DNA of 64,000 nucleotides from an uncultured Leucobacter sp. (GTDB lineage: Bacteria; Actinomycetota; Actinomycetes; Actinomycetales; Microbacteriaceae). The notes under the pieces were generated by a model, which did not search any database, was not told the DNA's origin, and was given only the letters and a program-made list of their open reading frames with translations. The stretch lies in the NCBI GenBank assembly GCA_964547775.1, contig CAZJOZ010000004.1:4286-68285 (forward strand). Direction: 5' to 3'. The translations under genes and the position numbers were made by a program. Positions 1-64,000 of the stretch are shown here, one piece after another; within the stretch, counting starts at the first letter, position 1; every line of letters starts with the position of its first letter.

Positions 1-52
1 GGCACTGCTCACGCCCCCCAATGCACTCCTACAGAAACGGTGCCTCGAGGAA

Positions 53-2308
53 TCACACCGCATTTACGCGGTATGCGTCATACACACCTTCGATGCGCCG
101 CACAGCATTGAGCACGTGATCAAGGTGAGTGGTGTTCGCCATTTCAAACACAAAACGGCTAATGGCAAGGCGAGTGCTCGAAGTAGACACCGATGCCGAC
201 AGAATGTTCACATGGTGCTCAGAGAGCGCTCGAGTGATGTCTGACAGAAGCCCCGAGCGATCAAGAGCTTCAACCTGGATATTGACGAGGAACACACTCT
301 TAGAGGTTGGCGCCCACTCCACATCAATTAGTCTCTCCTGCTGAGTGGAGAGTGCCTGGAAGTTCGCACAGTCAGTGCGATGCACCGACACTCCCTGACC
401 CTTGGTGATGAAACCACGAATCTCATCGCCTGGCACAGGCGTGCAACACTTTGCGAGCTTCACCAAGACGTCGCTTGCTCCGGTTACCACCACGCCCGTA
501 TGCGAGTCGTGCTTTCCGGTACGAGACGGAGCGCCAGCAATCAACGGAGAATCGTCAGACTCCGTCGTCGCAGATTCAGTCTCAAGCAAGGCGGTGATCT
601 TCTCAATCACAGACTGCGCGGAGACATGCCCTTCACCAATGCCTGCTAACAAGCCTGCGACGTCGACATAGCGCAATTGCAGCGCGACCTGCTGAATCGC
701 TTCAGAATTCATCAGTTGATGAAGCGGCAGATTTTGCTTTCTCAGCGCCTTCGTGAGTTCAGCCTTGCCAAGTTCCACCGCTTCTTCGCGTCGTTCCTTG
801 GTGAACCACTGTCGAATTTTGTTTTGAGCCCGCTTGCTCTTCACAAAGTTCAGCCAGTCGTGATTGGGCCCTGCATTCGGCGCTTTTGAAGTGAACACTT
901 CGACAACGTCACCGTTTTGCAACGCTGTCTCGAGTGGAACGAGGCGTCCGTTCACTCGGGCGCCCATGGTCTTGTGACCGACCTCGGTGTGCACCGCATA
1001 CGCAAAATCGACGGGCGTGCCACCCTCTGGAAGGCCGATAACCCGACCCTTCGGAGTGAACACATAGACTTCTTTCGCACCGATTTCGAAGCGTAAGGCA
1101 TCAAGAAATTCGCTGGGGTCTTCCGTCTCCGCCTGCCAGTCGCTGATGTGGGCTAGCCACGCCATGTCGTTGGAGGTTGCCGCTCCTGAACCGCCCTGTT
1201 TGTACTTCCAGTGAGCAGCAACACCGTACTCAGCACGCTGATGCATTTCGTATGTGCGGATCTGGATTTCGACAGCGCGACCGTCGGGGCCTATGACGGT
1301 GGTGTGCAGTGACTGATAGAGATTAAACTTTGGGGTCGCAATGTAGTCTTTGAACCGGCCCGGAATAGGTGTCCATCTGGCATGCACCGCGCCGAGTACA
1401 CCGTAGCAGTCACGAATAGAGTGCACGAGCACTCTGATCCCGACAAGATCATAGATGTCGTCAAAATCGCGTCCTCGAACCACCATCTTCTGGTAAATCG
1501 AGTACAACTCCTTCGGACGTCCGGTTACCTCACCCCGAATCTTCGCTTCCCTCAGGTCACTCTCAATTGAGCGAATCACGACGCTGACGAGTTCTTCACG
1601 CATCGGGTTGCGCTGCGAAACGAGGTTCTCAATCTCGGCGTAAAGTTTCGGCTTGAGGACTGCAAACGAAAGATCCTCAAGCTCTGTCTTCATCGACTGA
1701 ATACCTAGCCGATGCGCGAGAGGTGCGTATATTTCCAATGTCTCTTGCGCTTTGCGCCTCGCAGATTCAGCCGCGACAAATCCCCACGTTCGGGCATTGT
1801 GTAACCGGTCGGCGAGTTTAATCACCAGGACACGAATGTCTTTCGACATCGCGACAACCATTTTTCGCACGGTTTCTGCCTGCGCGGAGTCTCCGTACTT
1901 CACTTTGTCGAGCTTGGTCACGCCATCGACCAACATTGCTATTTCGTCACCGAAGTCAGCTCGCAACTGTTCGAGAGAGTAGTCGGTATCCTCGACGGTG
2001 TCGTGCAGGAGCGCCGCCGCCACGGCGACCGGAGATACCCCGAGTTCAGCAAGAATCTGGGCGACCGCGATTGGGTGAGTAATATACGGCTCGCCGCTCC
2101 GACGTTTCTGTGAACGATGTGCGCGTTCAGCGACCGAATAAGCGCGTTCAATTACCGACAAGTCAGCCCGAGGCCAACTCGCCCTCACGGTACGAATAAG
2201 CTGATCAACCGCACCAGGAGACACGCTTCGCGAGAAGAGTCGCGGTACGAGACGCTTTCGCGCATGCGATGGTGAGACGTCGCTTCCTGCCACAACCACC
2301 TCCTGCAC
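53..2308 (-). CDS. relA: Bifunctional (p)ppGpp synthetase/hydrolase Rel (RelA/SpoT)
   Basis: HD hydrolase motif (LLHDTVED), RFKD synthetase motif, TGS (TPVDFAYAVHT) and C-terminal ACT domain. True start may be a few codons downstream. Confidence 0.97.
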   Translation of the reverse strand: MQEVVVAGSDVSPSHARKRLVPRLFSRSVSPGAVDQLIRTVRASWPRADLSVIERAYSVAERAHRSQKRRSGEPYITHPIAVAQILAELGVSPVAVAAALLHDTVEDTDYSLEQLRADFGDEIAMLVDGVTKLDKVKYGDSAQAETVRKMVVAMSKDIRVLVIKLADRLHNARTWGFVAAESARRKAQETLEIYAPLAHRLGIQSMKTELEDLSFAVLKPKLYAEIENLVSQRNPMREELVSVVIRSIESDLREAKIRGEVTGRPKELYSIYQKMVVRGRDFDDIYDLVGIRVLVHSIRDCYGVLGAVHARWTPIPGRFKDYIATPKFNLYQSLHTTVIGPDGRAVEIQIRTYEMHQRAEYGVAAHWKYKQGGSGAATSNDMAWLAHISDWQAETEDPSEFLDALRFEIGAKEVYVFTPKGRVIGLPEGGTPVDFAYAVHTEVGHKTMGARVNGRLVPLETALQNGDVVEVFTSKAPNAGPNHDWLNFVKSKRAQNKIRQWFTKERREEAVELGKAELTKALRKQNLPLHQLMNSEAIQQVALQLRYVDVAGLLAGIGEGHVSAQSVIEKITALLETESATTESDDSPLIAGAPSRTGKHDSHTGVVVTGASDVLVKLAKCCTPVPGDEIRGFITKGQGVSVHRTDCANFQALSTQQERLIDVEWAPTSKSVFLVNIQVEALDRSGLLSDITRALSEHHVNILSASVSTSSTRLAISRFVFEMANTTHLDHVLNAVRRIEGVYDAYRVNAV

Positions 2309-2367
2309 TCCGGTGATAGAACGCTACACCAATGCGCGCCTCAGTGACGAACTGAAGGCGGGCAGTG

Positions 2368-3408
2368 CTACGACTGAACCGATGCCCCCACCTCGGGTTC
2401 CGCCTCGTGACCTGCACCATCATTTCGAGCCCGAGCCTTCAACACACGCTCTTCCTGCTTCTGAATCGCTGGCTCATTCTGTCGCAACTGAACATACACC
2501 GGGGCAGCGATGAAGATCGTCGAGTAGGCACCGACGAGAATACCAATGAAGAGGGCGAGCGCAATGTCGCGTAGGGTGCCCGCGCCAAGTACAAAGGCAC
2601 CAATGAACAGAATCGACCCGACGGGGAGCAATGCGACGACGGAGGTGTTAATCGACCGGACCAGGGTTTGATTCACCGCAAGGTTGACGGATTCTGCGAA
2701 TGTGCGGCGATCGTTGAGTTCGCCAGGGGCTGTGTTCTCACGGATCTTGTCGAACACCACGACCGTATCGTACAGGGAGTAACCAAGAATGGTGAGGAAC
2801 CCAATCACTGCGGCGGGCGTGATCTCAAATCCGGAAATTCCGTAGATGCCAGCCGTAATGATGAGATCGTGGAATAGAGCGATAAGCGCGGCCAGCGACA
2901 TCTTCCACGTTCGGAAGTAGAGCGCCATCACCACTGCAGCGAAGGCGATAAAGACAACGAGGGCAACGAGGGCTTGTCTCGTGATGTCTTGCCCCCACAG
3001 AGCGCCGATGTATGACGCGGTCACTTCGGTTTCTGCGACTCCGTATGCTTCCGCAAGCGCAGCGTGCAACTCACGCGACTGGGTATCCTCGAGCTGCTCG
3101 GTTTGCACCCGAATATCTGTCTGACCAATCAGGGAGATACGGGGAGCTGAGCCGGGGAGTACCTCTTCAACTGTGGCGGCGGCGATTGCCTGGTCGCGCT
3201 CCCCATCAACCACGTGGACTTGAAATTGGCTTCCGCCGGTGAACTCGATGCCCAGGGTGAATCCCCCGCGCAAAAAGGGTCCCACGATCGAGATGATGAT
3301 GAGCACGAGGGAGATCGTGTACCAAGTCTTGCGGCGTCCAACAAAATTGATGGATTTCTCACCGGTATAGAGAGCGTTACCGAACTCGGCAAATGAACGG
3401 CGAGCCAT
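2368..3408 (-). CDS. secF: Protein translocase subunit SecF
   Basis: GIEFTGG, GYSLYDTVVVFDKIREN and QTLVRSINTS motifs. Start moved to ATG 3408, immediately after the secD stop. Confidence 0.96.
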   Translation of the reverse strand: MARRSFAEFGNALYTGEKSINFVGRRKTWYTISLVLIIISIVGPFLRGGFTLGIEFTGGSQFQVHVVDGERDQAIAAATVEEVLPGSAPRISLIGQTDIRVQTEQLEDTQSRELHAALAEAYGVAETEVTASYIGALWGQDITRQALVALVVFIAFAAVVMALYFRTWKMSLAALIALFHDLIITAGIYGISGFEITPAAVIGFLTILGYSLYDTVVVFDKIRENTAPGELNDRRTFAESVNLAVNQTLVRSINTSVVALLPVGSILFIGAFVLGAGTLRDIALALFIGILVGAYSTIFIAAPVYVQLRQNEPAIQKQEERVLKARARNDGAGHEAEPEVGASVQS

Positions 3409-3409
3409 A

Positions 3410-5218
3410 TTAGCTCTCCTTTCCGGTTGAAGCCATTTCGGCAGCCTTGCGTTCCGCGATCGTCTGTCGTTTGGCTGCCTCGCGCTGCGAGCCCTTATTC
3501 TTTTTCCCTGCCCCACGGCCGGTCACCACGGGTTCGCGGAAACGAGCGCGTCCTCGATACACCGCTCCGAGCCGCTGAGGGTCTAGCCCAGAGAGTGGAT
3601 GACCTTCGCTGTAGAAGCGAGTACGAGCGAGCAACGTCACCATCGGATGGGTAAACAACGCGACGACAATCACGTCAACGATGGTGGTGAGACCGAGGGT
3701 AAAGGCAAATCCCTGCACACTGCCGACGGCAAGGACAAACAGGATCGCTGCTGCGAGAAAGTTGATGCCGTCTGAGGCGAGCACGGTGCGGAACGCCTTC
3801 TTCCAGCCTTGCTCGACTGCACGGTCGAGACTGAAACCATCGCGCAGCGCATCCCTGATCCGTTCGAAATAGACGATAAACGAGTCAGCGGTGAAGCCAA
3901 CCGCGACGATGATGCCCGCGATACCAGCCAGTGAGAGACGATATCCCTGACGCCAGGAAAACAGGGTGAGCAAGAGATACGTCAGCACCCCGGCAATTGC
4001 CAGGGAGAGAATCGTAACCGACCCGAGTGCTCGGTACTGGATGAGTGAATAGATCACCACAAGCAACAGACCGATCAGTCCGGCAATCAGCCCCGCTGAC
4101 AGCTGGTTGGTCCCCAAGGTCGCCGAAATATCTTCCTGGCTTTGGACCGTGAACCCGATGGGTAGGGCACCAAACTTCAGCTGATTTGCGAGTACCTGCG
4201 CTGATTCCTGCGTAAATGAACCACTGATAGAGGGCCGTCCGTCGAGAATCAAACCGTTCATGGTAGGAGCAGAGATCACCGTGCTGTCAAGCACAAAAGC
4301 AAACATGTTTGCCGGCTCAGGCTGACCGTACATGCGGGTGCTGATCTCACCAAAGGTCTTCGTGCCTGACTTATCGAGCGTAATCTGCACGACCCATTGA
4401 CCGGTGGTTGCCCCTGTAGATGTCGTGCCAATCTGGGCGACCGCGTCGGTGATTGTCTCACCACCCATCTCGACCGGCCCCAAGATGTACTTATAGAGGC
4501 CGAACTCGTCACAGGTAATCAGTGGCCGATCTGTCGGAGCCTCGCTGAGCCCCAGCGTCTCTTCCGCGCTGCAAGTGAACTGATCATACTCAGCGAAGAG
4601 CGCTTCCGTCACCCATGCAGGATCATACGCAGTCTCCGGCAGCGGGCTTGGATAAAGATCACCCGTGTCACTTTCAGACGCGGCGAGCACATCTTCATCC
4701 TCCGCTGTCCCGTCCGCAGCAGCGTCGGCCTCGCTTTCAATTGCGTCAGTCTGACCCTCGGCACCATCTTCAGCACCGTCATCCCCCACGGCGCTGGTGG
4801 GATCCTGCGGTGTTGATCCGTTGTTCGCGCCAAAGAACAGCACCGGTCGGAAGTCAAGTTTTGCTGATGCTTCGATTCGTTGAAGCGTCGCCTCGTCTGC
4901 CTTGCCAGGTATCGACACTGAGATGTTTTGTGTTCCAACAGTGGTGATCTCGGCTTCACTCACGCCTGACGCATCGACACGCTGCCGAATAATCTCTACC
5001 GCTTGTTGGAGCTGCTCCCCGCTTACCGACTGCCCATCACTCAATTTCGGAGCGAGGACGATCTGCGTCCCACCTTGAAGATCAAGCGCCAACTTCGGCG
5101 TCCAGGTGGCATCCCCTCGCCACACCCCGAGAGCAATGAGTCCGGTAATTCCGACGATCAAGACAAGCAATGCAACGAGTGAACGGCGCGCTCGTCTGAT
5201 GGCAGGTGCCTGAGCCAC
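3410..5218 (-). CDS. secD: Protein translocase subunit SecD
   Basis: LALDLQGG, DSFIVYFERIRD motifs and six C-terminal TM segments; adjacent to secF. Confidence 0.96.
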   Translation of the reverse strand: MAQAPAIRRARRSLVALLVLIVGITGLIALGVWRGDATWTPKLALDLQGGTQIVLAPKLSDGQSVSGEQLQQAVEIIRQRVDASGVSEAEITTVGTQNISVSIPGKADEATLQRIEASAKLDFRPVLFFGANNGSTPQDPTSAVGDDGAEDGAEGQTDAIESEADAAADGTAEDEDVLAASESDTGDLYPSPLPETAYDPAWVTEALFAEYDQFTCSAEETLGLSEAPTDRPLITCDEFGLYKYILGPVEMGGETITDAVAQIGTTSTGATTGQWVVQITLDKSGTKTFGEISTRMYGQPEPANMFAFVLDSTVISAPTMNGLILDGRPSISGSFTQESAQVLANQLKFGALPIGFTVQSQEDISATLGTNQLSAGLIAGLIGLLLVVIYSLIQYRALGSVTILSLAIAGVLTYLLLTLFSWRQGYRLSLAGIAGIIVAVGFTADSFIVYFERIRDALRDGFSLDRAVEQGWKKAFRTVLASDGINFLAAAILFVLAVGSVQGFAFTLGLTTIVDVIVVALFTHPMVTLLARTRFYSEGHPLSGLDPQRLGAVYRGRARFREPVVTGRGAGKKNKGSQREAAKRQTIAERKAAEMASTGKES

Positions 5219-5293
5219 AGTGTACTTCCTAACTCCATCCCATGGGGTGCATGGGTGACCTTTCAGTGTTCGGAGTACATCCGAACACCTTTC

Positions 5294-5692
5294 CTACGCC
5301 TTCGGGCGATCGTCCCCGTCAGTCTCGTTTGAATCGGTTCCGCCGAACTCCCGGGAGGAGGAATCACCCGGAAGATGTTCGCCGAACGATGGGTCGTCAT
5401 CAGGAGCAACATCATGAGACTCTTCAACGGTGGCTACCGGCGTCACAATTTGACCGACTGCGTTACGGTGCACCACAATCGTGGATTCACCGGTGCGAAG
5501 GCTAATGCGATTCTCTTCGTCATCGACAGAAACAACCGTGCCGAAAATTCCGGATTGAAGCATCACTTCAGCGCCGGGCTGCAAGTTGTTTTGCATCTCC
5601 TGAGCGGCCTGCTGACGCTTCTTTCCGTTGCGGAACATGAAAAAAATCAACACGGCAATCAGGCCGAACATAATGAGTGAAAGCGGATCCAC
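5294..5692 (-). CDS. yajC: Preprotein translocase subunit YajC
   Basis: N-terminal TM, LQPGAEVMLQSGIFGTV motif, position upstream of secD. Confidence 0.93.
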   Translation of the reverse strand: MDPLSLIMFGLIAVLIFFMFRNGKKRQQAAQEMQNNLQPGAEVMLQSGIFGTVVSVDDEENRISLRTGESTIVVHRNAVGQIVTPVATVEESHDVAPDDDPSFGEHLPGDSSSREFGGTDSNETDGDDRPKA

Positions 5693-5749
5693 GGGTGTCC
5701 TTTCGGTGGCAGGATCAAATTGACGCTTATCACGTCAAACTATTCAAGA

Positions 5750-6748
5750 CTACATGACGTCCGGCAGAGGAACGCCGGTGTATTCCCAGCCACGTCTGGT
5801 TGCAATGCGTCCCCGCGGAGTTCGACTGAGGAGCCCGGCCCTCACAAGAAATGGCTCAACCACTGCTTCAATAGTTTCTGCTTCCTCACCCACTGAGACT
5901 GCGAGCGTCGAGAGACCCACCGGTCCGCCTGCGAAGCGCTCGACAACGGCGTGAAGCACTTCCCGATCCAAGCGATCTAATCCGAATGCGTCGATATCGT
6001 ACAGCGCAAGCGCAGACTGTACTGAGGCAAGATTCGCTGGTATGTCATGCACGAGACTGTAATCGCGGACTCGTCTGAGCAGTCGGTTCGCAATACGGGG
6101 TGTGCCTCGCGAGCGACTCGCGATCTCACTGACTCCTTCATGGTCGATGTCGACCTCAAGAAGCCGCGCCGCACGTGCAACGACGTCAACCAACTCTGAG
6201 TCATCATAAAATTCAAGATGAGCAGTGAAGCCGAAACGGTCACGTAATGGATTCGGCAGGAGCCCGGCCCGCGTGGTCGCACCAACCAGGGTAAATGGAG
6301 CGAGCTCCAGCGGAATGGATGTCGCTCCAGCCCCCTTCCCGACCATAATGTCAATCTTGAAATCTTCCATTGCGAGGTAGAGCATCTCTTCGGCGCTTCT
6401 CGCCATGCGATGAATTTCGTCAATGAAAAGCACTTCACCCGGGGTCAGCGCAGAGAGTACCGCGGCGAGATCTCCCGCATGCTGTATTGCGGGCCCCGAG
6501 GTCTGATGAAGGGGCTTATCAAGCTCAGCAGCGACAATCATCGAAAGCGTGGTCTTGCCGAGACCGGGAGGACCAGCAAGCAAGATATGGTCTGGAGTGC
6601 GCTGCTGCATCATGGCTGCATCGAGAAGGAGCCGAAGCTGACTCCGAACCTTCGACTGCCCGACGAATTCCTCAAGGGTAGACGGGCGAAGCGCACCCTC
6701 ATACCCCAATTCGCTCGGGCTCGCCTGTGGCGAGAGTTCTCGACTCAT
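5750..6748 (-). CDS. ruvB: Holliday junction branch migration helicase RuvB
   Basis: [12 protein letters not shown], Walker [32 protein letters not shown]. Confidence 0.98.
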
Positions 6749-7389
6749 GCTCTTCCCTCGCGATCGAGTGATGACGAAGCGCTACGACGAGACACTTGGA
6801 GCAAGGAAAGAGCCGCTCGCAGCAGGCTCGCCTCTTCAAGATCAGCTCCTGCCAGACGGGCATCGGTCACAGCAGTCTCCGCTGCGACAGTCGGGTACCC
6901 CAATCCGGTGAGGCCTTCAATCACCGTCGCCACCACTGAGCGTTCTTCGTCATCACGAGAACTCTTCACCGGTGACTCGTGAGCAAATAGCGCCGGGTCG
7001 AGCTTGCCCGCAAGTTGTACCGCGATGAGCTTTGCCGTCTTCGGCCCGATACCGGCAGCTCGACGAAATGGCTTGTCGTCTTCGTGTGCCACCGCCCTCG
7101 CAATCTCAGCGGGTGAAAGCTCAGACAGCACACCAAGAGCGCTCTTCGGACCCACCCCCGACACACCGAGCAAGAGCCCGAACATATCCAGTTCTTCGGT
7201 GCTTGCAAACCCAAAGAGCGTCAGGGCATCTTCCCTCACAACGAGATGGGTGTGCAGTGCGACGGTGTTGCCCACGTGAGCGACCTCTCCCCGCTCGGGT
7301 ACTTCTACCCGCAAGCCAACACCGCCAACACCCACGACGAGCCAGCCCACCCCGCGTGCGAGCACTTCGCCTCGAATCGATGCAATCAC
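6745..7389 (-). CDS. ruvA: Holliday junction branch migration protein RuvA
   Basis: [18 protein letters not shown], HhH motif [10 protein letters not shown]; 4-nt overlap with ruvB. Confidence 0.96.
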
Positions 7390-7486
7390 GTGTTCACCTT
7401 AGACGCAGGGCTGGGGCTCCCCTGGCTCGCCACGCCGCTTATTCGAACAAAGTTACGAACCCCTTGGCTCGTTCCACCGGCGCAGG

Positions 7487-9271
<1,785 letters not shown>

Positions 9272-9323
9272 TCACATTTTTGCTCAGCCAACGCAAACAC
9301 CGCGACGAGTGAGGCCTGAGATG

Positions 9324-9368
9324 TTAGGACTCGTCGCGGCAGCTAAGGAGAAGCGAGCCGAACAGCAT
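9324..9368 (-). promoter_or_regulatory. leuA leader peptide (MLFGSLLLSCRDES*) of an actinobacterial LEU element
   Basis: Hand-translated 14-codon ORF with an LLL run. Its 3' end overlaps one arm of an 11-bp perfect inverted repeat (9300-9310 / 9329-9339), about 70 nt upstream of leuA. Confidence 0.85.
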
Positions 9369-9449
9369 GCCATCATCATAACACCATGACACACATGCAG
9401 GTTTGTCGTCATTGACGACCCGAGTGGTTGTCACCCAAGACTCAATCCG

Positions 9450-9830
9450 TCACAGTCGGCGGTAGCGAGCCTGTCCGAAACCCAGCACAAAGAACCCGAT
9501 GATTGGGAAGATCAAGAGCCACAGTAGAGAGAAGAGCACTCCCTTGCCGAATCGTTCACCAATTCGGAGGGCTACGAAAATTGCGAGGATGATATTCGCG
9601 ATCGGAATGAGATAGACCAGCACTAGCCAGCCCGAGTAGCCAGCAATTTTGAGGAGCAAGATGGTGTTGACGATCGGGATCCAGGCGAGGATTCCGGGGT
9701 ATCCCGCCTTTGAAAACACTTTCCATAGCGCGATTGCGCTCAGGATATAAATCGCAATTGCCGCGAGAATGTATGCGGTCGAGAACTGAGCTGCCAGCAG
9801 TTGGTTCGCATCGGTAGGAATTTCATTCAT
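9450..9830 (-). CDS. Small membrane protein, DUF5684-like
   Basis: ALWKVFSKAGYPG..AWIPIVN and final FFVLGFGQARY pattern typical of this family. ATG 9830 chosen because the track start overlaps era. Confidence 0.75.
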   Translation of the reverse strand: MNEIPTDANQLLAAQFSTAYILAAIAIYILSAIALWKVFSKAGYPGILAWIPIVNTILLLKIAGYSGWLVLVYLIPIANIILAIFVALRIGERFGKGVLFSLLWLLIFPIIGFFVLGFGQARYRRL

Positions 9831-9886
9831 GTGTCGAGCATATTCCAGCCGGTCCTGCTCAGTGAGTGTTACCTTTTGTCTGCAGT

Positions 9887-10810
9887 TCAGAAACCGAGTC
9901 GCCCGAGAGCTTTCGGATCTCGCTGCCAATCTTTCAGCACCTTGACACGTAACGAGAGATATACCCTCCGTCTCAGGAGTTTCTCAATCTCCTTGCGCGC
10001 CTGCTCACCAATCTCCCTCAGGCGTGAACCACCTTTTCCGATAATGATCCCCTTTTGGCTATCACGCTCAACGTAAATCGAGGCATAGATTTCCAGGAGC
10101 CCCGGGGAATCACCATCCGGCTCTCGCTCGACACGGTCGTCAACACTTGCGGCGAGTGAATGAGGAAGCTCCTCTCGCGCACCTTCGAGCGTTGCCTCCC
10201 GAATGAGCTCGGCTATTCGATCGTCTTCGCGCTCATCAGTCGTCGTTTCCGTCGCGTACAGCGGAGGTGACTCTGGCATGAGGTCGAGGAGTACCTCGCA
10301 CAGCACATCCAGCTGCTCTTCGGTTACTGCAGAGAGCGGGACGACCGCGTCCCACTCACGGAGTGCACCAAGTTGAGTGAGCTGTTCAATGATTTCCGAA
10401 CGGCTCGCCCGGTCAACCTGTGTCAAAATCGCAATCTTCCTCGCGCGTGGAAAATCGTCCAAGCGATCATTAATGTAGCGGTCGCCCGGGCCGATTTTCT
10501 CATGCGCAGGAACACAAAAACCGATGACATCAACATCACCCAGCGTGGTTTCCACCAGCGCATTGAGGCGTTCGCCGAGCAATGTTCTTGGCCGGTGAAT
10601 TCCGGGGGTGTCAACGATGATGATCTGCCCGCCATCCCGATGCACGATGCCACGAATCACTCGTCTCGTCGTTTGGGGCTTTGAGCTGGTGATTGCGATC
10701 TTCTCGCCGACCAAGGCATTCGTCAGGGTCGACTTGCCAACATTTGGTCGACCCACAAAGCTCACAAAGCCCGCTCGATGCGACGGCGAAAGGTCAGGTG
10801 CTTCACTCAT
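9887..10810 (-). CDS. era: GTPase Era
   Basis: GRPNVGKSTL, SSKPQTTR, DTPG, and KH domain (SQKGIIIGKGG). Confidence 0.97.
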   Translation of the reverse strand: MSEAPDLSPSHRAGFVSFVGRPNVGKSTLTNALVGEKIAITSSKPQTTRRVIRGIVHRDGGQIIIVDTPGIHRPRTLLGERLNALVETTLGDVDVIGFCVPAHEKIGPGDRYINDRLDDFPRARKIAILTQVDRASRSEIIEQLTQLGALREWDAVVPLSAVTEEQLDVLCEVLLDLMPESPPLYATETTTDEREDDRIAELIREATLEGAREELPHSLAASVDDRVEREPDGDSPGLLEIYASIYVERDSQKGIIIGKGGSRLREIGEQARKEIEKLLRRRVYLSLRVKVLKDWQRDPKALGRLGF

Positions 10811-11742
10811 TGGCGCTCCTCAGCGTTTCCATCGTCATGATGGTCAGCGGTCATCGCCGGCACCTCACCGGTGTGAGTACCCACCCACCGCGCCCTCACC
10901 GAGACCAAGCGTTGCCGTTTCCGCTCAGTTTCCATCGCGGTCAGTTCGATTCCCCGCACCAACACTGTGTCACCCACCTCTGCTAATCTCCCGAGCTCTT
11001 TGGCGACGAGGCCGCCGACGCTGTCAACTTCATCGTCTTCAAGCTCAATGCCAAAGATTTCACCTAAGCGATCGATGGGGAGACGAGCACTTATCGTAAA
11101 TGAACCATCTGCATTGGGTGCCGCTTCTGGAGCTTCTTTATCATGCTCGTCGCTGATGTCACCGAGGAGTTCTTCAACGAGGTCCTCAAGCGTCACCAGG
11201 CCAGAAATGCCGCCATATTCGTCTACGACCAGGGCAAGATGATTGGACTCGCGTTGCATTTGTCGGAGCAGGTCACTTGCATGTTGGAGTTCCGGCACAA
11301 ACATCGCCGGCTTCATAATTCGCCCGACTGACGAATGGTCGGCCTCCTCGGGTCGTCGAAACGTGAATGCACTCGCATCCCTCAGATACACAACCCCTTC
11401 GACGTCGTCGGCGTCGCCCGTCGCGACAACCGGAATACGAGAGTGACGGGTCTGCAACAGCACTTCAAGTGCGTCTCGCACACTCATATCAGCATCAACG
11501 GTGATCATGTCTGTCCGTGGAACCATGAGCTCCCGCACGAGAGTGTCACCAAATTCCACGAGCGAGCGAATGTAGTCGCGGTCATCATCTTCGATGAGCT
11601 CCTGCTCAACTGCTTGATCCACCAATGACAACAATTGCTCTTCATCGCGCACACGACCGCGCCCGAGCGACACTCGCGCAGAAATTCGCTTGGCCGTTTC
11701 CGCAAGCTTCGCCGCAAGAGTGACCGGAGAATCTTCGTTCAT
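10807..11742 (-). CDS. CBS-pair + CorC/HlyC domain protein (YbeX/CorC-like, no N-terminal TM domain)
   Basis: RELMVPRTDM, HSRIPV, VVDEYGGISGLVTLEDLVEELLGDISDEHD. Start overlaps the ybeY stop (ATGA). Confidence 0.9.
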   Translation of the reverse strand: MNEDSPVTLAAKLAETAKRISARVSLGRGRVRDEEQLLSLVDQAVEQELIEDDDRDYIRSLVEFGDTLVRELMVPRTDMITVDADMSVRDALEVLLQTRHSRIPVVATGDADDVEGVVYLRDASAFTFRRPEEADHSSVGRIMKPAMFVPELQHASDLLRQMQRESNHLALVVDEYGGISGLVTLEDLVEELLGDISDEHDKEAPEAAPNADGSFTISARLPIDRLGEIFGIELEDDEVDSVGGLVAKELGRLAEVGDTVLVRGIELTAMETERKRQRLVSVRARWVGTHTGEVPAMTADHHDDGNAEERQ

Positions 11743-12200
11743 CGATTCAGCTCACCGGCCAGGAACGCGATCACCAGGTCCCGCTGCAACCCAAACATTT
11801 CTGCTTCCTCGCTCGGAGTTGCATGATCAAATCCAAGCAAGTGCAACAGGCCGTGCGTGAGCAACACCTGCATTTCCATCGCCGTATCGTGGCCCGCAGC
11901 GGCTGCTTGCGTCTCGGCCACCTGCGGACAAATCACAATGTCACCGAGTAACCCCGCAGGGGTGACCGAGTCAGGCCGCCCAGGCCGAAGTTCATCCATC
12001 GGAAAGCTGAGCACATCAGTCGGGCCCGGCTCATTCATCCACTCCACGTGGAGCTGCTCCATCGCAGCTTCGTCGACCAATGAAATACCCACCTCAGTCT
12101 GAGGATGCACATGCAAGGCGTCAAGCACGAATGCCGCCAACGCCTGCAGCGACTGCTCATCGATGTCCATCCCGGACTCATTGTTTACTTCAATGCTCAC
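11739..12200 (-). CDS. ybeY: rRNA maturation RNase YbeY
   Basis: PTDVLSFPMDE, LGDIVICP, HGLLHLLGFDH zinc motif. Confidence 0.97.
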   Translation of the reverse strand: MSIEVNNESGMDIDEQSLQALAAFVLDALHVHPQTEVGISLVDEAAMEQLHVEWMNEPGPTDVLSFPMDELRPGRPDSVTPAGLLGDIVICPQVAETQAAAAGHDTAMEMQVLLTHGLLHLLGFDHATPSEEAEMFGLQRDLVIAFLAGELNR

Positions 12201-13237
12201 GACGACTCTTTCTGTGTGTCCCGACCGCGTGTCCCTGCCGCACGCTGCTCATCAAATGCGGTGTACGCATCAACAATTCGTCCCACCAAACTGTGGCGCA
12301 CAATGTCATCGGTCGTAAGTTCCGGGAAGGCGATATCTTCCACGCCCCGCAAGATCCGGTTGACAATTCGAAGACCACTGGATGCGAGCGGCAAATCAAC
12401 CTGGGTGATGTCTCCGGTGACCACCATCTTGCTGCGATACCCGAGCCTGGTCAAAAACATTTTCATTTGCTCAGGGGTGGTATTTTGCGCCTCATCGAGC
12501 ACGACAAATGACTCGTTCAGCGTTCGGCCGCGCATATACGCAAGAGGAGCGACCTCAATGGTGCCGCTTGCCAAGAGCTTGGGCACCGCCTCTGGTTCCA
12601 TCATCGATCCAACCGCGTCAAAGAGCGGACGCAAATAGGGGTCGATCTTGTCTTCAAGGGTTCCCGGCAAATACCCGAGACGCTCGCCTGCTTCAACTGC
12701 TGGCCGAGTCAGAATGATCTTCGCTACCTCGCGTCGATGCAGTGCTTGCACTGCTTTCGCCATCGCCAGGTAGGTTTTGCCGGTACCCGCCGGTCCGATA
12801 CCAAAGGTAATCGTGTTCGCGTCGATCGCCTCGACGTATTGCCGCTGGCCACGCGTTTGGGGCCGGATCGCGTGCCCGCGCACCGTAAGAATCGGCTCGC
12901 TCAGCATCTGCGCTGCGCTCGGGGTTTCTCCCCGCTCCACCATCCTCGCAACTTCACTCACCTCGCGCTCGGAAACGTGACCGTTCGCCCGAGCGACTCG
13001 GAGCACCTCGGTTACGACCGCTTCTGCGGCGTGCACCTTCGATGCTTCGCCTTTGAGCGTCAGTACGTGATCGCGCGCGTGAAATTCGACTCCCGGGTGT
13101 TGCCGTTCAAGGTCAGCAAGCAAGCGGTCCCGATGCCCGAGAAACTGCGCAAGATCAACCCCGGTCAACAGCACTGTGCGCTGCAACGATTCCTCCCCGG
13201 GTGAGGAAGGTGTGCGTTGATCGCTCGGGTCTGGCAC
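12197..13237 (-). CDS. phoH: PhoH family ATPase
   Basis: GPAGTGKTYLA, LTRPAVEAGE, LDEAQN, GDITQVDLP. Confidence 0.95.
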   Translation of the reverse strand: MPDPSDQRTPSSPGEESLQRTVLLTGVDLAQFLGHRDRLLADLERQHPGVEFHARDHVLTLKGEASKVHAAEAVVTEVLRVARANGHVSEREVSEVARMVERGETPSAAQMLSEPILTVRGHAIRPQTRGQRQYVEAIDANTITFGIGPAGTGKTYLAMAKAVQALHRREVAKIILTRPAVEAGERLGYLPGTLEDKIDPYLRPLFDAVGSMMEPEAVPKLLASGTIEVAPLAYMRGRTLNESFVVLDEAQNTTPEQMKMFLTRLGYRSKMVVTGDITQVDLPLASSGLRIVNRILRGVEDIAFPELTTDDIVRHSLVGRIVDAYTAFDEQRAAGTRGRDTQKESS

Positions 13238-13578
13238 TAGAGAGAACTTTCCGTCAGCCCGCCAGCAAGGACATGTGCATGCACATGAAACACCGTTTGA
13301 CCCGCAGAGGCACCATTGTTGAAAACCAGGCGAAAATTGCCGTCTGCGTGCTCGACGGCAAGTTGCTTTGCAACCGCCACCATTTCTGCGAGGAGCTCGG
13401 GGTCATTCGACGCCAACTCAGTCACATCGACATATTCGGTCGTCTTGGGAATGACCAAAATATGCACGGGTGCCTGGGGCGCGATATCAGGAAATGCAAG
13501 CACACGCTCTGTCTCTGCAAGCTTTTCTACAGGAATCTCGCCGGATACGATCTTGCTGAACACCGTCTCTTCTGCCAT
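13237..13578 (-). CDS. HIT domain nucleotide-binding protein
   Basis: AGQTVFHVHAHV histidine triad; PQAPVHILVIPK. Confidence 0.93.
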   Translation of the reverse strand: MAEETVFSKIVSGEIPVEKLAETERVLAFPDIAPQAPVHILVIPKTTEYVDVTELASNDPELLAEMVAVAKQLAVEHADGNFRLVFNNGASAGQTVFHVHAHVLAGGLTESSL

Positions 13579-13591
13579 GTGCCCAGTCTAC

Positions 13592-14359
13592 TCACCAGCG
13601 TCCCAGACCAACGTTGAGCACGGTCAAACCCGCCGCTCCTGCCGATGAAGTACGCAGCACCAGTGAGCCAAGCGAGGCGACGGTGGCGCCCGCATCCCTC
13701 AACGAAGCCAACTCCGATTCATCGATTCCACCTTCTGGACCAACAACGACGACAACTTGACGGCTCTTCGCCAGCCAACTCTCCCGCGCGAGTGCGCTCA
13801 GTCGATGCTCCCCACTGGGGTGGAGAACGATTACCGCATGCCCCTCAGTCTTCGCGAGGTTGCACAGGGATGCGGTGGAGAGAAGGTCACCCACCGACGG
13901 CATCCAAGTGCGGAGAGACTGTTTGGACGCTTCTCGGGCGATTCTTCGCCACTTGAGAACCCCCTTGGCAACCTTGTCGCTGCTGTTCCACCGAGACACC
14001 GACCGATGAGCTGCCCACGGATGAATGACATCAGCACCCAGTTCCGTCGCCTGCTCGACTGCGCGTTCATCGCGGTCCCCTTTCGCTAACGCTTGCACGA
14101 GGACAAGCTGTTGCGCAGGCCTTGGTTCCATGGTGATTTCTGTGAGAGAGACCTCGAAGCGGTCTTTCGCCGCAAAGATCACCTCGCCCCTCACGATGAG
14201 GCCATGACCATTCCCGACGAGAGTCTGTTCACCAACCCGCAGCCGGCTGACCTGCACCGCATGTCGCGCTTCTTCGCCGGTGACAGCGATGCGCCCACCC
14301 ACAACGCAGTCATCCGCGGTGAGCGTCTCGTCGTAATAGAGATTCGCCATGATCGTCAC
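13592..14359 (-). CDS. rsmE: 16S rRNA m3U1498 methyltransferase RsmE
   Basis: LVQALAKGDR..ATELG, VGPEGG, VLRTSSAG. Start may be ATG 14350. Confidence 0.95.
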   Translation of the reverse strand: MTIMANLYYDETLTADDCVVGGRIAVTGEEARHAVQVSRLRVGEQTLVGNGHGLIVRGEVIFAAKDRFEVSLTEITMEPRPAQQLVLVQALAKGDRDERAVEQATELGADVIHPWAAHRSVSRWNSSDKVAKGVLKWRRIAREASKQSLRTWMPSVGDLLSTASLCNLAKTEGHAVIVLHPSGEHRLSALARESWLAKSRQVVVVVGPEGGIDESELASLRDAGATVASLGSLVLRTSSAGAAGLTVLNVGLGRW

Positions 14360-14423
14360 TCAATGCGAGTGTGTCGTGCGAATCCCACGGCCCGCATTGT
14401 GGGATGGATGAGGGAGGCGAGCA

Positions 14424-15524
14424 TTAGCCAGCACGGAAGAACCGATCACGAATCTTGCCGAAGAATCCCTGTTGGAACTCTCCGAGCACGGGCGGACCGT
14501 CTTTTCGCAGGGCAGCTAACTGCCTCACGAGTTCCTTCTCGCGACCAGAGACTTTCGTCGGCGTGACCACCTGCAACGCGATTTTCAAGTCCCCGCGATT
14601 TGTGGAGTGCAATCCCTGAATGCCACGACCACGGATCGTGACAACATCACCAGATTGTGCGCCAGGAGGAACCTCAAGAGTGACCGTGCCATCAAGCGCA
14701 GGCACCTCGGTTTCGGTACCGAGAATGGCATCGGTCATGCTGACCTGCGCAGTTGCGAGAAGGTCATTCCCGTCCCGGCTGAAGACGTCATGGTGCATCA
14801 CTCGGAACTCGATAAACAGGTCACCGTTGGGGCCACCGGCCGGTCCCACTTCACCACCGCCGCGCATCTGCATGCGCGTTCCGGTATCAATACCCGACGG
14901 CACATCAATGGTCATAGAGCGACGCTCGCGCACTCGGCCCTTGCCACCGCATTCAATGCAGGGATGTTCAATAACGGTGCCGTAACCTCCACAGTTTCCA
15001 CAGGGATGCGTGGTGACGACGTTCCCGAAGAGCGACCGAACTTGACGCTGCACCTGTCCCTGCCCACCGCAGTGGTCACAGGTCACCGGTGTCGTACCGG
15101 GCTGACAGCACGAACCGTTACACGCGGTGCATAAGACCGCAGTGTTGACGGTGATATCTCGCTGCACCCCAAAAATCACATCCGAGAGTTCAACGTCGAC
15201 GCGTATCATCGCGTCTTCGCCACGCTCCGTGCGGGAACGTGGGCCGCGGCTCCCACCACCGAATCCGGCGCCGAAGAAGGTTTCGAAGATATCCCCAAAG
15301 CCACCCATTCCACCGGATTGGTCGCCGCCAAGGTCATATCGTTGACGTTCCTGAGGGTCACTCAACACGTCGTAGGCATGGGTAACACTCTTAAAGCGCT
15401 CCGCAGCCTCCTCACTGGGATTCACATCTGGATGGAGTTCCCTCGCAAGTCGGCGATAGGCTTTCTTGATCTCATCAGGCGTCGCGTTCTGGTCTACCCC
15501 GAGCGTCTCGTAGTGATTTGCCAC
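14424..15524 (-). CDS. dnaJ: Chaperone DnaJ (DnaJ2 type)
   Basis: J domain with HPD, four CxxCxGxG zinc-finger repeats, C-terminal domain. Confidence 0.97.
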
Positions 15525-15586
15525 GAATTGCTGCCTTTCATCGAAATTTCTTCATCGTTCTTCACGCTGACTCCTGCAGCGAAACC

Positions 15587-16633
15587 TTACGCCTCACCCA
15601 GCATGTTGCTGAGATAGCGTGCAACCGCACGAACTGCGGCAATATTCGAGGCATAGTCCATGCGGAGCGGTCCAAGCACACCCACACCAGATGAGGAACT
15701 CCCCTCATTTTCGTATCGCGTGGCAATCACCGACGCATCGGTAAGTCCATACGGTTCGTTCTCTCGGCCGATTGATGCGGTCACGTCACGACCGTCACGC
15801 CACAACTCGTTGAACAGCCGCAACAGGGTAACCTGTTCCTCGATCGCTTCCAATACTGCCGGAAGTGCCTCTGCGAATTCTCTGGGTCTTGAGAGATTCG
15901 CGGCTCCTGCAACCGCGATCTTCTCGCTCCGATTCGCCTGCAACTGTGAGAGCACCACATTGAGAATCTGCTGGACGAGCGCCTGCTCTCGAGGATCTGA
16001 CCAGTCGCTCATGCTCGCAGCGAGCTGTTGGGTTGCAGTAACGGCGGCCTCGAGGTCTTGCCCAACCACGGCTCCGGCAATTCGTTCACGGACGCCATGG
16101 ACCCAGGCTTCGGTCACGCGAGCCGCAGGCAATGACGCAATCTGCTGCTCGACCACTCCGGTGCCCAAAATGAGTACGCACAACACCCGATCATCCGCTA
16201 CGGCTACTAAGTCGATATGCCGCACCTGTATCCGGCGAAGTGACGGGTATTGCACCACGGCAACCTGATTCGTCAGTTGAGATAAGAGACGGACGGTGCG
16301 AGCCAAGGCATCGTCAAGATCTCGCGATTCACCGAGGAATCGTTCTATCGCGTTCCGCTGCGCACCGCTGAGCGGACGAACACTCGAAAGGGTATCGACA
16401 TACAGCCGGTATCCCTTATCAGTGGGAATGCGACCTGAAGAAGTATGGGGAGCAGTAATGAGTTCCTCATCCTCAAGCAACGACATGTCATTTCGGATGG
16501 TTGCTGCTGACACTCCAAAGCTGTGTCGCTCGACAATGGTCTTACTTCCCACTGGTTCGTTGGTCGACACGTAGTCTCCAACTATTGCATGGAGAACTGC
16601 GAGTCCGCGTTCGCTGACCCGATCCTCAGACAC
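15587..16633 (-). CDS. hrcA: Heat-inducible transcription repressor HrcA
   Basis: SAATIRNDM, PHTSSGRIPTDKGYR, GVLGPLRMDY. Confidence 0.97.
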   Translation of the reverse strand: MSEDRVSERGLAVLHAIVGDYVSTNEPVGSKTIVERHSFGVSAATIRNDMSLLEDEELITAPHTSSGRIPTDKGYRLYVDTLSSVRPLSGAQRNAIERFLGESRDLDDALARTVRLLSQLTNQVAVVQYPSLRRIQVRHIDLVAVADDRVLCVLILGTGVVEQQIASLPAARVTEAWVHGVRERIAGAVVGQDLEAAVTATQQLAASMSDWSDPREQALVQQILNVVLSQLQANRSEKIAVAGAANLSRPREFAEALPAVLEAIEEQVTLLRLFNELWRDGRDVTASIGRENEPYGLTDASVIATRYENEGSSSSGVGVLGPLRMDYASNIAAVRAVARYLSNMLGEA

Positions 16634-16648
16634 GGCACCCCCTCAGTT

Positions 16649-16675
16649 CTGGCACTCTCACAGCTAGAGTGCCAG
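16649..16675. promoter_or_regulatory. CIRCE element (HrcA operator)
   Basis: CTGGCACTC-N9-GAGTGCCAG, a perfect 9-bp inverted repeat matching the CIRCE geometry (TTAGCACTC-N9-GAGTGCTAA), 16 nt upstream of hrcA. Confidence 0.92.
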
Positions 16676-16676
16676 T

Positions 16677-17918
16677 CTACCGTAGTAATCGATGCACGAC
16701 AGTGTCGGCAAGTAAACGTCCCTGAAGTGTGGGCACCACCCGCGGCTCCTGTCCTGGGCGCATCAGAGCGCGAGGGCCATCGATGAGGCCGTCTGCGATG
16801 AGCCCCGCAACGGATTCACGTTCGCGTTCGGTAAGCACGTCAAGCGGCAATCCTTCCGCCAATCTGCTCTCGAGTAGCACTCGCTCAATGCGTCGGGTAT
16901 TGTCGTCGAGCAATTCACGTTCGAGCGCGGGTGAATTACCCGCGAGAATACGGGACGCGTAGGCCCGAGGATGCTTCACATTCCACCAGCGCACACCGCC
17001 AACATGGCTGTGTGCGCCGGGCCCTGCGCCCCACCAGTCTGCACCCCGCCAATATGCAAGGTTGTGCCGAGATCTCGTATCGTGTGATCTCGACCAGTTG
17101 CTGATCTCGTACCAGTGATAGCCCTCGCTGGTAAGCACTCGATCAACCAACGCATACATCTCCGCGTGAAGATCGTCGTCGGGAGCGTCCACCACTCCCC
17201 TCCGTATCTGCGCAGCCAGCCGCGTGCCGGGTTCCACGATAAGTGCATACGCAGAAAGATGATCTGGCTCACAGGCGAGTGCTGCGTCGATCGACCGTTG
17301 CCACTGCTCCAGAGTTTCCCCCGGTGTCCCATAGATGAGGTCGAGGCTCACCTGCAGGCCCTCAGCCTTCGCCCACTCCACTACCTGCGGGACCCGTTCA
17401 GGAGTGTGCGTGCGTTCGAGTGTGGCGAGTACTGATGGCACAGCGGACTGCATGCCAATGCTCACCCGTGTCACACCACCTTCTCTCAGCACACGCAGGT
17501 ACTCCCGATCCACCGAGTCAGGATTCGCTTCCGTCGTCACTTCAGCGCCCTCCGTGAGCCCCCATAACCTGCGCACCGATGCAAGCATCTCGACGAGATC
17601 CCTTGCCGGCAGGAGTGTCGGCGTGCCACCGCCAAAGAACACCGTGGAAGCTCGCCGCTGTGGAAGTCCCGCCTCATGAAGTACGCGCGCTCCAAGCTCG
17701 AGTTCACGGATTGCTTGGCTCGCGAAATCTGCCCGGCTCGCCCCTTCTCCCAATTCCTCTGCCGTGTACGTGTTGAAATCACAGTACCCGCACCGTACCC
17801 GGCAGTAGGGGACGTGGAGATAGACTCCGAAGTCCCTTTCTTCAGCGCCGACGGCTGCTGACACCGGCAGCGAACCACTCAGCGGAGCTGGTTCACCGGC
17901 TGGAAATGTACTCGGCAA
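16677..17918 (-). CDS. hemW: Radical SAM heme chaperone HemW
   Basis: HVPYCRVRCGYCDFN, FFGGGTPT, YEISNW; conserved position upstream of hrcA. Confidence 0.94.
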   Translation of the reverse strand: MPSTFPAGEPAPLSGSLPVSAAVGAEERDFGVYLHVPYCRVRCGYCDFNTYTAEELGEGASRADFASQAIRELELGARVLHEAGLPQRRASTVFFGGGTPTLLPARDLVEMLASVRRLWGLTEGAEVTTEANPDSVDREYLRVLREGGVTRVSIGMQSAVPSVLATLERTHTPERVPQVVEWAKAEGLQVSLDLIYGTPGETLEQWQRSIDAALACEPDHLSAYALIVEPGTRLAAQIRRGVVDAPDDDLHAEMYALVDRVLTSEGYHWYEISNWSRSHDTRSRHNLAYWRGADWWGAGPGAHSHVGGVRWWNVKHPRAYASRILAGNSPALERELLDDNTRRIERVLLESRLAEGLPLDVLTERERESVAGLIADGLIDGPRALMRPGQEPRVVPTLQGRLLADTVVHRLLR

Positions 17919-17921
17919 GGC

Positions 17922-18599
17922 CTACTCTGTTTCTCCCTTGCGCTGAGAAGCGACACCGGGTGCAAGACACTCAATCTGTTGAATCACGGTGCGCTCGGCG
18001 AGGCGGATCGCTGCTTTCCGACGCAGACCGAAGATTCCTGATTCCGGGGCCCAGTAAAAACCTCGAGCGATCGCCCACACGGTATCGTCGGCACGATGCT
18101 CAACGTAATACGCGGTTTCACCCACAACTCCAGCGTCGTCTGCGGTACCAAGCGCGAAGCCTCCTCTACGAGGCTCGTCGAGCACAAACACCACGCGAAC
18201 GTTTCGAACGACTCCGCGGCCCGGCCAATGTAATACCGCTGTGGTGCCAGCGGTCAGAAACGGTTCCCCGTCGCTCCCGTAGCGCACCTCAAGCTCGGGA
18301 GCCGGCTCAGGAACCCCTGACCTGCTGTACGTAATCCCTGAATAGTGTTCGTGATCGGACTGATCGACGTCGCGCACCTCAATGCCTGCGGCACGCTGCG
18401 CTCCCCAAGTCATGAGCATGCTTGAAGCAGTGAGGAATCGTTCGACTCCGCTCCCAAGCTTTCGCTCGTGCTCAAACGCTGTGCTCCCCTCTGGTGGGAA
18501 TCGCATGAGATCTGGACTCGATGACGCGCCAACCGCACCGTAGACGGCACCCTTATCGATGTGTGTTGAACGGCGATGTACCTCAGGCTGGTCACTCAC
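17922..18599 (-). CDS. DUF1990-family protein
   Basis: [22 protein letters not shown] pattern; position between lepA and hemW. Confidence 0.75.
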
Positions 18600-20446
18600 T
18601 TTTTCTGATCCTTGCCCTCAACATCACCGGACAGTGCTGCGATAAAGGCTTCCTGTGGCACCTCCACACGGCCAACCATCTTCATGCGCTTTTTGCCCTC
18701 TTTTTGCTTCTCCAGCAGCTTTCGTTTCCGGCTAATGTCGCCGCCGTAACACTTTGCGAGCACGTCCTTACGAATCGCCCGAATGGTCTCTCGAGCGATC
18801 ACTCGCGATCCAATTGCCGCTTGGATCGGCACCTCAAATTGCTGTCTCGGGATCAGCTTACGCAAACGCTCGGTCATAAGCGTTCCGTAGTGATACGCGC
18901 TATCACGGTGAACAATCGCGCTAAACGCATCGACTTTGTCACCCTGAAGCAAGATATCGACCTTGACGAGGTCTGCTTCCTGATCGCCCATTGGCTCATA
19001 GTCAAGGCTTGCGTAGCCCTGGGTGCGACTCTTCAAATGATCGAAGAAATCAAAGACGATCTCACCAAGCGGCATCGCATACCGTAGCTCCACTCGCTCG
19101 CCGAGATATTCCATACCGAGAAGGCGACCGCGACGACTCTGGCAGAGTTCCATAATGGTCCCTACGTAGTCTTTTGGCGCAAGGATCGCGACGCGCACCA
19201 TGGGTTCGCGCACACTCGCGATTTTTCCCTCGGGGTACTCACTCGGGTTCGTGACCGTGACAACCGTGCCATCTTCCTTGGTCACCTCGTACACCACGCT
19301 CGGGGCTGTCGCGATCAGATCAAGATCAAACTCGCGCCTGAGCCTCTCACTGATAATTTCGAGGTGAAGCAGACCAAGGAAGCCACAACGAAAACCGAAT
19401 CCAAGAGCAACTGACGTTTCTGGCTCGTACTGCAGCGCAGCATCGCTCAATTTGAGTTTGTCGAGCGCTTCACGGAGCACGGGGTAGTCACTGCCATCGA
19501 TCGGGTACAACCCTGAAAAGACCATCGGTTTCGGATCCGTGTAGCCGGGTAACGCCGCATCAGCTGGGTTCAGCTTGCTGGTGACGGTGTCGCCAACCTT
19601 TGACTGGCGAACATCCTTCACTCCGGTGATCAGGTAACCGACTTCGCCAACCGCTAACCCCTCGGTCGGAGTAGGACCGGGTGACGACACACCGATCTCG
19701 AGCGCCTCATGCTCCGCTTTCGTGGACATCATCAAGATTTTCTCGCGAGGCGTCAGCTTACCGTCCACCACACGCACATAGGTGACAACGCCGCGATAGG
19801 GGTCATACACCGAGTCAAAAATCATGGCACGTGCGGGCGCCTGCGCATCTCCAACCGGCGCAGGAATACGGTGTACGACGCGGTCGAGGAGCTCCTCAAC
19901 GCCCATTCCCGTCTTCCCGGACACTTTCAAAATGTCATCTGGATCGCCACCGATGAGATCGGCGATTTCTCGAGACACTCGCTCCGGGTCGGCAGCAGGC
20001 AGGTCGATCTTGTTGAGAACGGGAATAATCTCCAGATCGTGCTCCATTGCGAGATACAGGTTTGCGAGGGTTTGGGCCTCGATCCCCTGCGCTGCATCGA
20101 CCAGCAAGATCGCACCTTCACAGGCGGCGAGAGAACGTGAAACCTCATAGCTGAAGTCGACGTGGCCCGGCGTATCGATCATATTGAGCGCATATGAAGA
20201 ACCGTCAACATCCCAGTGCATACGCACGGCCTGGGACTTGATCGTAATGCCCCGCTCGCGTTCGATGTCCATGTTGTCAAGGTATTGAGCCCGCATATCT
20301 CGATCAGCAACGGTGCCGGTGATCTGCAGCATACGATCCGCCAGGGTTGATTTCCCGTGGTCAATGTGGGCAATGATGCAGAAATTGCGGATCTGCCCCG
20401 GGTCAGTTGCTGCCGGGGCTGGTGGATTCACGCTTCGAGGGGACAT
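18596..20446 (-). CDS. lepA: Translation elongation factor 4 (LepA)
   Basis: [56 protein letters not shown]. Confidence 0.98.
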
Positions 20447-20494
20447 ATCTGCCTATTCTCTCACTGTCTCATCTCAGGGAACTCGTCATCACGC

Positions 20495-20527
20495 GAAAAC
20501 GCCCCCGGTCTCGCCGGGGGCGTTTTC
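20495..20527. terminator. Intrinsic terminator after rpsT
   Basis: GAAAACGCCCCCGG / CCGGGGGCGTTTTC, 14-bp perfect inverted repeat 16 nt past the rpsT stop. Confidence 0.85.
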
Positions 20528-20543
20528 ATATCAGTCGAAGGCT

Positions 20544-20804
20544 TTAGAGTGCCGCGAACTTGCGCGCAAGCTTAGACTTACGATTCGCTGCCTGGTTCTT
20601 GTGAATAACGCCCTTCGAAACCGCTTTATCAAGCTTCTTCGTTGCGAGCTGCACCTTCGGTGCCGCTGCAGCCTTGTCACCAGCGGCGATTGCCTCACGT
20701 GCATGACGAATTACGGTGCGCAATTCGCTCTTGTACGCACGGTTGCGCTCGGTTGCCTTCTGGTTGGTCTTGATGCGCTTGATCTGCGACTTAATATTTG
20801 CCAC
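20544..20804 (-). CDS. rpsT: 30S ribosomal protein S20
   Basis: [14 protein letters not shown]...[14 protein letters not shown]. Confidence 0.98.
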
Positions 20805-20964
20805 GAGTGTGCGGTCCTTACGTCATAACGTCATGTGGATGTTCAGTCGGTGAGAGAGGGCACCTTCTGAGGGTGTGGATCACTCCACACGCAAGCCAAG
20901 GATTAAGCCTACCAGAACTCCTGCATTCCTGCTCGCACAGTGACGCGAGTTCAACGCCGTTGAT

Positions 20965-21432
20965 CTATAGCCTACGAAGACTCAACGGCTCGTCTGTCCA
21001 CGCTTCGACCACGTCACGTTCCGAGGCCGTCAACTTCTTGGGTCGTAGCGTGTGGTAGTCGACGATCACCACGTTGGAAATTGCGCGGGCGACCACCCGC
21101 CGAGCGGTTGACGCGCCGTCAACAATCTCACTGTGCAATTCGAGGCTCGAACCGCCCACTTTTCCAACCCACATTTCAACGACGACCGCAGAGGGGCTGT
21201 ACTCTAACACTCCTACGAACTCGATTCGTTGAGAGGCCAGGAGCATCTTATGCGGGTCTTCATTGTTGCCGTGCAACAGCGTCTCCATGCCTGTCGGCGT
21301 GTGTGCTGCGTCGGACCCAAAAATGCGCACCCGAGCTTCTTCAAGATATCGAGCGAACGCGACATTGTTGATGTGGCCATATTCATCTTGGTCACCCCAT
21401 CGGAGGTGGATGTCGACCCGCACCCGTCCCAC
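20965..21432 (-). CDS. Acyl-CoA thioesterase (hot-dog fold)
   Basis: LRWGDQDEYGHINNVAFARYLEEAR 4HBT-type motif. Confidence 0.88.
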   Translation of the reverse strand: MGRVRVDIHLRWGDQDEYGHINNVAFARYLEEARVRIFGSDAAHTPTGMETLLHGNNEDPHKMLLASQRIEFVGVLEYSPSAVVVEMWVGKVGGSSLELHSEIVDGASTARRVVARAISNVVIVDYHTLRPKKLTASERDVVEAWTDEPLSLRRL

Positions 21433-21442
21433 AGTTGGCCGT

Positions 21443-23122
21443 CTAGTCTCTCGTGAGCTTGCGGTAGGTCACACGTGACGGCTTTGCCGCCTCAGGGCCG
21501 AGCCGCTCGATCTTGTTCGCTTCGTATGCCTCGAAGTTACCCTCGAACCAATACCAGTTCGCAGGGTTCTCTTCGGTGCCTTCATACGCAAGAATATGGG
21601 TTGCGATACGGTCAAGGAACCACCGATCGTGGGTAATCACCACAGCGCAGCCTGGGAACTCGAGCAGGGCATTTTCCAGTGACTGCAGCGTCTCAACGTC
21701 GAGGTCGTTCGTTGGTTCGTCGAGCAGCAACAGATTGCCACCCTGCTTCAGGGTAAGAGCGAGATTGAGTCGGTTACGTTCGCCACCCGACAGCACCCCT
21801 GCTTTCTTCTGCTGATCGGGCCCCTTGAAGCCAAACTTCGATACGTACGCTCGTGAAGGAATCTCAGTCTTCCCGACCGTGATGATGTCGAGACCGTCAC
21901 TCACCACCTCCCAGAGTGTTTTCTCTGGATCGATGCCACCACGAGACTGGTCAACATAGCTGATCTTCACGGTTTCGCCCACCTTGAGCTCTCCACCGTC
22001 GAGGGGCTCAAGGCCAACAATGGTTTTGAACAGGGTGGTTTTGCCAACACCGTTCGGGCCGATCACACCCACAATGCCGTTCGGTGGAAGGCTGAATGAC
22101 AGTCCGTCGATGAGCGTGCGCCCGTCGAAACCCTTTTGCAGGTTCTTCGCTTCGATCACCACATTGCCGAGTCGGGGTCCGGCTGGAATCTGGATCTCTT
22201 CGAAGTCCAGCTTTCGTGTCCGCTCTGCCTCCGCAGCCATCTCCTCATACCGAGCCAGACGAGCCTTTGATTTCGCTTGACGCCCCTTGGTGTTCGAACG
22301 GACCCAGTCCAACTCGTCCTTGAGGCGCTTCGCAAGTTTGGCGTCTTTCTTACCCTGAATCTCGAGCCGCTCAGCCTTCTTCTCAAGGTAGGTCGAATAA
22401 TTTCCCTCGTAGCCAATCAATCGGCCGCGGTCAACTTCAGCGATCCATTCGGCCACGTTATCGAGGAAGTATCGATCGTGGGTAATTGCAATTACCGCGC
22501 CAGGATACTTCTGGAGGTGCTGCTCCAGCCAAAGCACGCTCTCGGCATCGAGGTGGTTTGTCGGCTCATCAAGCAGGAGGAGGTCTGGTTTCTGCAACAA
22601 CAGGCGCGCAAGAGCTACCCGTCGCTTCTCACCGCCCGACAGATGCGCCACTTTCGCATCACCCGGCGGAGTACGGAGAGCATCCATTGCCTGTTCCAGC
22701 TGATTTTCTAAGTCCCAACCGTCAGCTGCATCGATCTCCTCTTGCAAGGTGCCCATCTCGGCCAACAGTGCGTCAAAATCAGCATCTGGCTCCGCCATAA
22801 GCGCGGAAATCTCATTGAAGCGGTCGACCTTGGCCTTGATCTCAACACCCTCTTCAATGTTTTCAAGCACGGTCTTCGACTCGTCAAGTTCTGGCTCCTG
22901 CATCAGGATGCCGACTGTGTAGCCGGGTGAGAGGGTCGCTTCACCGTTCGACGGAGTATCAAGGCCCGCCATAATCTTCAAGATCGTCGACTTGCCGGCG
23001 CCGTTCGGTCCGACCATACCGATCTTCGCGCCCGGCAGGAATGCCATGGTCACATCGTCGAGAATTACTTTTTCGCCGACCGCTTTCCGCGCGCGAACCA
23101 TTTGGTAAATGTATTCAGCCAT
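21443..23122 (-). CDS. ettA: Energy-dependent translational throttle protein EttA (ABC-F)
   Basis: Two ABC domains (GPNGAGKST, GPNGVGKTT; LSGGE twice); typical MAEYIY start at 23122. Confidence 0.96.
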   Translation of the reverse strand: MAEYIYQMVRARKAVGEKVILDDVTMAFLPGAKIGMVGPNGAGKSTILKIMAGLDTPSNGEATLSPGYTVGILMQEPELDESKTVLENIEEGVEIKAKVDRFNEISALMAEPDADFDALLAEMGTLQEEIDAADGWDLENQLEQAMDALRTPPGDAKVAHLSGGEKRRVALARLLLQKPDLLLLDEPTNHLDAESVLWLEQHLQKYPGAVIAITHDRYFLDNVAEWIAEVDRGRLIGYEGNYSTYLEKKAERLEIQGKKDAKLAKRLKDELDWVRSNTKGRQAKSKARLARYEEMAAEAERTRKLDFEEIQIPAGPRLGNVVIEAKNLQKGFDGRTLIDGLSFSLPPNGIVGVIGPNGVGKTTLFKTIVGLEPLDGGELKVGETVKISYVDQSRGGIDPEKTLWEVVSDGLDIITVGKTEIPSRAYVSKFGFKGPDQQKKAGVLSGGERNRLNLALTLKQGGNLLLLDEPTNDLDVETLQSLENALLEFPGCAVVITHDRWFLDRIATHILAYEGTEENPANWYWFEGNFEAYEANKIERLGPEAAKPSRVTYRKLTRD

Positions 23123-23214
23123 ATCACTGTCTAAGGTATCAGGCTTCACCTCTCAGCGCGCAGACCCGATCCGCATCAACTTACGTCGCAAAGTCAGAAG
23201 GTCCACTCGAACAT

Positions 23215-23742
23215 TCACCAATCGATGATTCGAGTCTCCCCGATCAGACAGATCGTCTTCTCCGGCCCGACCGCCGGCTGCACGGAGGTGACAACGCTTC
23301 GATCACTTTCAATAACCTGCCCGATCAGACACTCTTCGCCAAAGCGCACAGATACATAGATGTGATCCGCGACCAACTGCGTTTTGCTCTCATCGAAACT
23401 CACCTGCATCACCTCACGCGTGAAGCCGGCTTCCTCGAGGGCGGTGACCACAGGCACTCCCCTGACAGGCTCACTTCCTGCGGAGAACGCCTGCAAGATT
23501 TTCGCGAAATACGGCAGATTGTCATGCGCTGAGCCGTCAGGAACGAGCTCCGGCTCCGCATCCCCCGCGGGAAGCTGTTGAAAATTCTCGTCTGGTGCAC
23601 TGGCACGGTCAGGAACAGACGGCGCGCACCCCACAACGCTGGCCATGAGTGGTGCGACGATCATCGCAACAACGAACCGGTAACGAGTGCGGAGCATGGT
23701 TGCCAGTGTAGCGATTCCCTTCTCATGTGCCTGAACATCCAC
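23215..23742 (-). CDS. Putative lipoprotein, DUF6993-like
   Basis: Hydrophobic signal ending VVGC; C-terminal CLIGQ...CLIGETRIIDW pattern seen next to ettA in Microbacteriaceae. Exact start uncertain. Confidence 0.7.
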   Translation of the reverse strand: MDVQAHEKGIATLATMLRTRYRFVVAMIVAPLMASVVGCAPSVPDRASAPDENFQQLPAGDAEPELVPDGSAHDNLPYFAKILQAFSAGSEPVRGVPVVTALEEAGFTREVMQVSFDESKTQLVADHIYVSVRFGEECLIGQVIESDRSVVTSVQPAVGPEKTICLIGETRIIDW

Positions 23743-23930
23743 TGCGCAGTCCGTAGTACACAGTCATGAATCTGGACCGATCCACCCTCACTTTTCCACA
23801 GAGTTTCCTGCTTTGGAGCGGGTCACCCGTCCTTCATCAAGGATCATTCGTACGTCATCACCGCACGATCAGCACACCCTCACAGTGAGTGCGTGGATTT
23901 CACCACACCCAGAAACACAGGAGCACCCTC

Positions 23931-24401
23931 ATGAGTCAGACCACTATTACCGTCGTCGGAACGATCGCGACAGAGCCAAAGCTCATCCGGACTGCGACAG
24001 AGGTGAACCTGTGTTCCTTTCGACTCGCTCACGATGAGCGGCGCTTTGATCGCCACCAGCAGGCGTGGGTCGATGCGAATACGAACTGGTTCCGCGTGAG
24101 CGTATTCCGCTCACTCGCAGATCACGCTCACGAGTCCCTGCAGAAGGGCGATCGCGTGATCGTCACTGGCCGACTGCGGGTCAGGGAGTGGGAGAACAGC
24201 GAAAGGCGCGGCACCTCTGTTGAGATCGAAGCTGACGCACTTGGCCACGATTTACGGTGGGGTGTGACCGCCTTCACCAAACGAGGGCGAACCTCTCAAG
24301 ATGAGCCATTTGCGGCACCAGATCAACACGCGAGCGAGCACGCCACCGATTCTCTCGGTTCCACTTTCATCCCAGGCGAGTCAGACCAGGTCGCTGCTTG
24401 A
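23931..24401 (+). CDS. ssb: Single-stranded DNA-binding protein (paralogue)
   Basis: OB-fold motifs ITVVGTIATEP, NWFRVSVFR, KGDRVIVTGRL; RBS AGGAG before ATG 23931. Confidence 0.9.
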   Translation: MSQTTITVVGTIATEPKLIRTATEVNLCSFRLAHDERRFDRHQQAWVDANTNWFRVSVFRSLADHAHESLQKGDRVIVTGRLRVREWENSERRGTSVEIEADALGHDLRWGVTAFTKRGRTSQDEPFAAPDQHASEHATDSLGSTFIPGESDQVAA

Positions 24402-24935
24402 CCCCGTCGGGGGGCGCAAGTACTGGGCGTATGCCGCTCGCACCTTATTCACCTTTGGCACCGCCACTGCGAGGCAGTACCCTTGGGTCGGATTCTTTGC
24501 AAAAAAGTTCTGATGAGATTCCGGCGCCGGATACACGGCTCCAAGCGGCTCAATCGTGGTCACTACTTCACCCGGCCACACCTCAGTCGCACGCTGCCGT
24601 GCCGCTTCAAACAGTTCCTGCTGCGAATCATTCGCCGCAAACATTGCCGAACGGTACTGGGTGCCCACATCATTGCCTTGACGATTGAGCTGTGTGGGGT
24701 CATGCATCGTGAAGAAAGCGTCTAAGACCACGTCCGCAGGGAGGATGTCTTCATCAAACGTCACCGCGACTGCCTCCGCATGGCCAGTCGTTCCGGTGCA
24801 CACCTGTTCATAGCTCGGGTCTGCGACATGACCTCCCGTAAAACAAGAATGCACATCGGTCACTCCCCTGAACACGCGGTATGCGGCGTCGAGGCACCAG
24901 TAGCACCCGCCTGCGAGCACGAAGGTAGTTGGCAT
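24381..24935 (-). CDS. msrA: Peptide methionine sulfoxide reductase MsrA
   Basis: LAGGCYWC, GTTGHAEAV, RQGNDVGTQYRS. The 3' end overlaps ssb by 21 nt. Confidence 0.95.
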   Translation of the reverse strand: MPTTFVLAGGCYWCLDAAYRVFRGVTDVHSCFTGGHVADPSYEQVCTGTTGHAEAVAVTFDEDILPADVVLDAFFTMHDPTQLNRQGNDVGTQYRSAMFAANDSQQELFEAARQRATEVWPGEVVTTIEPLGAVYPAPESHQNFFAKNPTQGYCLAVAVPKVNKVRAAYAQYLRPPTGSSSDLV

Positions 24936-24965
24936 TGTGATCCCCTTATCCCGTCTTTCCACGTC

Positions 24966-25790
24966 CTATTTCCACCACTCGTCAGCAGGAGTTACCGGAG
25001 GACGACGCTTGTGCTCCGTACGGCGATAGAGATGCTCGATTCGCTGAGCATCTTCTTCTGCCACCGATTGGCCCATAAGATACGCGTCAATCGCGACGTA
25101 CGACACACCAAGATTCGCTTCGTCTGTTTGACCGGGCTCACCATCAAGCAGGTCAGCAGTGGGGACCTTCTGCCAGAGTCGATCGGGGGCCCCCAAACGC
25201 TGCAACATGAGCGCACCCTGATGTTTCGTGAGACCCGCCAATGGCAACACATCGGCCGCTCCGTCACCAAACTTGGTAAAAAACCCCGTAACGGCTTCAG
25301 CCGCATGATCAGTTCCAAGCACCAACATCGAACGATCACCAGCCAGAGCATACTGGGCCACCATGCGCATGCGCGCTTTGATGTTGCCCTTATTGAAGTC
25401 CGACACCGGCTCATGTGAACTCGAAGAGACTTCTTGCACGAGCGAATCTACGGCCGACGCAATATTTAGCGTAATCACACGGTCCGGCTGAATGAATTCG
25501 AGCGCTCGTTGCGCGTCATCCTCGTCGTGTTGGGTGCCATATGGGAGACGAACCGCTAGGAATTGCGCGTCGTTGCCCTCACTCCGCAACCGCTCCACAG
25601 CCAATTGCGCAAGTCGCGCCGCCAACGATGAATCTTGACCACCGGAGACACCCAGCACAAATCCCCGATTTCCGTTGACATGCGTTGCGTAATCAACCAG
25701 AAACTGGACCCGCCGATCTACCTCTCGATCCGCGTCAAAGTTGACCTCGACGCCAAGCGTCTCTTGCACTTCTCGCTGGATTCCGCTCAT
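24966..25790 (-). CDS. nadE: NH3-dependent NAD+ synthetase
   Basis: LGVSGGQDSS, GNIKARMRM, GFFTKFGDG, KVPTADL; no glutaminase domain. Confidence 0.96.
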   Translation of the reverse strand: MSGIQREVQETLGVEVNFDADREVDRRVQFLVDYATHVNGNRGFVLGVSGGQDSSLAARLAQLAVERLRSEGNDAQFLAVRLPYGTQHDEDDAQRALEFIQPDRVITLNIASAVDSLVQEVSSSSHEPVSDFNKGNIKARMRMVAQYALAGDRSMLVLGTDHAAEAVTGFFTKFGDGAADVLPLAGLTKHQGALMLQRLGAPDRLWQKVPTADLLDGEPGQTDEANLGVSYVAIDAYLMGQSVAEEDAQRIEHLYRRTEHKRRPPVTPADEWWK

Positions 25791-25842
25791 GGGTCAAGCC
25801 TACTCTTCGGAGGAGTTGGACGGGTGATCACGCTCTCCATGC

Positions 25843-28800
25843 TCAGAGATCAATCAGGCAACGCGGCCCGAGCAACCCCTTCAGCTCACCGAAAAGGTCT
25901 GAGGAAACATCAACCGTAAGCGGAAGCTCAAATACTCGCGCGGAGGTCCGCGTCAGGAGGTTGAGACGAACCTCGCCAGAGCCAGGGTGGCGTTCCAGGA
26001 CCTCGCGGAGCCGCTCCATGAGCTCCTGGGTAGCCCGACTTTCTGAAATGGTAATTGCCAGATCGGAGACCTCATCACGTGTGGTGCTATCAAGCACTCG
26101 CACAGAATACGCATGCATCGATACGCCGTCATCGCGCGAATTCAATTTTCCGCGAACCGCCACAATGCTGTCTTCCTGCAGGAGGTGTCCGAACTCCTGG
26201 TAGCCCTTACCCATAAAGAGAGCTTGAATTTCTCCAGTGAAATCTTCAATCGTGACTGATCCGTACAGATTTCCCGACTTCGCCGTTCGATGCTGCACTG
26301 ACGAAAGAAGACCCGCAACGACGACCGTGTCGCCATCTACCATTGTGTCGGGATTCGTGAGGTGTTCCAGCGTCGCTGTCGCCTCTTTCGCCAGGGTCGA
26401 CTCGAGACCGCGCAGCGGGTGATCAGACACATACAAACCCAGCATTTCCCGTTCGAATGCGAGCTTATCTTTCTTCGTCCATTCGGGCCGGTCAGGGACC
26501 TGCGTACTCAGTCCAGCATGATCGTCAGCTCCCGCGTCCTCGAAGAGGCTGTCAAAATCAAATCCAACATTGCCGTGCTCAGCGTCACGTTTCTCTTTCA
26601 CTGCTGATTCAACGGCGTTCTCATGGATCTCAACCAACGCGCGTCGCGAATGACCGAACGAATCAAAGGCTCCCGCCTTAATCAACGACTCCACGGTTCG
26701 CTTGTTTAAGACTGTGAGCGGTACTCGCTTCAGAAAATCATGGAATGAGGTGAACCCTCCTCCGGATTCTCGGGTCGTACGAATACCTTCGACCACGTGT
26801 GTGCCGACATTTCTCACCGCACCCAAACCGAACCGGATGTCGTTGCCGACCGCAGCGAAATTTGCGAACGACTCGCCGACGTCAGGCGGGAGCACTTTGA
26901 TGCCCATACGACGACACTCATTGAGGTAGACAGCGAGTTTGTCTTTCGAATCGCCAACGCTGGTGAGCAGCGCAGCCATGTATTCCGCAGGGTAATGTGC
27001 TTTCAGGTAGGCCGTCCAATAACTCACCAACCCATACGCGGCAGAGTGTGCCTTATTGAATGCATAGTCAGAGAATGGCAACAGGATTTCCCATAACGCG
27101 GTGATGGCAGCGGTCGAAAAGCCCCGCTCTTGCATGCCCCTCGAGAAACCTTCGTACTGCTTATCGAGTTCCTCTTTCTTCTTTTTCCCCATGGCGCGAC
27201 GCAGGATATCGGCTTCGCCAAGACTGAAACCCGCCACCTTTTGCGCGATGGACATCACCTGCTCCTGATAGATGATCAGGCCGTATGTTGTATCAAGGAT
27301 TTCCCGTAGCGGCTCCTCGAGTTCCGGATGGATCGGAGTGATCGCTTGCAAGCCGTTTTTACGCAGTGCGTAGTTTGTATGCGAGTCAGCGCCCATCGGC
27401 CCCGGGCGATACAGTGCGAGCACCGCGGAGATATCTTCAAAATTGTCGGGTTTCATCAGCCGCAGAAGGCCACGCATCGGACCACCGTCGAGCTGGAACA
27501 CCCCGAGGGTGTCACCTCGAGCAAGGAGTTCATACGATGCACTGTCGTCGAGAGGGAGCGCCTCGAGGTCGAGATCTATGCCCTGATTCTGACGAATATT
27601 TTCGAGAGCATCACTAATAATGGTCAGATTTCGCAGCCCCAAGAAATCCATTTTGATCAGCCCGAGGCTTTCACAGGTCGGATAGTCGAATTGGGTGACG
27701 ATCTGGCCGTCCTGCTCCCGCTTCATGATGGGGATAATGTCTATGAGCGGATCACTGGACATAATCACGCCCGCTGCGTGAACGCCCCACTGCCGCTTCA
27801 AGCCTTCAAGTCCGAGTGCTGTCTCGTAGACGGTCTTCGCGTCAGGGTCTTCCTGCAGCACCGTGCGGAACTCCGCCGCTTCCTTGTAGCGGGGGTGCTC
27901 AGGATCGGTGATGCCCGCGAGCGGAATGTCTTTGGCCATGACCGCCGGAGGCATTGCCTTCGTGAGCTTTTCACCCATCCCGAAGGGAAAACCCAGCACC
28001 CGTGAGGCATCTTTGAGTGCTTGCTTGGACTTAATCGTCCCGAATGTCACAATCTGGGCGACTCGTTCATCCCCATACTTTTCAGTGACGTACTTGATGA
28101 CCTCGCCGCGCCGCCGATCGTCAAAATCGACGTCAAAGTCCGGCATTGACACACGATCAGGGTTCAAGAACCGCTCAAAAATCAATCCGTGCTGGAGCGG
28201 ATCAAGATCGGTGATTCGCATGGCGTATGCAGCCATTGACCCTGCGCCGGACCCGCGACCAGGTCCCACCCGAATGCCATGATCCTTTGCCCAGTTAATA
28301 AAGTCAGCAACAACGAGAAAATAGCCGGGGAATCCCATCTGTACGATGACACCGGTTTCATACTCTGCCTGGCGTCGAACCTCATCGGGAATGCCTGCGG
28401 GATAGCGAACATGCAGTCCCCGCTCGACCTCCTTGACGAACCAGCTTTCTTCGGTTTCACCCGCTGGCACAGGGAATCGTGGCATATAGTTTGCCGACGT
28501 GTTGAACTCACTCTCACAGCGCTCCGCGACCAAGAGGGTGTTGTCACATGCTTCGGGAAGTTCGCGGAAGAGGTGGCGCATCTCAGCCGCGCTCTTCAAA
28601 TAGTAGCCATCCCCGTCGAACTTAAATCGGTTCGGATCATCGAGTCGAGATCCGGACTGCACACACAGGAGTGCCTCGTGTGATTTGGCATCATGTTGAT
28701 GGGTGTAGTGCAAATCATTGGTCGCCAGAAGTGGAATATCAAGATCTCGCGCAATGCGAAGCAGATCAGCCTGCACACGGCGTTCAATTTCGAGTCCGTG

Positions 28801-29376
28801 ATCCATGAGCTCACAGAAGAAGTTCTCTTTACCGAAGATGCTCTGAAACTCTGCAGCAGCCTGACGTGCCTCAGCAAACTGACCGAGCCGCAGTCTGGTA
28901 TGAATCTCTCCGGAAGGGCATCCGGTGGTCGCAATGATTCCTTTTGCGTAGCGCTGGAGGAGCTCTCGATCCATGCGCGGCTTGAAATAATAGCCCTCAA
29001 TCGACGCCAAGCTCGAGAGCCGGAAAAGATTATGCATCCCCTCCGTTGTCTCTGATAACAGCGTCATATGGGTGAAGGCTCCACCGCCGGACACATCATC
29101 GCCGCCGCCGTCACCCCACCGAACCCTGCTTCGATCACTTCGATGAGTCCCTGGCGTCAGGTACGCCTCAATACCGATGATCGGTTTAATTCCGGCGTCG
29201 CGGGCGGTTTTCCAGAAATCGTAGGCACCAAACGTTTGCCCATGATCGGTGACCGCGATGGCCGGCATGCCCTGCTGCACCGCCGCTTCAATGAGCGGTT
29301 TGACTCGAGCTGCCCCGTCGAGCATCGAGTACTCGCTGTGCACATGTAAATGGACGAACCCACCCTGATCGGACAC
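25843..29376 (-). CDS. dnaE: DNA polymerase III alpha subunit
   Basis: PHP domain (HLHVHSEYSMLDGA), GRGSGAGS, PDFDVDF, FNKAHSAAY, OB fold. Normal length, no intein. Confidence 0.98.
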   Translation of the reverse strand: MSDQGGFVHLHVHSEYSMLDGAARVKPLIEAAVQQGMPAIAVTDHGQTFGAYDFWKTARDAGIKPIIGIEAYLTPGTHRSDRSRVRWGDGGGDDVSGGGAFTHMTLLSETTEGMHNLFRLSSLASIEGYYFKPRMDRELLQRYAKGIIATTGCPSGEIHTRLRLGQFAEARQAAAEFQSIFGKENFFCELMDHGLEIERRVQADLLRIARDLDIPLLATNDLHYTHQHDAKSHEALLCVQSGSRLDDPNRFKFDGDGYYLKSAAEMRHLFRELPEACDNTLLVAERCESEFNTSANYMPRFPVPAGETEESWFVKEVERGLHVRYPAGIPDEVRRQAEYETGVIVQMGFPGYFLVVADFINWAKDHGIRVGPGRGSGAGSMAAYAMRITDLDPLQHGLIFERFLNPDRVSMPDFDVDFDDRRRGEVIKYVTEKYGDERVAQIVTFGTIKSKQALKDASRVLGFPFGMGEKLTKAMPPAVMAKDIPLAGITDPEHPRYKEAAEFRTVLQEDPDAKTVYETALGLEGLKRQWGVHAAGVIMSSDPLIDIIPIMKREQDGQIVTQFDYPTCESLGLIKMDFLGLRNLTIISDALENIRQNQGIDLDLEALPLDDSASYELLARGDTLGVFQLDGGPMRGLLRLMKPDNFEDISAVLALYRPGPMGADSHTNYALRKNGLQAITPIHPELEEPLREILDTTYGLIIYQEQVMSIAQKVAGFSLGEADILRRAMGKKKKEELDKQYEGFSRGMQERGFSTAAITALWEILLPFSDYAFNKAHSAAYGLVSYWTAYLKAHYPAEYMAALLTSVGDSKDKLAVYLNECRRMGIKVLPPDVGESFANFAAVGNDIRFGLGAVRNVGTHVVEGIRTTRESGGGFTSFHDFLKRVPLTVLNKRTVESLIKAGAFDSFGHSRRALVEIHENAVESAVKEKRDAEHGNVGFDFDSLFEDAGADDHAGLSTQVPDRPEWTKKDKLAFEREMLGLYVSDHPLRGLESTLAKEATATLEHLTNPDTMVDGDTVVVAGLLSSVQHRTAKSGNLYGSVTIEDFTGEIQALFMGKGYQEFGHLLQEDSIVAVRGKLNSRDDGVSMHAYSVRVLDSTTRDEVSDLAITISESRATQELMERLREVLERHPGSGEVRLNLLTRTSARVFELPLTVDVSSDLFGELKGLLGPRCLIDL

Positions 29377-29463
29377 CCACTCGCCTCCCTCACCTGTCGT
29401 GATCCAGCGTACCGGCCCGAGCCGAGAAGAACGATGAACGCGGGGCTGTCTTCTCCGCCACCC

Positions 29464-30381
29464 CTAGGAACGCAAGATCTCCAGCGCGCGCGAGAGATCC
29501 TCGGGATAGGTACTCTCAAACTCCACGAGTTCCCCTCGCCCGGGGTGCGTAAAGCTCAGCCTCATCGCGTGAAGCCACTGGCGCTCAAGCCCTAGTCTGG
29601 CGCTCAGCGTGGGATCAGCTCCATACATCGGATCACCCACACAGGGGTGGTGCTGAGCCGCCATATGCACTCGAATCTGATGTGTACGCCCAGTCTCCAG
29701 TTCAACCTCAAGGAGTGAGGCATAGGGAAATGCTTCAAGGGTCACATAATGGGTAATTGAAGGCTTGCCGTCTCGTGTTACTGCGAACTTCCACTCGCTC
29801 CCAGGGTGGCGACCGATCGGTCCATCAATCGTCCCGGCAAGCGGATCTGGATGGCCCTGGACCACCGTGTGATAGATCTTCGTGACTTCGCGACGACGGA
29901 AGGCCCACTTCAGTGCGCTGTAGGCTGATTCGCTCTTGGCGACGACCATAAGTCCGCTCGTGCCGACGTCGAGCCGCTGCACAATCCCTTGCCGTTCCGG
30001 AGCGCCCGACGTCGCGATTCGGAAGCCGGCTCCAGCTAATGCTCCGAGCACAGTAGGCCCTTCCCAGCCAAGCGATGGATGCGCCGCCACTCCGGGAGGT
30101 TTATCGATCACCACAAGATCGTCGTCATCGTAGACAATAGACAGTTCCGGAAGGTCTACGGGCACCACCTCGGGGCCCTTCTTCTCAACCCAGCTCACCT
30201 CAAGCCAGCCGTCCGCATGTAGGCGGTCAGACTTGGCGAGTGGCCGCCCATCAATGGTTACCCCGCCTGATTGCACAATCTCTGCAGCAAACGAACGGGA
30301 GAACCCAAAGAGCGTTGCGAGTGCACTGTCTACGCGCTGACCGACGAGTCCGTCAGGGACGGGCAATGACCGATGTTCCAT
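29464..30381 (-). CDS. RluA/RluD-family pseudouridine synthase
   Basis: S4-like N-terminus, QRLDVGTSG catalytic Asp motif, GRTHQIRVH. Start moved to ATG 30381, just after the lspA stop. Confidence 0.94.
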
Positions 30382-30388
30382 CAGCAAC

Positions 30389-30991
30389 TCAACTTTCCGG
30401 ATCGACGGGCACATCCGTCGATCCGCTGTTGCGGTGCTTCGGATGACGTGGGGAGCCGTCGATGGGGAGCCCGAGGATGGTAATGACAATGAACAGCACC
30501 ATCGCGGAGACAATGGCCATATCGGCAATGTTGTATATGGCCGGGTTGAAACCCAACCACATCCAGGGCGTGAGAATGAAATCGATCACATGGCCGACAG
30601 GAAAACCAGGCTCTCGTGTCAGGCGATCGGTGAGGTTCCCAAGCACCCCTCCGAGAAGAAGTGCGAAAAATATTGCCCATGAACGTGAACCAAGGTTGCG
30701 CACCTGCCAGATGATGGCGCCAACAACAATCACTGCGAGGAGCGTGAACATCCAGGTCGCACCGCCGGCAATAGAGAATGCCGCACCTGGGTTCCGTACG
30801 AAGTACCACTGCAGGAAGTCGCCGAGAACCGGGACCGCCCTGCCCTCGGGAAGGTTCGCAACAACCCAGTTCTTGCTGAGCTGGTCAGCGGCGTAGATAA
30901 GTACGGCAAGTCCGAGCAAGACCATAGCCTGGGCGCGATGCACCGGCTGAGGTCTTGCTCGGGAAGATGCTGACGTGGATTCTTCGGTCAC
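30389..30991 (-). CDS. lspA: Lipoprotein signal peptidase II
   Basis: [33 protein letters not shown]. Confidence 0.95.
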
Positions 30992-30999
30992 GCGGAGGT

Positions 31000-31614
31000 C
31001 TAGTCGAGGCCTGCCGGAGCGCCACCGGGCTCAGGCGAACCATCGAGATTGCGAAGTTGCGACTGAATGTACGACCGCAGGGTTGTGCGATATTCGCCTT
31101 CGAACTCACGGAGTTCCCGGATCACGTCACGCAGATCGCTCTTCTCGCCTTCGAGACGCTTCAGCACCTCGGCACGCTCAGCTTCAGCTTCAGACACGAG
31201 GCGCGTTGCTTCCTTCTGCGCGGTCTGAATCAGTTGATCGTGCTCTGCTTTGCCCTCAGCGACATGCTTGTCATGCAGTTCAAGCGCCAACTGGAGCATT
31301 GCACTCGACTTCACGGAATCAGCGGAATAGGCGCTCGGCGCGGGCTCAACCGGCGCGGCAGGTTGCGGCGCATCCACAACAATGGTGCGCTCTGAGGCAG
31401 GTGCGGCACTGTCTCCAGCGTGCTCCTTCAGCGATGCAATCTCCGCCTGCGCAGCTTCAAGCTGAGCTCGTAAGTCTGATTCAGTCTGCTCGCGCTCGCG
31501 GAGCTCTTCGACAATGGTGTCCAGAAATTCATCAACCTGATCGAGGTCATAGCCATCACGGAACTTCGTGATCGTGAATTTCTGATTCAAGACATCTTCG
31601 GGAGTCAGTGCCAT
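31000..31614 (-). CDS. divIVA: DivIVA/Wag31 polar growth protein
   Basis: MALTPEDV..KF..TKFRDGYDLDQVDEFLD followed by coiled coils. Confidence 0.94.
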   Translation of the reverse strand: MALTPEDVLNQKFTITKFRDGYDLDQVDEFLDTIVEELREREQTESDLRAQLEAAQAEIASLKEHAGDSAAPASERTIVVDAPQPAAPVEPAPSAYSADSVKSSAMLQLALELHDKHVAEGKAEHDQLIQTAQKEATRLVSEAEAERAEVLKRLEGEKSDLRDVIRELREFEGEYRTTLRSYIQSQLRNLDGSPEPGGAPAGLD

Positions 31615-31689
31615 CGTGTTTTGTCTCTTTCGCTTTCACACCGCATCGGTGGTTATCTTCAGTAACGCTAGCAAAAATTCTTCGTTCGG

Positions 31690-31980
31690 TCACACCTGCA
31701 AGAACATCAAGAGGATCAGACAACAGAACATCGTGACCATCCACCCGAGGTCGAGCGCAACCTGTCCCAAGCGAATGGGGGGCAAAATCTTACGAAACAT
31801 TCGGATCGGTGGATCTGTCAGCGTGTACACCAATTCAGCGATGAACAACACCACGCCCTTGGGTCGAAAGCGCGGCTGAAAGACTCTCACCCAGTCGAGA
31901 ATGAACCGTCCCCAGAGTACGTACATGTAGAGCCGGACCACCCAGCCCAACACAAGGAGAAGAATGACGAGCGCTGACAC
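31690..31980 (-). CDS. YggT-family membrane protein
   Basis: YTLTDPPIRMFRKILPPIRLG..ALD; position between sepF and divIVA. Confidence 0.9.
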   Translation of the reverse strand: MSALVILLLVLGWVVRLYMYVLWGRFILDWVRVFQPRFRPKGVVLFIAELVYTLTDPPIRMFRKILPPIRLGQVALDLGWMVTMFCCLILLMFLQV

Positions 31981-32463
31981 CTATGCGGTCGCACCCACGA
32001 AGAACGTTTCGGCTTCTCCCGCACGGTTCGACGAGTCACCGCTCACTGCGACGTGCTCAGGCGAGAGAAGAAATACCTTACTCGTCACTCGTTCGATGCG
32101 GCCGTTGAGACCCATCACCAATCCTGAAGCAAAATCAATCAGCCGTTTCGCCTCACCCTCATTCATGCGTGAGAGATTCAAAATGACCGGAACTCCGTCG
32201 CGGAAACTTTGAGCAATCACGGTGGCATCGCTGTACTCTGTCGGATGCATCGTGAGGATCTCATTCATTGCCGACGAGGGGGTAGCACGCACAGGTGTGA
32301 CTTTACGCAACGGGGTCACATGAGCGCGATTCTGGGTCGCTGCTGCCGGCTTTGCGACCGATTCTGTCTCTGGACGCGCCTCTTGGGCCGGCGTGTGATG
32401 CTCTTCAAGGTCTTCTTCGGCGAGCCCCAAGAACACCATTGTCTTTTTCAGTGGATTGCCCAT
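31981..32463 (-). CDS. sepF: Cell division protein SepF
   Basis: [29 protein letters not shown]. Confidence 0.95.
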
Positions 32464-32514
32464 GTCATCTTCTCCTCACGAGATTGCCAACGGGATGCGT
32501 CATTAGCTTCGAGA

Positions 32515-33207
32515 CTACGCCGCATCTGGCCGGTTTCCCGTGATTGCGCTTCCAATTCGTAGGTGTGTCGCCCCTGCCGCAATCGCCTCGCGAAAGTCGT
32601 GCGTCATACCTGCTGAGATCGCCGTTGCCTCTGGCGCGAGGCGCTGCACACGCTCCGAGTAGGTACGAAGCCTCGCGAACGCGCTTTCGGGCGCTTCCTC
32701 CTCAGGGAGAGGCGCGACAGCCATGACACCGCGCAACTGCAGGGTGGGCGTGCTCAGAACCGACTCCGCAAGCCGCTCGAGCTCGTGAGGATCAGCTCCC
32801 CCACGCCCAGGGTCTTCGGTCAGATTCACCTGCAGGAAGGCTTCTATCGGCGTTTCACGCTCGGCAGTGCTCAGCGCTTCAACAAGCCGTTCACGATCAA
32901 TGGAATGAATCGCATGCGCGTACTTTGCAGCCTGGCGTGCTTTCTTGGTTTGGAGTTGCCCAACAAAGTGCCATCGAAGATCAAGAGCCGAAAGTTCCTC
33001 TGCCTTCATCTGAGCTTCTTGATGGCGGTTCTCGCCGACATCTCGAACACCAAGGTCATACAGCGACTGAACCAGACTTGTCGGATGAAATTTGGTGACG
33101 ACAATCAGGGTCAGTTCGTCAGTGCGTCGCCCGGAAGAGTTCGCGGCGTCGGCAATCGCTTCACGCATGACCATCAACCGTTCGGCAAGGCCCTCATGAG
33201 TTGACAT
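32515..33207 (-). CDS. yggS: PLP homeostasis protein YggS/PlsP
   Basis: VVTKFHP, GENRHQE, WHFVGQLQTKK, SAGMTHDF..AI..GATHLRIGS. Confidence 0.95.
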   Translation of the reverse strand: MSTHEGLAERLMVMREAIADAANSSGRRTDELTLIVVTKFHPTSLVQSLYDLGVRDVGENRHQEAQMKAEELSALDLRWHFVGQLQTKKARQAAKYAHAIHSIDRERLVEALSTAERETPIEAFLQVNLTEDPGRGGADPHELERLAESVLSTPTLQLRGVMAVAPLPEEEAPESAFARLRTYSERVQRLAPEATAISAGMTHDFREAIAAGATHLRIGSAITGNRPDAA

Positions 33208-33209
33208 GG

Positions 33210-34382
33210 TTACCTCAGGAACTCCGGAATATCCAGCTCGGAATCATCCGATTCAAACGCGGGATCAAGCAGTTGTTCCTCGACCGGCGGCGTGACGATA
33301 ACCTCACCAAACTCTGTCCGCACCTCACCGGTCTCTCCCGCGGTGACTGGAGCAGCTACTGGTGGCAGGTCTTCGAGCGTTTCTACTCGTCGAGCGCGAC
33401 GACCGCGCTCCTGCACGTTCGTTGCGTTACTCTCAAGTTGTTCAGGATCGAACCCTGCCGCGATCACGGTGACTCGCACCTCATCCCCGAGGGTGTCATC
33501 AATGACCGTGCCAAAAATGATGTTTGCTTCAGGATGCACCACATCGTGGACAAGTTGCGAGGCCTCGGTAATCTCGGCCAGAGCGAGATTCGATGATCCC
33601 TGGATCGAAAGCAATACGCCGTGCGCACCCTCGATTGACGCTTCAAGCAAAGGTGACGCGACTGCAAGCTCAGCAGCTTTAATGGCGCGGTCAGCCCCAC
33701 GTGCGGAACCGATGCCCATCAGCGCCGAGCCAGCCCCCTGCATGACGGACTTCACGTCAGCAAAGTCAACGTTAATGAGTCCCGGCGTAGTAATGAGGTC
33801 GGTGATACCTTGTACACCTGCCAGCAGCACCTGATCCGCCGCCGCAAAGGCGTCGCGCAGGCTGATCCCGGCTTCACTGATTTCAAGCAGTCGGTCGTTC
33901 GGGACCACAATCAGCGTGTCAACAGATTCCCGCAGGGTATGAATACCCGCATCTGCCTGTGCTGCGCGGCGTTTTCCTTCGAAGCCAAAGGGACGGGTAA
34001 CGACACCGATCGTCAGAGCTCCAACGGAGCGCGCAATTCTGGCTACCACTGGCGCCGCACCGGTGCCGGTGCCGCCGCCCTCGCCTGCCGTCACAAACAC
34101 CATGTCGGCACCAGCGAGGGCTTCCTCAATTTCCTCTGCGTGATCCTCTGCTGCACGACGGCCAACTTCAGGATCAGCGCCTGCGCCAAGACCACGAGTG
34201 ATCTCACGCCCAACGTCGAGCTTCACGTCGGCATCACTCAGCAACAGCGCCTGCGCGTCGGTGTTCACCGCAATAAATTCAACTCCGCGGAGGCCGAGCT
34301 CAATCATGCGATTGACAGCATTGACACCACCCCCGCCGACGCCAACGACCTTGATGACTGCGAGGTAGTTCTGGTTCGACAC
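33210..34382 (-). CDS. ftsZ: Cell division protein FtsZ
   Basis: [13 protein letters not shown], tubulin signature GGGTGTG, C-terminal DIPEFLR; RBS GGAGG before GTG 34382. Confidence 0.98.
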
Positions 34383-34395
34383 GGTGAGTCCTCCC

Positions 34396-34421
34396 TCAAC
34401 CCTCAACCTCTACCTTAAGGT
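34396..34421. promoter_or_regulatory. Putative FtsR (MerR-type) binding box upstream of ftsZ
   Basis: TCAACCC-TCAACCTCTACCTTAAGGT. Similar to the site at 62959-62983 and to the C. glutamicum FtsR site as I recall it. Confidence 0.6.
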
Positions 34422-34501
34422 GAAAGTTAGTATTCGGGTATACGTTTTACGGTTCTCACGCTAAAGGTCTGGAACGACCTCACGCAGACGACACGCCGGG
34501 A

Positions 34502-35692
34502 CTACGTGAAGACGGGCGCCTCAGGTGCTGAGACGTCAATAAAAGAGGGCGTGCCGATCGCACCGATTAAGGCTTCGAGAACAATCGCTTTCCGTTGCGT
34601 ATCAGCGACATCGCCCCACAACACCTGCGTGCCCGAGTCGAGGGTAAAGGTCACATCTTGAGCGTTTGTTGCCTGAGCCGCAACCAAACGATCGCGTAGT
34701 GAACTCGGCAAATCGCGAATCACTGATGCGACAGCCCCGAACGCAGGGGACGCGGTGTCCTGGAGTTCCGCTGATGCAAGGGGCACTCCGACGGGACGTT
34801 CAGAGACTCTGTCAATCAGCACCCCCGCTGGATCGCGAAGGTCGAAGCCGTCTTCCCGCTCATACGCCAGCACTGGCATCCGCTCTTCAACGCGGATCAG
34901 GAGAGTATGAGGCGGTATACGCTCAGTGGCGTAACTCTTGATCACGGGGAACAGCTCGAGGGCTCGATGCACCTCTTGGTCATCAACCAGCGCAAGGGGC
35001 ACGCCCTGGAACTTCTCGAGCGCACCCTCGATCTCGCTCGCACTCACCGTAGCGGCACCCTGCACGCGAATATCACGCACTGCCATAATCGGCGTATAGA
35101 CCCCGATCGCGACAAACAGTGCGAGCAAGAGCACCGCACCAATACCCACGAACCATCGACGACGACGTACCCGCTGGTGCGCGGTGAAGCGTTTCCGCTC
35201 ACCTCGTTCCCGCTGGCGTCGCTCCCGCTCCGCGAGCCGGAGGGCTTGTTTCGCCTGCCGCACGCCATCGCCCGGCCCTCCCCAACGCAAGATGCTTCGA
35301 GCCGGCTGAACAGGCACAGGAAGACTTTCAACACCGCCGCTGTCGCCGTCACGTTCGAAATGGTCGCGCATGGGTGTCCCCATCGGCACCACTGGCGCCA
35401 CGGGGGCGTCGCGCTCTGGCTCGGCCCACTCACCAACCTCGGGGATCACGGGAGGGTTCTGAGTGTTCCGCGCTGAGCCAGGAATCGCATCAGACGGAGC
35501 GGTGAGCCTCGGCGCTTTGACGCCCGATCCGGGTTCGGCACTGTTCGTTTCGGGATGGCTCATGCCCGACTCTGGTTCGGAGGTCGACGGAGTGCGACCT
35601 GATGCTCGCACTCGGTCAATCAGAGACGATCTTTTTGATTCCTCGGCAATGGGACGAGGCCGTTCCTGATCGAAACCCGAGGGACGCTTCAT
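34502..35692 (-). CDS. ftsQ: Cell division protein FtsQ/DivIB
   Basis: Long disordered N-terminus, Arg-rich stretch, single TM, POTRA domain, ends [11 protein letters not shown]. Confidence 0.92.
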
Positions 35693-37110
35693 ACCTGCTC
35701 AAATCGCCGTTTCAGTGATTCAACGATTTGAGGGATGATCTGATAGACCGTGCCGCAACTCATCGTCACCATGACGTCTCCGGGCTGAGCAAAATCCGCG
35801 AGATAGTCTGCCGCTTCTTGCCAGTCGGGCAAATAGGCAACCTTCTCAGGGGACACAAAATCATTGGAGACGAGCGCCCCAGTGACTCCGTCGACGGGAT
35901 CTTCGCGTGCACCATCGACCGCGAGCACGACCGTATGATCTGCTCCTCGTTCAAGCGCCTCAGCAAACTCGGCGTGAAACAGTTTCGTACGGCTATACAA
36001 GTGAGGCTGGTGCACGGCGATGAGGCGCCCGTCGCCAACGACGGCCCGGGCTGCTGAGAGCAACGCTGCCACCTCTGTGGGGTGATGAGCATAATCGTCG
36101 TACACCCTGACACCACCAACGTCTGCGTGGAACTCAAACCGTCGTTTGGTGCCACCAAATGTGGAGATTGCGGAAAGCGCTTCCTGCGCATCAATACCGA
36201 GCCCGACCATCACGGCAAGGGCACCAACTGCATTCACTGCGTTATAACTGCCGTACACGTGCAGTGCCGACTGATACGTTTCTCCGTTCACGGTAACGGA
36301 GAACCGCACCGGGCCGCTGTCGTCAATATCGATGATCCTGATGTCGGCCTCAGAATCAATGCCGAACGTCACGATGCGAGGGTCATCCGGCTGGGGGTTC
36401 GACCGCAATTCTTCGAGCACTTCACGCGCCCCAGGATCATCCGCGGAGATCACCACCAGTTCGCGAGCCCCTCGTGCGAACTCCACGAACGCTGCCATGA
36501 ACGCTTCACGCGACCCGTAGAAATCGAGGTGCTCAGGATCAACGTTCGTGATCAATGCCACGGCAGTGTCATACAGCAAGAATGACTTGTCACTCTCGTC
36601 TGCTTCGATCACGAAGAGGTCCTCGGCTCCCACGCCGGAACTCACCCCGAGTGACTCAATGATTCCGCCATTCACAAATGATGGGTCTTTACCAACCCCG
36701 ATCAGGCCAGTCACCAGCATCCCGGTCGAGGTCGTCTTTCCGTGCGCACCCGCAACGGACACCACACGTCGCCCTCGAGAGAGCCAGGCGAGTGCTTGCG
36801 AGCGGTGAAGCACCGGTATGTCATGCGCCAAGGCGTACTGGTACTCCGGATTGTCTTGCCAGAGGGCTCCCGTGACCACGAGGGTATCGGCATCTCCGAC
36901 GTGCGCAGCGTCATGGCCAATGTGTACAGGAATTCCCAGTGCCTCTAATGCCTCAGTGCTGTAGTTTGCACTTCTGTCGCTGCCTGTCACGCGCACCCCT
37001 GCATCGTGGAGCATCCGCGCAATGCCACTCATTCCTGAGCCGCCAATGCCAACAAAGTGGACGTTTCCCAGGTGGTCCGGGATGGTGGCCGAGAGGTCAG
37101 GATAAATCAT
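35689..37110 (-). CDS. murC: UDP-N-acetylmuramate--amino acid ligase MurC
   Basis: [35 protein letters not shown]. Start moved to ATG 37110. Confidence 0.96.
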
Positions 37111-38200
37111 CGGGTCTCCTTCGCGGGTTTGCTTCGAGTGCTTCCCGCACAAGATCGTACAGCCGCTCCGTGCCATGCAGTGATCCGACGCTTCTTGCCG
37201 CGTCACCCATCGCCGTGAGATCCGACTCACGTGAGAACAGTGGAATCAGGATGGTGCGGACCCAGTCCGGGGTGAATTCGTGGTCTTCAACCAGCAGCGC
37301 GCCGCCCGCAGTAACGACACCTGCGGCATTAAACCGCTGCTCTCCATTGCCTTGCGCGTATGGAACAAACACCGCTGGAATGCCGAGGCCAGAAAGCTCA
37401 CTCACGGTCGTTGAACCTGCTCGAGCTACCGCAATATCTGCCGCAGCGAACGCGAGATCCATTCGATCGCAGTACTCGATAACGTGATATCCGGGAAGAC
37501 CGGGATCACGGAGTTCAGTCAGCCCTCCCCACACATGGAGCACCTGCACACCCGACGCAACAAGCTCACTCGCCGCCGCGGCAACGGTCTCATTAATCGC
37601 TTTTGCACCAAGCGATCCTCCGGTCACCAGGAGCGTTCGCCGGTCAGGCTCCAGTCCGAGGGCAATTCTTGCGGGCTCTCGTTGAGCTACGCGATCCAGC
37701 GTTGTGATTTCGCGGCGCAGCGGCATCCCGGTAACCCGCGCATGACGGATTGGTGTGCCCGCAAACGTGACGCCAACGTAAGGCGTGCGCAACGCCCCTT
37801 GACGGTTTGCGAGACCAGGTTTTGCATTCGCTTCGTGGATCACATAGGGCACCCGCTCGAGATACGCTGCACGGTAAGCCGGCGCCGATGCGTAGCCGCC
37901 AAATCCGACCACAATATCGACCCCGCGCTGCCTGATGAGTGATCGGACCTCTCGCACGGCGCGGCGGTAGCGAGCGGGAAATGTCAGCGCATATGCATTG
38001 ATGCGACGGGGAAACGGGAGTCGTTCAATCGTCAGAAGCTCATATCCGCGTTGCGGCACCAGACGGGACTCCAGCCCTTCTTTGGTGCCAAGTACCGCGA
38101 TATTCGCATCTTGCTCTCTCGCCACAATTTCGTCGGCAAGCGCAAGGAGTGGATTCACGTGCCCGGCTGTGCCTCCACCTGCCAGGAGATACGTAGTCAT
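37097..38200 (-). CDS. murG: Lipid II GlcNAc transferase MurG
   Basis: [40 protein letters not shown]. Confidence 0.97.
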
Positions 38201-39429
38201 CGAGCCCCTCCCCCTGCCTCTTTCAGTTCCGCTTGATACTGCTCACCATCTCGAGCAAGAGAAATCACCACGCCCATGGCCAGCAGACACGCGATGAGGG
38301 CCGTACCTCCCGCACTAATCAACGGTAGTGGCACGCCGAGCACCGGAAAAACTCGGATCACCACCCCGATATTGATGAATGCTTGGCCAACAATCCACAC
38401 CAGAATCCCGCCGATGACGGTACGGCCAAAGCGATCACGGGCTCGACCGATCGCCCGAAGCATCGCAAGAGCAAGCACGACGTAGAGGCTAATAACCAGG
38501 AGTGCACCAACAAGACCGAGTTCCTCACCAATAATGGCAAAAATGTAGTCATTGTCTGCTGCGGGAAGCCACGACCACTTCGCTTTGGAATTCCCGAGAC
38601 CGGAACCGAAGGCACCTCCGCCTGCAAGGGCCCAGACACCATGAAGCGGCTGCCAACCCGCGCCGGAATAGTCTGCATTTCCGTCGGTGAAGCTGAACAA
38701 CCGTCGCATGCGATTCTCACTGGTGACCACCAGGAGGATCACCCCAAACAGCGCGGTTCCGGCTGTAATACCAATCGCTTTCCAGCTCAGACCACCAAAA
38801 TACATGGCACCGAGCACTGCGAGACCCATCACCATCGCGGTTCCTAGGTCACGTCCCAGCAGCACCAGCCCGAGGGCGATCGCCGCGCCCGGCAGAATCA
38901 CCGGTATCAACTCGTGCTTCACCTGGCCTAAGAGCGGTTCTTTCTTCGCCAGGATCACACCGATCCAGACGATAAGCGCAAGCTTGAGAAGCTCTGAAGG
39001 TTGCCCTCCAAACCCGCCAATTTGAATCCAGTTTCGGTTACCGTACACCTCCACACCGAGCGGCGAAAAGACAAGAAGCTGAAGGGCGAGGCCGATGCCG
39101 AGCAGCCACCACGCCCATCGTTTCCAGAAGCTGACAGGAAACCGTGCTACGACCAACATCAGCGGCACGCCGATCAGCGCATACGTTGCCTGCCGCCAAA
39201 AACCGCCGAGGAATCCGCTGTTCCCAAGGTATGACGTGATCGAGGATGATGACAACACCATGATCAACCCGATACCGAGGAGCAGAAAGGTAATCGCGTA
39301 CAGCAATGCGATGGTCAACGCAGACGACTGCATCCCCGAACTCTTGCCAAGACGAATTCTCGAAATTCCCAGCTTCGCGCCCAGTTGCACCGGTTCGGTT
39401 GGTTGCTGAAAGGTCGTCACACGCGTCAC
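38197..39429 (-). CDS. ftsW: Lipid II polymerase/flippase FtsW
   Basis: SEDS motifs QPSELLK, GRDLGT, NDYIFAIIGEELG, PLISAGGT. Confidence 0.95.
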   Translation of the reverse strand: MTRVTTFQQPTEPVQLGAKLGISRIRLGKSSGMQSSALTIALLYAITFLLLGIGLIMVLSSSSITSYLGNSGFLGGFWRQATYALIGVPLMLVVARFPVSFWKRWAWWLLGIGLALQLLVFSPLGVEVYGNRNWIQIGGFGGQPSELLKLALIVWIGVILAKKEPLLGQVKHELIPVILPGAAIALGLVLLGRDLGTAMVMGLAVLGAMYFGGLSWKAIGITAGTALFGVILLVVTSENRMRRLFSFTDGNADYSGAGWQPLHGVWALAGGGAFGSGLGNSKAKWSWLPAADNDYIFAIIGEELGLVGALLVISLYVVLALAMLRAIGRARDRFGRTVIGGILVWIVGQAFINIGVVIRVFPVLGVPLPLISAGGTALIACLLAMGVVISLARDGEQYQAELKEAGGGAR

Positions 39430-39534
39430 CTCCGCAACACCAATTCGCGTGATTCAAGTGTGCACTGCTGGCGCCATATTTCCCCACACCAAGGGAGCGT
39501 GTCGCCAAAGAACACCTCCTGCGAGGAGGGGCAT

Positions 39535-40584
39535 TCAGTCCTGGCTATAGAACCGATGCACCGCGGCGGCAATCTGCTCAGGTGACACGCCACGGGCGCG
39601 GGCGAGAGCGGCTGCGGCAAGAATCTGTTGCACCGTATGCGGTGTATTGACACTGTACTCGGCGAGCTCTTCAAGCGAGAGCAGCTCGAGGGCTTCGCGA
39701 CGCCGTTCCGGGTGAAAGCCACGGTCAATGAGCAGCCCCTCGACCATGCCGAGGCCGCTCGGCGGGGGCGTATCCAGGCCAAAGCTGATCGCACGTGCAC
39801 CCTCAACAACGTCTGCCTCTTCTACCATCAGCTCAGTTGAGGCATCGGCGCGATTATAGACACAGGCAATTCTGGTGTTTTCATACACTTTGGCGAGTGC
39901 TCGCCGATGTTCGAGGGGATCTTCGTGTGCACCTGAGGCTGAGGCGTCAAAGGTGAAACATACACTCGCGAACGGTGACATGTGGTCGATCCAGTGCAAC
40001 TGTTCACTGGAGAGATCAAGCACCAGTGCATCGTAGCCCTGAGGGTCACGAATAGCATCCAAGACAGGCATACCACCCCTACCAACTGGCGCTACCCGGA
40101 GATCGCCCTCGTAGAGCATATGAGCCGTTAATTCGGCAATACCCGGCGCTCCGTGAGAACCGGCCACGCAGATCCAATCTGCCACCCGCGGGGTCTTATC
40201 ACGCAAACGCCAGGCGAGGTCGGCGTCGCTCCAGACATGAGCGTCCCGGGCGCGAGCCCATTCGACAACCGGATCGTCAAGGGGTGTCACGGGAGTGACC
40301 ACCACAAGATCTGGATTGAACAGTTGAAATTCTTCGAGCACCGCGTCACGCGACACCTCACGGTGTTCTGCGCCAATAACCTCGAGGAGCCGAACTCGCT
40401 CGGGATCCGAGGCGGTGTGAATGACACGTACGTCGCTGCCGAGTTCTGTGAGGGTGTCTGCGATGGAAAAACCAATCTCCCCCAGGCCATACACCCCTAC
40501 GGTGAGACCGGACCAATCATCGTGCCAACTCGCGAGTGAGTCGAGCCGCTGCTGCGCCGTCGCACTCACTGCCGCAGGGTCCAT
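39535..40584 (-). CDS. murD: Degenerate, C-terminally truncated MurD homologue (probable pseudoenzyme)
   Basis: Syntenic slot between mraY and ftsW and MurD-like N-terminus ([19 protein letters not shown]). P-loop is GSHGAPG, ELSS motif reads DLSSEQL, and the ORF stops where the third domain would begin (349 aa). Confidence 0.85.
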
Positions 40585-41648
40585 TCTGCGTAGAGGGCAC
40601 CGATCCCTGACAGCACGAACAGGCCGGCAATAATCCAGAAGCGGACAACCACTTTGGTTTCATCCCACCCCTTCAGCTCGAAGTGATGGTGAATGGGACT
40701 CATGCGGAAGATCCGTTTACCCTTGGTGATCTTGAAGTACGCCCGTTGCACAATCACTGAGCCAGACTCAATGACGAAGAGGCCACCGATCAGTACGAGA
40801 AGCAGTTCGGTGTGGGTCAGAATCGCGAACGCCGCAATGGCACCTCCGAGACCCAGCGAGCCAGTATCGCCCATATAAATTTGGGCAGGGTTTGCATTCC
40901 ACCACAGGAATCCGATCAGTCCACCGACGAGTGCACCGGCAAACACCGCGAGGTCCAGAGGATCTCGCACCTCGTAACACCCAGGCTCAATACCTCGCGC
41001 ACACAGCTGGTTGAATTGCCAGAATGCGATGACTGCATATGCGCCGATCGCGAGTATCGATGCGCCGCCGGCAAGCCCGTCGAGACCATCCGTCACATTG
41101 ACCGAATTCGACGCGCTCGTGACGATCACAATGATCCACAGCAGAAAGAGAATCAGTCCAAGGACCGAGCCGAGTGACATGAAGTCGAACGGCAGGTCGC
41201 GGATGAACGAAATATGTGTGCTCGCAGGCGTGAGTCCATTCTGATCAGCAAATTGAATGGCCAACAGCCCAAACGTGACGGCCACAATGACCTGCCCGGC
41301 GATTTTTGCCCAGCCACCAAGCCCGAGGGATTGCTGCTTCCGTGTTTTCAAGAAATCATCGATGAACCCGACCGCCCCGAGTCCAACGGTCATGAGAATT
41401 GCCAGCACTGCCGACGCGCTCGGCGCGGTGCCCGTGATGCCGTGCGCCGCAAAATAGCCGATCACCGCCCCCGAAATAAAAATGAGGCCACCCATCGTCG
41501 GGGTACCACGTTTTGCATAGTGGGATTGGGGTCCATCCTCACGAATGAACTGTCCCCATTTCAATCGACGAAATCCACGAATGAACAAGGGTGTCAGGAA
41601 CAGACTGAACAGCAACGACAGTCCTGCGGCGATAAGGAGGTTGATCAT
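40566..41648 (-). CDS. mraY: Phospho-N-acetylmuramoyl-pentapeptide transferase
   Basis: [46 protein letters not shown]. Confidence 0.97.
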
Positions 41649-43051
41649 GCGAGCGCCTCCCCCAGCCGGTCCCCGAGCGCCTGCAACCCTGCCGAATTTG
41701 AGCCTTTGACAAGGATCACATCACGGGGGCGCACACGACTCATGAGGTATGCGAATGCTTCGTCTTGATCTTCGACGAACACACTCTCTCCGTCCCACGA
41801 TCCCTCATTGATCGCACTGATGTGCAGGCGGCGCGCTTCGGCACCAACCACGATCAGTTCACTAATGCCGAGTCGTACTGCGAGCAATCCAAGTTGATCG
41901 TGTGCCTCTCCGGAGAACTCGCCGAGCTCCGCCATCTTTCCCAGCACGGCGACCGTGCGAGACGAGGGATCCGCGATGAGAGCGAGTGTTTTGAGCGCGG
42001 CCCGCATGCTGTCGGGGCTCGCATTGTATGCATCGTTAATGACCGTAATGCCGTCGCGACACGGGAGGACTTGCATTCGCCCCGGTGCCGCAATCGTGGC
42101 TGCTTCGAGGGTGGTGACAATGTCGTCAATTCCCATTCCGAGTTCCGTCGCAACGGCCGCAGCGGCAAGAGCGTTCATGACGTGGTGCTCACCAAGAACC
42201 TGAAAGTGTACGTTCTTCGACTGGCTGCCCACCCACAGGGTGAAGGTTGTGCCCGAAGCAGATGCGACGACCTCGCTTGCGCGAACATGCGCATCATCTC
42301 GCAGTCCGAACCACACGACTCTCGCGGAGGTAAGGTCGGCCATTTTCGCAACCCACGGGTCATCTCTGTTGAGCACGGCGACCGCATCGTCGGGCAGATC
42401 ACGAACCATTTCTGATTTTGCTGCAAACGTCCCCTCAATTCCGCCGAACTCGCCAACGTGGGCGAGACCAACAGAGAGCACGACAGCAATGTGCGGGGGT
42501 GCCATGGTCGTCAGACGAGCAATTTCGCCTGATGCACTCGCACCCATTTCAGCCACTAATATCTCGGTACCCGATTCAACCCGTAGCATCGTCAGAGGCC
42601 CACCAACTTCATTGTTGAATGACTTCTCACTTGCCACGGTTGACCCGATTTGCTCTGCCATAGCGGCAACAAGGTTCTTAGTCGTTGTCTTGCCGTTGGA
42701 TCCGGTGATCGCCACAATTCGAAATGCGTGATCCTCCAATTTGCGCGCTATCACGAATTGCGCCAGCAGCCCGAGCGCGACCGTGGCGTCCTCGACCACC
42801 ACCTGTGGCACTCGTTCCTCGCCTTCGTGCTCGACGATCAGCAAGGCGGCTCCACGCTCTACCGCCTGTGGCACGAATCGATGGCCATCGGTGGTCTCAC
42901 CGCGTCGCGCAACAAATATCTGCCCGGGCTGCACCTCACGGGAATCGGTTTGTGCTGCGCCACGTATGCGCTGCGAAGGGTCACCGTCAGGGTTCATCAC
43001 GAGCCGGCCTCCCACAGCGCACGCGATCTCATCCGGTGTCAATGCAATCAC
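41645..43051 (-). CDS. murF: UDP-MurNAc-tripeptide--D-Ala-D-Ala ligase
   Basis: [31 protein letters not shown]. Confidence 0.96.
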
Positions 43052-44613
43052 TCAAGCAGTCCTGCCTCGCGGAGAGCTCCGCGTACCTCATCCCTTGCCG
43101 AATACGCAACCTGCACGCCAGCAATGTCCTGATGCTCTTCATGACCAGGGCCCGCATACAGAATAACGTCGCCTGGTCGCGCGAGCGAAATAGCCAGACG
43201 AATCGCAGCCCTCGGATCTGGCTCTTCATACACCTCGGCACGTGCGGCATCATGAGCACCTGCAAGTAACTGTTGGCGTATAGCTGCGGGGTCCTCAGTC
43301 CGCGGGTGGTAGTCACAGATGATCACCACATCGCTCCCCCGAGCGGCGATTCGCCCCATCTCCTCGCGCTTCGATTGATCCCGATCGCCATCGGCACCGA
43401 ACATAAAGATAATCCGCCCCTGGGTGACTTCGCTTAAGGCATCGAGCGTGGCCCGGAATGCTCCAGGGGTATGACCGTAGTCCACGAAGAAACGTATCTT
43501 TGCGTCGGTCGGTTCCTGGGCAAGCTCTTTGGGAGTGATTTCTTCAAGCCTGCCCGGGATGTAGACAGGAATGACACCGCGATCGAGTCCATCCGCAACC
43601 CGCTCAAGGCTCACCCCTGCTTCATGCAGCATGATCAGCGCAAGCGCAGCGTTCTCTGCCATGAACCGCCCAAACATCGGCACAGATCCACGAAAATACT
43701 GACCGGCAGGACCTTGCAACACAAAGCCGACCCCATCGAGACTTTGCCAGGTTACGGCAAGGTGCCAGTCCGCATCCACCCCAAACTCGGTGGAAAGCGT
43801 TGCCACGGGAATGCGGGATTCCCGAGCGATTCGTTGGCCGTGCACGGTATCTACCACGACAACCCCGCGTTCGGCGCGTTCGGGCGAGAAGAGAGACAGC
43901 TTTGCCTGGAAATAGGTTTCCATATCACCAAAATCGTCCAGGTGATCCTGCGAAAAATTATTGAAGGCAACCACATTGAAATGGAGGCCGTCAATTCTTC
44001 TGCGGACTGTGGCGTGCGCCGACACTTCAATGGTGATCGCTTCTGCGCCCTCCTCGTGCATCCTCGCAAGCAATGCATGGAGTTCGGGGGCTTCGGGGCT
44101 CGTCAGCCCGGAAGGCATCACGGTGCCATTGACTCGCCGTTCGGCAGTTGAGCTGAGTCCTGAACGAAACCCAGCCCGGCGAAGCAGCTCGTCAAGCAAA
44201 TAGACAACGCTCGTCTTCCCATTTGTCCCCGTCACTCCAAAGGTGATGCGCTGACATGCGTTCGTCGCATACACCTTCGCCGAGAGCTGTCCGAGTACCG
44301 CGCGAGCCTCGTCAGGGGTTACCAGTATGGGCACCTCAGCCCCCGCCTGCTGCACCAGAGAAAGCGCTGACTCGTCGCAGAACACCGCCACGGCGCCCCG
44401 CGAAACTGCGTCTGAAAGGTAATCCGCCCCGTGTGTGCGCGCACCCGGAATCGCGGCATACAAGTCGCCCGGCCGAACATCCCGGGAGTCGAGGGTCACG
44501 CCTCGAACCAGAACGCCGTCAGTATTGCCGAGAATACGCATGCCGAACTCTGTGCGAAGAGTTTCGAGCGTCAGCGGAAGTTGACGCGTTGGGCGAATGG
44601 TCTTGCTGGTCAC
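43048..44613 (-). CDS. murE: UDP-MurNAc-dipeptide--third amino acid ligase
   Basis: GVTGTNGKTS, TSPEAP, EVSAH, SQDHLD, FVDYGHTP; specificity loop reads DYHPR. Confidence 0.95.
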   Translation of the reverse strand: MTSKTIRPTRQLPLTLETLRTEFGMRILGNTDGVLVRGVTLDSRDVRPGDLYAAIPGARTHGADYLSDAVSRGAVAVFCDESALSLVQQAGAEVPILVTPDEARAVLGQLSAKVYATNACQRITFGVTGTNGKTSVVYLLDELLRRAGFRSGLSSTAERRVNGTVMPSGLTSPEAPELHALLARMHEEGAEAITIEVSAHATVRRRIDGLHFNVVAFNNFSQDHLDDFGDMETYFQAKLSLFSPERAERGVVVVDTVHGQRIARESRIPVATLSTEFGVDADWHLAVTWQSLDGVGFVLQGPAGQYFRGSVPMFGRFMAENAALALIMLHEAGVSLERVADGLDRGVIPVYIPGRLEEITPKELAQEPTDAKIRFFVDYGHTPGAFRATLDALSEVTQGRIIFMFGADGDRDQSKREEMGRIAARGSDVVIICDYHPRTEDPAAIRQQLLAGAHDAARAEVYEEPDPRAAIRLAISLARPGDVILYAGPGHEEHQDIAGVQVAYSARDEVRGALREAGLLE

Positions 44614-44658
44614 CTGATGATCCTACCCACGACCGAGGGAGCTCGGCAGTAGCCTCGC

Positions 44659-46452
44659 TCAGTAGGTGACGGGCAGTGGCTCGTATTCTCCGCTGGATGG
44701 CGGAAGGTGAGCGTGCCGAATCGTGGCTTTCGTCGCAGCATTCCAGGCTTCTGTCGCTGCGATCGAACCGTGCTGGGACTTTGGATAGGCGATTGTAGCA
44801 ACGGCAACATACTGAGGGTCATCGATGGGAAACACCCCAGCAAAGGTATAGACAAAGTCCTTACGATAGCCTCCCTGGCCGTCGCCCTGCTCTGCAGTGC
44901 CCGTCTTGCCACCTACTCGGTATCCTGCGACCGCTGCCTGCTCCGCGATCCACGCCTGATTTGCGACATTTTCCATCATGGCGAGCGTCTGAGCGGCAGC
45001 ATCTGCCGAGATCACCCTGGTCTCTTCGGGAGCGTCAGGAGCGTGCACCTTCCCGTGGGCGTCAGTGCAACTCTTGACCAGGGTCGGTGCGATTCTCACC
45101 CCATTATTCGCGATGGCTTGGTAGCTGCTCGCAGTCTGAATAATCGTGGTTGAGAAACCCTGACCAAACATGGTGTTGTAACTTGTCTGCCGATCCCATT
45201 CGTCAGCGCTCAGGAGGTACCCGGCACTCTCGAGGGGCATGCCTGCCTGCGTCGGCTCCCCGAACCCAAACTTTCGGAGATAGTCATACCGCGTTTGCTC
45301 ATCGAGCCGAACACCGATACCCGTGATGCCAACGTTCGAAGATTCGACGAGAATGCCGTTCAACGTCCACGGCATGGGATCGTGAAGCACCGCATCACTA
45401 TACGTGACTCCGGGTTCCGGCTCCGCTGAATATGGCGTGTAGTGCTGGGTGTATGCATTCGCCGCCCCCTGATCGACCAGCATTGCTGCGGTCAATATTT
45501 TTATCGTTGAGCCTGGCTCATACGGCCAGGTGAACGAGCGCGCTTCCCTCCGTTCAGCAATGGTCGCACTCACGTCATTTGGGTCGACCGAGCGATCCTC
45601 TGCGATAGCCAGCAGCTCACCCGTCTTCGCGTCCATGATGGTCAGGAGGCCCCATTCCGCAGCGCTCTTCGCTACCTGAGCGTCAAGGGCCTGCTGCGCT
45701 TCGAACTGCAAGTCGATGTCGATGGTGAGTTGGACCGTCCCGCCATTTTCCGCTTCCTGGGTCACAACCACACTGCCTGGCAAGCGAACGCCATCTGCGC
45801 CCATCTCGTAGGTCTCACTTCCGTCGACGCCGACGAGACATTCATTCTGGGAGAACTCAATTCCAGCCTGGGGTTCTCCGTCTGCACCGGTAAAGCCGAT
45901 GATGCTCCCAGCGATCGCTCCATTGGGATAGACCCGTTGTGGGTGAAGATCGAACGTCATCCAGGGGATGTCCAGCTCTTTGAGCGCGTTGAGTGTCGTG
46001 AGGTCTATGCCGCGCTTGATATACGCGAAGTCTGATTTGGGGTCGATAGCGAGTGCGTCATCGACGATCTTCCCAATTTCCTCGGCCGTTTGCCCGGTGA
46101 TTGCGCCGATCTCGGCGAAGGCTTCCTCTGCGGTGACTTGCACCGTTTCGATTCCACCGTCATCCACGACGCGCCAGAACTTCCCACCGTTCAGCCGGAC
46201 GTTTTTCGGCGACAACTGTGCGTCGTACCGTTCATCGGTCGTGGCGAGCACCACCCCGTTCCGATCTACGATGTCGCCACGAACGCTCGGCACCGCAACA
46301 GGAACTCCCCGCTTGTCGAGTGCTTCTTCGTTGAATTGAGCAGCAGACACAATTTGCACATCGACCAGTCGAACCGTGAACACCAATGCACCAACGAGCA
46401 CGAGGGCCATGGCAGCGATCCTTCGCGCCGCGAGAGGTCGCAGGCGTGGCAT
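44659..46452 (-). CDS. ftsI: Class B penicillin-binding protein FtsI/PbpB
   Basis: YEPGSTIK (SxxK), SSN (SxN), GGKTGTA (KTG); N-terminal TM. Confidence 0.95.
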   Translation of the reverse strand: MPRLRPLAARRIAAMALVLVGALVFTVRLVDVQIVSAAQFNEEALDKRGVPVAVPSVRGDIVDRNGVVLATTDERYDAQLSPKNVRLNGGKFWRVVDDGGIETVQVTAEEAFAEIGAITGQTAEEIGKIVDDALAIDPKSDFAYIKRGIDLTTLNALKELDIPWMTFDLHPQRVYPNGAIAGSIIGFTGADGEPQAGIEFSQNECLVGVDGSETYEMGADGVRLPGSVVVTQEAENGGTVQLTIDIDLQFEAQQALDAQVAKSAAEWGLLTIMDAKTGELLAIAEDRSVDPNDVSATIAERREARSFTWPYEPGSTIKILTAAMLVDQGAANAYTQHYTPYSAEPEPGVTYSDAVLHDPMPWTLNGILVESSNVGITGIGVRLDEQTRYDYLRKFGFGEPTQAGMPLESAGYLLSADEWDRQTSYNTMFGQGFSTTIIQTASSYQAIANNGVRIAPTLVKSCTDAHGKVHAPDAPEETRVISADAAAQTLAMMENVANQAWIAEQAAVAGYRVGGKTGTAEQGDGQGGYRKDFVYTFAGVFPIDDPQYVAVATIAYPKSQHGSIAATEAWNAATKATIRHAHLPPSSGEYEPLPVTY

Positions 46453-46484
46453 TCAGCTGCTCCTTTCGTACGGTCGATCTCGGA

Positions 46485-47099
46485 CTAGTGCGTAACTGGC
46501 GCCGGGAGTGGCCCTTCCCAAACTATCGGCGTTTGTTGGGCGGCTGCCGCAAGCTCGGCGGCCTGTTCTGGATTCCGGTCCGTGAGGAGTCCATCCGCAT
46601 CGACCATTGGCAGCCCATCGAGGGTTGCGTTGGCGATCAGGCTTCCCTGGGCGTGAGATATTGGCCCATCAATGGCACCCAGAACCGCACCGTCACTCAG
46701 GCGGAGCGTTGCCGGCGTCAAGTTTTGCACCATTCCTAGGCTGACCGCATTCTGGGCGAGGTTCTGGGGGGAAGAGAGTTTCGCGGCATTCTGCGTGAGC
46801 ACACGCTCGACTCGCGTCAGGTCACGCAGCTCCACTTGGAGAGCGCGAGCTTCATAGGCCCCCTCAGAGATAGCGATGCTGAGGCCAAGTTGCGCAACCA
46901 AGGTGACAAGGATGATGCCAACGGCCGTCAGGGCCCCCGCGACCGGGGTGAGGCGTCGCTTCGCCCTTTGCGGCGCGGGCAGTGGGGCAAGACGGAGCCG
47001 AGATCGTCCATCTGACTTTTCGCGATGCGGCGCCGGAGACGAGGCGCCGACCGCGGCCGCGAGTCGCACGCTGTCGAGCGGCACTGTTTCTGCACTCAT
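46485..47099 (-). CDS. ftsL: Cell division protein FtsL-like
   Basis: Single TM followed by a coiled coil (LSSPQNLAQNAVSLGMV); position between rsmH and ftsI. Confidence 0.75.
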   Translation of the reverse strand: MSAETVPLDSVRLAAAVGASSPAPHREKSDGRSRLRLAPLPAPQRAKRRLTPVAGALTAVGIILVTLVAQLGLSIAISEGAYEARALQVELRDLTRVERVLTQNAAKLSSPQNLAQNAVSLGMVQNLTPATLRLSDGAVLGAIDGPISHAQGSLIANATLDGLPMVDADGLLTDRNPEQAAELAAAAQQTPIVWEGPLPAPVTH

Positions 47100-48070
47100 G
47101 CGGCCTTCTCCCTTACTCGTTCCACAGCCCGCAGACGAACCGGAATGGATCGCGAATTGGCTGCCTGCTCATCGTCGCCTGCACGCTCGGCACCACGGGT
47201 GAGCAACGTAAATTCCGCTCGATGCTCGGGAAGCTCCACTGGCAGCCCCGCTGGCGCGGTCGATCGTGTGCGACGAGCGAATAGCCGCTTCACAAATCGG
47301 TCTTCTAACGATTGGTATGACATCACCACGGCTCGTCCGCGAACCGACAAGAGGTCCAGTGCTGCGGGGAGTGCCGCTTCAAGTGCGTGCAGTTCGCCGT
47401 TTACTTCGATGCGAAGCGCCTGAAAGACGCGTTTCGCTGGATGCCGCTGACGTTTGATCGCCGCGGGAGTTGCCTCCTGAAGCAGGTCGACCAATTGCCC
47501 GGTGGTGGTGAGCGGTGTGTCCTGGCGTGATCCAACGATCGCTCTGGCATATCGACCGGCGAGCGGTTCTTCACCATATCGCTCAAAGATGGCTCGTAAT
47601 TGCCCTTCACTCGCGGTGGCCAGCAGCTCCGCCGCGGTGCGCCCCGACCGTTGATCCATACGCATGTCGAGCGGAGCATCGACCGCGTACGCGAATCCAC
47701 GCTCGGCTTCATCGAGCTGCAGAGATGACACGCCGAGATCAAAGAGCACCCCGTCAATTGCTTCGTACCCAAGGTCAGCGACCACCGCAGCAATCTCGGA
47801 ATACACCGCATGGACCGCGTGAAACCGATCAGCGAAGCCGCTCAGTCGTTCCCCTGCGAGCGCAAGCGCTTGCGTATCTCGGTCAAGCCCAATCACAGTG
47901 AGCCCATCATGTGCGGCGAGGAGCGCTTCACTGTGGCCGCCCATTCCGAGGGTCGCATCGACCACAACCGCTCCTGGGCGGCTCGCTGCGGGAGAGAGCA
48001 ATTCGACGCAGCGTCCCAGGAGCACTGGCGTATGCATGTCTGCTGCTCGTGATTCAGAGTGGTGATTCAT
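47096..48070 (-). CDS. rsmH: 16S rRNA m4C1402 methyltransferase RsmH
   Basis: HTPVLL, DATLGMGGHS, DLGVSSLQLD, PLDMRMD, VFQALRIEVN. Confidence 0.97.
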   Translation of the reverse strand: MNHHSESRAADMHTPVLLGRCVELLSPAASRPGAVVVDATLGMGGHSEALLAAHDGLTVIGLDRDTQALALAGERLSGFADRFHAVHAVYSEIAAVVADLGYEAIDGVLFDLGVSSLQLDEAERGFAYAVDAPLDMRMDQRSGRTAAELLATASEGQLRAIFERYGEEPLAGRYARAIVGSRQDTPLTTTGQLVDLLQEATPAAIKRQRHPAKRVFQALRIEVNGELHALEAALPAALDLLSVRGRAVVMSYQSLEDRFVKRLFARRTRSTAPAGLPVELPEHRAEFTLLTRGAERAGDDEQAANSRSIPVRLRAVERVREKAA

Positions 48071-48167
48071 CTCAGTACCGGGTACCGGATTCCCCGGTTC
48101 CCCGTCAGCCCACCTGGCACCGGGGAAGGTGCGCCAGGGCGGTAGACGAGAAACCGCGAAATCCGAC

Positions 48168-48599
48168 CTAAAACATTCCCGGAATCACCTCCTCTTCAAT
48201 TTCGGCGAAGGCGTTTTCCTGCTCCTCCAGGTAGCGCTGCCATGCGTCGGCATCCCAGATCTCCGCTCGGCTTCCGGCCCCGATGACGGCGAGATCCCGT
48301 TCCAAACCCGCGTAGGTCCGGAGCGCTGCGGGAACGGTTACCCTCCCCTGCTTGTCTGGAGTTTCTGCGTGCGCTCCCGACAAGAACACGCGCAGGTAAT
48401 CGCGTCCCTGCTTGGACGTAATAGGAGCCTGCCGGATTCGCTCATGCATCTGAGCAAACTCCTGCTCGCTGAAGACATAGAGGCATCGCTCTTGGCCACG
48501 CGTGATCACGACCCCTTCCGCAAGCGCATCACGGAATTTCGAAGGAAGGATGAGCCGCCCCTTCTCGTCCAGCTTCGGAGTGAACGTGCCAAGAAACAT
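48168..48599 (-). CDS. mraZ: Transcriptional regulator MraZ
   Basis: [16 protein letters not shown] and DKQGRV repeats; start moved to ATG 48599. Confidence 0.97.
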
Positions 48600-48659
48600 T
48601 GGCCACTCCCTCCTGCGGATCAGCGCGTAAACCACGAAATGAAAGGATCATCCCGTAAC

Positions 48660-48728
48660 CTCCACTTTACCCCACTTCGCTCCACATTGCTCACTTTTTC
48701 ACCACAAACTTCTCCACTTCACACCACA
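48660..48728 (-). promoter_or_regulatory. MraZ operator: GTGG direct repeats at about 10-bp spacing
   Basis: CCAC (+ strand) at 48662, 48672, 48682, 48702, 48714 and 48724, plus degenerate TCAC at 48691, upstream of mraZ. Confidence 0.85.
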
Positions 48729-49064
48729 GCGCACCGAAGCGGCACAGCACGTGATGCGTCGTGACACCGTTCACAATGAATCACCCGTCGGCATGCACGC
48801 TTGATGGCGCTCGGCGGCATCAAGCGGTCGCCACGTCAGCGCAGAGCGACAGCAATCAGCGGGAACTGTCGCGCAAGGCGCCCAATATCACCGTTCACGG
48901 CCTGCCGCGCAACGTCAGCGGCGAGGCGACAGGGATCACCAGGGTTCGACGAAGGAACCACCCATGTCGATCAGACGAGAAATCGGAGGAATCACCCTCA
49001 CTCGCGAATGGGCCCGCAGGAAAATGAGGGCAAGAAAAGTCGGTCGGTGAGGAGGGGGCAGGAT

Positions 49065-49439
49065 CTAGCGGTCGCCGCCCATGCGTTCGTCCCACCGACG
49101 GTTCAGACGGTCACTGAGAGACTCACCGGCCGCTGATGCCCGTTGCTGTGAATCGCGCGATGCCACCGGCTGATCAACCTGCTCATCACGCTTCGAGAAT
49201 GCCAACAGGGTGCCACCGAGCATCAGCGCAAACCCGAGTAGACCCAGCCACAGTTGCTGCACACTCACCCCAGCAATGAGCACACCAATCCCGGCCAGGA
49301 TCACCACAATGCCAAGCACGAGAGACCGCAGGTTCAACTTCGCTGGCGAGGCGGATGCCTTGAGTACATCCGCTTCGCTCTGGTACAGCCGTCGCTCCAT
49401 GTCATCGAGCAACTGCTGTTCGCGCTCAGACAGCCCCAT
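49065..49439 (-). CDS. DUF3040-family membrane protein
   Basis: MGLSEREQQLLDDMERRLY, two TMs, RWDER end; conserved upstream of mraZ in actinobacteria. Confidence 0.88.
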   Translation of the reverse strand: MGLSEREQQLLDDMERRLYQSEADVLKASASPAKLNLRSLVLGIVVILAGIGVLIAGVSVQQLWLGLLGFALMLGGTLLAFSKRDEQVDQPVASRDSQQRASAAGESLSDRLNRRWDERMGGDR

Positions 49440-49509
49440 TCTTGGCCTCCCACCACTGAAAACCGGGTCCTACCAGTCTACTTGCCCTCAGCGCGGCTAG
49501 GCTAGCCAC

Positions 49510-50604
49510 GTGCAAGAAACCAGACGACTCGCAGGACTTATACAGGAGCGCCTCGATGACGAGATCACTCGACACGAAGGCGAACTCGAGAGCCTCGGGC
49601 CAGACGCTGCACCAATTTTGCAAGAAAGCCGCGCATTTCTCACCGGCGGAAAGCGACTCAGGGCGCGATTTGCCGTTCTCGGCTACCAAGCCGTGCGTTC
49701 ACTTGACCTGAGTGATCCGACACGGTCTGACGTGTCGGCAGTCCTGAACGCCGCATGCGCACTCGAAATGTTCCATGCGGCCGCGCTGGTGCATGACGAC
49801 ATCATCGACCGATCACATACACGCAGAGGGCGCCCATCCGCACACCGTGTCTTTGCTTCGCTTCATCGTGAGCGTGGCTGGCGGGGTGATTCGCAGCATT
49901 TCGGCGTCGCAACAGCGATTCTGCTGGGCGACCTCCTCCAATCGTGGGCTGATGAACTGTTTGATCGGTCAGCCACCGAACTCGGAGCCCCCGCGGCCGC
50001 GCGTGCCCACTTCAACAGAATGCGAAGCGAGGTTGCCGTGGGGCAGTATCTCGATGTCGTCGAAGAGCAGCAGCCGGGGTTCGCCGAAGAGACCGTCCAG
50101 TTGGAGCGGTCGACTCGCGTGCTGATCTTTAAATCTGCGAAGTACAGCGTAGAGTCACCCCTGCTCATCGGCGGCGCGCTCGCCGGCGCCTCCGATGAAC
50201 AAGAGCAGGCGCTCAGCGATTTTGGGTTGCCGGTCGGTGTCGCGTTTCAGCTGCGTGACGATCTGCTCGGAGTGTTTGGTGATCCAGACGTCACTGGCAA
50301 GCCAGCGGGCGATGATCTCCTTGAAGGCAAGCGCACCGTGCTCGTGACCCTGGCAAGGAAGGATCTCCCCGGTTCACAGCAACGCCTCTTTGATGAACTG
50401 CTTGGAGACCGGGAACTCGAGCCCGAGCAGCTGCTGCTCCTCCAACAGACGATCCGAGACAGTGGCGCGGTAAACCAAGTTGAACAGATGATCACCAGAA
50501 ATGTTGAGCGGGCCGAAGCTGCGCTCGACTTTGCGCCCCTCACGCCCGACGTACGAGAGCAACTCATCGAGCTCGCCCACCGGGCGACACAGAGAGTTTC
50601 CTAG
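49510..50604 (+). CDS. Polyprenyl diphosphate synthase
   Basis: GGKRLR, LVHDDIID..RRG (FARM) and FQLRDDLLG (SARM), EGKRT. Confidence 0.94.
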   Translation: MQETRRLAGLIQERLDDEITRHEGELESLGPDAAPILQESRAFLTGGKRLRARFAVLGYQAVRSLDLSDPTRSDVSAVLNAACALEMFHAAALVHDDIIDRSHTRRGRPSAHRVFASLHRERGWRGDSQHFGVATAILLGDLLQSWADELFDRSATELGAPAAARAHFNRMRSEVAVGQYLDVVEEQQPGFAEETVQLERSTRVLIFKSAKYSVESPLLIGGALAGASDEQEQALSDFGLPVGVAFQLRDDLLGVFGDPDVTGKPAGDDLLEGKRTVLVTLARKDLPGSQQRLFDELLGDRELEPEQLLLLQQTIRDSGAVNQVEQMITRNVERAEAALDFAPLTPDVREQLIELAHRATQRVS

Positions 50605-50617
50605 AACTGAGCGCAAG

Positions 50618-50959
50618 CTAAAACGCAAGCGACTGAGTAGCGCGACGGACTGCGCTCTTTCTCCCTGCGATGAGCGCAGAAATCGGACGTTCACCCAGCT
50701 CATCATTGTCTGCGAGCATCCAAGCGACCGCTTCGTCATCACTGAATCCGGCGTCGTGCAACGCCAACAAGGTGCCGCGCAGCGAATTGAGCGGCTCGTC
50801 TCCGGCGACGAATTCGGCAGGAATCCGGAGCACACCATCAATGCGAATTGCGGCGAGGGATCGATCTTCGATCAGTCGGCGAATCTTGCTCGGAGTGGTG
50901 TTCCAGCGTTCAACCAGATCGGGAATGGTCAGATACACAATGTCTGAATCGTCAGTCAC
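50618..50959 (-). CDS. Rv2175c-family DNA-binding protein
   Basis: N-terminal wHTH, GTLLALHDAG, and C-terminal PISALIAGRKSAVRR..QSLAF. Confidence 0.88.
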   Translation of the reverse strand: MTDDSDIVYLTIPDLVERWNTTPSKIRRLIEDRSLAAIRIDGVLRIPAEFVAGDEPLNSLRGTLLALHDAGFSDDEAVAWMLADNDELGERPISALIAGRKSAVRRATQSLAF

Positions 50960-51045
50960 GATCCAAGCCTAACCAGATCGCAAGGATCGCGCATCTGGCG
51001 GCGCGCCGCAGGGAGCGGCGAAGTGTCGCGGCATAGAATCGGCGC

Positions 51046-52959
51046 GTGAAGTCTGCCCCTGTCGACCCGTTCATTGGGCAAACGCTCGATGGCAGATATG
51101 TGGTGCGCTCACGTATTGCGCGCGGCGGCATGGCCATGGTGTACCTCGGTGACGATCTGCGACTTGGTCGACGTGTCGCAATCAAAATGATGCACCCGCA
51201 CCTAAGCGATGACGAGAATTTTACTCGCCGCTTTGAACAAGAGGCTCGCAGCGCTGCGGGACTCGGCCACCCGAACATCGTAAATGTCTTTGACCAGGGC
51301 GAAGCGAATGGTGTGCCGTACTTAGTGATGGAGTATCTGCCGGGAATCACCCTCCGAGAACTCCTCAAACAGCATCGCCAGCTCACCAGCGATCAAGCAG
51401 CGGAGATTTCCGAGGCGATTCTTTCTGGCCTTGCCGCTGCGCACGAAGCCGGTATCGTCCACCGCGATCTCAAACCAGAGAACGTACTTCTCGCTGACGA
51501 CGGTCGCATCAAAATAGGGGACTTCGGGCTCGCTCGAGCAGTAAGCGCAAACACCACCACCGGCCAAGCACTGCTTGGCACCATCGCGTACCTGTCGCCT
51601 GAACTCGTTACTCGCGGAATCGCTGACGCACGTAGTGACGTCTATGCGTTTGGCATTCTGCTCTTCGAAATGCTCACCGGACAACAACCGTATACCGGCG
51701 ACCAACCGATGCAAATCGCGTACCAGCATGCCCACTCTGAGGTCCCCTACCCCTCGACTCTCGTCGACCAGATTCCTGAAGCGTTCGACCAGTTAGTCAA
51801 GTGGACGACCCAGCGCGACCCTGACGCACGGCCCAAGAACGCGCGCGAGGCTCTTGATTTCCTCCGGTCCGCACAACAGACCGGAGCTAGTGCGACAACC
51901 ATGGTGATGCCAGGGTTTGCCGATACCGATGTGACAGATCCTGCGACCGCAGTACTCTCAGACGACCTCCCGCACAGCCAAGCCGGCGATCACGCAACGG
52001 CAGTACCACTGACCCAACCATCAGCAACCACCAAAGCTCACCGTGCAGCGAGGCGGCGAGCAAGACGAGGCACTGGTGCCGCGATGATCCTTGCACTCCT
52101 CGTTGCGGCCGCAGGGCTAGGCGGATGGTGGTGGGGCCAAGGGCCAGGTTCACGAGTGACCATTCCTGACGTCACCGGTCTCAGCATCACGGACTCGACA
52201 GCATTACTCGAAGAAGCCACGCTGCGAGTGACGGTAATACCATGTTCGAGCCTGGAGGTTGAGCCAGGGCGAGCAGCAGGCACCGAGCCTGAAGCAGGCA
52301 CCCGTGTCGATCGACAGAGCGAAGTACGGCTGTGTGAGTCAACCGGCCCCGAACTCCTCACTCCCCCGGACGTTGTAGGTCTCACACTTGAAGAGGCTCG
52401 GCAAGAAATCGAACGCCAGCGATTCGTCTTCGGCTCGATACGCGAAGAAGTCTTCGACACAGCTCCCTCAGGTACCGTGCTTCGCCTCACTGATCCATCG
52501 GGCGCTGACCTGCCTGACCAATACCCAGAGCAAGGCGTGATCGATGTCGTGCTCTCAGCTGGGCCTCTACCTGACCTCGCCGGAAACACGGTGGAACAGG
52601 CGACCTCTATCCTGAACGCGCTCGGGCTCAATGTTGATTCGGCCATGAATACCAGCGACTATAGCGACACCATTGCTGAGGGACAGGTCATCTCGCTGGT
52701 TCTCCCCGAGGGCGCGGTGAGAAAGGGAGACGCAGTCGGATTCCATGTGTCTCTTGGCAAGCAGCTGATTGAGATACCAGACGTGCGCGGTCTGAACCTG
52801 CGTCAAGCAATGGAACAGCTCGAGTCGCTCGGACTTCGTCCGCAAACAGCGCTCCCAGAACTGCTGTGGGATGCTGCAGAGGTTGACCGCGAGACAACGC
52901 CCAAGGCAGGCGAGCGCGTAGAAGTCGGCACGGAGGTGAGGGTGCGAGCGTCAATCTGA
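51046..52959 (+). CDS. Ser/Thr protein kinase with PASTA repeats (PknL-like)
   Basis: IARGGMA, VAIK, HRDLKPEN, DFG, SDVY; single TM and PASTA-like repeats. Confidence 0.95.
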   Translation: MKSAPVDPFIGQTLDGRYVVRSRIARGGMAMVYLGDDLRLGRRVAIKMMHPHLSDDENFTRRFEQEARSAAGLGHPNIVNVFDQGEANGVPYLVMEYLPGITLRELLKQHRQLTSDQAAEISEAILSGLAAAHEAGIVHRDLKPENVLLADDGRIKIGDFGLARAVSANTTTGQALLGTIAYLSPELVTRGIADARSDVYAFGILLFEMLTGQQPYTGDQPMQIAYQHAHSEVPYPSTLVDQIPEAFDQLVKWTTQRDPDARPKNAREALDFLRSAQQTGASATTMVMPGFADTDVTDPATAVLSDDLPHSQAGDHATAVPLTQPSATTKAHRAARRRARRGTGAAMILALLVAAAGLGGWWWGQGPGSRVTIPDVTGLSITDSTALLEEATLRVTVIPCSSLEVEPGRAAGTEPEAGTRVDRQSEVRLCESTGPELLTPPDVVGLTLEEARQEIERQRFVFGSIREEVFDTAPSGTVLRLTDPSGADLPDQYPEQGVIDVVLSAGPLPDLAGNTVEQATSILNALGLNVDSAMNTSDYSDTIAEGQVISLVLPEGAVRKGDAVGFHVSLGKQLIEIPDVRGLNLRQAMEQLESLGLRPQTALPELLWDAAEVDRETTPKAGERVEVGTEVRVRASI

Positions 52960-52978
52960 CAAGCTCGCACCTGTCCCC

Positions 52979-54346
52979 CTAACGTGCCAGGCTTTTCAGT
53001 TCCTCAGCAACTTGGAACGCCAATTCAAGCGACTGCATATGATTCAGTCGAGGATCACACACCGATTCGTACCGAGTTGCGAGCGTAGCCTCGTCAATGT
53101 TCTCGCTCCCCCCGAGGCATTCGGTGACATCGTCACCCGTAAGCTCGACGTGTATTCCGCCTGGAATGGTACCCACCTCACGGTGCGCTTCGAAGAAGCC
53201 CATGAGTTCGTTCATGACGTCGTCAAAACGCCGGGTCTTGTAGCCGGTAGCGGTCGTAATGCCGTTGCCGTGCATCGGATCGGTCACCCACAGTGGCGTC
53301 GCCCCCGCGTCACGAACTCCTTCGAGAAGCGGCGGGAGGGTGTCACGAATCTTCTCAGCCCCCATTCGGCTGATGAACGTTAACCGGCCTGGCTCACGCT
53401 CAGGATCCAATTTATCGAGGAGTCGTAGCGCGTCATCGACGGTTGCGGTCGGCCCGAGCTTCACGCCAATCGGGTTTCTCAGGTGCGACAGGAATTCGAC
53501 GTGTGCTCCGTCGAGGTCCCGGGTACGTTCACCAATCCACAACATGTGGCCAGACGTGCCATATGGGGTGCCGGTGCGGGAATCAATTCGAACCAGAGGG
53601 CGCTCGTAATCAAGGAGAAGTGCCTCGTGGCTGACATAGAATTCGGTCTGGCTCAGCGCAGCGCTTTCCACACCGCACGCCTCCATGAACCGAAGGGCAC
53701 GATCTATTTCAGCGGCAAGCGCTTCATACCGCTGATTCGCGGGATCGGAAATGAACCCTTGGTTCCATGCGTGCACCTGCCGGAGGTCAGCAAAGCCCCC
53801 CTGGGTAAACGCACGAATGAGATTGAGTGTTGATGCAGAAACGTGGTACCCGCGAACAAGACGCGAGGGATCCGCTGCTCGAGACTCCGGCGTGAAATCG
53901 TAACCGTTAACCAGGTCACCGCGGTACGCAGGGAGGGTAACTCCTTCCCGAGTTTCGGTATCACTCGAGCGTGGTTTCGCGAACTGACCCGCCATGCGTC
54001 CGACTTTGATCACCGGCATTGATGCCCCGTATGTCAGGACGACAGCCATCTGCAGAAGTGTCTTCACTCGATCACGGATCTTGTCGGCAGTAGCCGCATC
54101 GAACGTCTCGGCGCAATCACCGCCCTGCAAGAGGAAAGCTTCCCCACGAGCAGCTTGCGCAAGACGTTCGCGAAGACGATCCACCTCACCCGCGAACACC
54201 AGCGGCGGCTGGCTTGCGAGATCCTCTACTGCACTTTGCACCGCTGCATGGTCGTTCCAAGTGGGCTGCTGTTTCGCGACGAGAGAGCGATAACGATCAA
54301 GCTCGGGAAGGCTTGAAACGTGTTGAGGTGCGCTCTGCTGAGTCAC
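52979..54346 (-). CDS. Class II DAHP synthase
   Basis: LQGGDCAE, GRMAGQFAKPRS, WIGERTR, DPMHGN, CDPRLN. Confidence 0.96.
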   Translation of the reverse strand: MTQQSAPQHVSSLPELDRYRSLVAKQQPTWNDHAAVQSAVEDLASQPPLVFAGEVDRLRERLAQAARGEAFLLQGGDCAETFDAATADKIRDRVKTLLQMAVVLTYGASMPVIKVGRMAGQFAKPRSSDTETREGVTLPAYRGDLVNGYDFTPESRAADPSRLVRGYHVSASTLNLIRAFTQGGFADLRQVHAWNQGFISDPANQRYEALAAEIDRALRFMEACGVESAALSQTEFYVSHEALLLDYERPLVRIDSRTGTPYGTSGHMLWIGERTRDLDGAHVEFLSHLRNPIGVKLGPTATVDDALRLLDKLDPEREPGRLTFISRMGAEKIRDTLPPLLEGVRDAGATPLWVTDPMHGNGITTATGYKTRRFDDVMNELMGFFEAHREVGTIPGGIHVELTGDDVTECLGGSENIDEATLATRYESVCDPRLNHMQSLELAFQVAEELKSLAR

Positions 54347-54416
54347 TGCCGCCTACTTTCCAAACGAGAACGAAAAAATTGCTGCGGATCTCCGCAGCAA
54401 TTTCAGTCTACCCCGC

Positions 54417-55103
54417 CTAGGACGTTGCAGAAACTCGCGAGCGAACGCTTGAAGCGTACACGTCGACGTATTCTTGTTGGCTCAGCCGTTGGATCTCGAC
54501 CATGATCTCGTCGGTGACGCTTCTCAGCACGAATCGATCGGCACTCATACCCGCGAACCTACTGAAATCGAGCGGCTTTCCGATTACCGTGCCAATGCGA
54601 CGCACCTTCGGAATCTTCGCGCCGATCGGCATACATTTCTCAGTGTCAATCATGACAGCAGGCACTACCACAGCACCTGATTCCAGTACCAACCGTGCGA
54701 CACCGGTACGACCCCGGTAGAGGCGGGCGTCTGGGCTCCTCGTACCCTCGGGGTATAACGCAAGCACTTCCCCCCGCTCAAGCACTGAGAGCCCGGTATT
54801 GAGCGAAGCTTCTGAAGCCTTGCCGCCCGAACGATCAATGGGGATCTGACCGACGGAAAGCATGAAGTTCTTCACGAACCATCCCTTGAGCCCTTTGCCT
54901 GTGAAATAGTCGCTCTTCGCCAAAAAGGACACTCGACGATCAATCATGAGCGGCATAAAAAAGGAGTCGATGACGGACAGGTGATTGCCCACAATGATCA
55001 CCGGACCGGTCGCTGGAAGATTCTCTGCTCCCTGCACCCACGGTCGAAAGATTGTCTTGAGTAGCGGACCAATTACGAGGTGTTTGTAAATCCAGTAGAT
55101 CAC
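54417..55103 (-). CDS. 1-acyl-sn-glycerol-3-phosphate acyltransferase (PlsC family)
   Basis: NHLSVID (NHxxxxD), FLAKSDYF, YPEGTRS. Confidence 0.93.
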   Translation of the reverse strand: MIYWIYKHLVIGPLLKTIFRPWVQGAENLPATGPVIIVGNHLSVIDSFFMPLMIDRRVSFLAKSDYFTGKGLKGWFVKNFMLSVGQIPIDRSGGKASEASLNTGLSVLERGEVLALYPEGTRSPDARLYRGRTGVARLVLESGAVVVPAVMIDTEKCMPIGAKIPKVRRIGTVIGKPLDFSRFAGMSADRFVLRSVTDEIMVEIQRLSQQEYVDVYASSVRSRVSATS

Positions 55104-55349
55104 GTCCTACTTCACCTCATTCTTGCGTTACCGGAGATCCAGGGGTGGCACCAATGCACCGGTTGCGCATGCCATCAGATTCTTCTGATGGAGGCCGCCT
55201 CAGTTCCACCGAATTTAGAATAGCCGATTTGTAGATACCCGACGGTGAATAGAATCCCATTTCAGCGAAGTGCAATAAGCTTGATCAGGATCGTCCGCAC
55301 AACGCCAACGAAGGTGTACACCCAGATTTCGGGTATCAAAGGAGCTACC

Positions 55350-57179
55350 GTGAACCTCACAGAAACACCAATTATCATTCCCGCTGCGCCGAATGACAAC
55401 GTGACCGACCTGCTCGAGCAACGCGTCGCAGCCACCCCAGATCGAGTCATTTTTGCAACTCCCGAGGGAGATGGCTGGAGCGATCTGACCGCTCGCACGT
55501 TCCGTGAACGTGTGGTCGCGGTAGCGAAGGGTCTGGTTGCTGCCGGAGTACAGCCGGGCGACCGAATTGGCTTCATGTGCAAGACATCATTCGAGTGGAC
55601 CCTCGTCGATTTTGCGCTCTTTTACGCCGGCGCGGTGATGGTGCCCATCTACGAAACATCCTCGCCTCTCCAGATTCAGTGGATTCTTGAGGATTCCGGC
55701 GCCAAGGGCATCATTACCGAGACTGCCGAGCATGCGGGTCGCCTCGCAGAAGTGCGCTCGGACATCTCTGGCGTCGAGTTCGAGTGGAGACTTGACGAGG
55801 GCGCCCTTGACGCACTGGCTCGCTCAGGTGCTGAGATTGACGATGCCGAAATCGAGCGTCGCCGCAATATCGCCAATGGTGACGACATTGCGACCCTGAT
55901 TTACACTTCTGGTTCAACCGGGCGGCCGAAGGGATGCGTGCTGACCCACTCGAATTTCGTCGACCTCTCGCGAAATTCAGCCGCGGCACTTGGTGAAGTC
56001 GTGAATGAGCAGGGTTCATCAACGCTCCTCTTCGTTACTCTCGCTCACGTGTTCGCGCGTTTCATTTCGATTCTTGCGGTGCACGCAGGCGTACGTGTGG
56101 GCCATCAGCCCGACACGTCAAAGTTGCTGGTCTCGTTGGGGAGCTTCCGCCCGACGTTCCTGCTCGCTGTGCCGCGGGTTTTCGAGAAGGTATACAACTC
56201 GGCAGAGCAGACCGCCGAGGCAGGAGGCAAAGGAAAGATCTTCCGCGCAGCCGCCCAGGTCGCTGTGCAGCACAGCCAAAAGACGATGGCCGGCGAAAAG
56301 GTTCCTTTCGGGCTTGCGCTCAAGTTCAAACTCTTTGACAAGCTGGTCTACGCAAAGCTGCGTGAGAAGATGGGTGGCCGTGTCCGGTTTGCGGTTTCCG
56401 GCTCCGCACCTCTGAGTCACTACCTCGGACACTTCTACCAGAGCCTCGGCATCAAGATTCTTGAGGGCTACGGACTTACCGAAACCACCGCTCCGGTCAC
56501 GGTCAACTTGCCGAATAAGTTCAAGATCGGCACGGTCGGCCCTGCGCTTCCTGGTCATACAGTGCGCATTGCTGAAGATGGCGAGATCGAAGTCAAAGGC
56601 ATCGATGTGTTCAAGGAGTACTGGAACAACCCCGAAGCGACGCGGGCCGTTTTCACGGAAGACGGTTTCTTCCGCACCGGCGATCTGGGTTCACTCGATA
56701 GCGATGGCTACCTGACGATTACTGGCCGAAAGAAGGAAATCATCGTCACTGCCGGCGGGAAGAACGTCGCCCCCGCTGGGCTCGAGGATCCCATCCGGTC
56801 ATTCACCGTTATCGGCCAGGTGGTAGCGGTTGGCGACCAAAAGCCGTTCATTTCGGCGCTCGTCACGCTCGATACCGAGATGCTCCCAACGTGGTTGAAG
56901 AATAACGGTCTTGACGAAACCATGTCACTCGAAGAGGCAGCTCAGCACCCTGTCGTGCGTGCAGAAGTGCAACGTGCGATTGATCACGGAAACAAGTTTG
57001 TGTCTCGCGCAGAGAGCATCCGCAAATGGGTCATCTTGCCGACAGAGTTCACCGAGGCATCAGGCCATCTCACGCCAAAGATGAGCATTAAGCGCGATAA
57101 TATTCTGCGTGACTTCGCAGGTGAGATCGCAGCGATGTACGGCGAGAATCCACAGACCGAGGCAGTCCAGACAAACTAG
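55350..57179 (+). CDS. Long-chain acyl-CoA synthetase (AMP-binding)
   Basis: YTSGSTGRPKG, EGYGLTET, TGDLG, GRKKEIIVTAGGKNV; RBS AGGAG before GTG 55350. Confidence 0.93.
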   Translation: MNLTETPIIIPAAPNDNVTDLLEQRVAATPDRVIFATPEGDGWSDLTARTFRERVVAVAKGLVAAGVQPGDRIGFMCKTSFEWTLVDFALFYAGAVMVPIYETSSPLQIQWILEDSGAKGIITETAEHAGRLAEVRSDISGVEFEWRLDEGALDALARSGAEIDDAEIERRRNIANGDDIATLIYTSGSTGRPKGCVLTHSNFVDLSRNSAAALGEVVNEQGSSTLLFVTLAHVFARFISILAVHAGVRVGHQPDTSKLLVSLGSFRPTFLLAVPRVFEKVYNSAEQTAEAGGKGKIFRAAAQVAVQHSQKTMAGEKVPFGLALKFKLFDKLVYAKLREKMGGRVRFAVSGSAPLSHYLGHFYQSLGIKILEGYGLTETTAPVTVNLPNKFKIGTVGPALPGHTVRIAEDGEIEVKGIDVFKEYWNNPEATRAVFTEDGFFRTGDLGSLDSDGYLTITGRKKEIIVTAGGKNVAPAGLEDPIRSFTVIGQVVAVGDQKPFISALVTLDTEMLPTWLKNNGLDETMSLEEAAQHPVVRAEVQRAIDHGNKFVSRAESIRKWVILPTEFTEASGHLTPKMSIKRDNILRDFAGEIAAMYGENPQTEAVQTN

Positions 57180-57190
57180 GTACTCGTATG

Positions 57191-57236
57191 ACACCGGTGT
57201 GGAGGTGAGCACGGCCGCTCACCTCCACACCGGTGT
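57191..57236. terminator. Bidirectional terminator between convergent acyl-CoA synthetase and def
   Basis: 20-bp perfect inverted repeat ACACCGGTGTGGAGGTGAGC / GCTCACCTCCACACCGGTGT followed by TTT. Confidence 0.85.
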
Positions 57237-57267
57237 TTTGGGGTATTGTCGGCGCGTGCCTCGTGGC

Positions 57268-57759
57268 CTAGAACCAGGAAGATGATCGAATCTGTCGCAT
57301 AGCCTCACCACGGGTATCGCGGTCAAGTCGGCTCAGGTACAGCTTGCCATCCAAGTGATCGCACTCATGTTGCAGTGCTTGGGCAAGCAACCCCTCACCA
57401 GAAATGAGGACATCGTCACCGTTGAGGTCAATACCTCGTACCGTCGCCCTCGGGTACCTCGATACGGGGAACCAGAGATCTGGGACGGAAAGGCAGCCCT
57501 CCCCCATCAATTCTGGCTCCCCGCTGAGATCAATAATCTCTGGGTTGAGAACGTAACTCACGTTCCCATCAATGTGCAGGCTAAAGGCACGAAGCGTGTG
57601 TCCAATCTGTGTCGCAGCGAGCCCTGCGCGACCATCGAATGCCACGGTATCGCAGAGATCAGCCACGAGTGCACGTACACCCTCGTCGATATCGGTGATC
57701 GGGTCACAGACAGTCCGCAGGACTGGATCACCGAACACACGAATCTCACGCACTGGCAT
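57268..57759 (-). CDS. def: Peptide deformylase
   Basis: GLAATQIG, EGCLS, QHECDHLDG. Confidence 0.95.
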   Translation of the reverse strand: MPVREIRVFGDPVLRTVCDPITDIDEGVRALVADLCDTVAFDGRAGLAATQIGHTLRAFSLHIDGNVSYVLNPEIIDLSGEPELMGEGCLSVPDLWFPVSRYPRATVRGIDLNGDDVLISGEGLLAQALQHECDHLDGKLYLSRLDRDTRGEAMRQIRSSSWF

Positions 57760-57767
57760 TCGAGCTC

Positions 57768-60700
57768 CTACCCTTCTGCGATGACGAGCAAGAGGTCGCC
57801 AGCTTCCACACCCCTCGCTCCTTCAAAGACCACCCGTTCAACACGGCCCGCAACCGGCGCCGTAATTGCAGCTTCCATCTTCATTGCTTCGATGGTTGCT
57901 ACTGGCTGACCTGCCTCGACCGTGTGACCTACCGCGGCCTTCATCGTGACCGTGCCCGAGAACGGTGCTGCCACGTGACCTACGATGGTTCGATCTGCCT
58001 TTTCTGCGGTGACCGTCTCTACCAGGACTGACTGGTCCTTGACGAAGACTGGCCGCAGCTGGCCGTTCACCCGGACCATCACCGTCCGAATGCCCTTGTC
58101 GTCCGCTTCGCCGATCGCTTCCAGACCGACGTAGAGACGCACTCCCTTAGACAGGTCGATAGCGTGTTCTGCGCCGACCTCTAGCCCATATAAGTAATCC
58201 CCGGTATCAAGGATCGAGAGATCACCGTACCGCTCGCGAGTCTCATGGAAATGCTGCGTAGGCGCTGGGAAGAGCAATCGATTCAACGTGTCCCGCCGCT
58301 CCTCGCTCGTACCCTCCAGCAGGTGCTCATCATCCACTGAAACATCAGCAACCCCGATGGACACCTCACGCCCCGCAAGTACCTTACTGCGGAACGGTTC
58401 AGGCCATCCGCCCGGAATCTCTCCCAGTTCTCCAGCGAGGAAACCTACAACGGAGTCAGGAATGTCATAATTTTGAGGATTTGCTTCAAAATCAGCTGGA
58501 TCGGCATCGACCGCAGCGAGATGCAGGGCGAGGTCGCCGACCACCTTAGATGACGGAGTCACTTTTGGAATACGGCCGAGGATTCGGTTCGATTCCGCGT
58601 ACATGTCTTCGATCTTTTCGAAATTATCGGCCAAGCCGAGCGCAATCGCCTGCTGGCGAAGATTTGAGAGTTGCCCGCCAGGAATCTCGTGTGTGTACAC
58701 TCGCCCTGTCGGAGACGGAAGACCAGACTCGAACGGACGATATGCGGTACGCACTGCATCCCAATAGGGTTCCAGTGAAAAGACTGCGTCCTGGCTGAGC
58801 CCAGTATCTCGCTCGGTGTTCGCGAGAGACGCTACCAGTGCAGACAGAGAAGGCTGAGAGGTCGTTCCTGCCATCGGAGCGGATGCCGCATCAACAGCAT
58901 CGACCCCAGCTCGTGCCGCCGCAAGCAAGGTTGCGAGTTGACCACCCGGGGTGTCGTGGGTGTGCAAGTGTACGGGCACATCAAATCGTTCGCGCAGCGC
59001 GATGACCAGCTTCTCAGCAGCAGCTGGTCGAAGCAGTCCCGCCATATCTTTAATCGCGAGTATGTGTGCGCCAGACTCAACTATCTGCTCAGCCAAACGG
59101 AGATAATAGTCCAGCGTGTACTTATCTTCACTCGGATCTAGCAGGTTTCCGGTGTAGCACACCGCCACTTCTGCGACCGCGCTTCCCGTGTCACGAACAG
59201 CATCGATGGCGGCTCGCATTTGATCAACATCGTTGAGGGCGTCAAAGATACGGAAAATGTCCACTCCGGTAGCAGTGGCTTCCCGAATAAATGCTTGAGC
59301 GACCTTTGCTGGATATGGGGTATACCCCACGGTATTCTGGCCGCGCAGGAGCATTTGGATCGGGACGTTGGGCATAGCCTCACGCAGCGCAGCAAGTCGC
59401 TCCCAAGGATCCTCTGCCAAGAAACGCAGTGCGACGTCGTAGGTCGCGCCTCCCCACGCTTCCACAGAGAACAACTGCGGTGTCAGTCGGGCAACGTGTG
59501 GCGCTGCGGCAACGAGATCTTTCGTTCGAACACGAGTTGCCAGCAGCGACTGATGGGCGTCACGGAATGTGGTGTCTGTCACTGCAAGCGCCGTCTGCTC
59601 ACGGAGGGCACGCGCAAACGCCTCAGGGCCGACTGCCTGTAGAAGTTGACGGCCACCCGCTGGCGCAGGGACCGAGAGGTCAGTGTCCGGCAGTTTTACC
59701 TGAGGCTCGATCGCAGCGGGGCGAACCCCGTGAGGCTGGTTGACGGTGACATCGGCAAGGTACTGCATTAATCGCGTGGCGCGATCCTTTGGCTTATTGA
59801 GCGTAAGGAGTTCAGGGCGCTCCTCAATGAACGACGTACTTACGTCTCCTGCCTGAAAATCAGGGTCATCAAGTACGGCCTGCAGGAACGGAATGTTCGT
59901 TGCCACCCCGCGGATACGGAATTCTGCGAGAGCCCGCCTTGCGCGGACGACCGCCGAAGAAAAATCACGCCCTCGACAGGTCAGCTTCGCGAGCATGGAG
60001 TCGAAGTGTGGACTGATGTGTGCACCAGGGTTGATCGTGCCACCATCGAGTCGGACCCCGCCGCCACCGGGTGAGCGGTAGGTCGTAATACGCCCAAGGT
60101 CCGGCCTGAAACCATCCGCGGGGTTTTCGGTGGTGATTCGACACTGGAGCGCCGCCCCATGCATCTGAATATTTTCCTGCTGCAATCCCAGGTCTTCAAG
60201 CGTGGCCCCCGCAGCAATACGCATTTGCGCCTGCACGAGGTCAATATCGGTGATCTCTTCCGTGACGGTGTGCTCAACCTGAATACGAGGATTCATTTCG
60301 ATGAACACGTGCTGACCAGCACGCTCCCCCTCGGTATCGAGCAAGAATTCCACCGTGCCGGCGTTCTCGTAGCCGATTGATTGTGCGAAGGCGATCGCAT
60401 CGCTCGTCAGTGCTTCACGAGTAGCCTCACTCAAGTTTGGAGCCGGTGCGATTTCGACAACCTTCTGGTGCCGTCGCTGCACAGAACAGTCACGCTCGAA
60501 AAGATGAACCGCGGCCCCGGTTCGGTCAGCGAGCACCTGAACTTCGATATGCCTCGGTCGGAGGACCGCCTGTTCAATGAACATGGTGGCATCACCAAAG
60601 GCACTCTCAGCTTCGCGCATCGCTGATTCGAGCGCTTCGCGAAGATCAGCTTCGCGTTCCACCCTGCGCATACCGCGACCACCGCCGCCTGCGACGGCTT

Positions 60701-61172
60701 TCGCAAACACAGGGAAACCAATCGCTCGCGCGCCTTCCACCAGTTCATCGAGATCCTTCGACGGCGGGGTCGACTGCAAGACCGGCACCCCAGCAGCAAT
60801 GGCGTGCTGTTTCGCGGATACCTTATTCCCTGCCATCTCGAGAGCACGCGTGCCTGGCCCAATAAAGGTAATACCGGCAGCCTCTGCTGCGGATGCCAGT
60901 TCCGGATTCTCCGAAAGGAAGCCGTAGCCCGGGTAGATCGCATCTGCACCAGACTCACGCGCAACGCGAATGATTTCATCCACGTCAAGGTACGCGCGTA
61001 CGGGGTGCCCCTCTGTGCCAATGAGATATGCCTCATCCGCTTTCAGTCGGTGCAGCGAGTTGCGATCTTCGTAGGGGAAGACCGCAACGGTTCTCGCACC
61101 TAACTCATTCGCCGCACGAAACGCTCGAATGGCAATCTCACCGCGATTGGCGACCAGAATCTTTTTGAACAC
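57768..61172 (-). CDS. pyc: Pyruvate carboxylase
   Basis: KILVANRGEIA start (GTG 61172), biotin carboxylase domain, RDAHQSL carboxyltransferase motif, EAMKME biotin site. Confidence 0.97.
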   Translation of the reverse strand: MFKKILVANRGEIAIRAFRAANELGARTVAVFPYEDRNSLHRLKADEAYLIGTEGHPVRAYLDVDEIIRVARESGADAIYPGYGFLSENPELASAAEAAGITFIGPGTRALEMAGNKVSAKQHAIAAGVPVLQSTPPSKDLDELVEGARAIGFPVFAKAVAGGGGRGMRRVEREADLREALESAMREAESAFGDATMFIEQAVLRPRHIEVQVLADRTGAAVHLFERDCSVQRRHQKVVEIAPAPNLSEATREALTSDAIAFAQSIGYENAGTVEFLLDTEGERAGQHVFIEMNPRIQVEHTVTEEITDIDLVQAQMRIAAGATLEDLGLQQENIQMHGAALQCRITTENPADGFRPDLGRITTYRSPGGGGVRLDGGTINPGAHISPHFDSMLAKLTCRGRDFSSAVVRARRALAEFRIRGVATNIPFLQAVLDDPDFQAGDVSTSFIEERPELLTLNKPKDRATRLMQYLADVTVNQPHGVRPAAIEPQVKLPDTDLSVPAPAGGRQLLQAVGPEAFARALREQTALAVTDTTFRDAHQSLLATRVRTKDLVAAAPHVARLTPQLFSVEAWGGATYDVALRFLAEDPWERLAALREAMPNVPIQMLLRGQNTVGYTPYPAKVAQAFIREATATGVDIFRIFDALNDVDQMRAAIDAVRDTGSAVAEVAVCYTGNLLDPSEDKYTLDYYLRLAEQIVESGAHILAIKDMAGLLRPAAAEKLVIALRERFDVPVHLHTHDTPGGQLATLLAAARAGVDAVDAASAPMAGTTSQPSLSALVASLANTERDTGLSQDAVFSLEPYWDAVRTAYRPFESGLPSPTGRVYTHEIPGGQLSNLRQQAIALGLADNFEKIEDMYAESNRILGRIPKVTPSSKVVGDLALHLAAVDADPADFEANPQNYDIPDSVVGFLAGELGEIPGGWPEPFRSKVLAGREVSIGVADVSVDDEHLLEGTSEERRDTLNRLLFPAPTQHFHETRERYGDLSILDTGDYLYGLEVGAEHAIDLSKGVRLYVGLEAIGEADDKGIRTVMVRVNGQLRPVFVKDQSVLVETVTAEKADRTIVGHVAAPFSGTVTMKAAVGHTVEAGQPVATIEAMKMEAAITAPVAGRVERVVFEGARGVEAGDLLLVIAEG

Positions 61173-61334
61173 GTGACTCCTCAACACATCATGCCCACAC
61201 ACTGGAAAGCGCCCGAGGTTCAGCCTACAGGTACTCGGATTGCTCCAACGAAACTCCTGAGAAAAAGAGTGAAATCTTTGTTGGCCGTCACCCTCACCTT
61301 TGCCCATGGTGTCCGGCAACAATACACTGGAACC

Positions 61335-62219
61335 GTGCATGTACTTAGCGTGAGCTCTCTCAAGGGCGGAGTTGGCAAGACAACCGTGGCACTCGGGCTC
61401 GCTTCGGCGGCGTTTTCCCGGGGACTTCGCACCCTTGTTGTTGACCTCGACCCGCAATCCGATGTCTCAACAGGCATGGATGTGAACCCCGAGGAGTACA
61501 ACAACATTTCCCAGGTTCTCGAGAAGCCGCAATCCGTACGGTCAGCCATTGCTCCCAGTGGATGGAATAAACACCACGAGGGTCTTATTCACCTGCTCGT
61601 CGGTAGCCCTTCTGCGATCAATTTTGATGTGCCCCATCCGACCATCCGTGAGATATGGAAGCTGGAAGAAGCACTCTCGATTGTGGAAGCAGATTATGAT
61701 CTCGTGATCATTGACTGTGCCCCGTCACTCAACGCACTCACCCGCACCGCGTGGGCTGCGAGTGACCGAGTCTTGGTCGTCACTGAGCCGGGCTTCTTCG
61801 CTGTTGCAGCAGCAGACCGCGCGCTGAGAGCAATCGAAGAAGTTCGCCGGGGAATTAGCCCCCGCTTGGAACCACAAGGCATTCTCATCAACCGCGCACG
61901 TCCCCAATCGACGGAGCACCAGTTCCGCATCAAAGAGCTCAAGGACCTGTTCGGATCGTTGGTGCTGTCACCTCAGCTTCCAGAGAGAACCTCACTCCAG
62001 CAAACTCAGGGCGCGGCGAAGCCGGTTCATCTGTGGCCGGGAGAGGCCGCACAGGAGATGGCAGGCTACTTCGATGAAGTCCTTGATCAGGTCATCGCTT
62101 CATCAAACATCGACAAGAATGCGGTTCGCCCCGCAGTAAAGCGCACCGTTCAGTCTGCGTTCGTGGCAGAGAATGAGCCCGTCGGCGAAGATACCGCGGT
62201 CACCGACGCCGACCAGTAA
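61335..62219 (+). CDS. Orphan ParA/MinD-family ATPase
   Basis: KGGVGKTT deviant Walker A, DLDPQ, IIDCAPS; TACACT-N6-GTG start at 61335. Confidence 0.9.
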   Translation: MHVLSVSSLKGGVGKTTVALGLASAAFSRGLRTLVVDLDPQSDVSTGMDVNPEEYNNISQVLEKPQSVRSAIAPSGWNKHHEGLIHLLVGSPSAINFDVPHPTIREIWKLEEALSIVEADYDLVIIDCAPSLNALTRTAWAASDRVLVVTEPGFFAVAAADRALRAIEEVRRGISPRLEPQGILINRARPQSTEHQFRIKELKDLFGSLVLSPQLPERTSLQQTQGAAKPVHLWPGEAAQEMAGYFDEVLDQVIASSNIDKNAVRPAVKRTVQSAFVAENEPVGEDTAVTDADQ

Positions 62220-62341
62220 GTGCGACGCATCGGAGAGGCGTAGCACGCGTCACGCCCGACGAAGCGTGCCTACTCGCCGGCATCTCCAGAGCCGAACAGG
62301 TGTGATGACGCCCGCACATTCGGGCGCCATGCTACGACTGG

Positions 62342-62896
62342 CTACGACGACTGTCGGAGCTGACGGCGAGCCGCAAGCTCATCCATGCCAGCTGCCTCTG
62401 AGCGCCGCTCGTCCAGGTCTACCAGTGACGTCTCGACCTCACGCAGCACTTTACCCACGGCAATGCCGAACACGCCCTGGCCCCTGCTGACCAGATCGAT
62501 CACCTCGTCGTTTGAGGTGCAAAGGTACACACTCGCTCCATCGCTCATGAGCGTGGTCTCGGCTAAGTCATTGACCCCGGCCTCGCGAAGCTGCGCTACC
62601 GCCGTGCGAATCTGCTGCAACGAAATTCCAGTGTCGAGCAACCGCTTCACAAGTTTCAGAACCAGAATATCTCGGAAGCCGTAGAGTCGTTGAGACCCCG
62701 ATCCGCTTGCGCCCTGCACGGTAGGCTCGACGAGCGAGGTTCGCGCCCAGTAGTCGAGTTGCCGATAGCTGATGCCTGCAGCCTTAGCCGCGACCGCGCC
62801 TTTGAAGCCCCCATCACGATTTGGCTGAGGAAGCCCATCAATGAAGAGCGGCTGCGGCGAGGAAACGATTTCCGGGGTCTGCGCGAAGCCTTCCAT
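62342..62896 (-). CDS. MerR-family regulator, Rv1830-like
   Basis: GISYRQLDYWAR, SQRLYGFRDIL, GQGVFGIA, DELAARR. Confidence 0.92.
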   Translation of the reverse strand: MEGFAQTPEIVSSPQPLFIDGLPQPNRDGGFKGAVAAKAAGISYRQLDYWARTSLVEPTVQGASGSGSQRLYGFRDILVLKLVKRLLDTGISLQQIRTAVAQLREAGVNDLAETTLMSDGASVYLCTSNDEVIDLVSRGQGVFGIAVGKVLREVETSLVDLDERRSEAAGMDELAARRQLRQSS

Positions 62897-62958
62897 CGCG
62901 TTCCTCTCTTCTCAATGCCTGTTCACTCAACGCTACCGCTCAGTGACCTTTGGAGCAA

Positions 62959-62983
62959 TTAACCTTCAACCTTAACTTTAGGC
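62959..62983. promoter_or_regulatory. Putative FtsR-type box upstream of the Rv1830-like gene
   Basis: TTAACCT-TCAACCTTAACTTTAGGC; 13/17 identical to the ftsZ-upstream core. Confidence 0.55.
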
Positions 62984-63021
62984 CTCCCTGCAGTCAGCGA
63001 GGTCACGACTCGCCGACGCGT

Positions 63022-63702
63022 TTACCGCCCGAGTCTGCGACGTAGCACGCCTCGGCGCACCGTCTCAAGCAAATCAACAAGCTCGAGTGAACGCTCGCGC
63101 CCGTCAGGGCTCACGCCCTTCACGCCGCGAGCCTCAAGCGCTTGCCCCACCAGCTCGGCATCCCGCTCAGCGGCGACCCGCATACTCCTCAGGTGACGAG
63201 GAGTGAGGCCGAGTTCTGCGAGTTGCAACAGGGCTGAAAGCTCACTCACCGTTTCGTAGGGAAACACTTCCGCAGCAGGCAACACACCCGCAGCAATCGC
63301 TTCGGCAATAAACTTCGGGGTTGCCCCTGTCATTCGTTGCAACTCTTCCCTGCTCAGCAAGCGCCGCGGGGCCAGAATACTTGACGCGCTTCGATTCGAC
63401 GCTCCGGGAATGATCGGGTCTCGCCCCGCGTCCATGTCATCGAGTACGTCTGCAATGACTTTCAACGGCAGATAGTGCTCCCGTTGAAGGGTGAGGATAA
63501 GCCTCAGCCGCTCAATATCAAGCTGAGAGAACTTGCGATACCCCGATTTTGTCCGCTCAGGAGAAACCAGGCCTTGCTCCTCAAGAAAACGCAGCTTCGA
63601 GGGTGTCAGGTCACCGAAATCGTCCTGCAGTCGTTCAAGCACTTGCCCGATGCTGAATTTGCCTGTTTCTGGGCGGCTCGCTGCCGCGGTTGTCGGGGCC
63701 AA
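63022..63702 (-). CDS. MerR-family regulator, Rv1828/FtsR-like
   Basis: SIGQVL..L..DF..LTPSKLRFLEEQGLVSPERTKSGYRKF, YLPLKVI; directly downstream of the FHA gene. Confidence 0.9.
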   Translation of the reverse strand: MAPTTAAASRPETGKFSIGQVLERLQDDFGDLTPSKLRFLEEQGLVSPERTKSGYRKFSQLDIERLRLILTLQREHYLPLKVIADVLDDMDAGRDPIIPGASNRSASSILAPRRLLSREELQRMTGATPKFIAEAIAAGVLPAAEVFPYETVSELSALLQLAELGLTPRHLRSMRVAAERDAELVGQALEARGVKGVSPDGRERSLELVDLLETVRRGVLRRRLGR

Positions 63703-64000
63703 CTAACGCTGTCCTGGCAGGTCGAAACGCGAAGCGAAAAAGGTGAACTTGAACTTGCCCACCTGCACTTCAACGCCGTCGTACAGTCGCACGAGATCAT
63801 CTGTCCGCTGTCCGTCGCAGTAAGTGCCATTCAAAGACCCAAGGTCTCGCACCGAAAACTCGGTGCCGTTGCGCACGAACTCAGCATGCCGACGTGACAC
63901 CGTGACGTCATCGAGGAAAATATCAACCGCCGGGTGCCGACCTGCGATGGTCACATCTTGATCGAGAAGGAAGCGAGCGCCCTGGTCTGGCCCGCGACGA
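63703..64000 (-). CDS. garA: FHA domain protein GarA/OdhI (5' part outside window)
   Basis: RRGPDQGARFLLD, GRHP..DIFLDDVTVSRRHAEF, DLGSLNGTY, QVGKFK. Confidence 0.9.
   Translation of the reverse strand, partial: RRGPDQGARFLLDQDVTIAGRHPAVDIFLDDVTVSRRHAEFVRNGTEFSVRDLGSLNGTYCDGQRTDDLVRLYDGVEVQVGKFKFTFFASRFDLPGQR

Follow-up and report, generated by a model that had tools for sequence, protein, structure and literature searches.

The question raised by this locus is how a Leucobacter installs D-Glu when the murD position of its dcw cluster is occupied by a gene that has lost the catalytic motifs of the enzyme, and what maintains that gene as an open reading frame. The window, i.e. the whole stretch of DNA that was analyzed, comprises 64,000 nucleotides of one contig (CAZJOZ010000004.1, positions 4,286 to 68,285) of an uncultured Leucobacter sp. 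(GCA_964547775.1, referred to here as G000). The dcw genes lie on its minus strand in the order rsmH, ftsL-like, ftsI, murE (43048–44613), murF (41645–43051), mraY (40566–41648), truncated murD, ftsW (38197–39429), murG (37097–38200), murC (listed as 35689–37230, the real start probably being further in), ftsQ and ftsZ. The P-loops of MurC, MurE and MurF are kept ([15 protein letters not shown] and GSNGKTTT), as the first-pass annotation had stated. That annotation had described the gene between mraY and ftsW as an intact reading frame of 349 codons that overlaps the mraY stop by 19 nt, ends in AVHRFYSQD* and is followed by 105 nt before ftsW, and all of these coordinates check out.

Two starts are available for this reading frame. 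The version from the ATG at 40584 (39535–40584, minus strand) has no internal stop in translation and gives the 19-nt overlap with the mraY stop codon (TGA, 40566–40568), whereas the version from the GTG at 40569 (39535–40569, minus strand; 344 amino acids) overlaps it by 4 nt (GTGA). The shorter form is probably the real one because the orthologues are called from a GTG with the same 4-nt overlap. Such a stop/start overlap is an arrangement typical of translational coupling. On the other side, a spacer of 105 nt (39430–39534, minus strand) separates the stop codon from the GTG start at 39429 of ftsW, which encodes a SEDS polymerase (PF01098 in the orthologous locus). The spacer contains a weak hairpin (39515–39529) followed by a T-rich tail; this was considered as a terminator and rejected, as it is the sole hairpin and stands at chance level (1 found, 1.0 expected).

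The translated product is a MurD homologue reduced to the N-terminal and central Mur-ligase domains. Its P-loop, canonically GTNGKTT in Leucobacter, reads GSHGAPG (codons 142–148, 40141–40161), with the catalytic Lys replaced by Ala. The UDP-MurNAc-binding motif SPG is replaced by TPV (40288–40296), ELSSFQL, with the Mg-ligand Glu and substrate-contact Phe, by DLSSEQL (39997–40017), and N-x-A-D-D-H-L-D-W-H, with the Asp/His catalytic pair, by [10 protein letters not shown] (39925–39954). Each of these losses, already listed in the first-pass annotation, was seen again in the translation, and one further loss can be added to them: Leu230 (39895–39897) has taken the place of the carbamylated Lys, K198 in E. 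coli, a residue lost in all truncated orthologues. At the P-loop site, the other truncated orthologues carry GSSGAAG, GSPEAAM, GARGKTT, GSRDTAE or GAGGTEI, and judging from this variety the site evolves without constraint. The murD profile TIGR01087 matched with 104.8 bits (103.4 bits in the genome scan; cut-off 211.95) and only over positions 1–302 of 441, and the C-terminal domain is therefore absent. The end of the reading frame falls on the boundary between domains 2 and 3, and no recognizable remnant of the C-terminal domain was present in any of three frames of the 105-nt spacer; the earlier reading that the D-Glu-binding domain was deleted rather than frameshifted thus holds. Neither PF02875 nor PF08245 matched the truncated protein, for which Pfam gave only a sub-threshold MurD-like_N hit. 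An AF2 model of the protein had a pLDDT of 92.7 and a pTM of 0.90, values inflated by an alignment that consists mostly of canonical MurD, and the top 30 Foldseek matches of this model were all MurD (TMq 0.66–0.77), the best of them being PDB structures of MurD with TMq 0.70–0.77. The MurD-type N-terminal and central fold is accordingly modeled as retained, in a protein whose sequence predicts that it cannot ligate by the known mechanism.

To locate the missing activity, all contigs of G000 (1.86 Mb, 151 contigs, 94.8% complete) were scanned with profiles. The first-pass annotation had proposed that a displaced D-Glu ligase lies elsewhere in the genome. A second, complete MurD-type ligase was indeed found on another contig (G000:C15:3196-4506; TIGR01087 278 bits, profile positions 2–440), in which the three Mur domains of Pfam are all present and the P-loop (GTKGKSTT) is undamaged, but this ligase is of the MurD2 type, lies beside a MurL homologue and is most likely not a second D-Glu ligase. 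The MurL homologue (483 amino acids) is encoded directly upstream on the same strand, and the two reading frames overlap. It matched NCBIfam NF041275 with an E value of 2e-101 over profile positions 35–419 of 447; its score of 339.6 bits is below the equivalog cut-off of 700, which is tuned to Xanthomonadales, so that homology rather than equivalog status is shown. Glutamate racemase MurI (TIGR00067) had no match in the 94.8% complete draft.

The route known from Xanthomonas oryzae begins with the addition of L-Glu by MurD2, after which MurL epimerizes this residue on the nucleotide precursor with ATP (XOO_1320/XOO_1319; Feng et al. 2017, reviewed in PMC8788868 and PMC5808125), and four residues separate X. 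oryzae MurD2 from E. coli MurD, namely E197, R358, P433 and F435 (PMC8788868). When the Leucobacter MurD2-like protein was aligned to E. coli MurD, Glu (PEH) was found at D182 and Pro and Phe (APSF) at A414 and L416, the residues that X. oryzae MurD2 has there. The nine Leucobacter copies agree in these residues and also in having Leu where X. oryzae has R358. The catalytic motifs are invariant across these nine copies, and dN/dS is 0.10–0.21 for the MurD2-like protein and 0.10–0.28 for MurD2 and MurL together. In every carrier the murL–murD2 pair has one and the same aminotransferase gene as its neighbor, but clade A (the window's lineage, see below) has the pair on the other side of this gene from the remaining carriers. 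The G000 copy of MurD2 has lost its stop and runs in frame into an APH/aminotransferase gene. Based on the homology of MurD2 and MurL and on the absence of MurI, D-Glu in G000 is very probably installed by MurD2 as an L-Glu ligase together with MurL as the epimerase, and with this route present the dcw murD would be dispensable as an enzyme.

The same combination was then followed through the genus. MurL was found in 9 of 86 Leucobacter genomes; MurI (TIGR00067) was absent from all nine of these and present in all nine non-carriers examined. In every MurL carrier the dcw MurD is degenerate, being truncated in seven and full-length in two (G024 and G090). The two full-length copies keep the ATP-side motifs and have lost SPG and GNIG, and in their third domain DDAAATN stands for DDSKATN and SPAAAPG.QF for SPAAASMDQF; their D-Glu and UDP motifs are ruined. 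Non-carriers with a wholly readable copy have a full-length MurD with GTNGKTT (∼370 bits); the exceptions are G016, whose copy is divided between two frames, and G017, whose copy sits at the end of a contig.

A protein search recovered further truncated copies, each of them flanked by mraY and ftsW. One that is 99% identical and has the same layout comes from run SRR21722026, on an independently assembled contig, and a 73%-identical orthologue occurs on four contigs, of which the three shown come from an NCBI metagenome assembly, DRR835043 and SRR29457780, i.e. from three different samples. A 57%-identical truncated form is present in two JGI metagenomes, and two clade B forms were also found. 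The truncated copies from independent assemblies have no frameshift and all end at one domain boundary, their ends differing by a few residues (...F-YSQD*, ...F-HRLA* and ...Y-QNFSG* versus ...Y-HRAxRERE*). The sole stop among truncated copies is an extra premature TGA ∼20 codons early in the metagenome-assembled G068. A draft of 151 contigs that is 94.8% complete could in principle yield a truncated gene, or an apparent absence of MurI, through an error of assembly or binning. Against this stand the near-identical gene from another run, the orthologue from different samples and the occurrence of the same state, again with no MurI, in finished or near-finished isolate genomes (G099 in one contig and G024 in ten contigs). 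An artefact is already refuted by these independent assemblies, and we regard the chance of one as negligible.

The history of the truncation was traced with seven flanking proteins, from which a maximum-likelihood tree was built (3,407 columns). Carriers fall in at least three separate positions in this tree: close to the base stand the metagenomic lineage P0117 and clade A (the window and G068/P0005), clade B branches from within the canonical species, and G024/G090 are sister to a canonical species. Forcing the truncated carriers into one group gave a delta lnL of 363 (p-AU 2e-111), and forcing all MurL carriers together was 647 log-likelihood units worse. Clade B remnants share 73–76% identity with the canonical MurD of nearby species, compared with 56% with the clade A remnants. 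A single origin of the truncation was also considered, as the MurD gene tree groups the truncated forms weakly (UFBoot 51, SH-aLRT 95), and was set aside since the seven-gene tree rejects it; in the MurD gene tree itself, a grouping of clades A and B without P0117 is rejected (p-AU 0.012). The weak grouping can be attributed to attraction between relaxed sequences. Because the flanking genes reject monophyly, the two-domain remnant arose at least twice and probably three times.

Selection was measured by pairwise Nei–Gojobori (NG86) dN/dS with codon bootstraps, YN00 being unstable or undefined for many pairs. The comparison of orthologues, which the first-pass annotation had put forward as a check, revealed purifying selection: between truncated copies of clade B, dN/dS is 0.14–0.45 with bootstrap maxima of ≤0.62, G000 and its 99% relative give 0.065, and the full-length degenerate pair G024/G090 gives 0.076. 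For clade A comparisons the synonymous sites are saturated, and these dN/dS values are upper bounds only. Seven neighboring genes have values of 0.10–0.25, so that constraint on the remnant is somewhat relaxed, with ∼1.5–2 times the dN/dS of its neighbors and 0.43 on the G018 lineage. The amino acid sequence of the remnant is under purifying selection.

These values bear on the simplest alternative, in which murD became neutral after the takeover by MurD2/MurL and the copies seen today are a stage of erosion that is still open by chance in a high-GC genome. The loss of all catalytic motifs and of one domain, the free drift of the P-loop among orthologues, the dN/dS above that of the neighboring genes, the extra TGA in G068 and the tendency of high-GC DNA to yield long chance reading frames would all fit such decay. 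A decaying gene, however, would not be expected to give dN/dS far below 1 in every truncated pair, or to remain free of frameshifts, with the one late stop in G068, across lineages with dS above 2; nor would it keep 106 invariant positions or one domain boundary in two to three independent truncations, or the low value of the G024/G090 pair. Read from the sequences, the frameshifts, stops and dN/dS near 1 that mark a unitary pseudogene are lacking here, with the late stop of G068 as the exception. Decay, which is largely refuted by dN/dS together with convergence, is in our estimate improbable. The first-pass annotation had named as the mark of simple decay the pairing of an active full-length murD in close relatives with dN/dS near 1 in this copy. 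The former was seen, only in relatives that keep MurI and lack MurL, whereas the latter was not.

Selection could also be aimed at the nucleic acid (DNA or RNA) or at translation as such, if the gene served the coupling of mraY to ftsW, an internal promoter or the spacing of ftsW. The start codon does overlap the mraY stop, the gene lies between two essential genes of one operon and in clade B its stop is 5 nt from the ftsW start. Such selection would keep the frame or the nucleotides, but would not lower non-synonymous relative to synonymous change. Between G000 and P0005 (73% identity), the three codon positions differ by 0.22, 0.13 and 0.63, the same pattern as in murF (0.20, 0.15 and 0.60); third positions thus differ by 0.63 compared with 0.13–0.22 at first and second positions. 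Constraint is moreover concentrated in certain regions of the protein and absent at active-site codons. We consider this explanation improbable too, and by a shade the less credible of the two.

The distribution of constraint along the protein was examined by comparing truncated and canonical copies. In residues 121–230, which contain the catalytic motifs, dN/dS is 0.07–0.08 in canonical and 0.30–0.64 in truncated proteins, whereas in residues 231–344 it stays at 0.13–0.23. In truncated and canonical proteins alike, 106 of 344 positions are invariant. A further 24 positions are invariant in the canonical proteins and three outgroups and free in the truncated ones; they belong mostly to known active-site and substrate-contact motifs, including SPG, the P-loop, GNIG, SSF, DH..WH and the carbamyl-Lys. 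The loss of constraint appears from these alignments to be confined mostly to active-site positions.

This pattern also bears on a third alternative, that the remnant has acquired a new activity, whether as a nucleotide-independent transferase, as a carrier or sensor of UDP-MurNAc-L-Ala that feeds MurD2, or as a regulator of MurD2/MurL. Selection on the remnant is strong, the fold of its two substrate-binding domains is kept in the model, residue 56, which aligns with the E. coli uracil-binding loop, has changed convergently from Tyr to His in 9 of 10 truncated forms, and GKTT is kept in some members of clade B. No candidate active-site residue is conserved among the truncated orthologues, however; there is free variation in the UDP-contact motifs (GxTG Thr, SPG and GNIG) and in those for ATP/Mg, and the protein lacks the domain with which the active site would be closed. 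A new activity is therefore unlikely, although it is the least implausible of the alternatives considered. Of the first-pass proposals for a non-catalytic role, the role itself gains support from the selection on the remnant, whereas the free variation of the UDP-binding motifs (GxTG Thr and SPG) and of the ATP contact motifs makes a UDP-MurNAc-peptide sensor less likely.

The explanation we consider likely is that the reading frame encodes a MurD-derived pseudoenzyme kept by selection after the MurD2/MurL takeover, with a role that is likely to be structural. MurI and MurD have very probably been replaced by MurD2 and MurL in this Leucobacter lineage, and the dcw murD, left without D-Glu and without its catalytic task, has lost active-site residues and the whole C-terminal (amino acid-binding) domain. 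The two-domain remnant, as its operon position and dN/dS suggest, would still be translated from the start coupled to mraY, and would hold the place of full-length MurD in a transient assembly of Mur ligases, MraY and FtsW while MurD2 and MurL supply the product. This purpose would require the fold together with the distal half of the central domain, but neither the C-terminal domain nor the binding of nucleotides. The remnant would then probably act as a scaffold linking the Mur ligases to MraY and FtsW. More generally, and tentatively, MurD itself may have a non-catalytic role that is separable from ligation, in which it organizes peptidoglycan synthesis, both its cytoplasmic and its membrane steps, through MurE/MurF, MraY or FtsW; each replacement of the chemistry by MurD2/MurL would then cost the dcw MurD its active site, while its N-terminal and central domains stay under selection. 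Xanthomonas is not known to have any murD in its dcw cluster, and the scaffold role would therefore not be universal.

If this explanation is correct, a dead MurD kept in several lineages amounts to a natural separation-of-function allele. The parts that it points to as having a purpose beyond catalysis are the fold, the N-terminal WHDDWSGL segment and residues 231–344 of the central domain, and the idea can be tested in cultivable carriers such as L. celer subsp. astrifaciens CBX151, L. massiliensis 122RC15 and Leucobacter sp. wl10. The MurD2/MurL route is extended to Leucobacter and, by MurL homology, would extend to Nocardioides, Aeromicrobium, Pimelobacter, some Microbacterium and metagenome-assembled Bifidobacteriaceae; MurL is carried by Saccharothrix genomes as well. 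A wider host range bears on the use of this route as a narrow-spectrum drug target. Caution is also warranted in annotation, since remnants are sometimes named "UDP-N-acetylmuramoylalanine--D-glutamate ligase" (e.g. in JGI, P0117).

Searches of the literature for a catalytically dead MurD or a MurD pseudoenzyme yielded no relevant report; a bioRxiv paper that relates MurD to cell size deals with the level of the enzyme and describes no non-catalytic role (PMC11870628). The pathway itself is known, but neither its occurrence in Leucobacter nor the two-domain remnant, convergent and kept by selection, appears to have been described.

Compared with active MurD, the window's protein is homologous, occupies the same slot between mraY and ftsW, shares the N-terminal Rossmann-like and central domains and has 55–60% identity with its active counterparts in other Leucobacter, but is without the C-terminal domain, the P-loop Lys, the Mg-ligand environment, the Asp/His pair, the carbamylated Lys, SPG and GNIG. 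As in X. oryzae, Leucobacter carriers have adjacent murL and murD2 genes and no MurI, and the two MurD2 proteins share the Glu, Pro and Phe and differ by the Leu at R358. The published hosts of MurD2/MurL are Xanthomonadales, some Alphaproteobacteria and Micromonosporaceae (PMC8788868), a list that does not include Leucobacter or other Microbacteriaceae, and a retained dead MurD is not mentioned in the papers on this route (PMC8788868, PMC5808125).

Whether the Mur enzymes form a physical complex is an old question, and the evidence for it consists of in vitro affinities and gene fusions. MurD of Bordetella pertussis binds MurE–MurF with a KD of about 0.8 μM, independently of cofactors, and in Actinobacteria MurD is found naturally fused to FtsW (PMC10214165); a scaffold for the Mur ligases has also been proposed, namely MurG (PMC6420597). 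Although these studies used active enzymes and the Leucobacter remnant is a dead, two-domain protein known from its sequence, the Mur-ligase complexes and chimeras that they describe (MurE–MurF and MurD–FtsW; PMC10214165, PMC6420597) are the precedent that underlies the scaffold proposed here.

Among the truncated MurD copies, the catalytically dead two-domain homologues encoded between mraY and ftsW, a single convergent fixed replacement was detected. Tyr is replaced by His (VRVIY to VRVIH) at codon 56 of the 349-amino acid ORF (window 40417-40419), and the change is fixed in 9 of the 10 truncated copies, which come from independent clades. In E. coli MurD, the uracil-binding loop aligns to this part of the N-domain. 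The truncated murD of G068, a related metagenome-assembled genome (MAG) of clade A, the lineage that includes the window's own genome, carries an additional premature TGA approximately 20 codons ahead of the usual end, giving the terminus ...AAAASA*; this stop is absent from the otherwise near-identical P0005 copies of the truncated orthologue, recovered from other samples. In G016, a one-contig Leucobacter genome, the canonical murD is broken across two frames close to the P-loop, with matches at q8-173 and q159-345 and one TGA. Because this genome has no MurL as a replacement, the split is probably an indel error of long-read assembly.

Two further features of the dcw cluster were inspected on the minus strand of the window. 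Directly past the truncated murD stop, at window 39515-39529, the hairpin CCTCCTCGCAGGAGG, followed by TGTTCTTTGG, has a terminator-like shape, yet the hairpin count was not above chance expectation and a terminator at this site was rejected. The murC ORF as listed (window 35689-37230; 513 amino acids from a GTG) shares more than 130 nt with murG, and its N-terminal extension is implausible; translation probably begins some 40 codons inside the listed ORF, at the Met of MIYPDLS....

Without exception, the MurL loci of the nine Leucobacter carriers place murL-murD2 beside the same gene of ~1000 amino acids, which encodes an APH/aminotransferase protein (amt). Clade A carries these genes in the order murL-murD2-amt. 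Clade B, the second group of truncated-murD carriers, has amt-murL-murD2, as do G024 and G090, two MurL carriers with a full-length degenerate dcw MurD. Since the MurL carriers are not monophyletic, the pair has either moved inside Leucobacter or been lost many times. In the window's own genome (G000), MurD2 lacks its stop codon and the frame continues into the adjoining PRK06149-type APH and class-III aminotransferase gene, forming a joint ORF of 1497 amino acids (L009:85-4578, minus strand) on contig C15, outside the window. In G068, MurD2 is closed by a TGA 2 bases ahead of the aminotransferase ATG; the counterpart of this stretch in G000 is TCATCACAA, with 1 additional base. The joint ORF is either a genuine fusion or an error of the draft assembly.

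Both of these clade A genomes sit on long branches and are small (G000, 1.86 Mb; G068, 2.0 Mb) compared with 2.7-4.1 Mb elsewhere in the genus. Clade A appears to be a Leucobacter lineage with a reduced genome, known chiefly through metagenomes.

Outside Leucobacter, a MurL search of genome contigs returned homologues of 51-58% identity in Nocardioides, Aeromicrobium, Pimelobacter simplex, Microbacterium gubbeenense, Ca. Microbacterium stercoravium, Bifidobacteriaceae MAGs and Saccharothrix, and remoter homologues (32-36% identity) in Saccharibacteria and other CPR, Omnitrophota and Phycisphaeraceae. This distribution of MurL homologues is far wider than the published host range.
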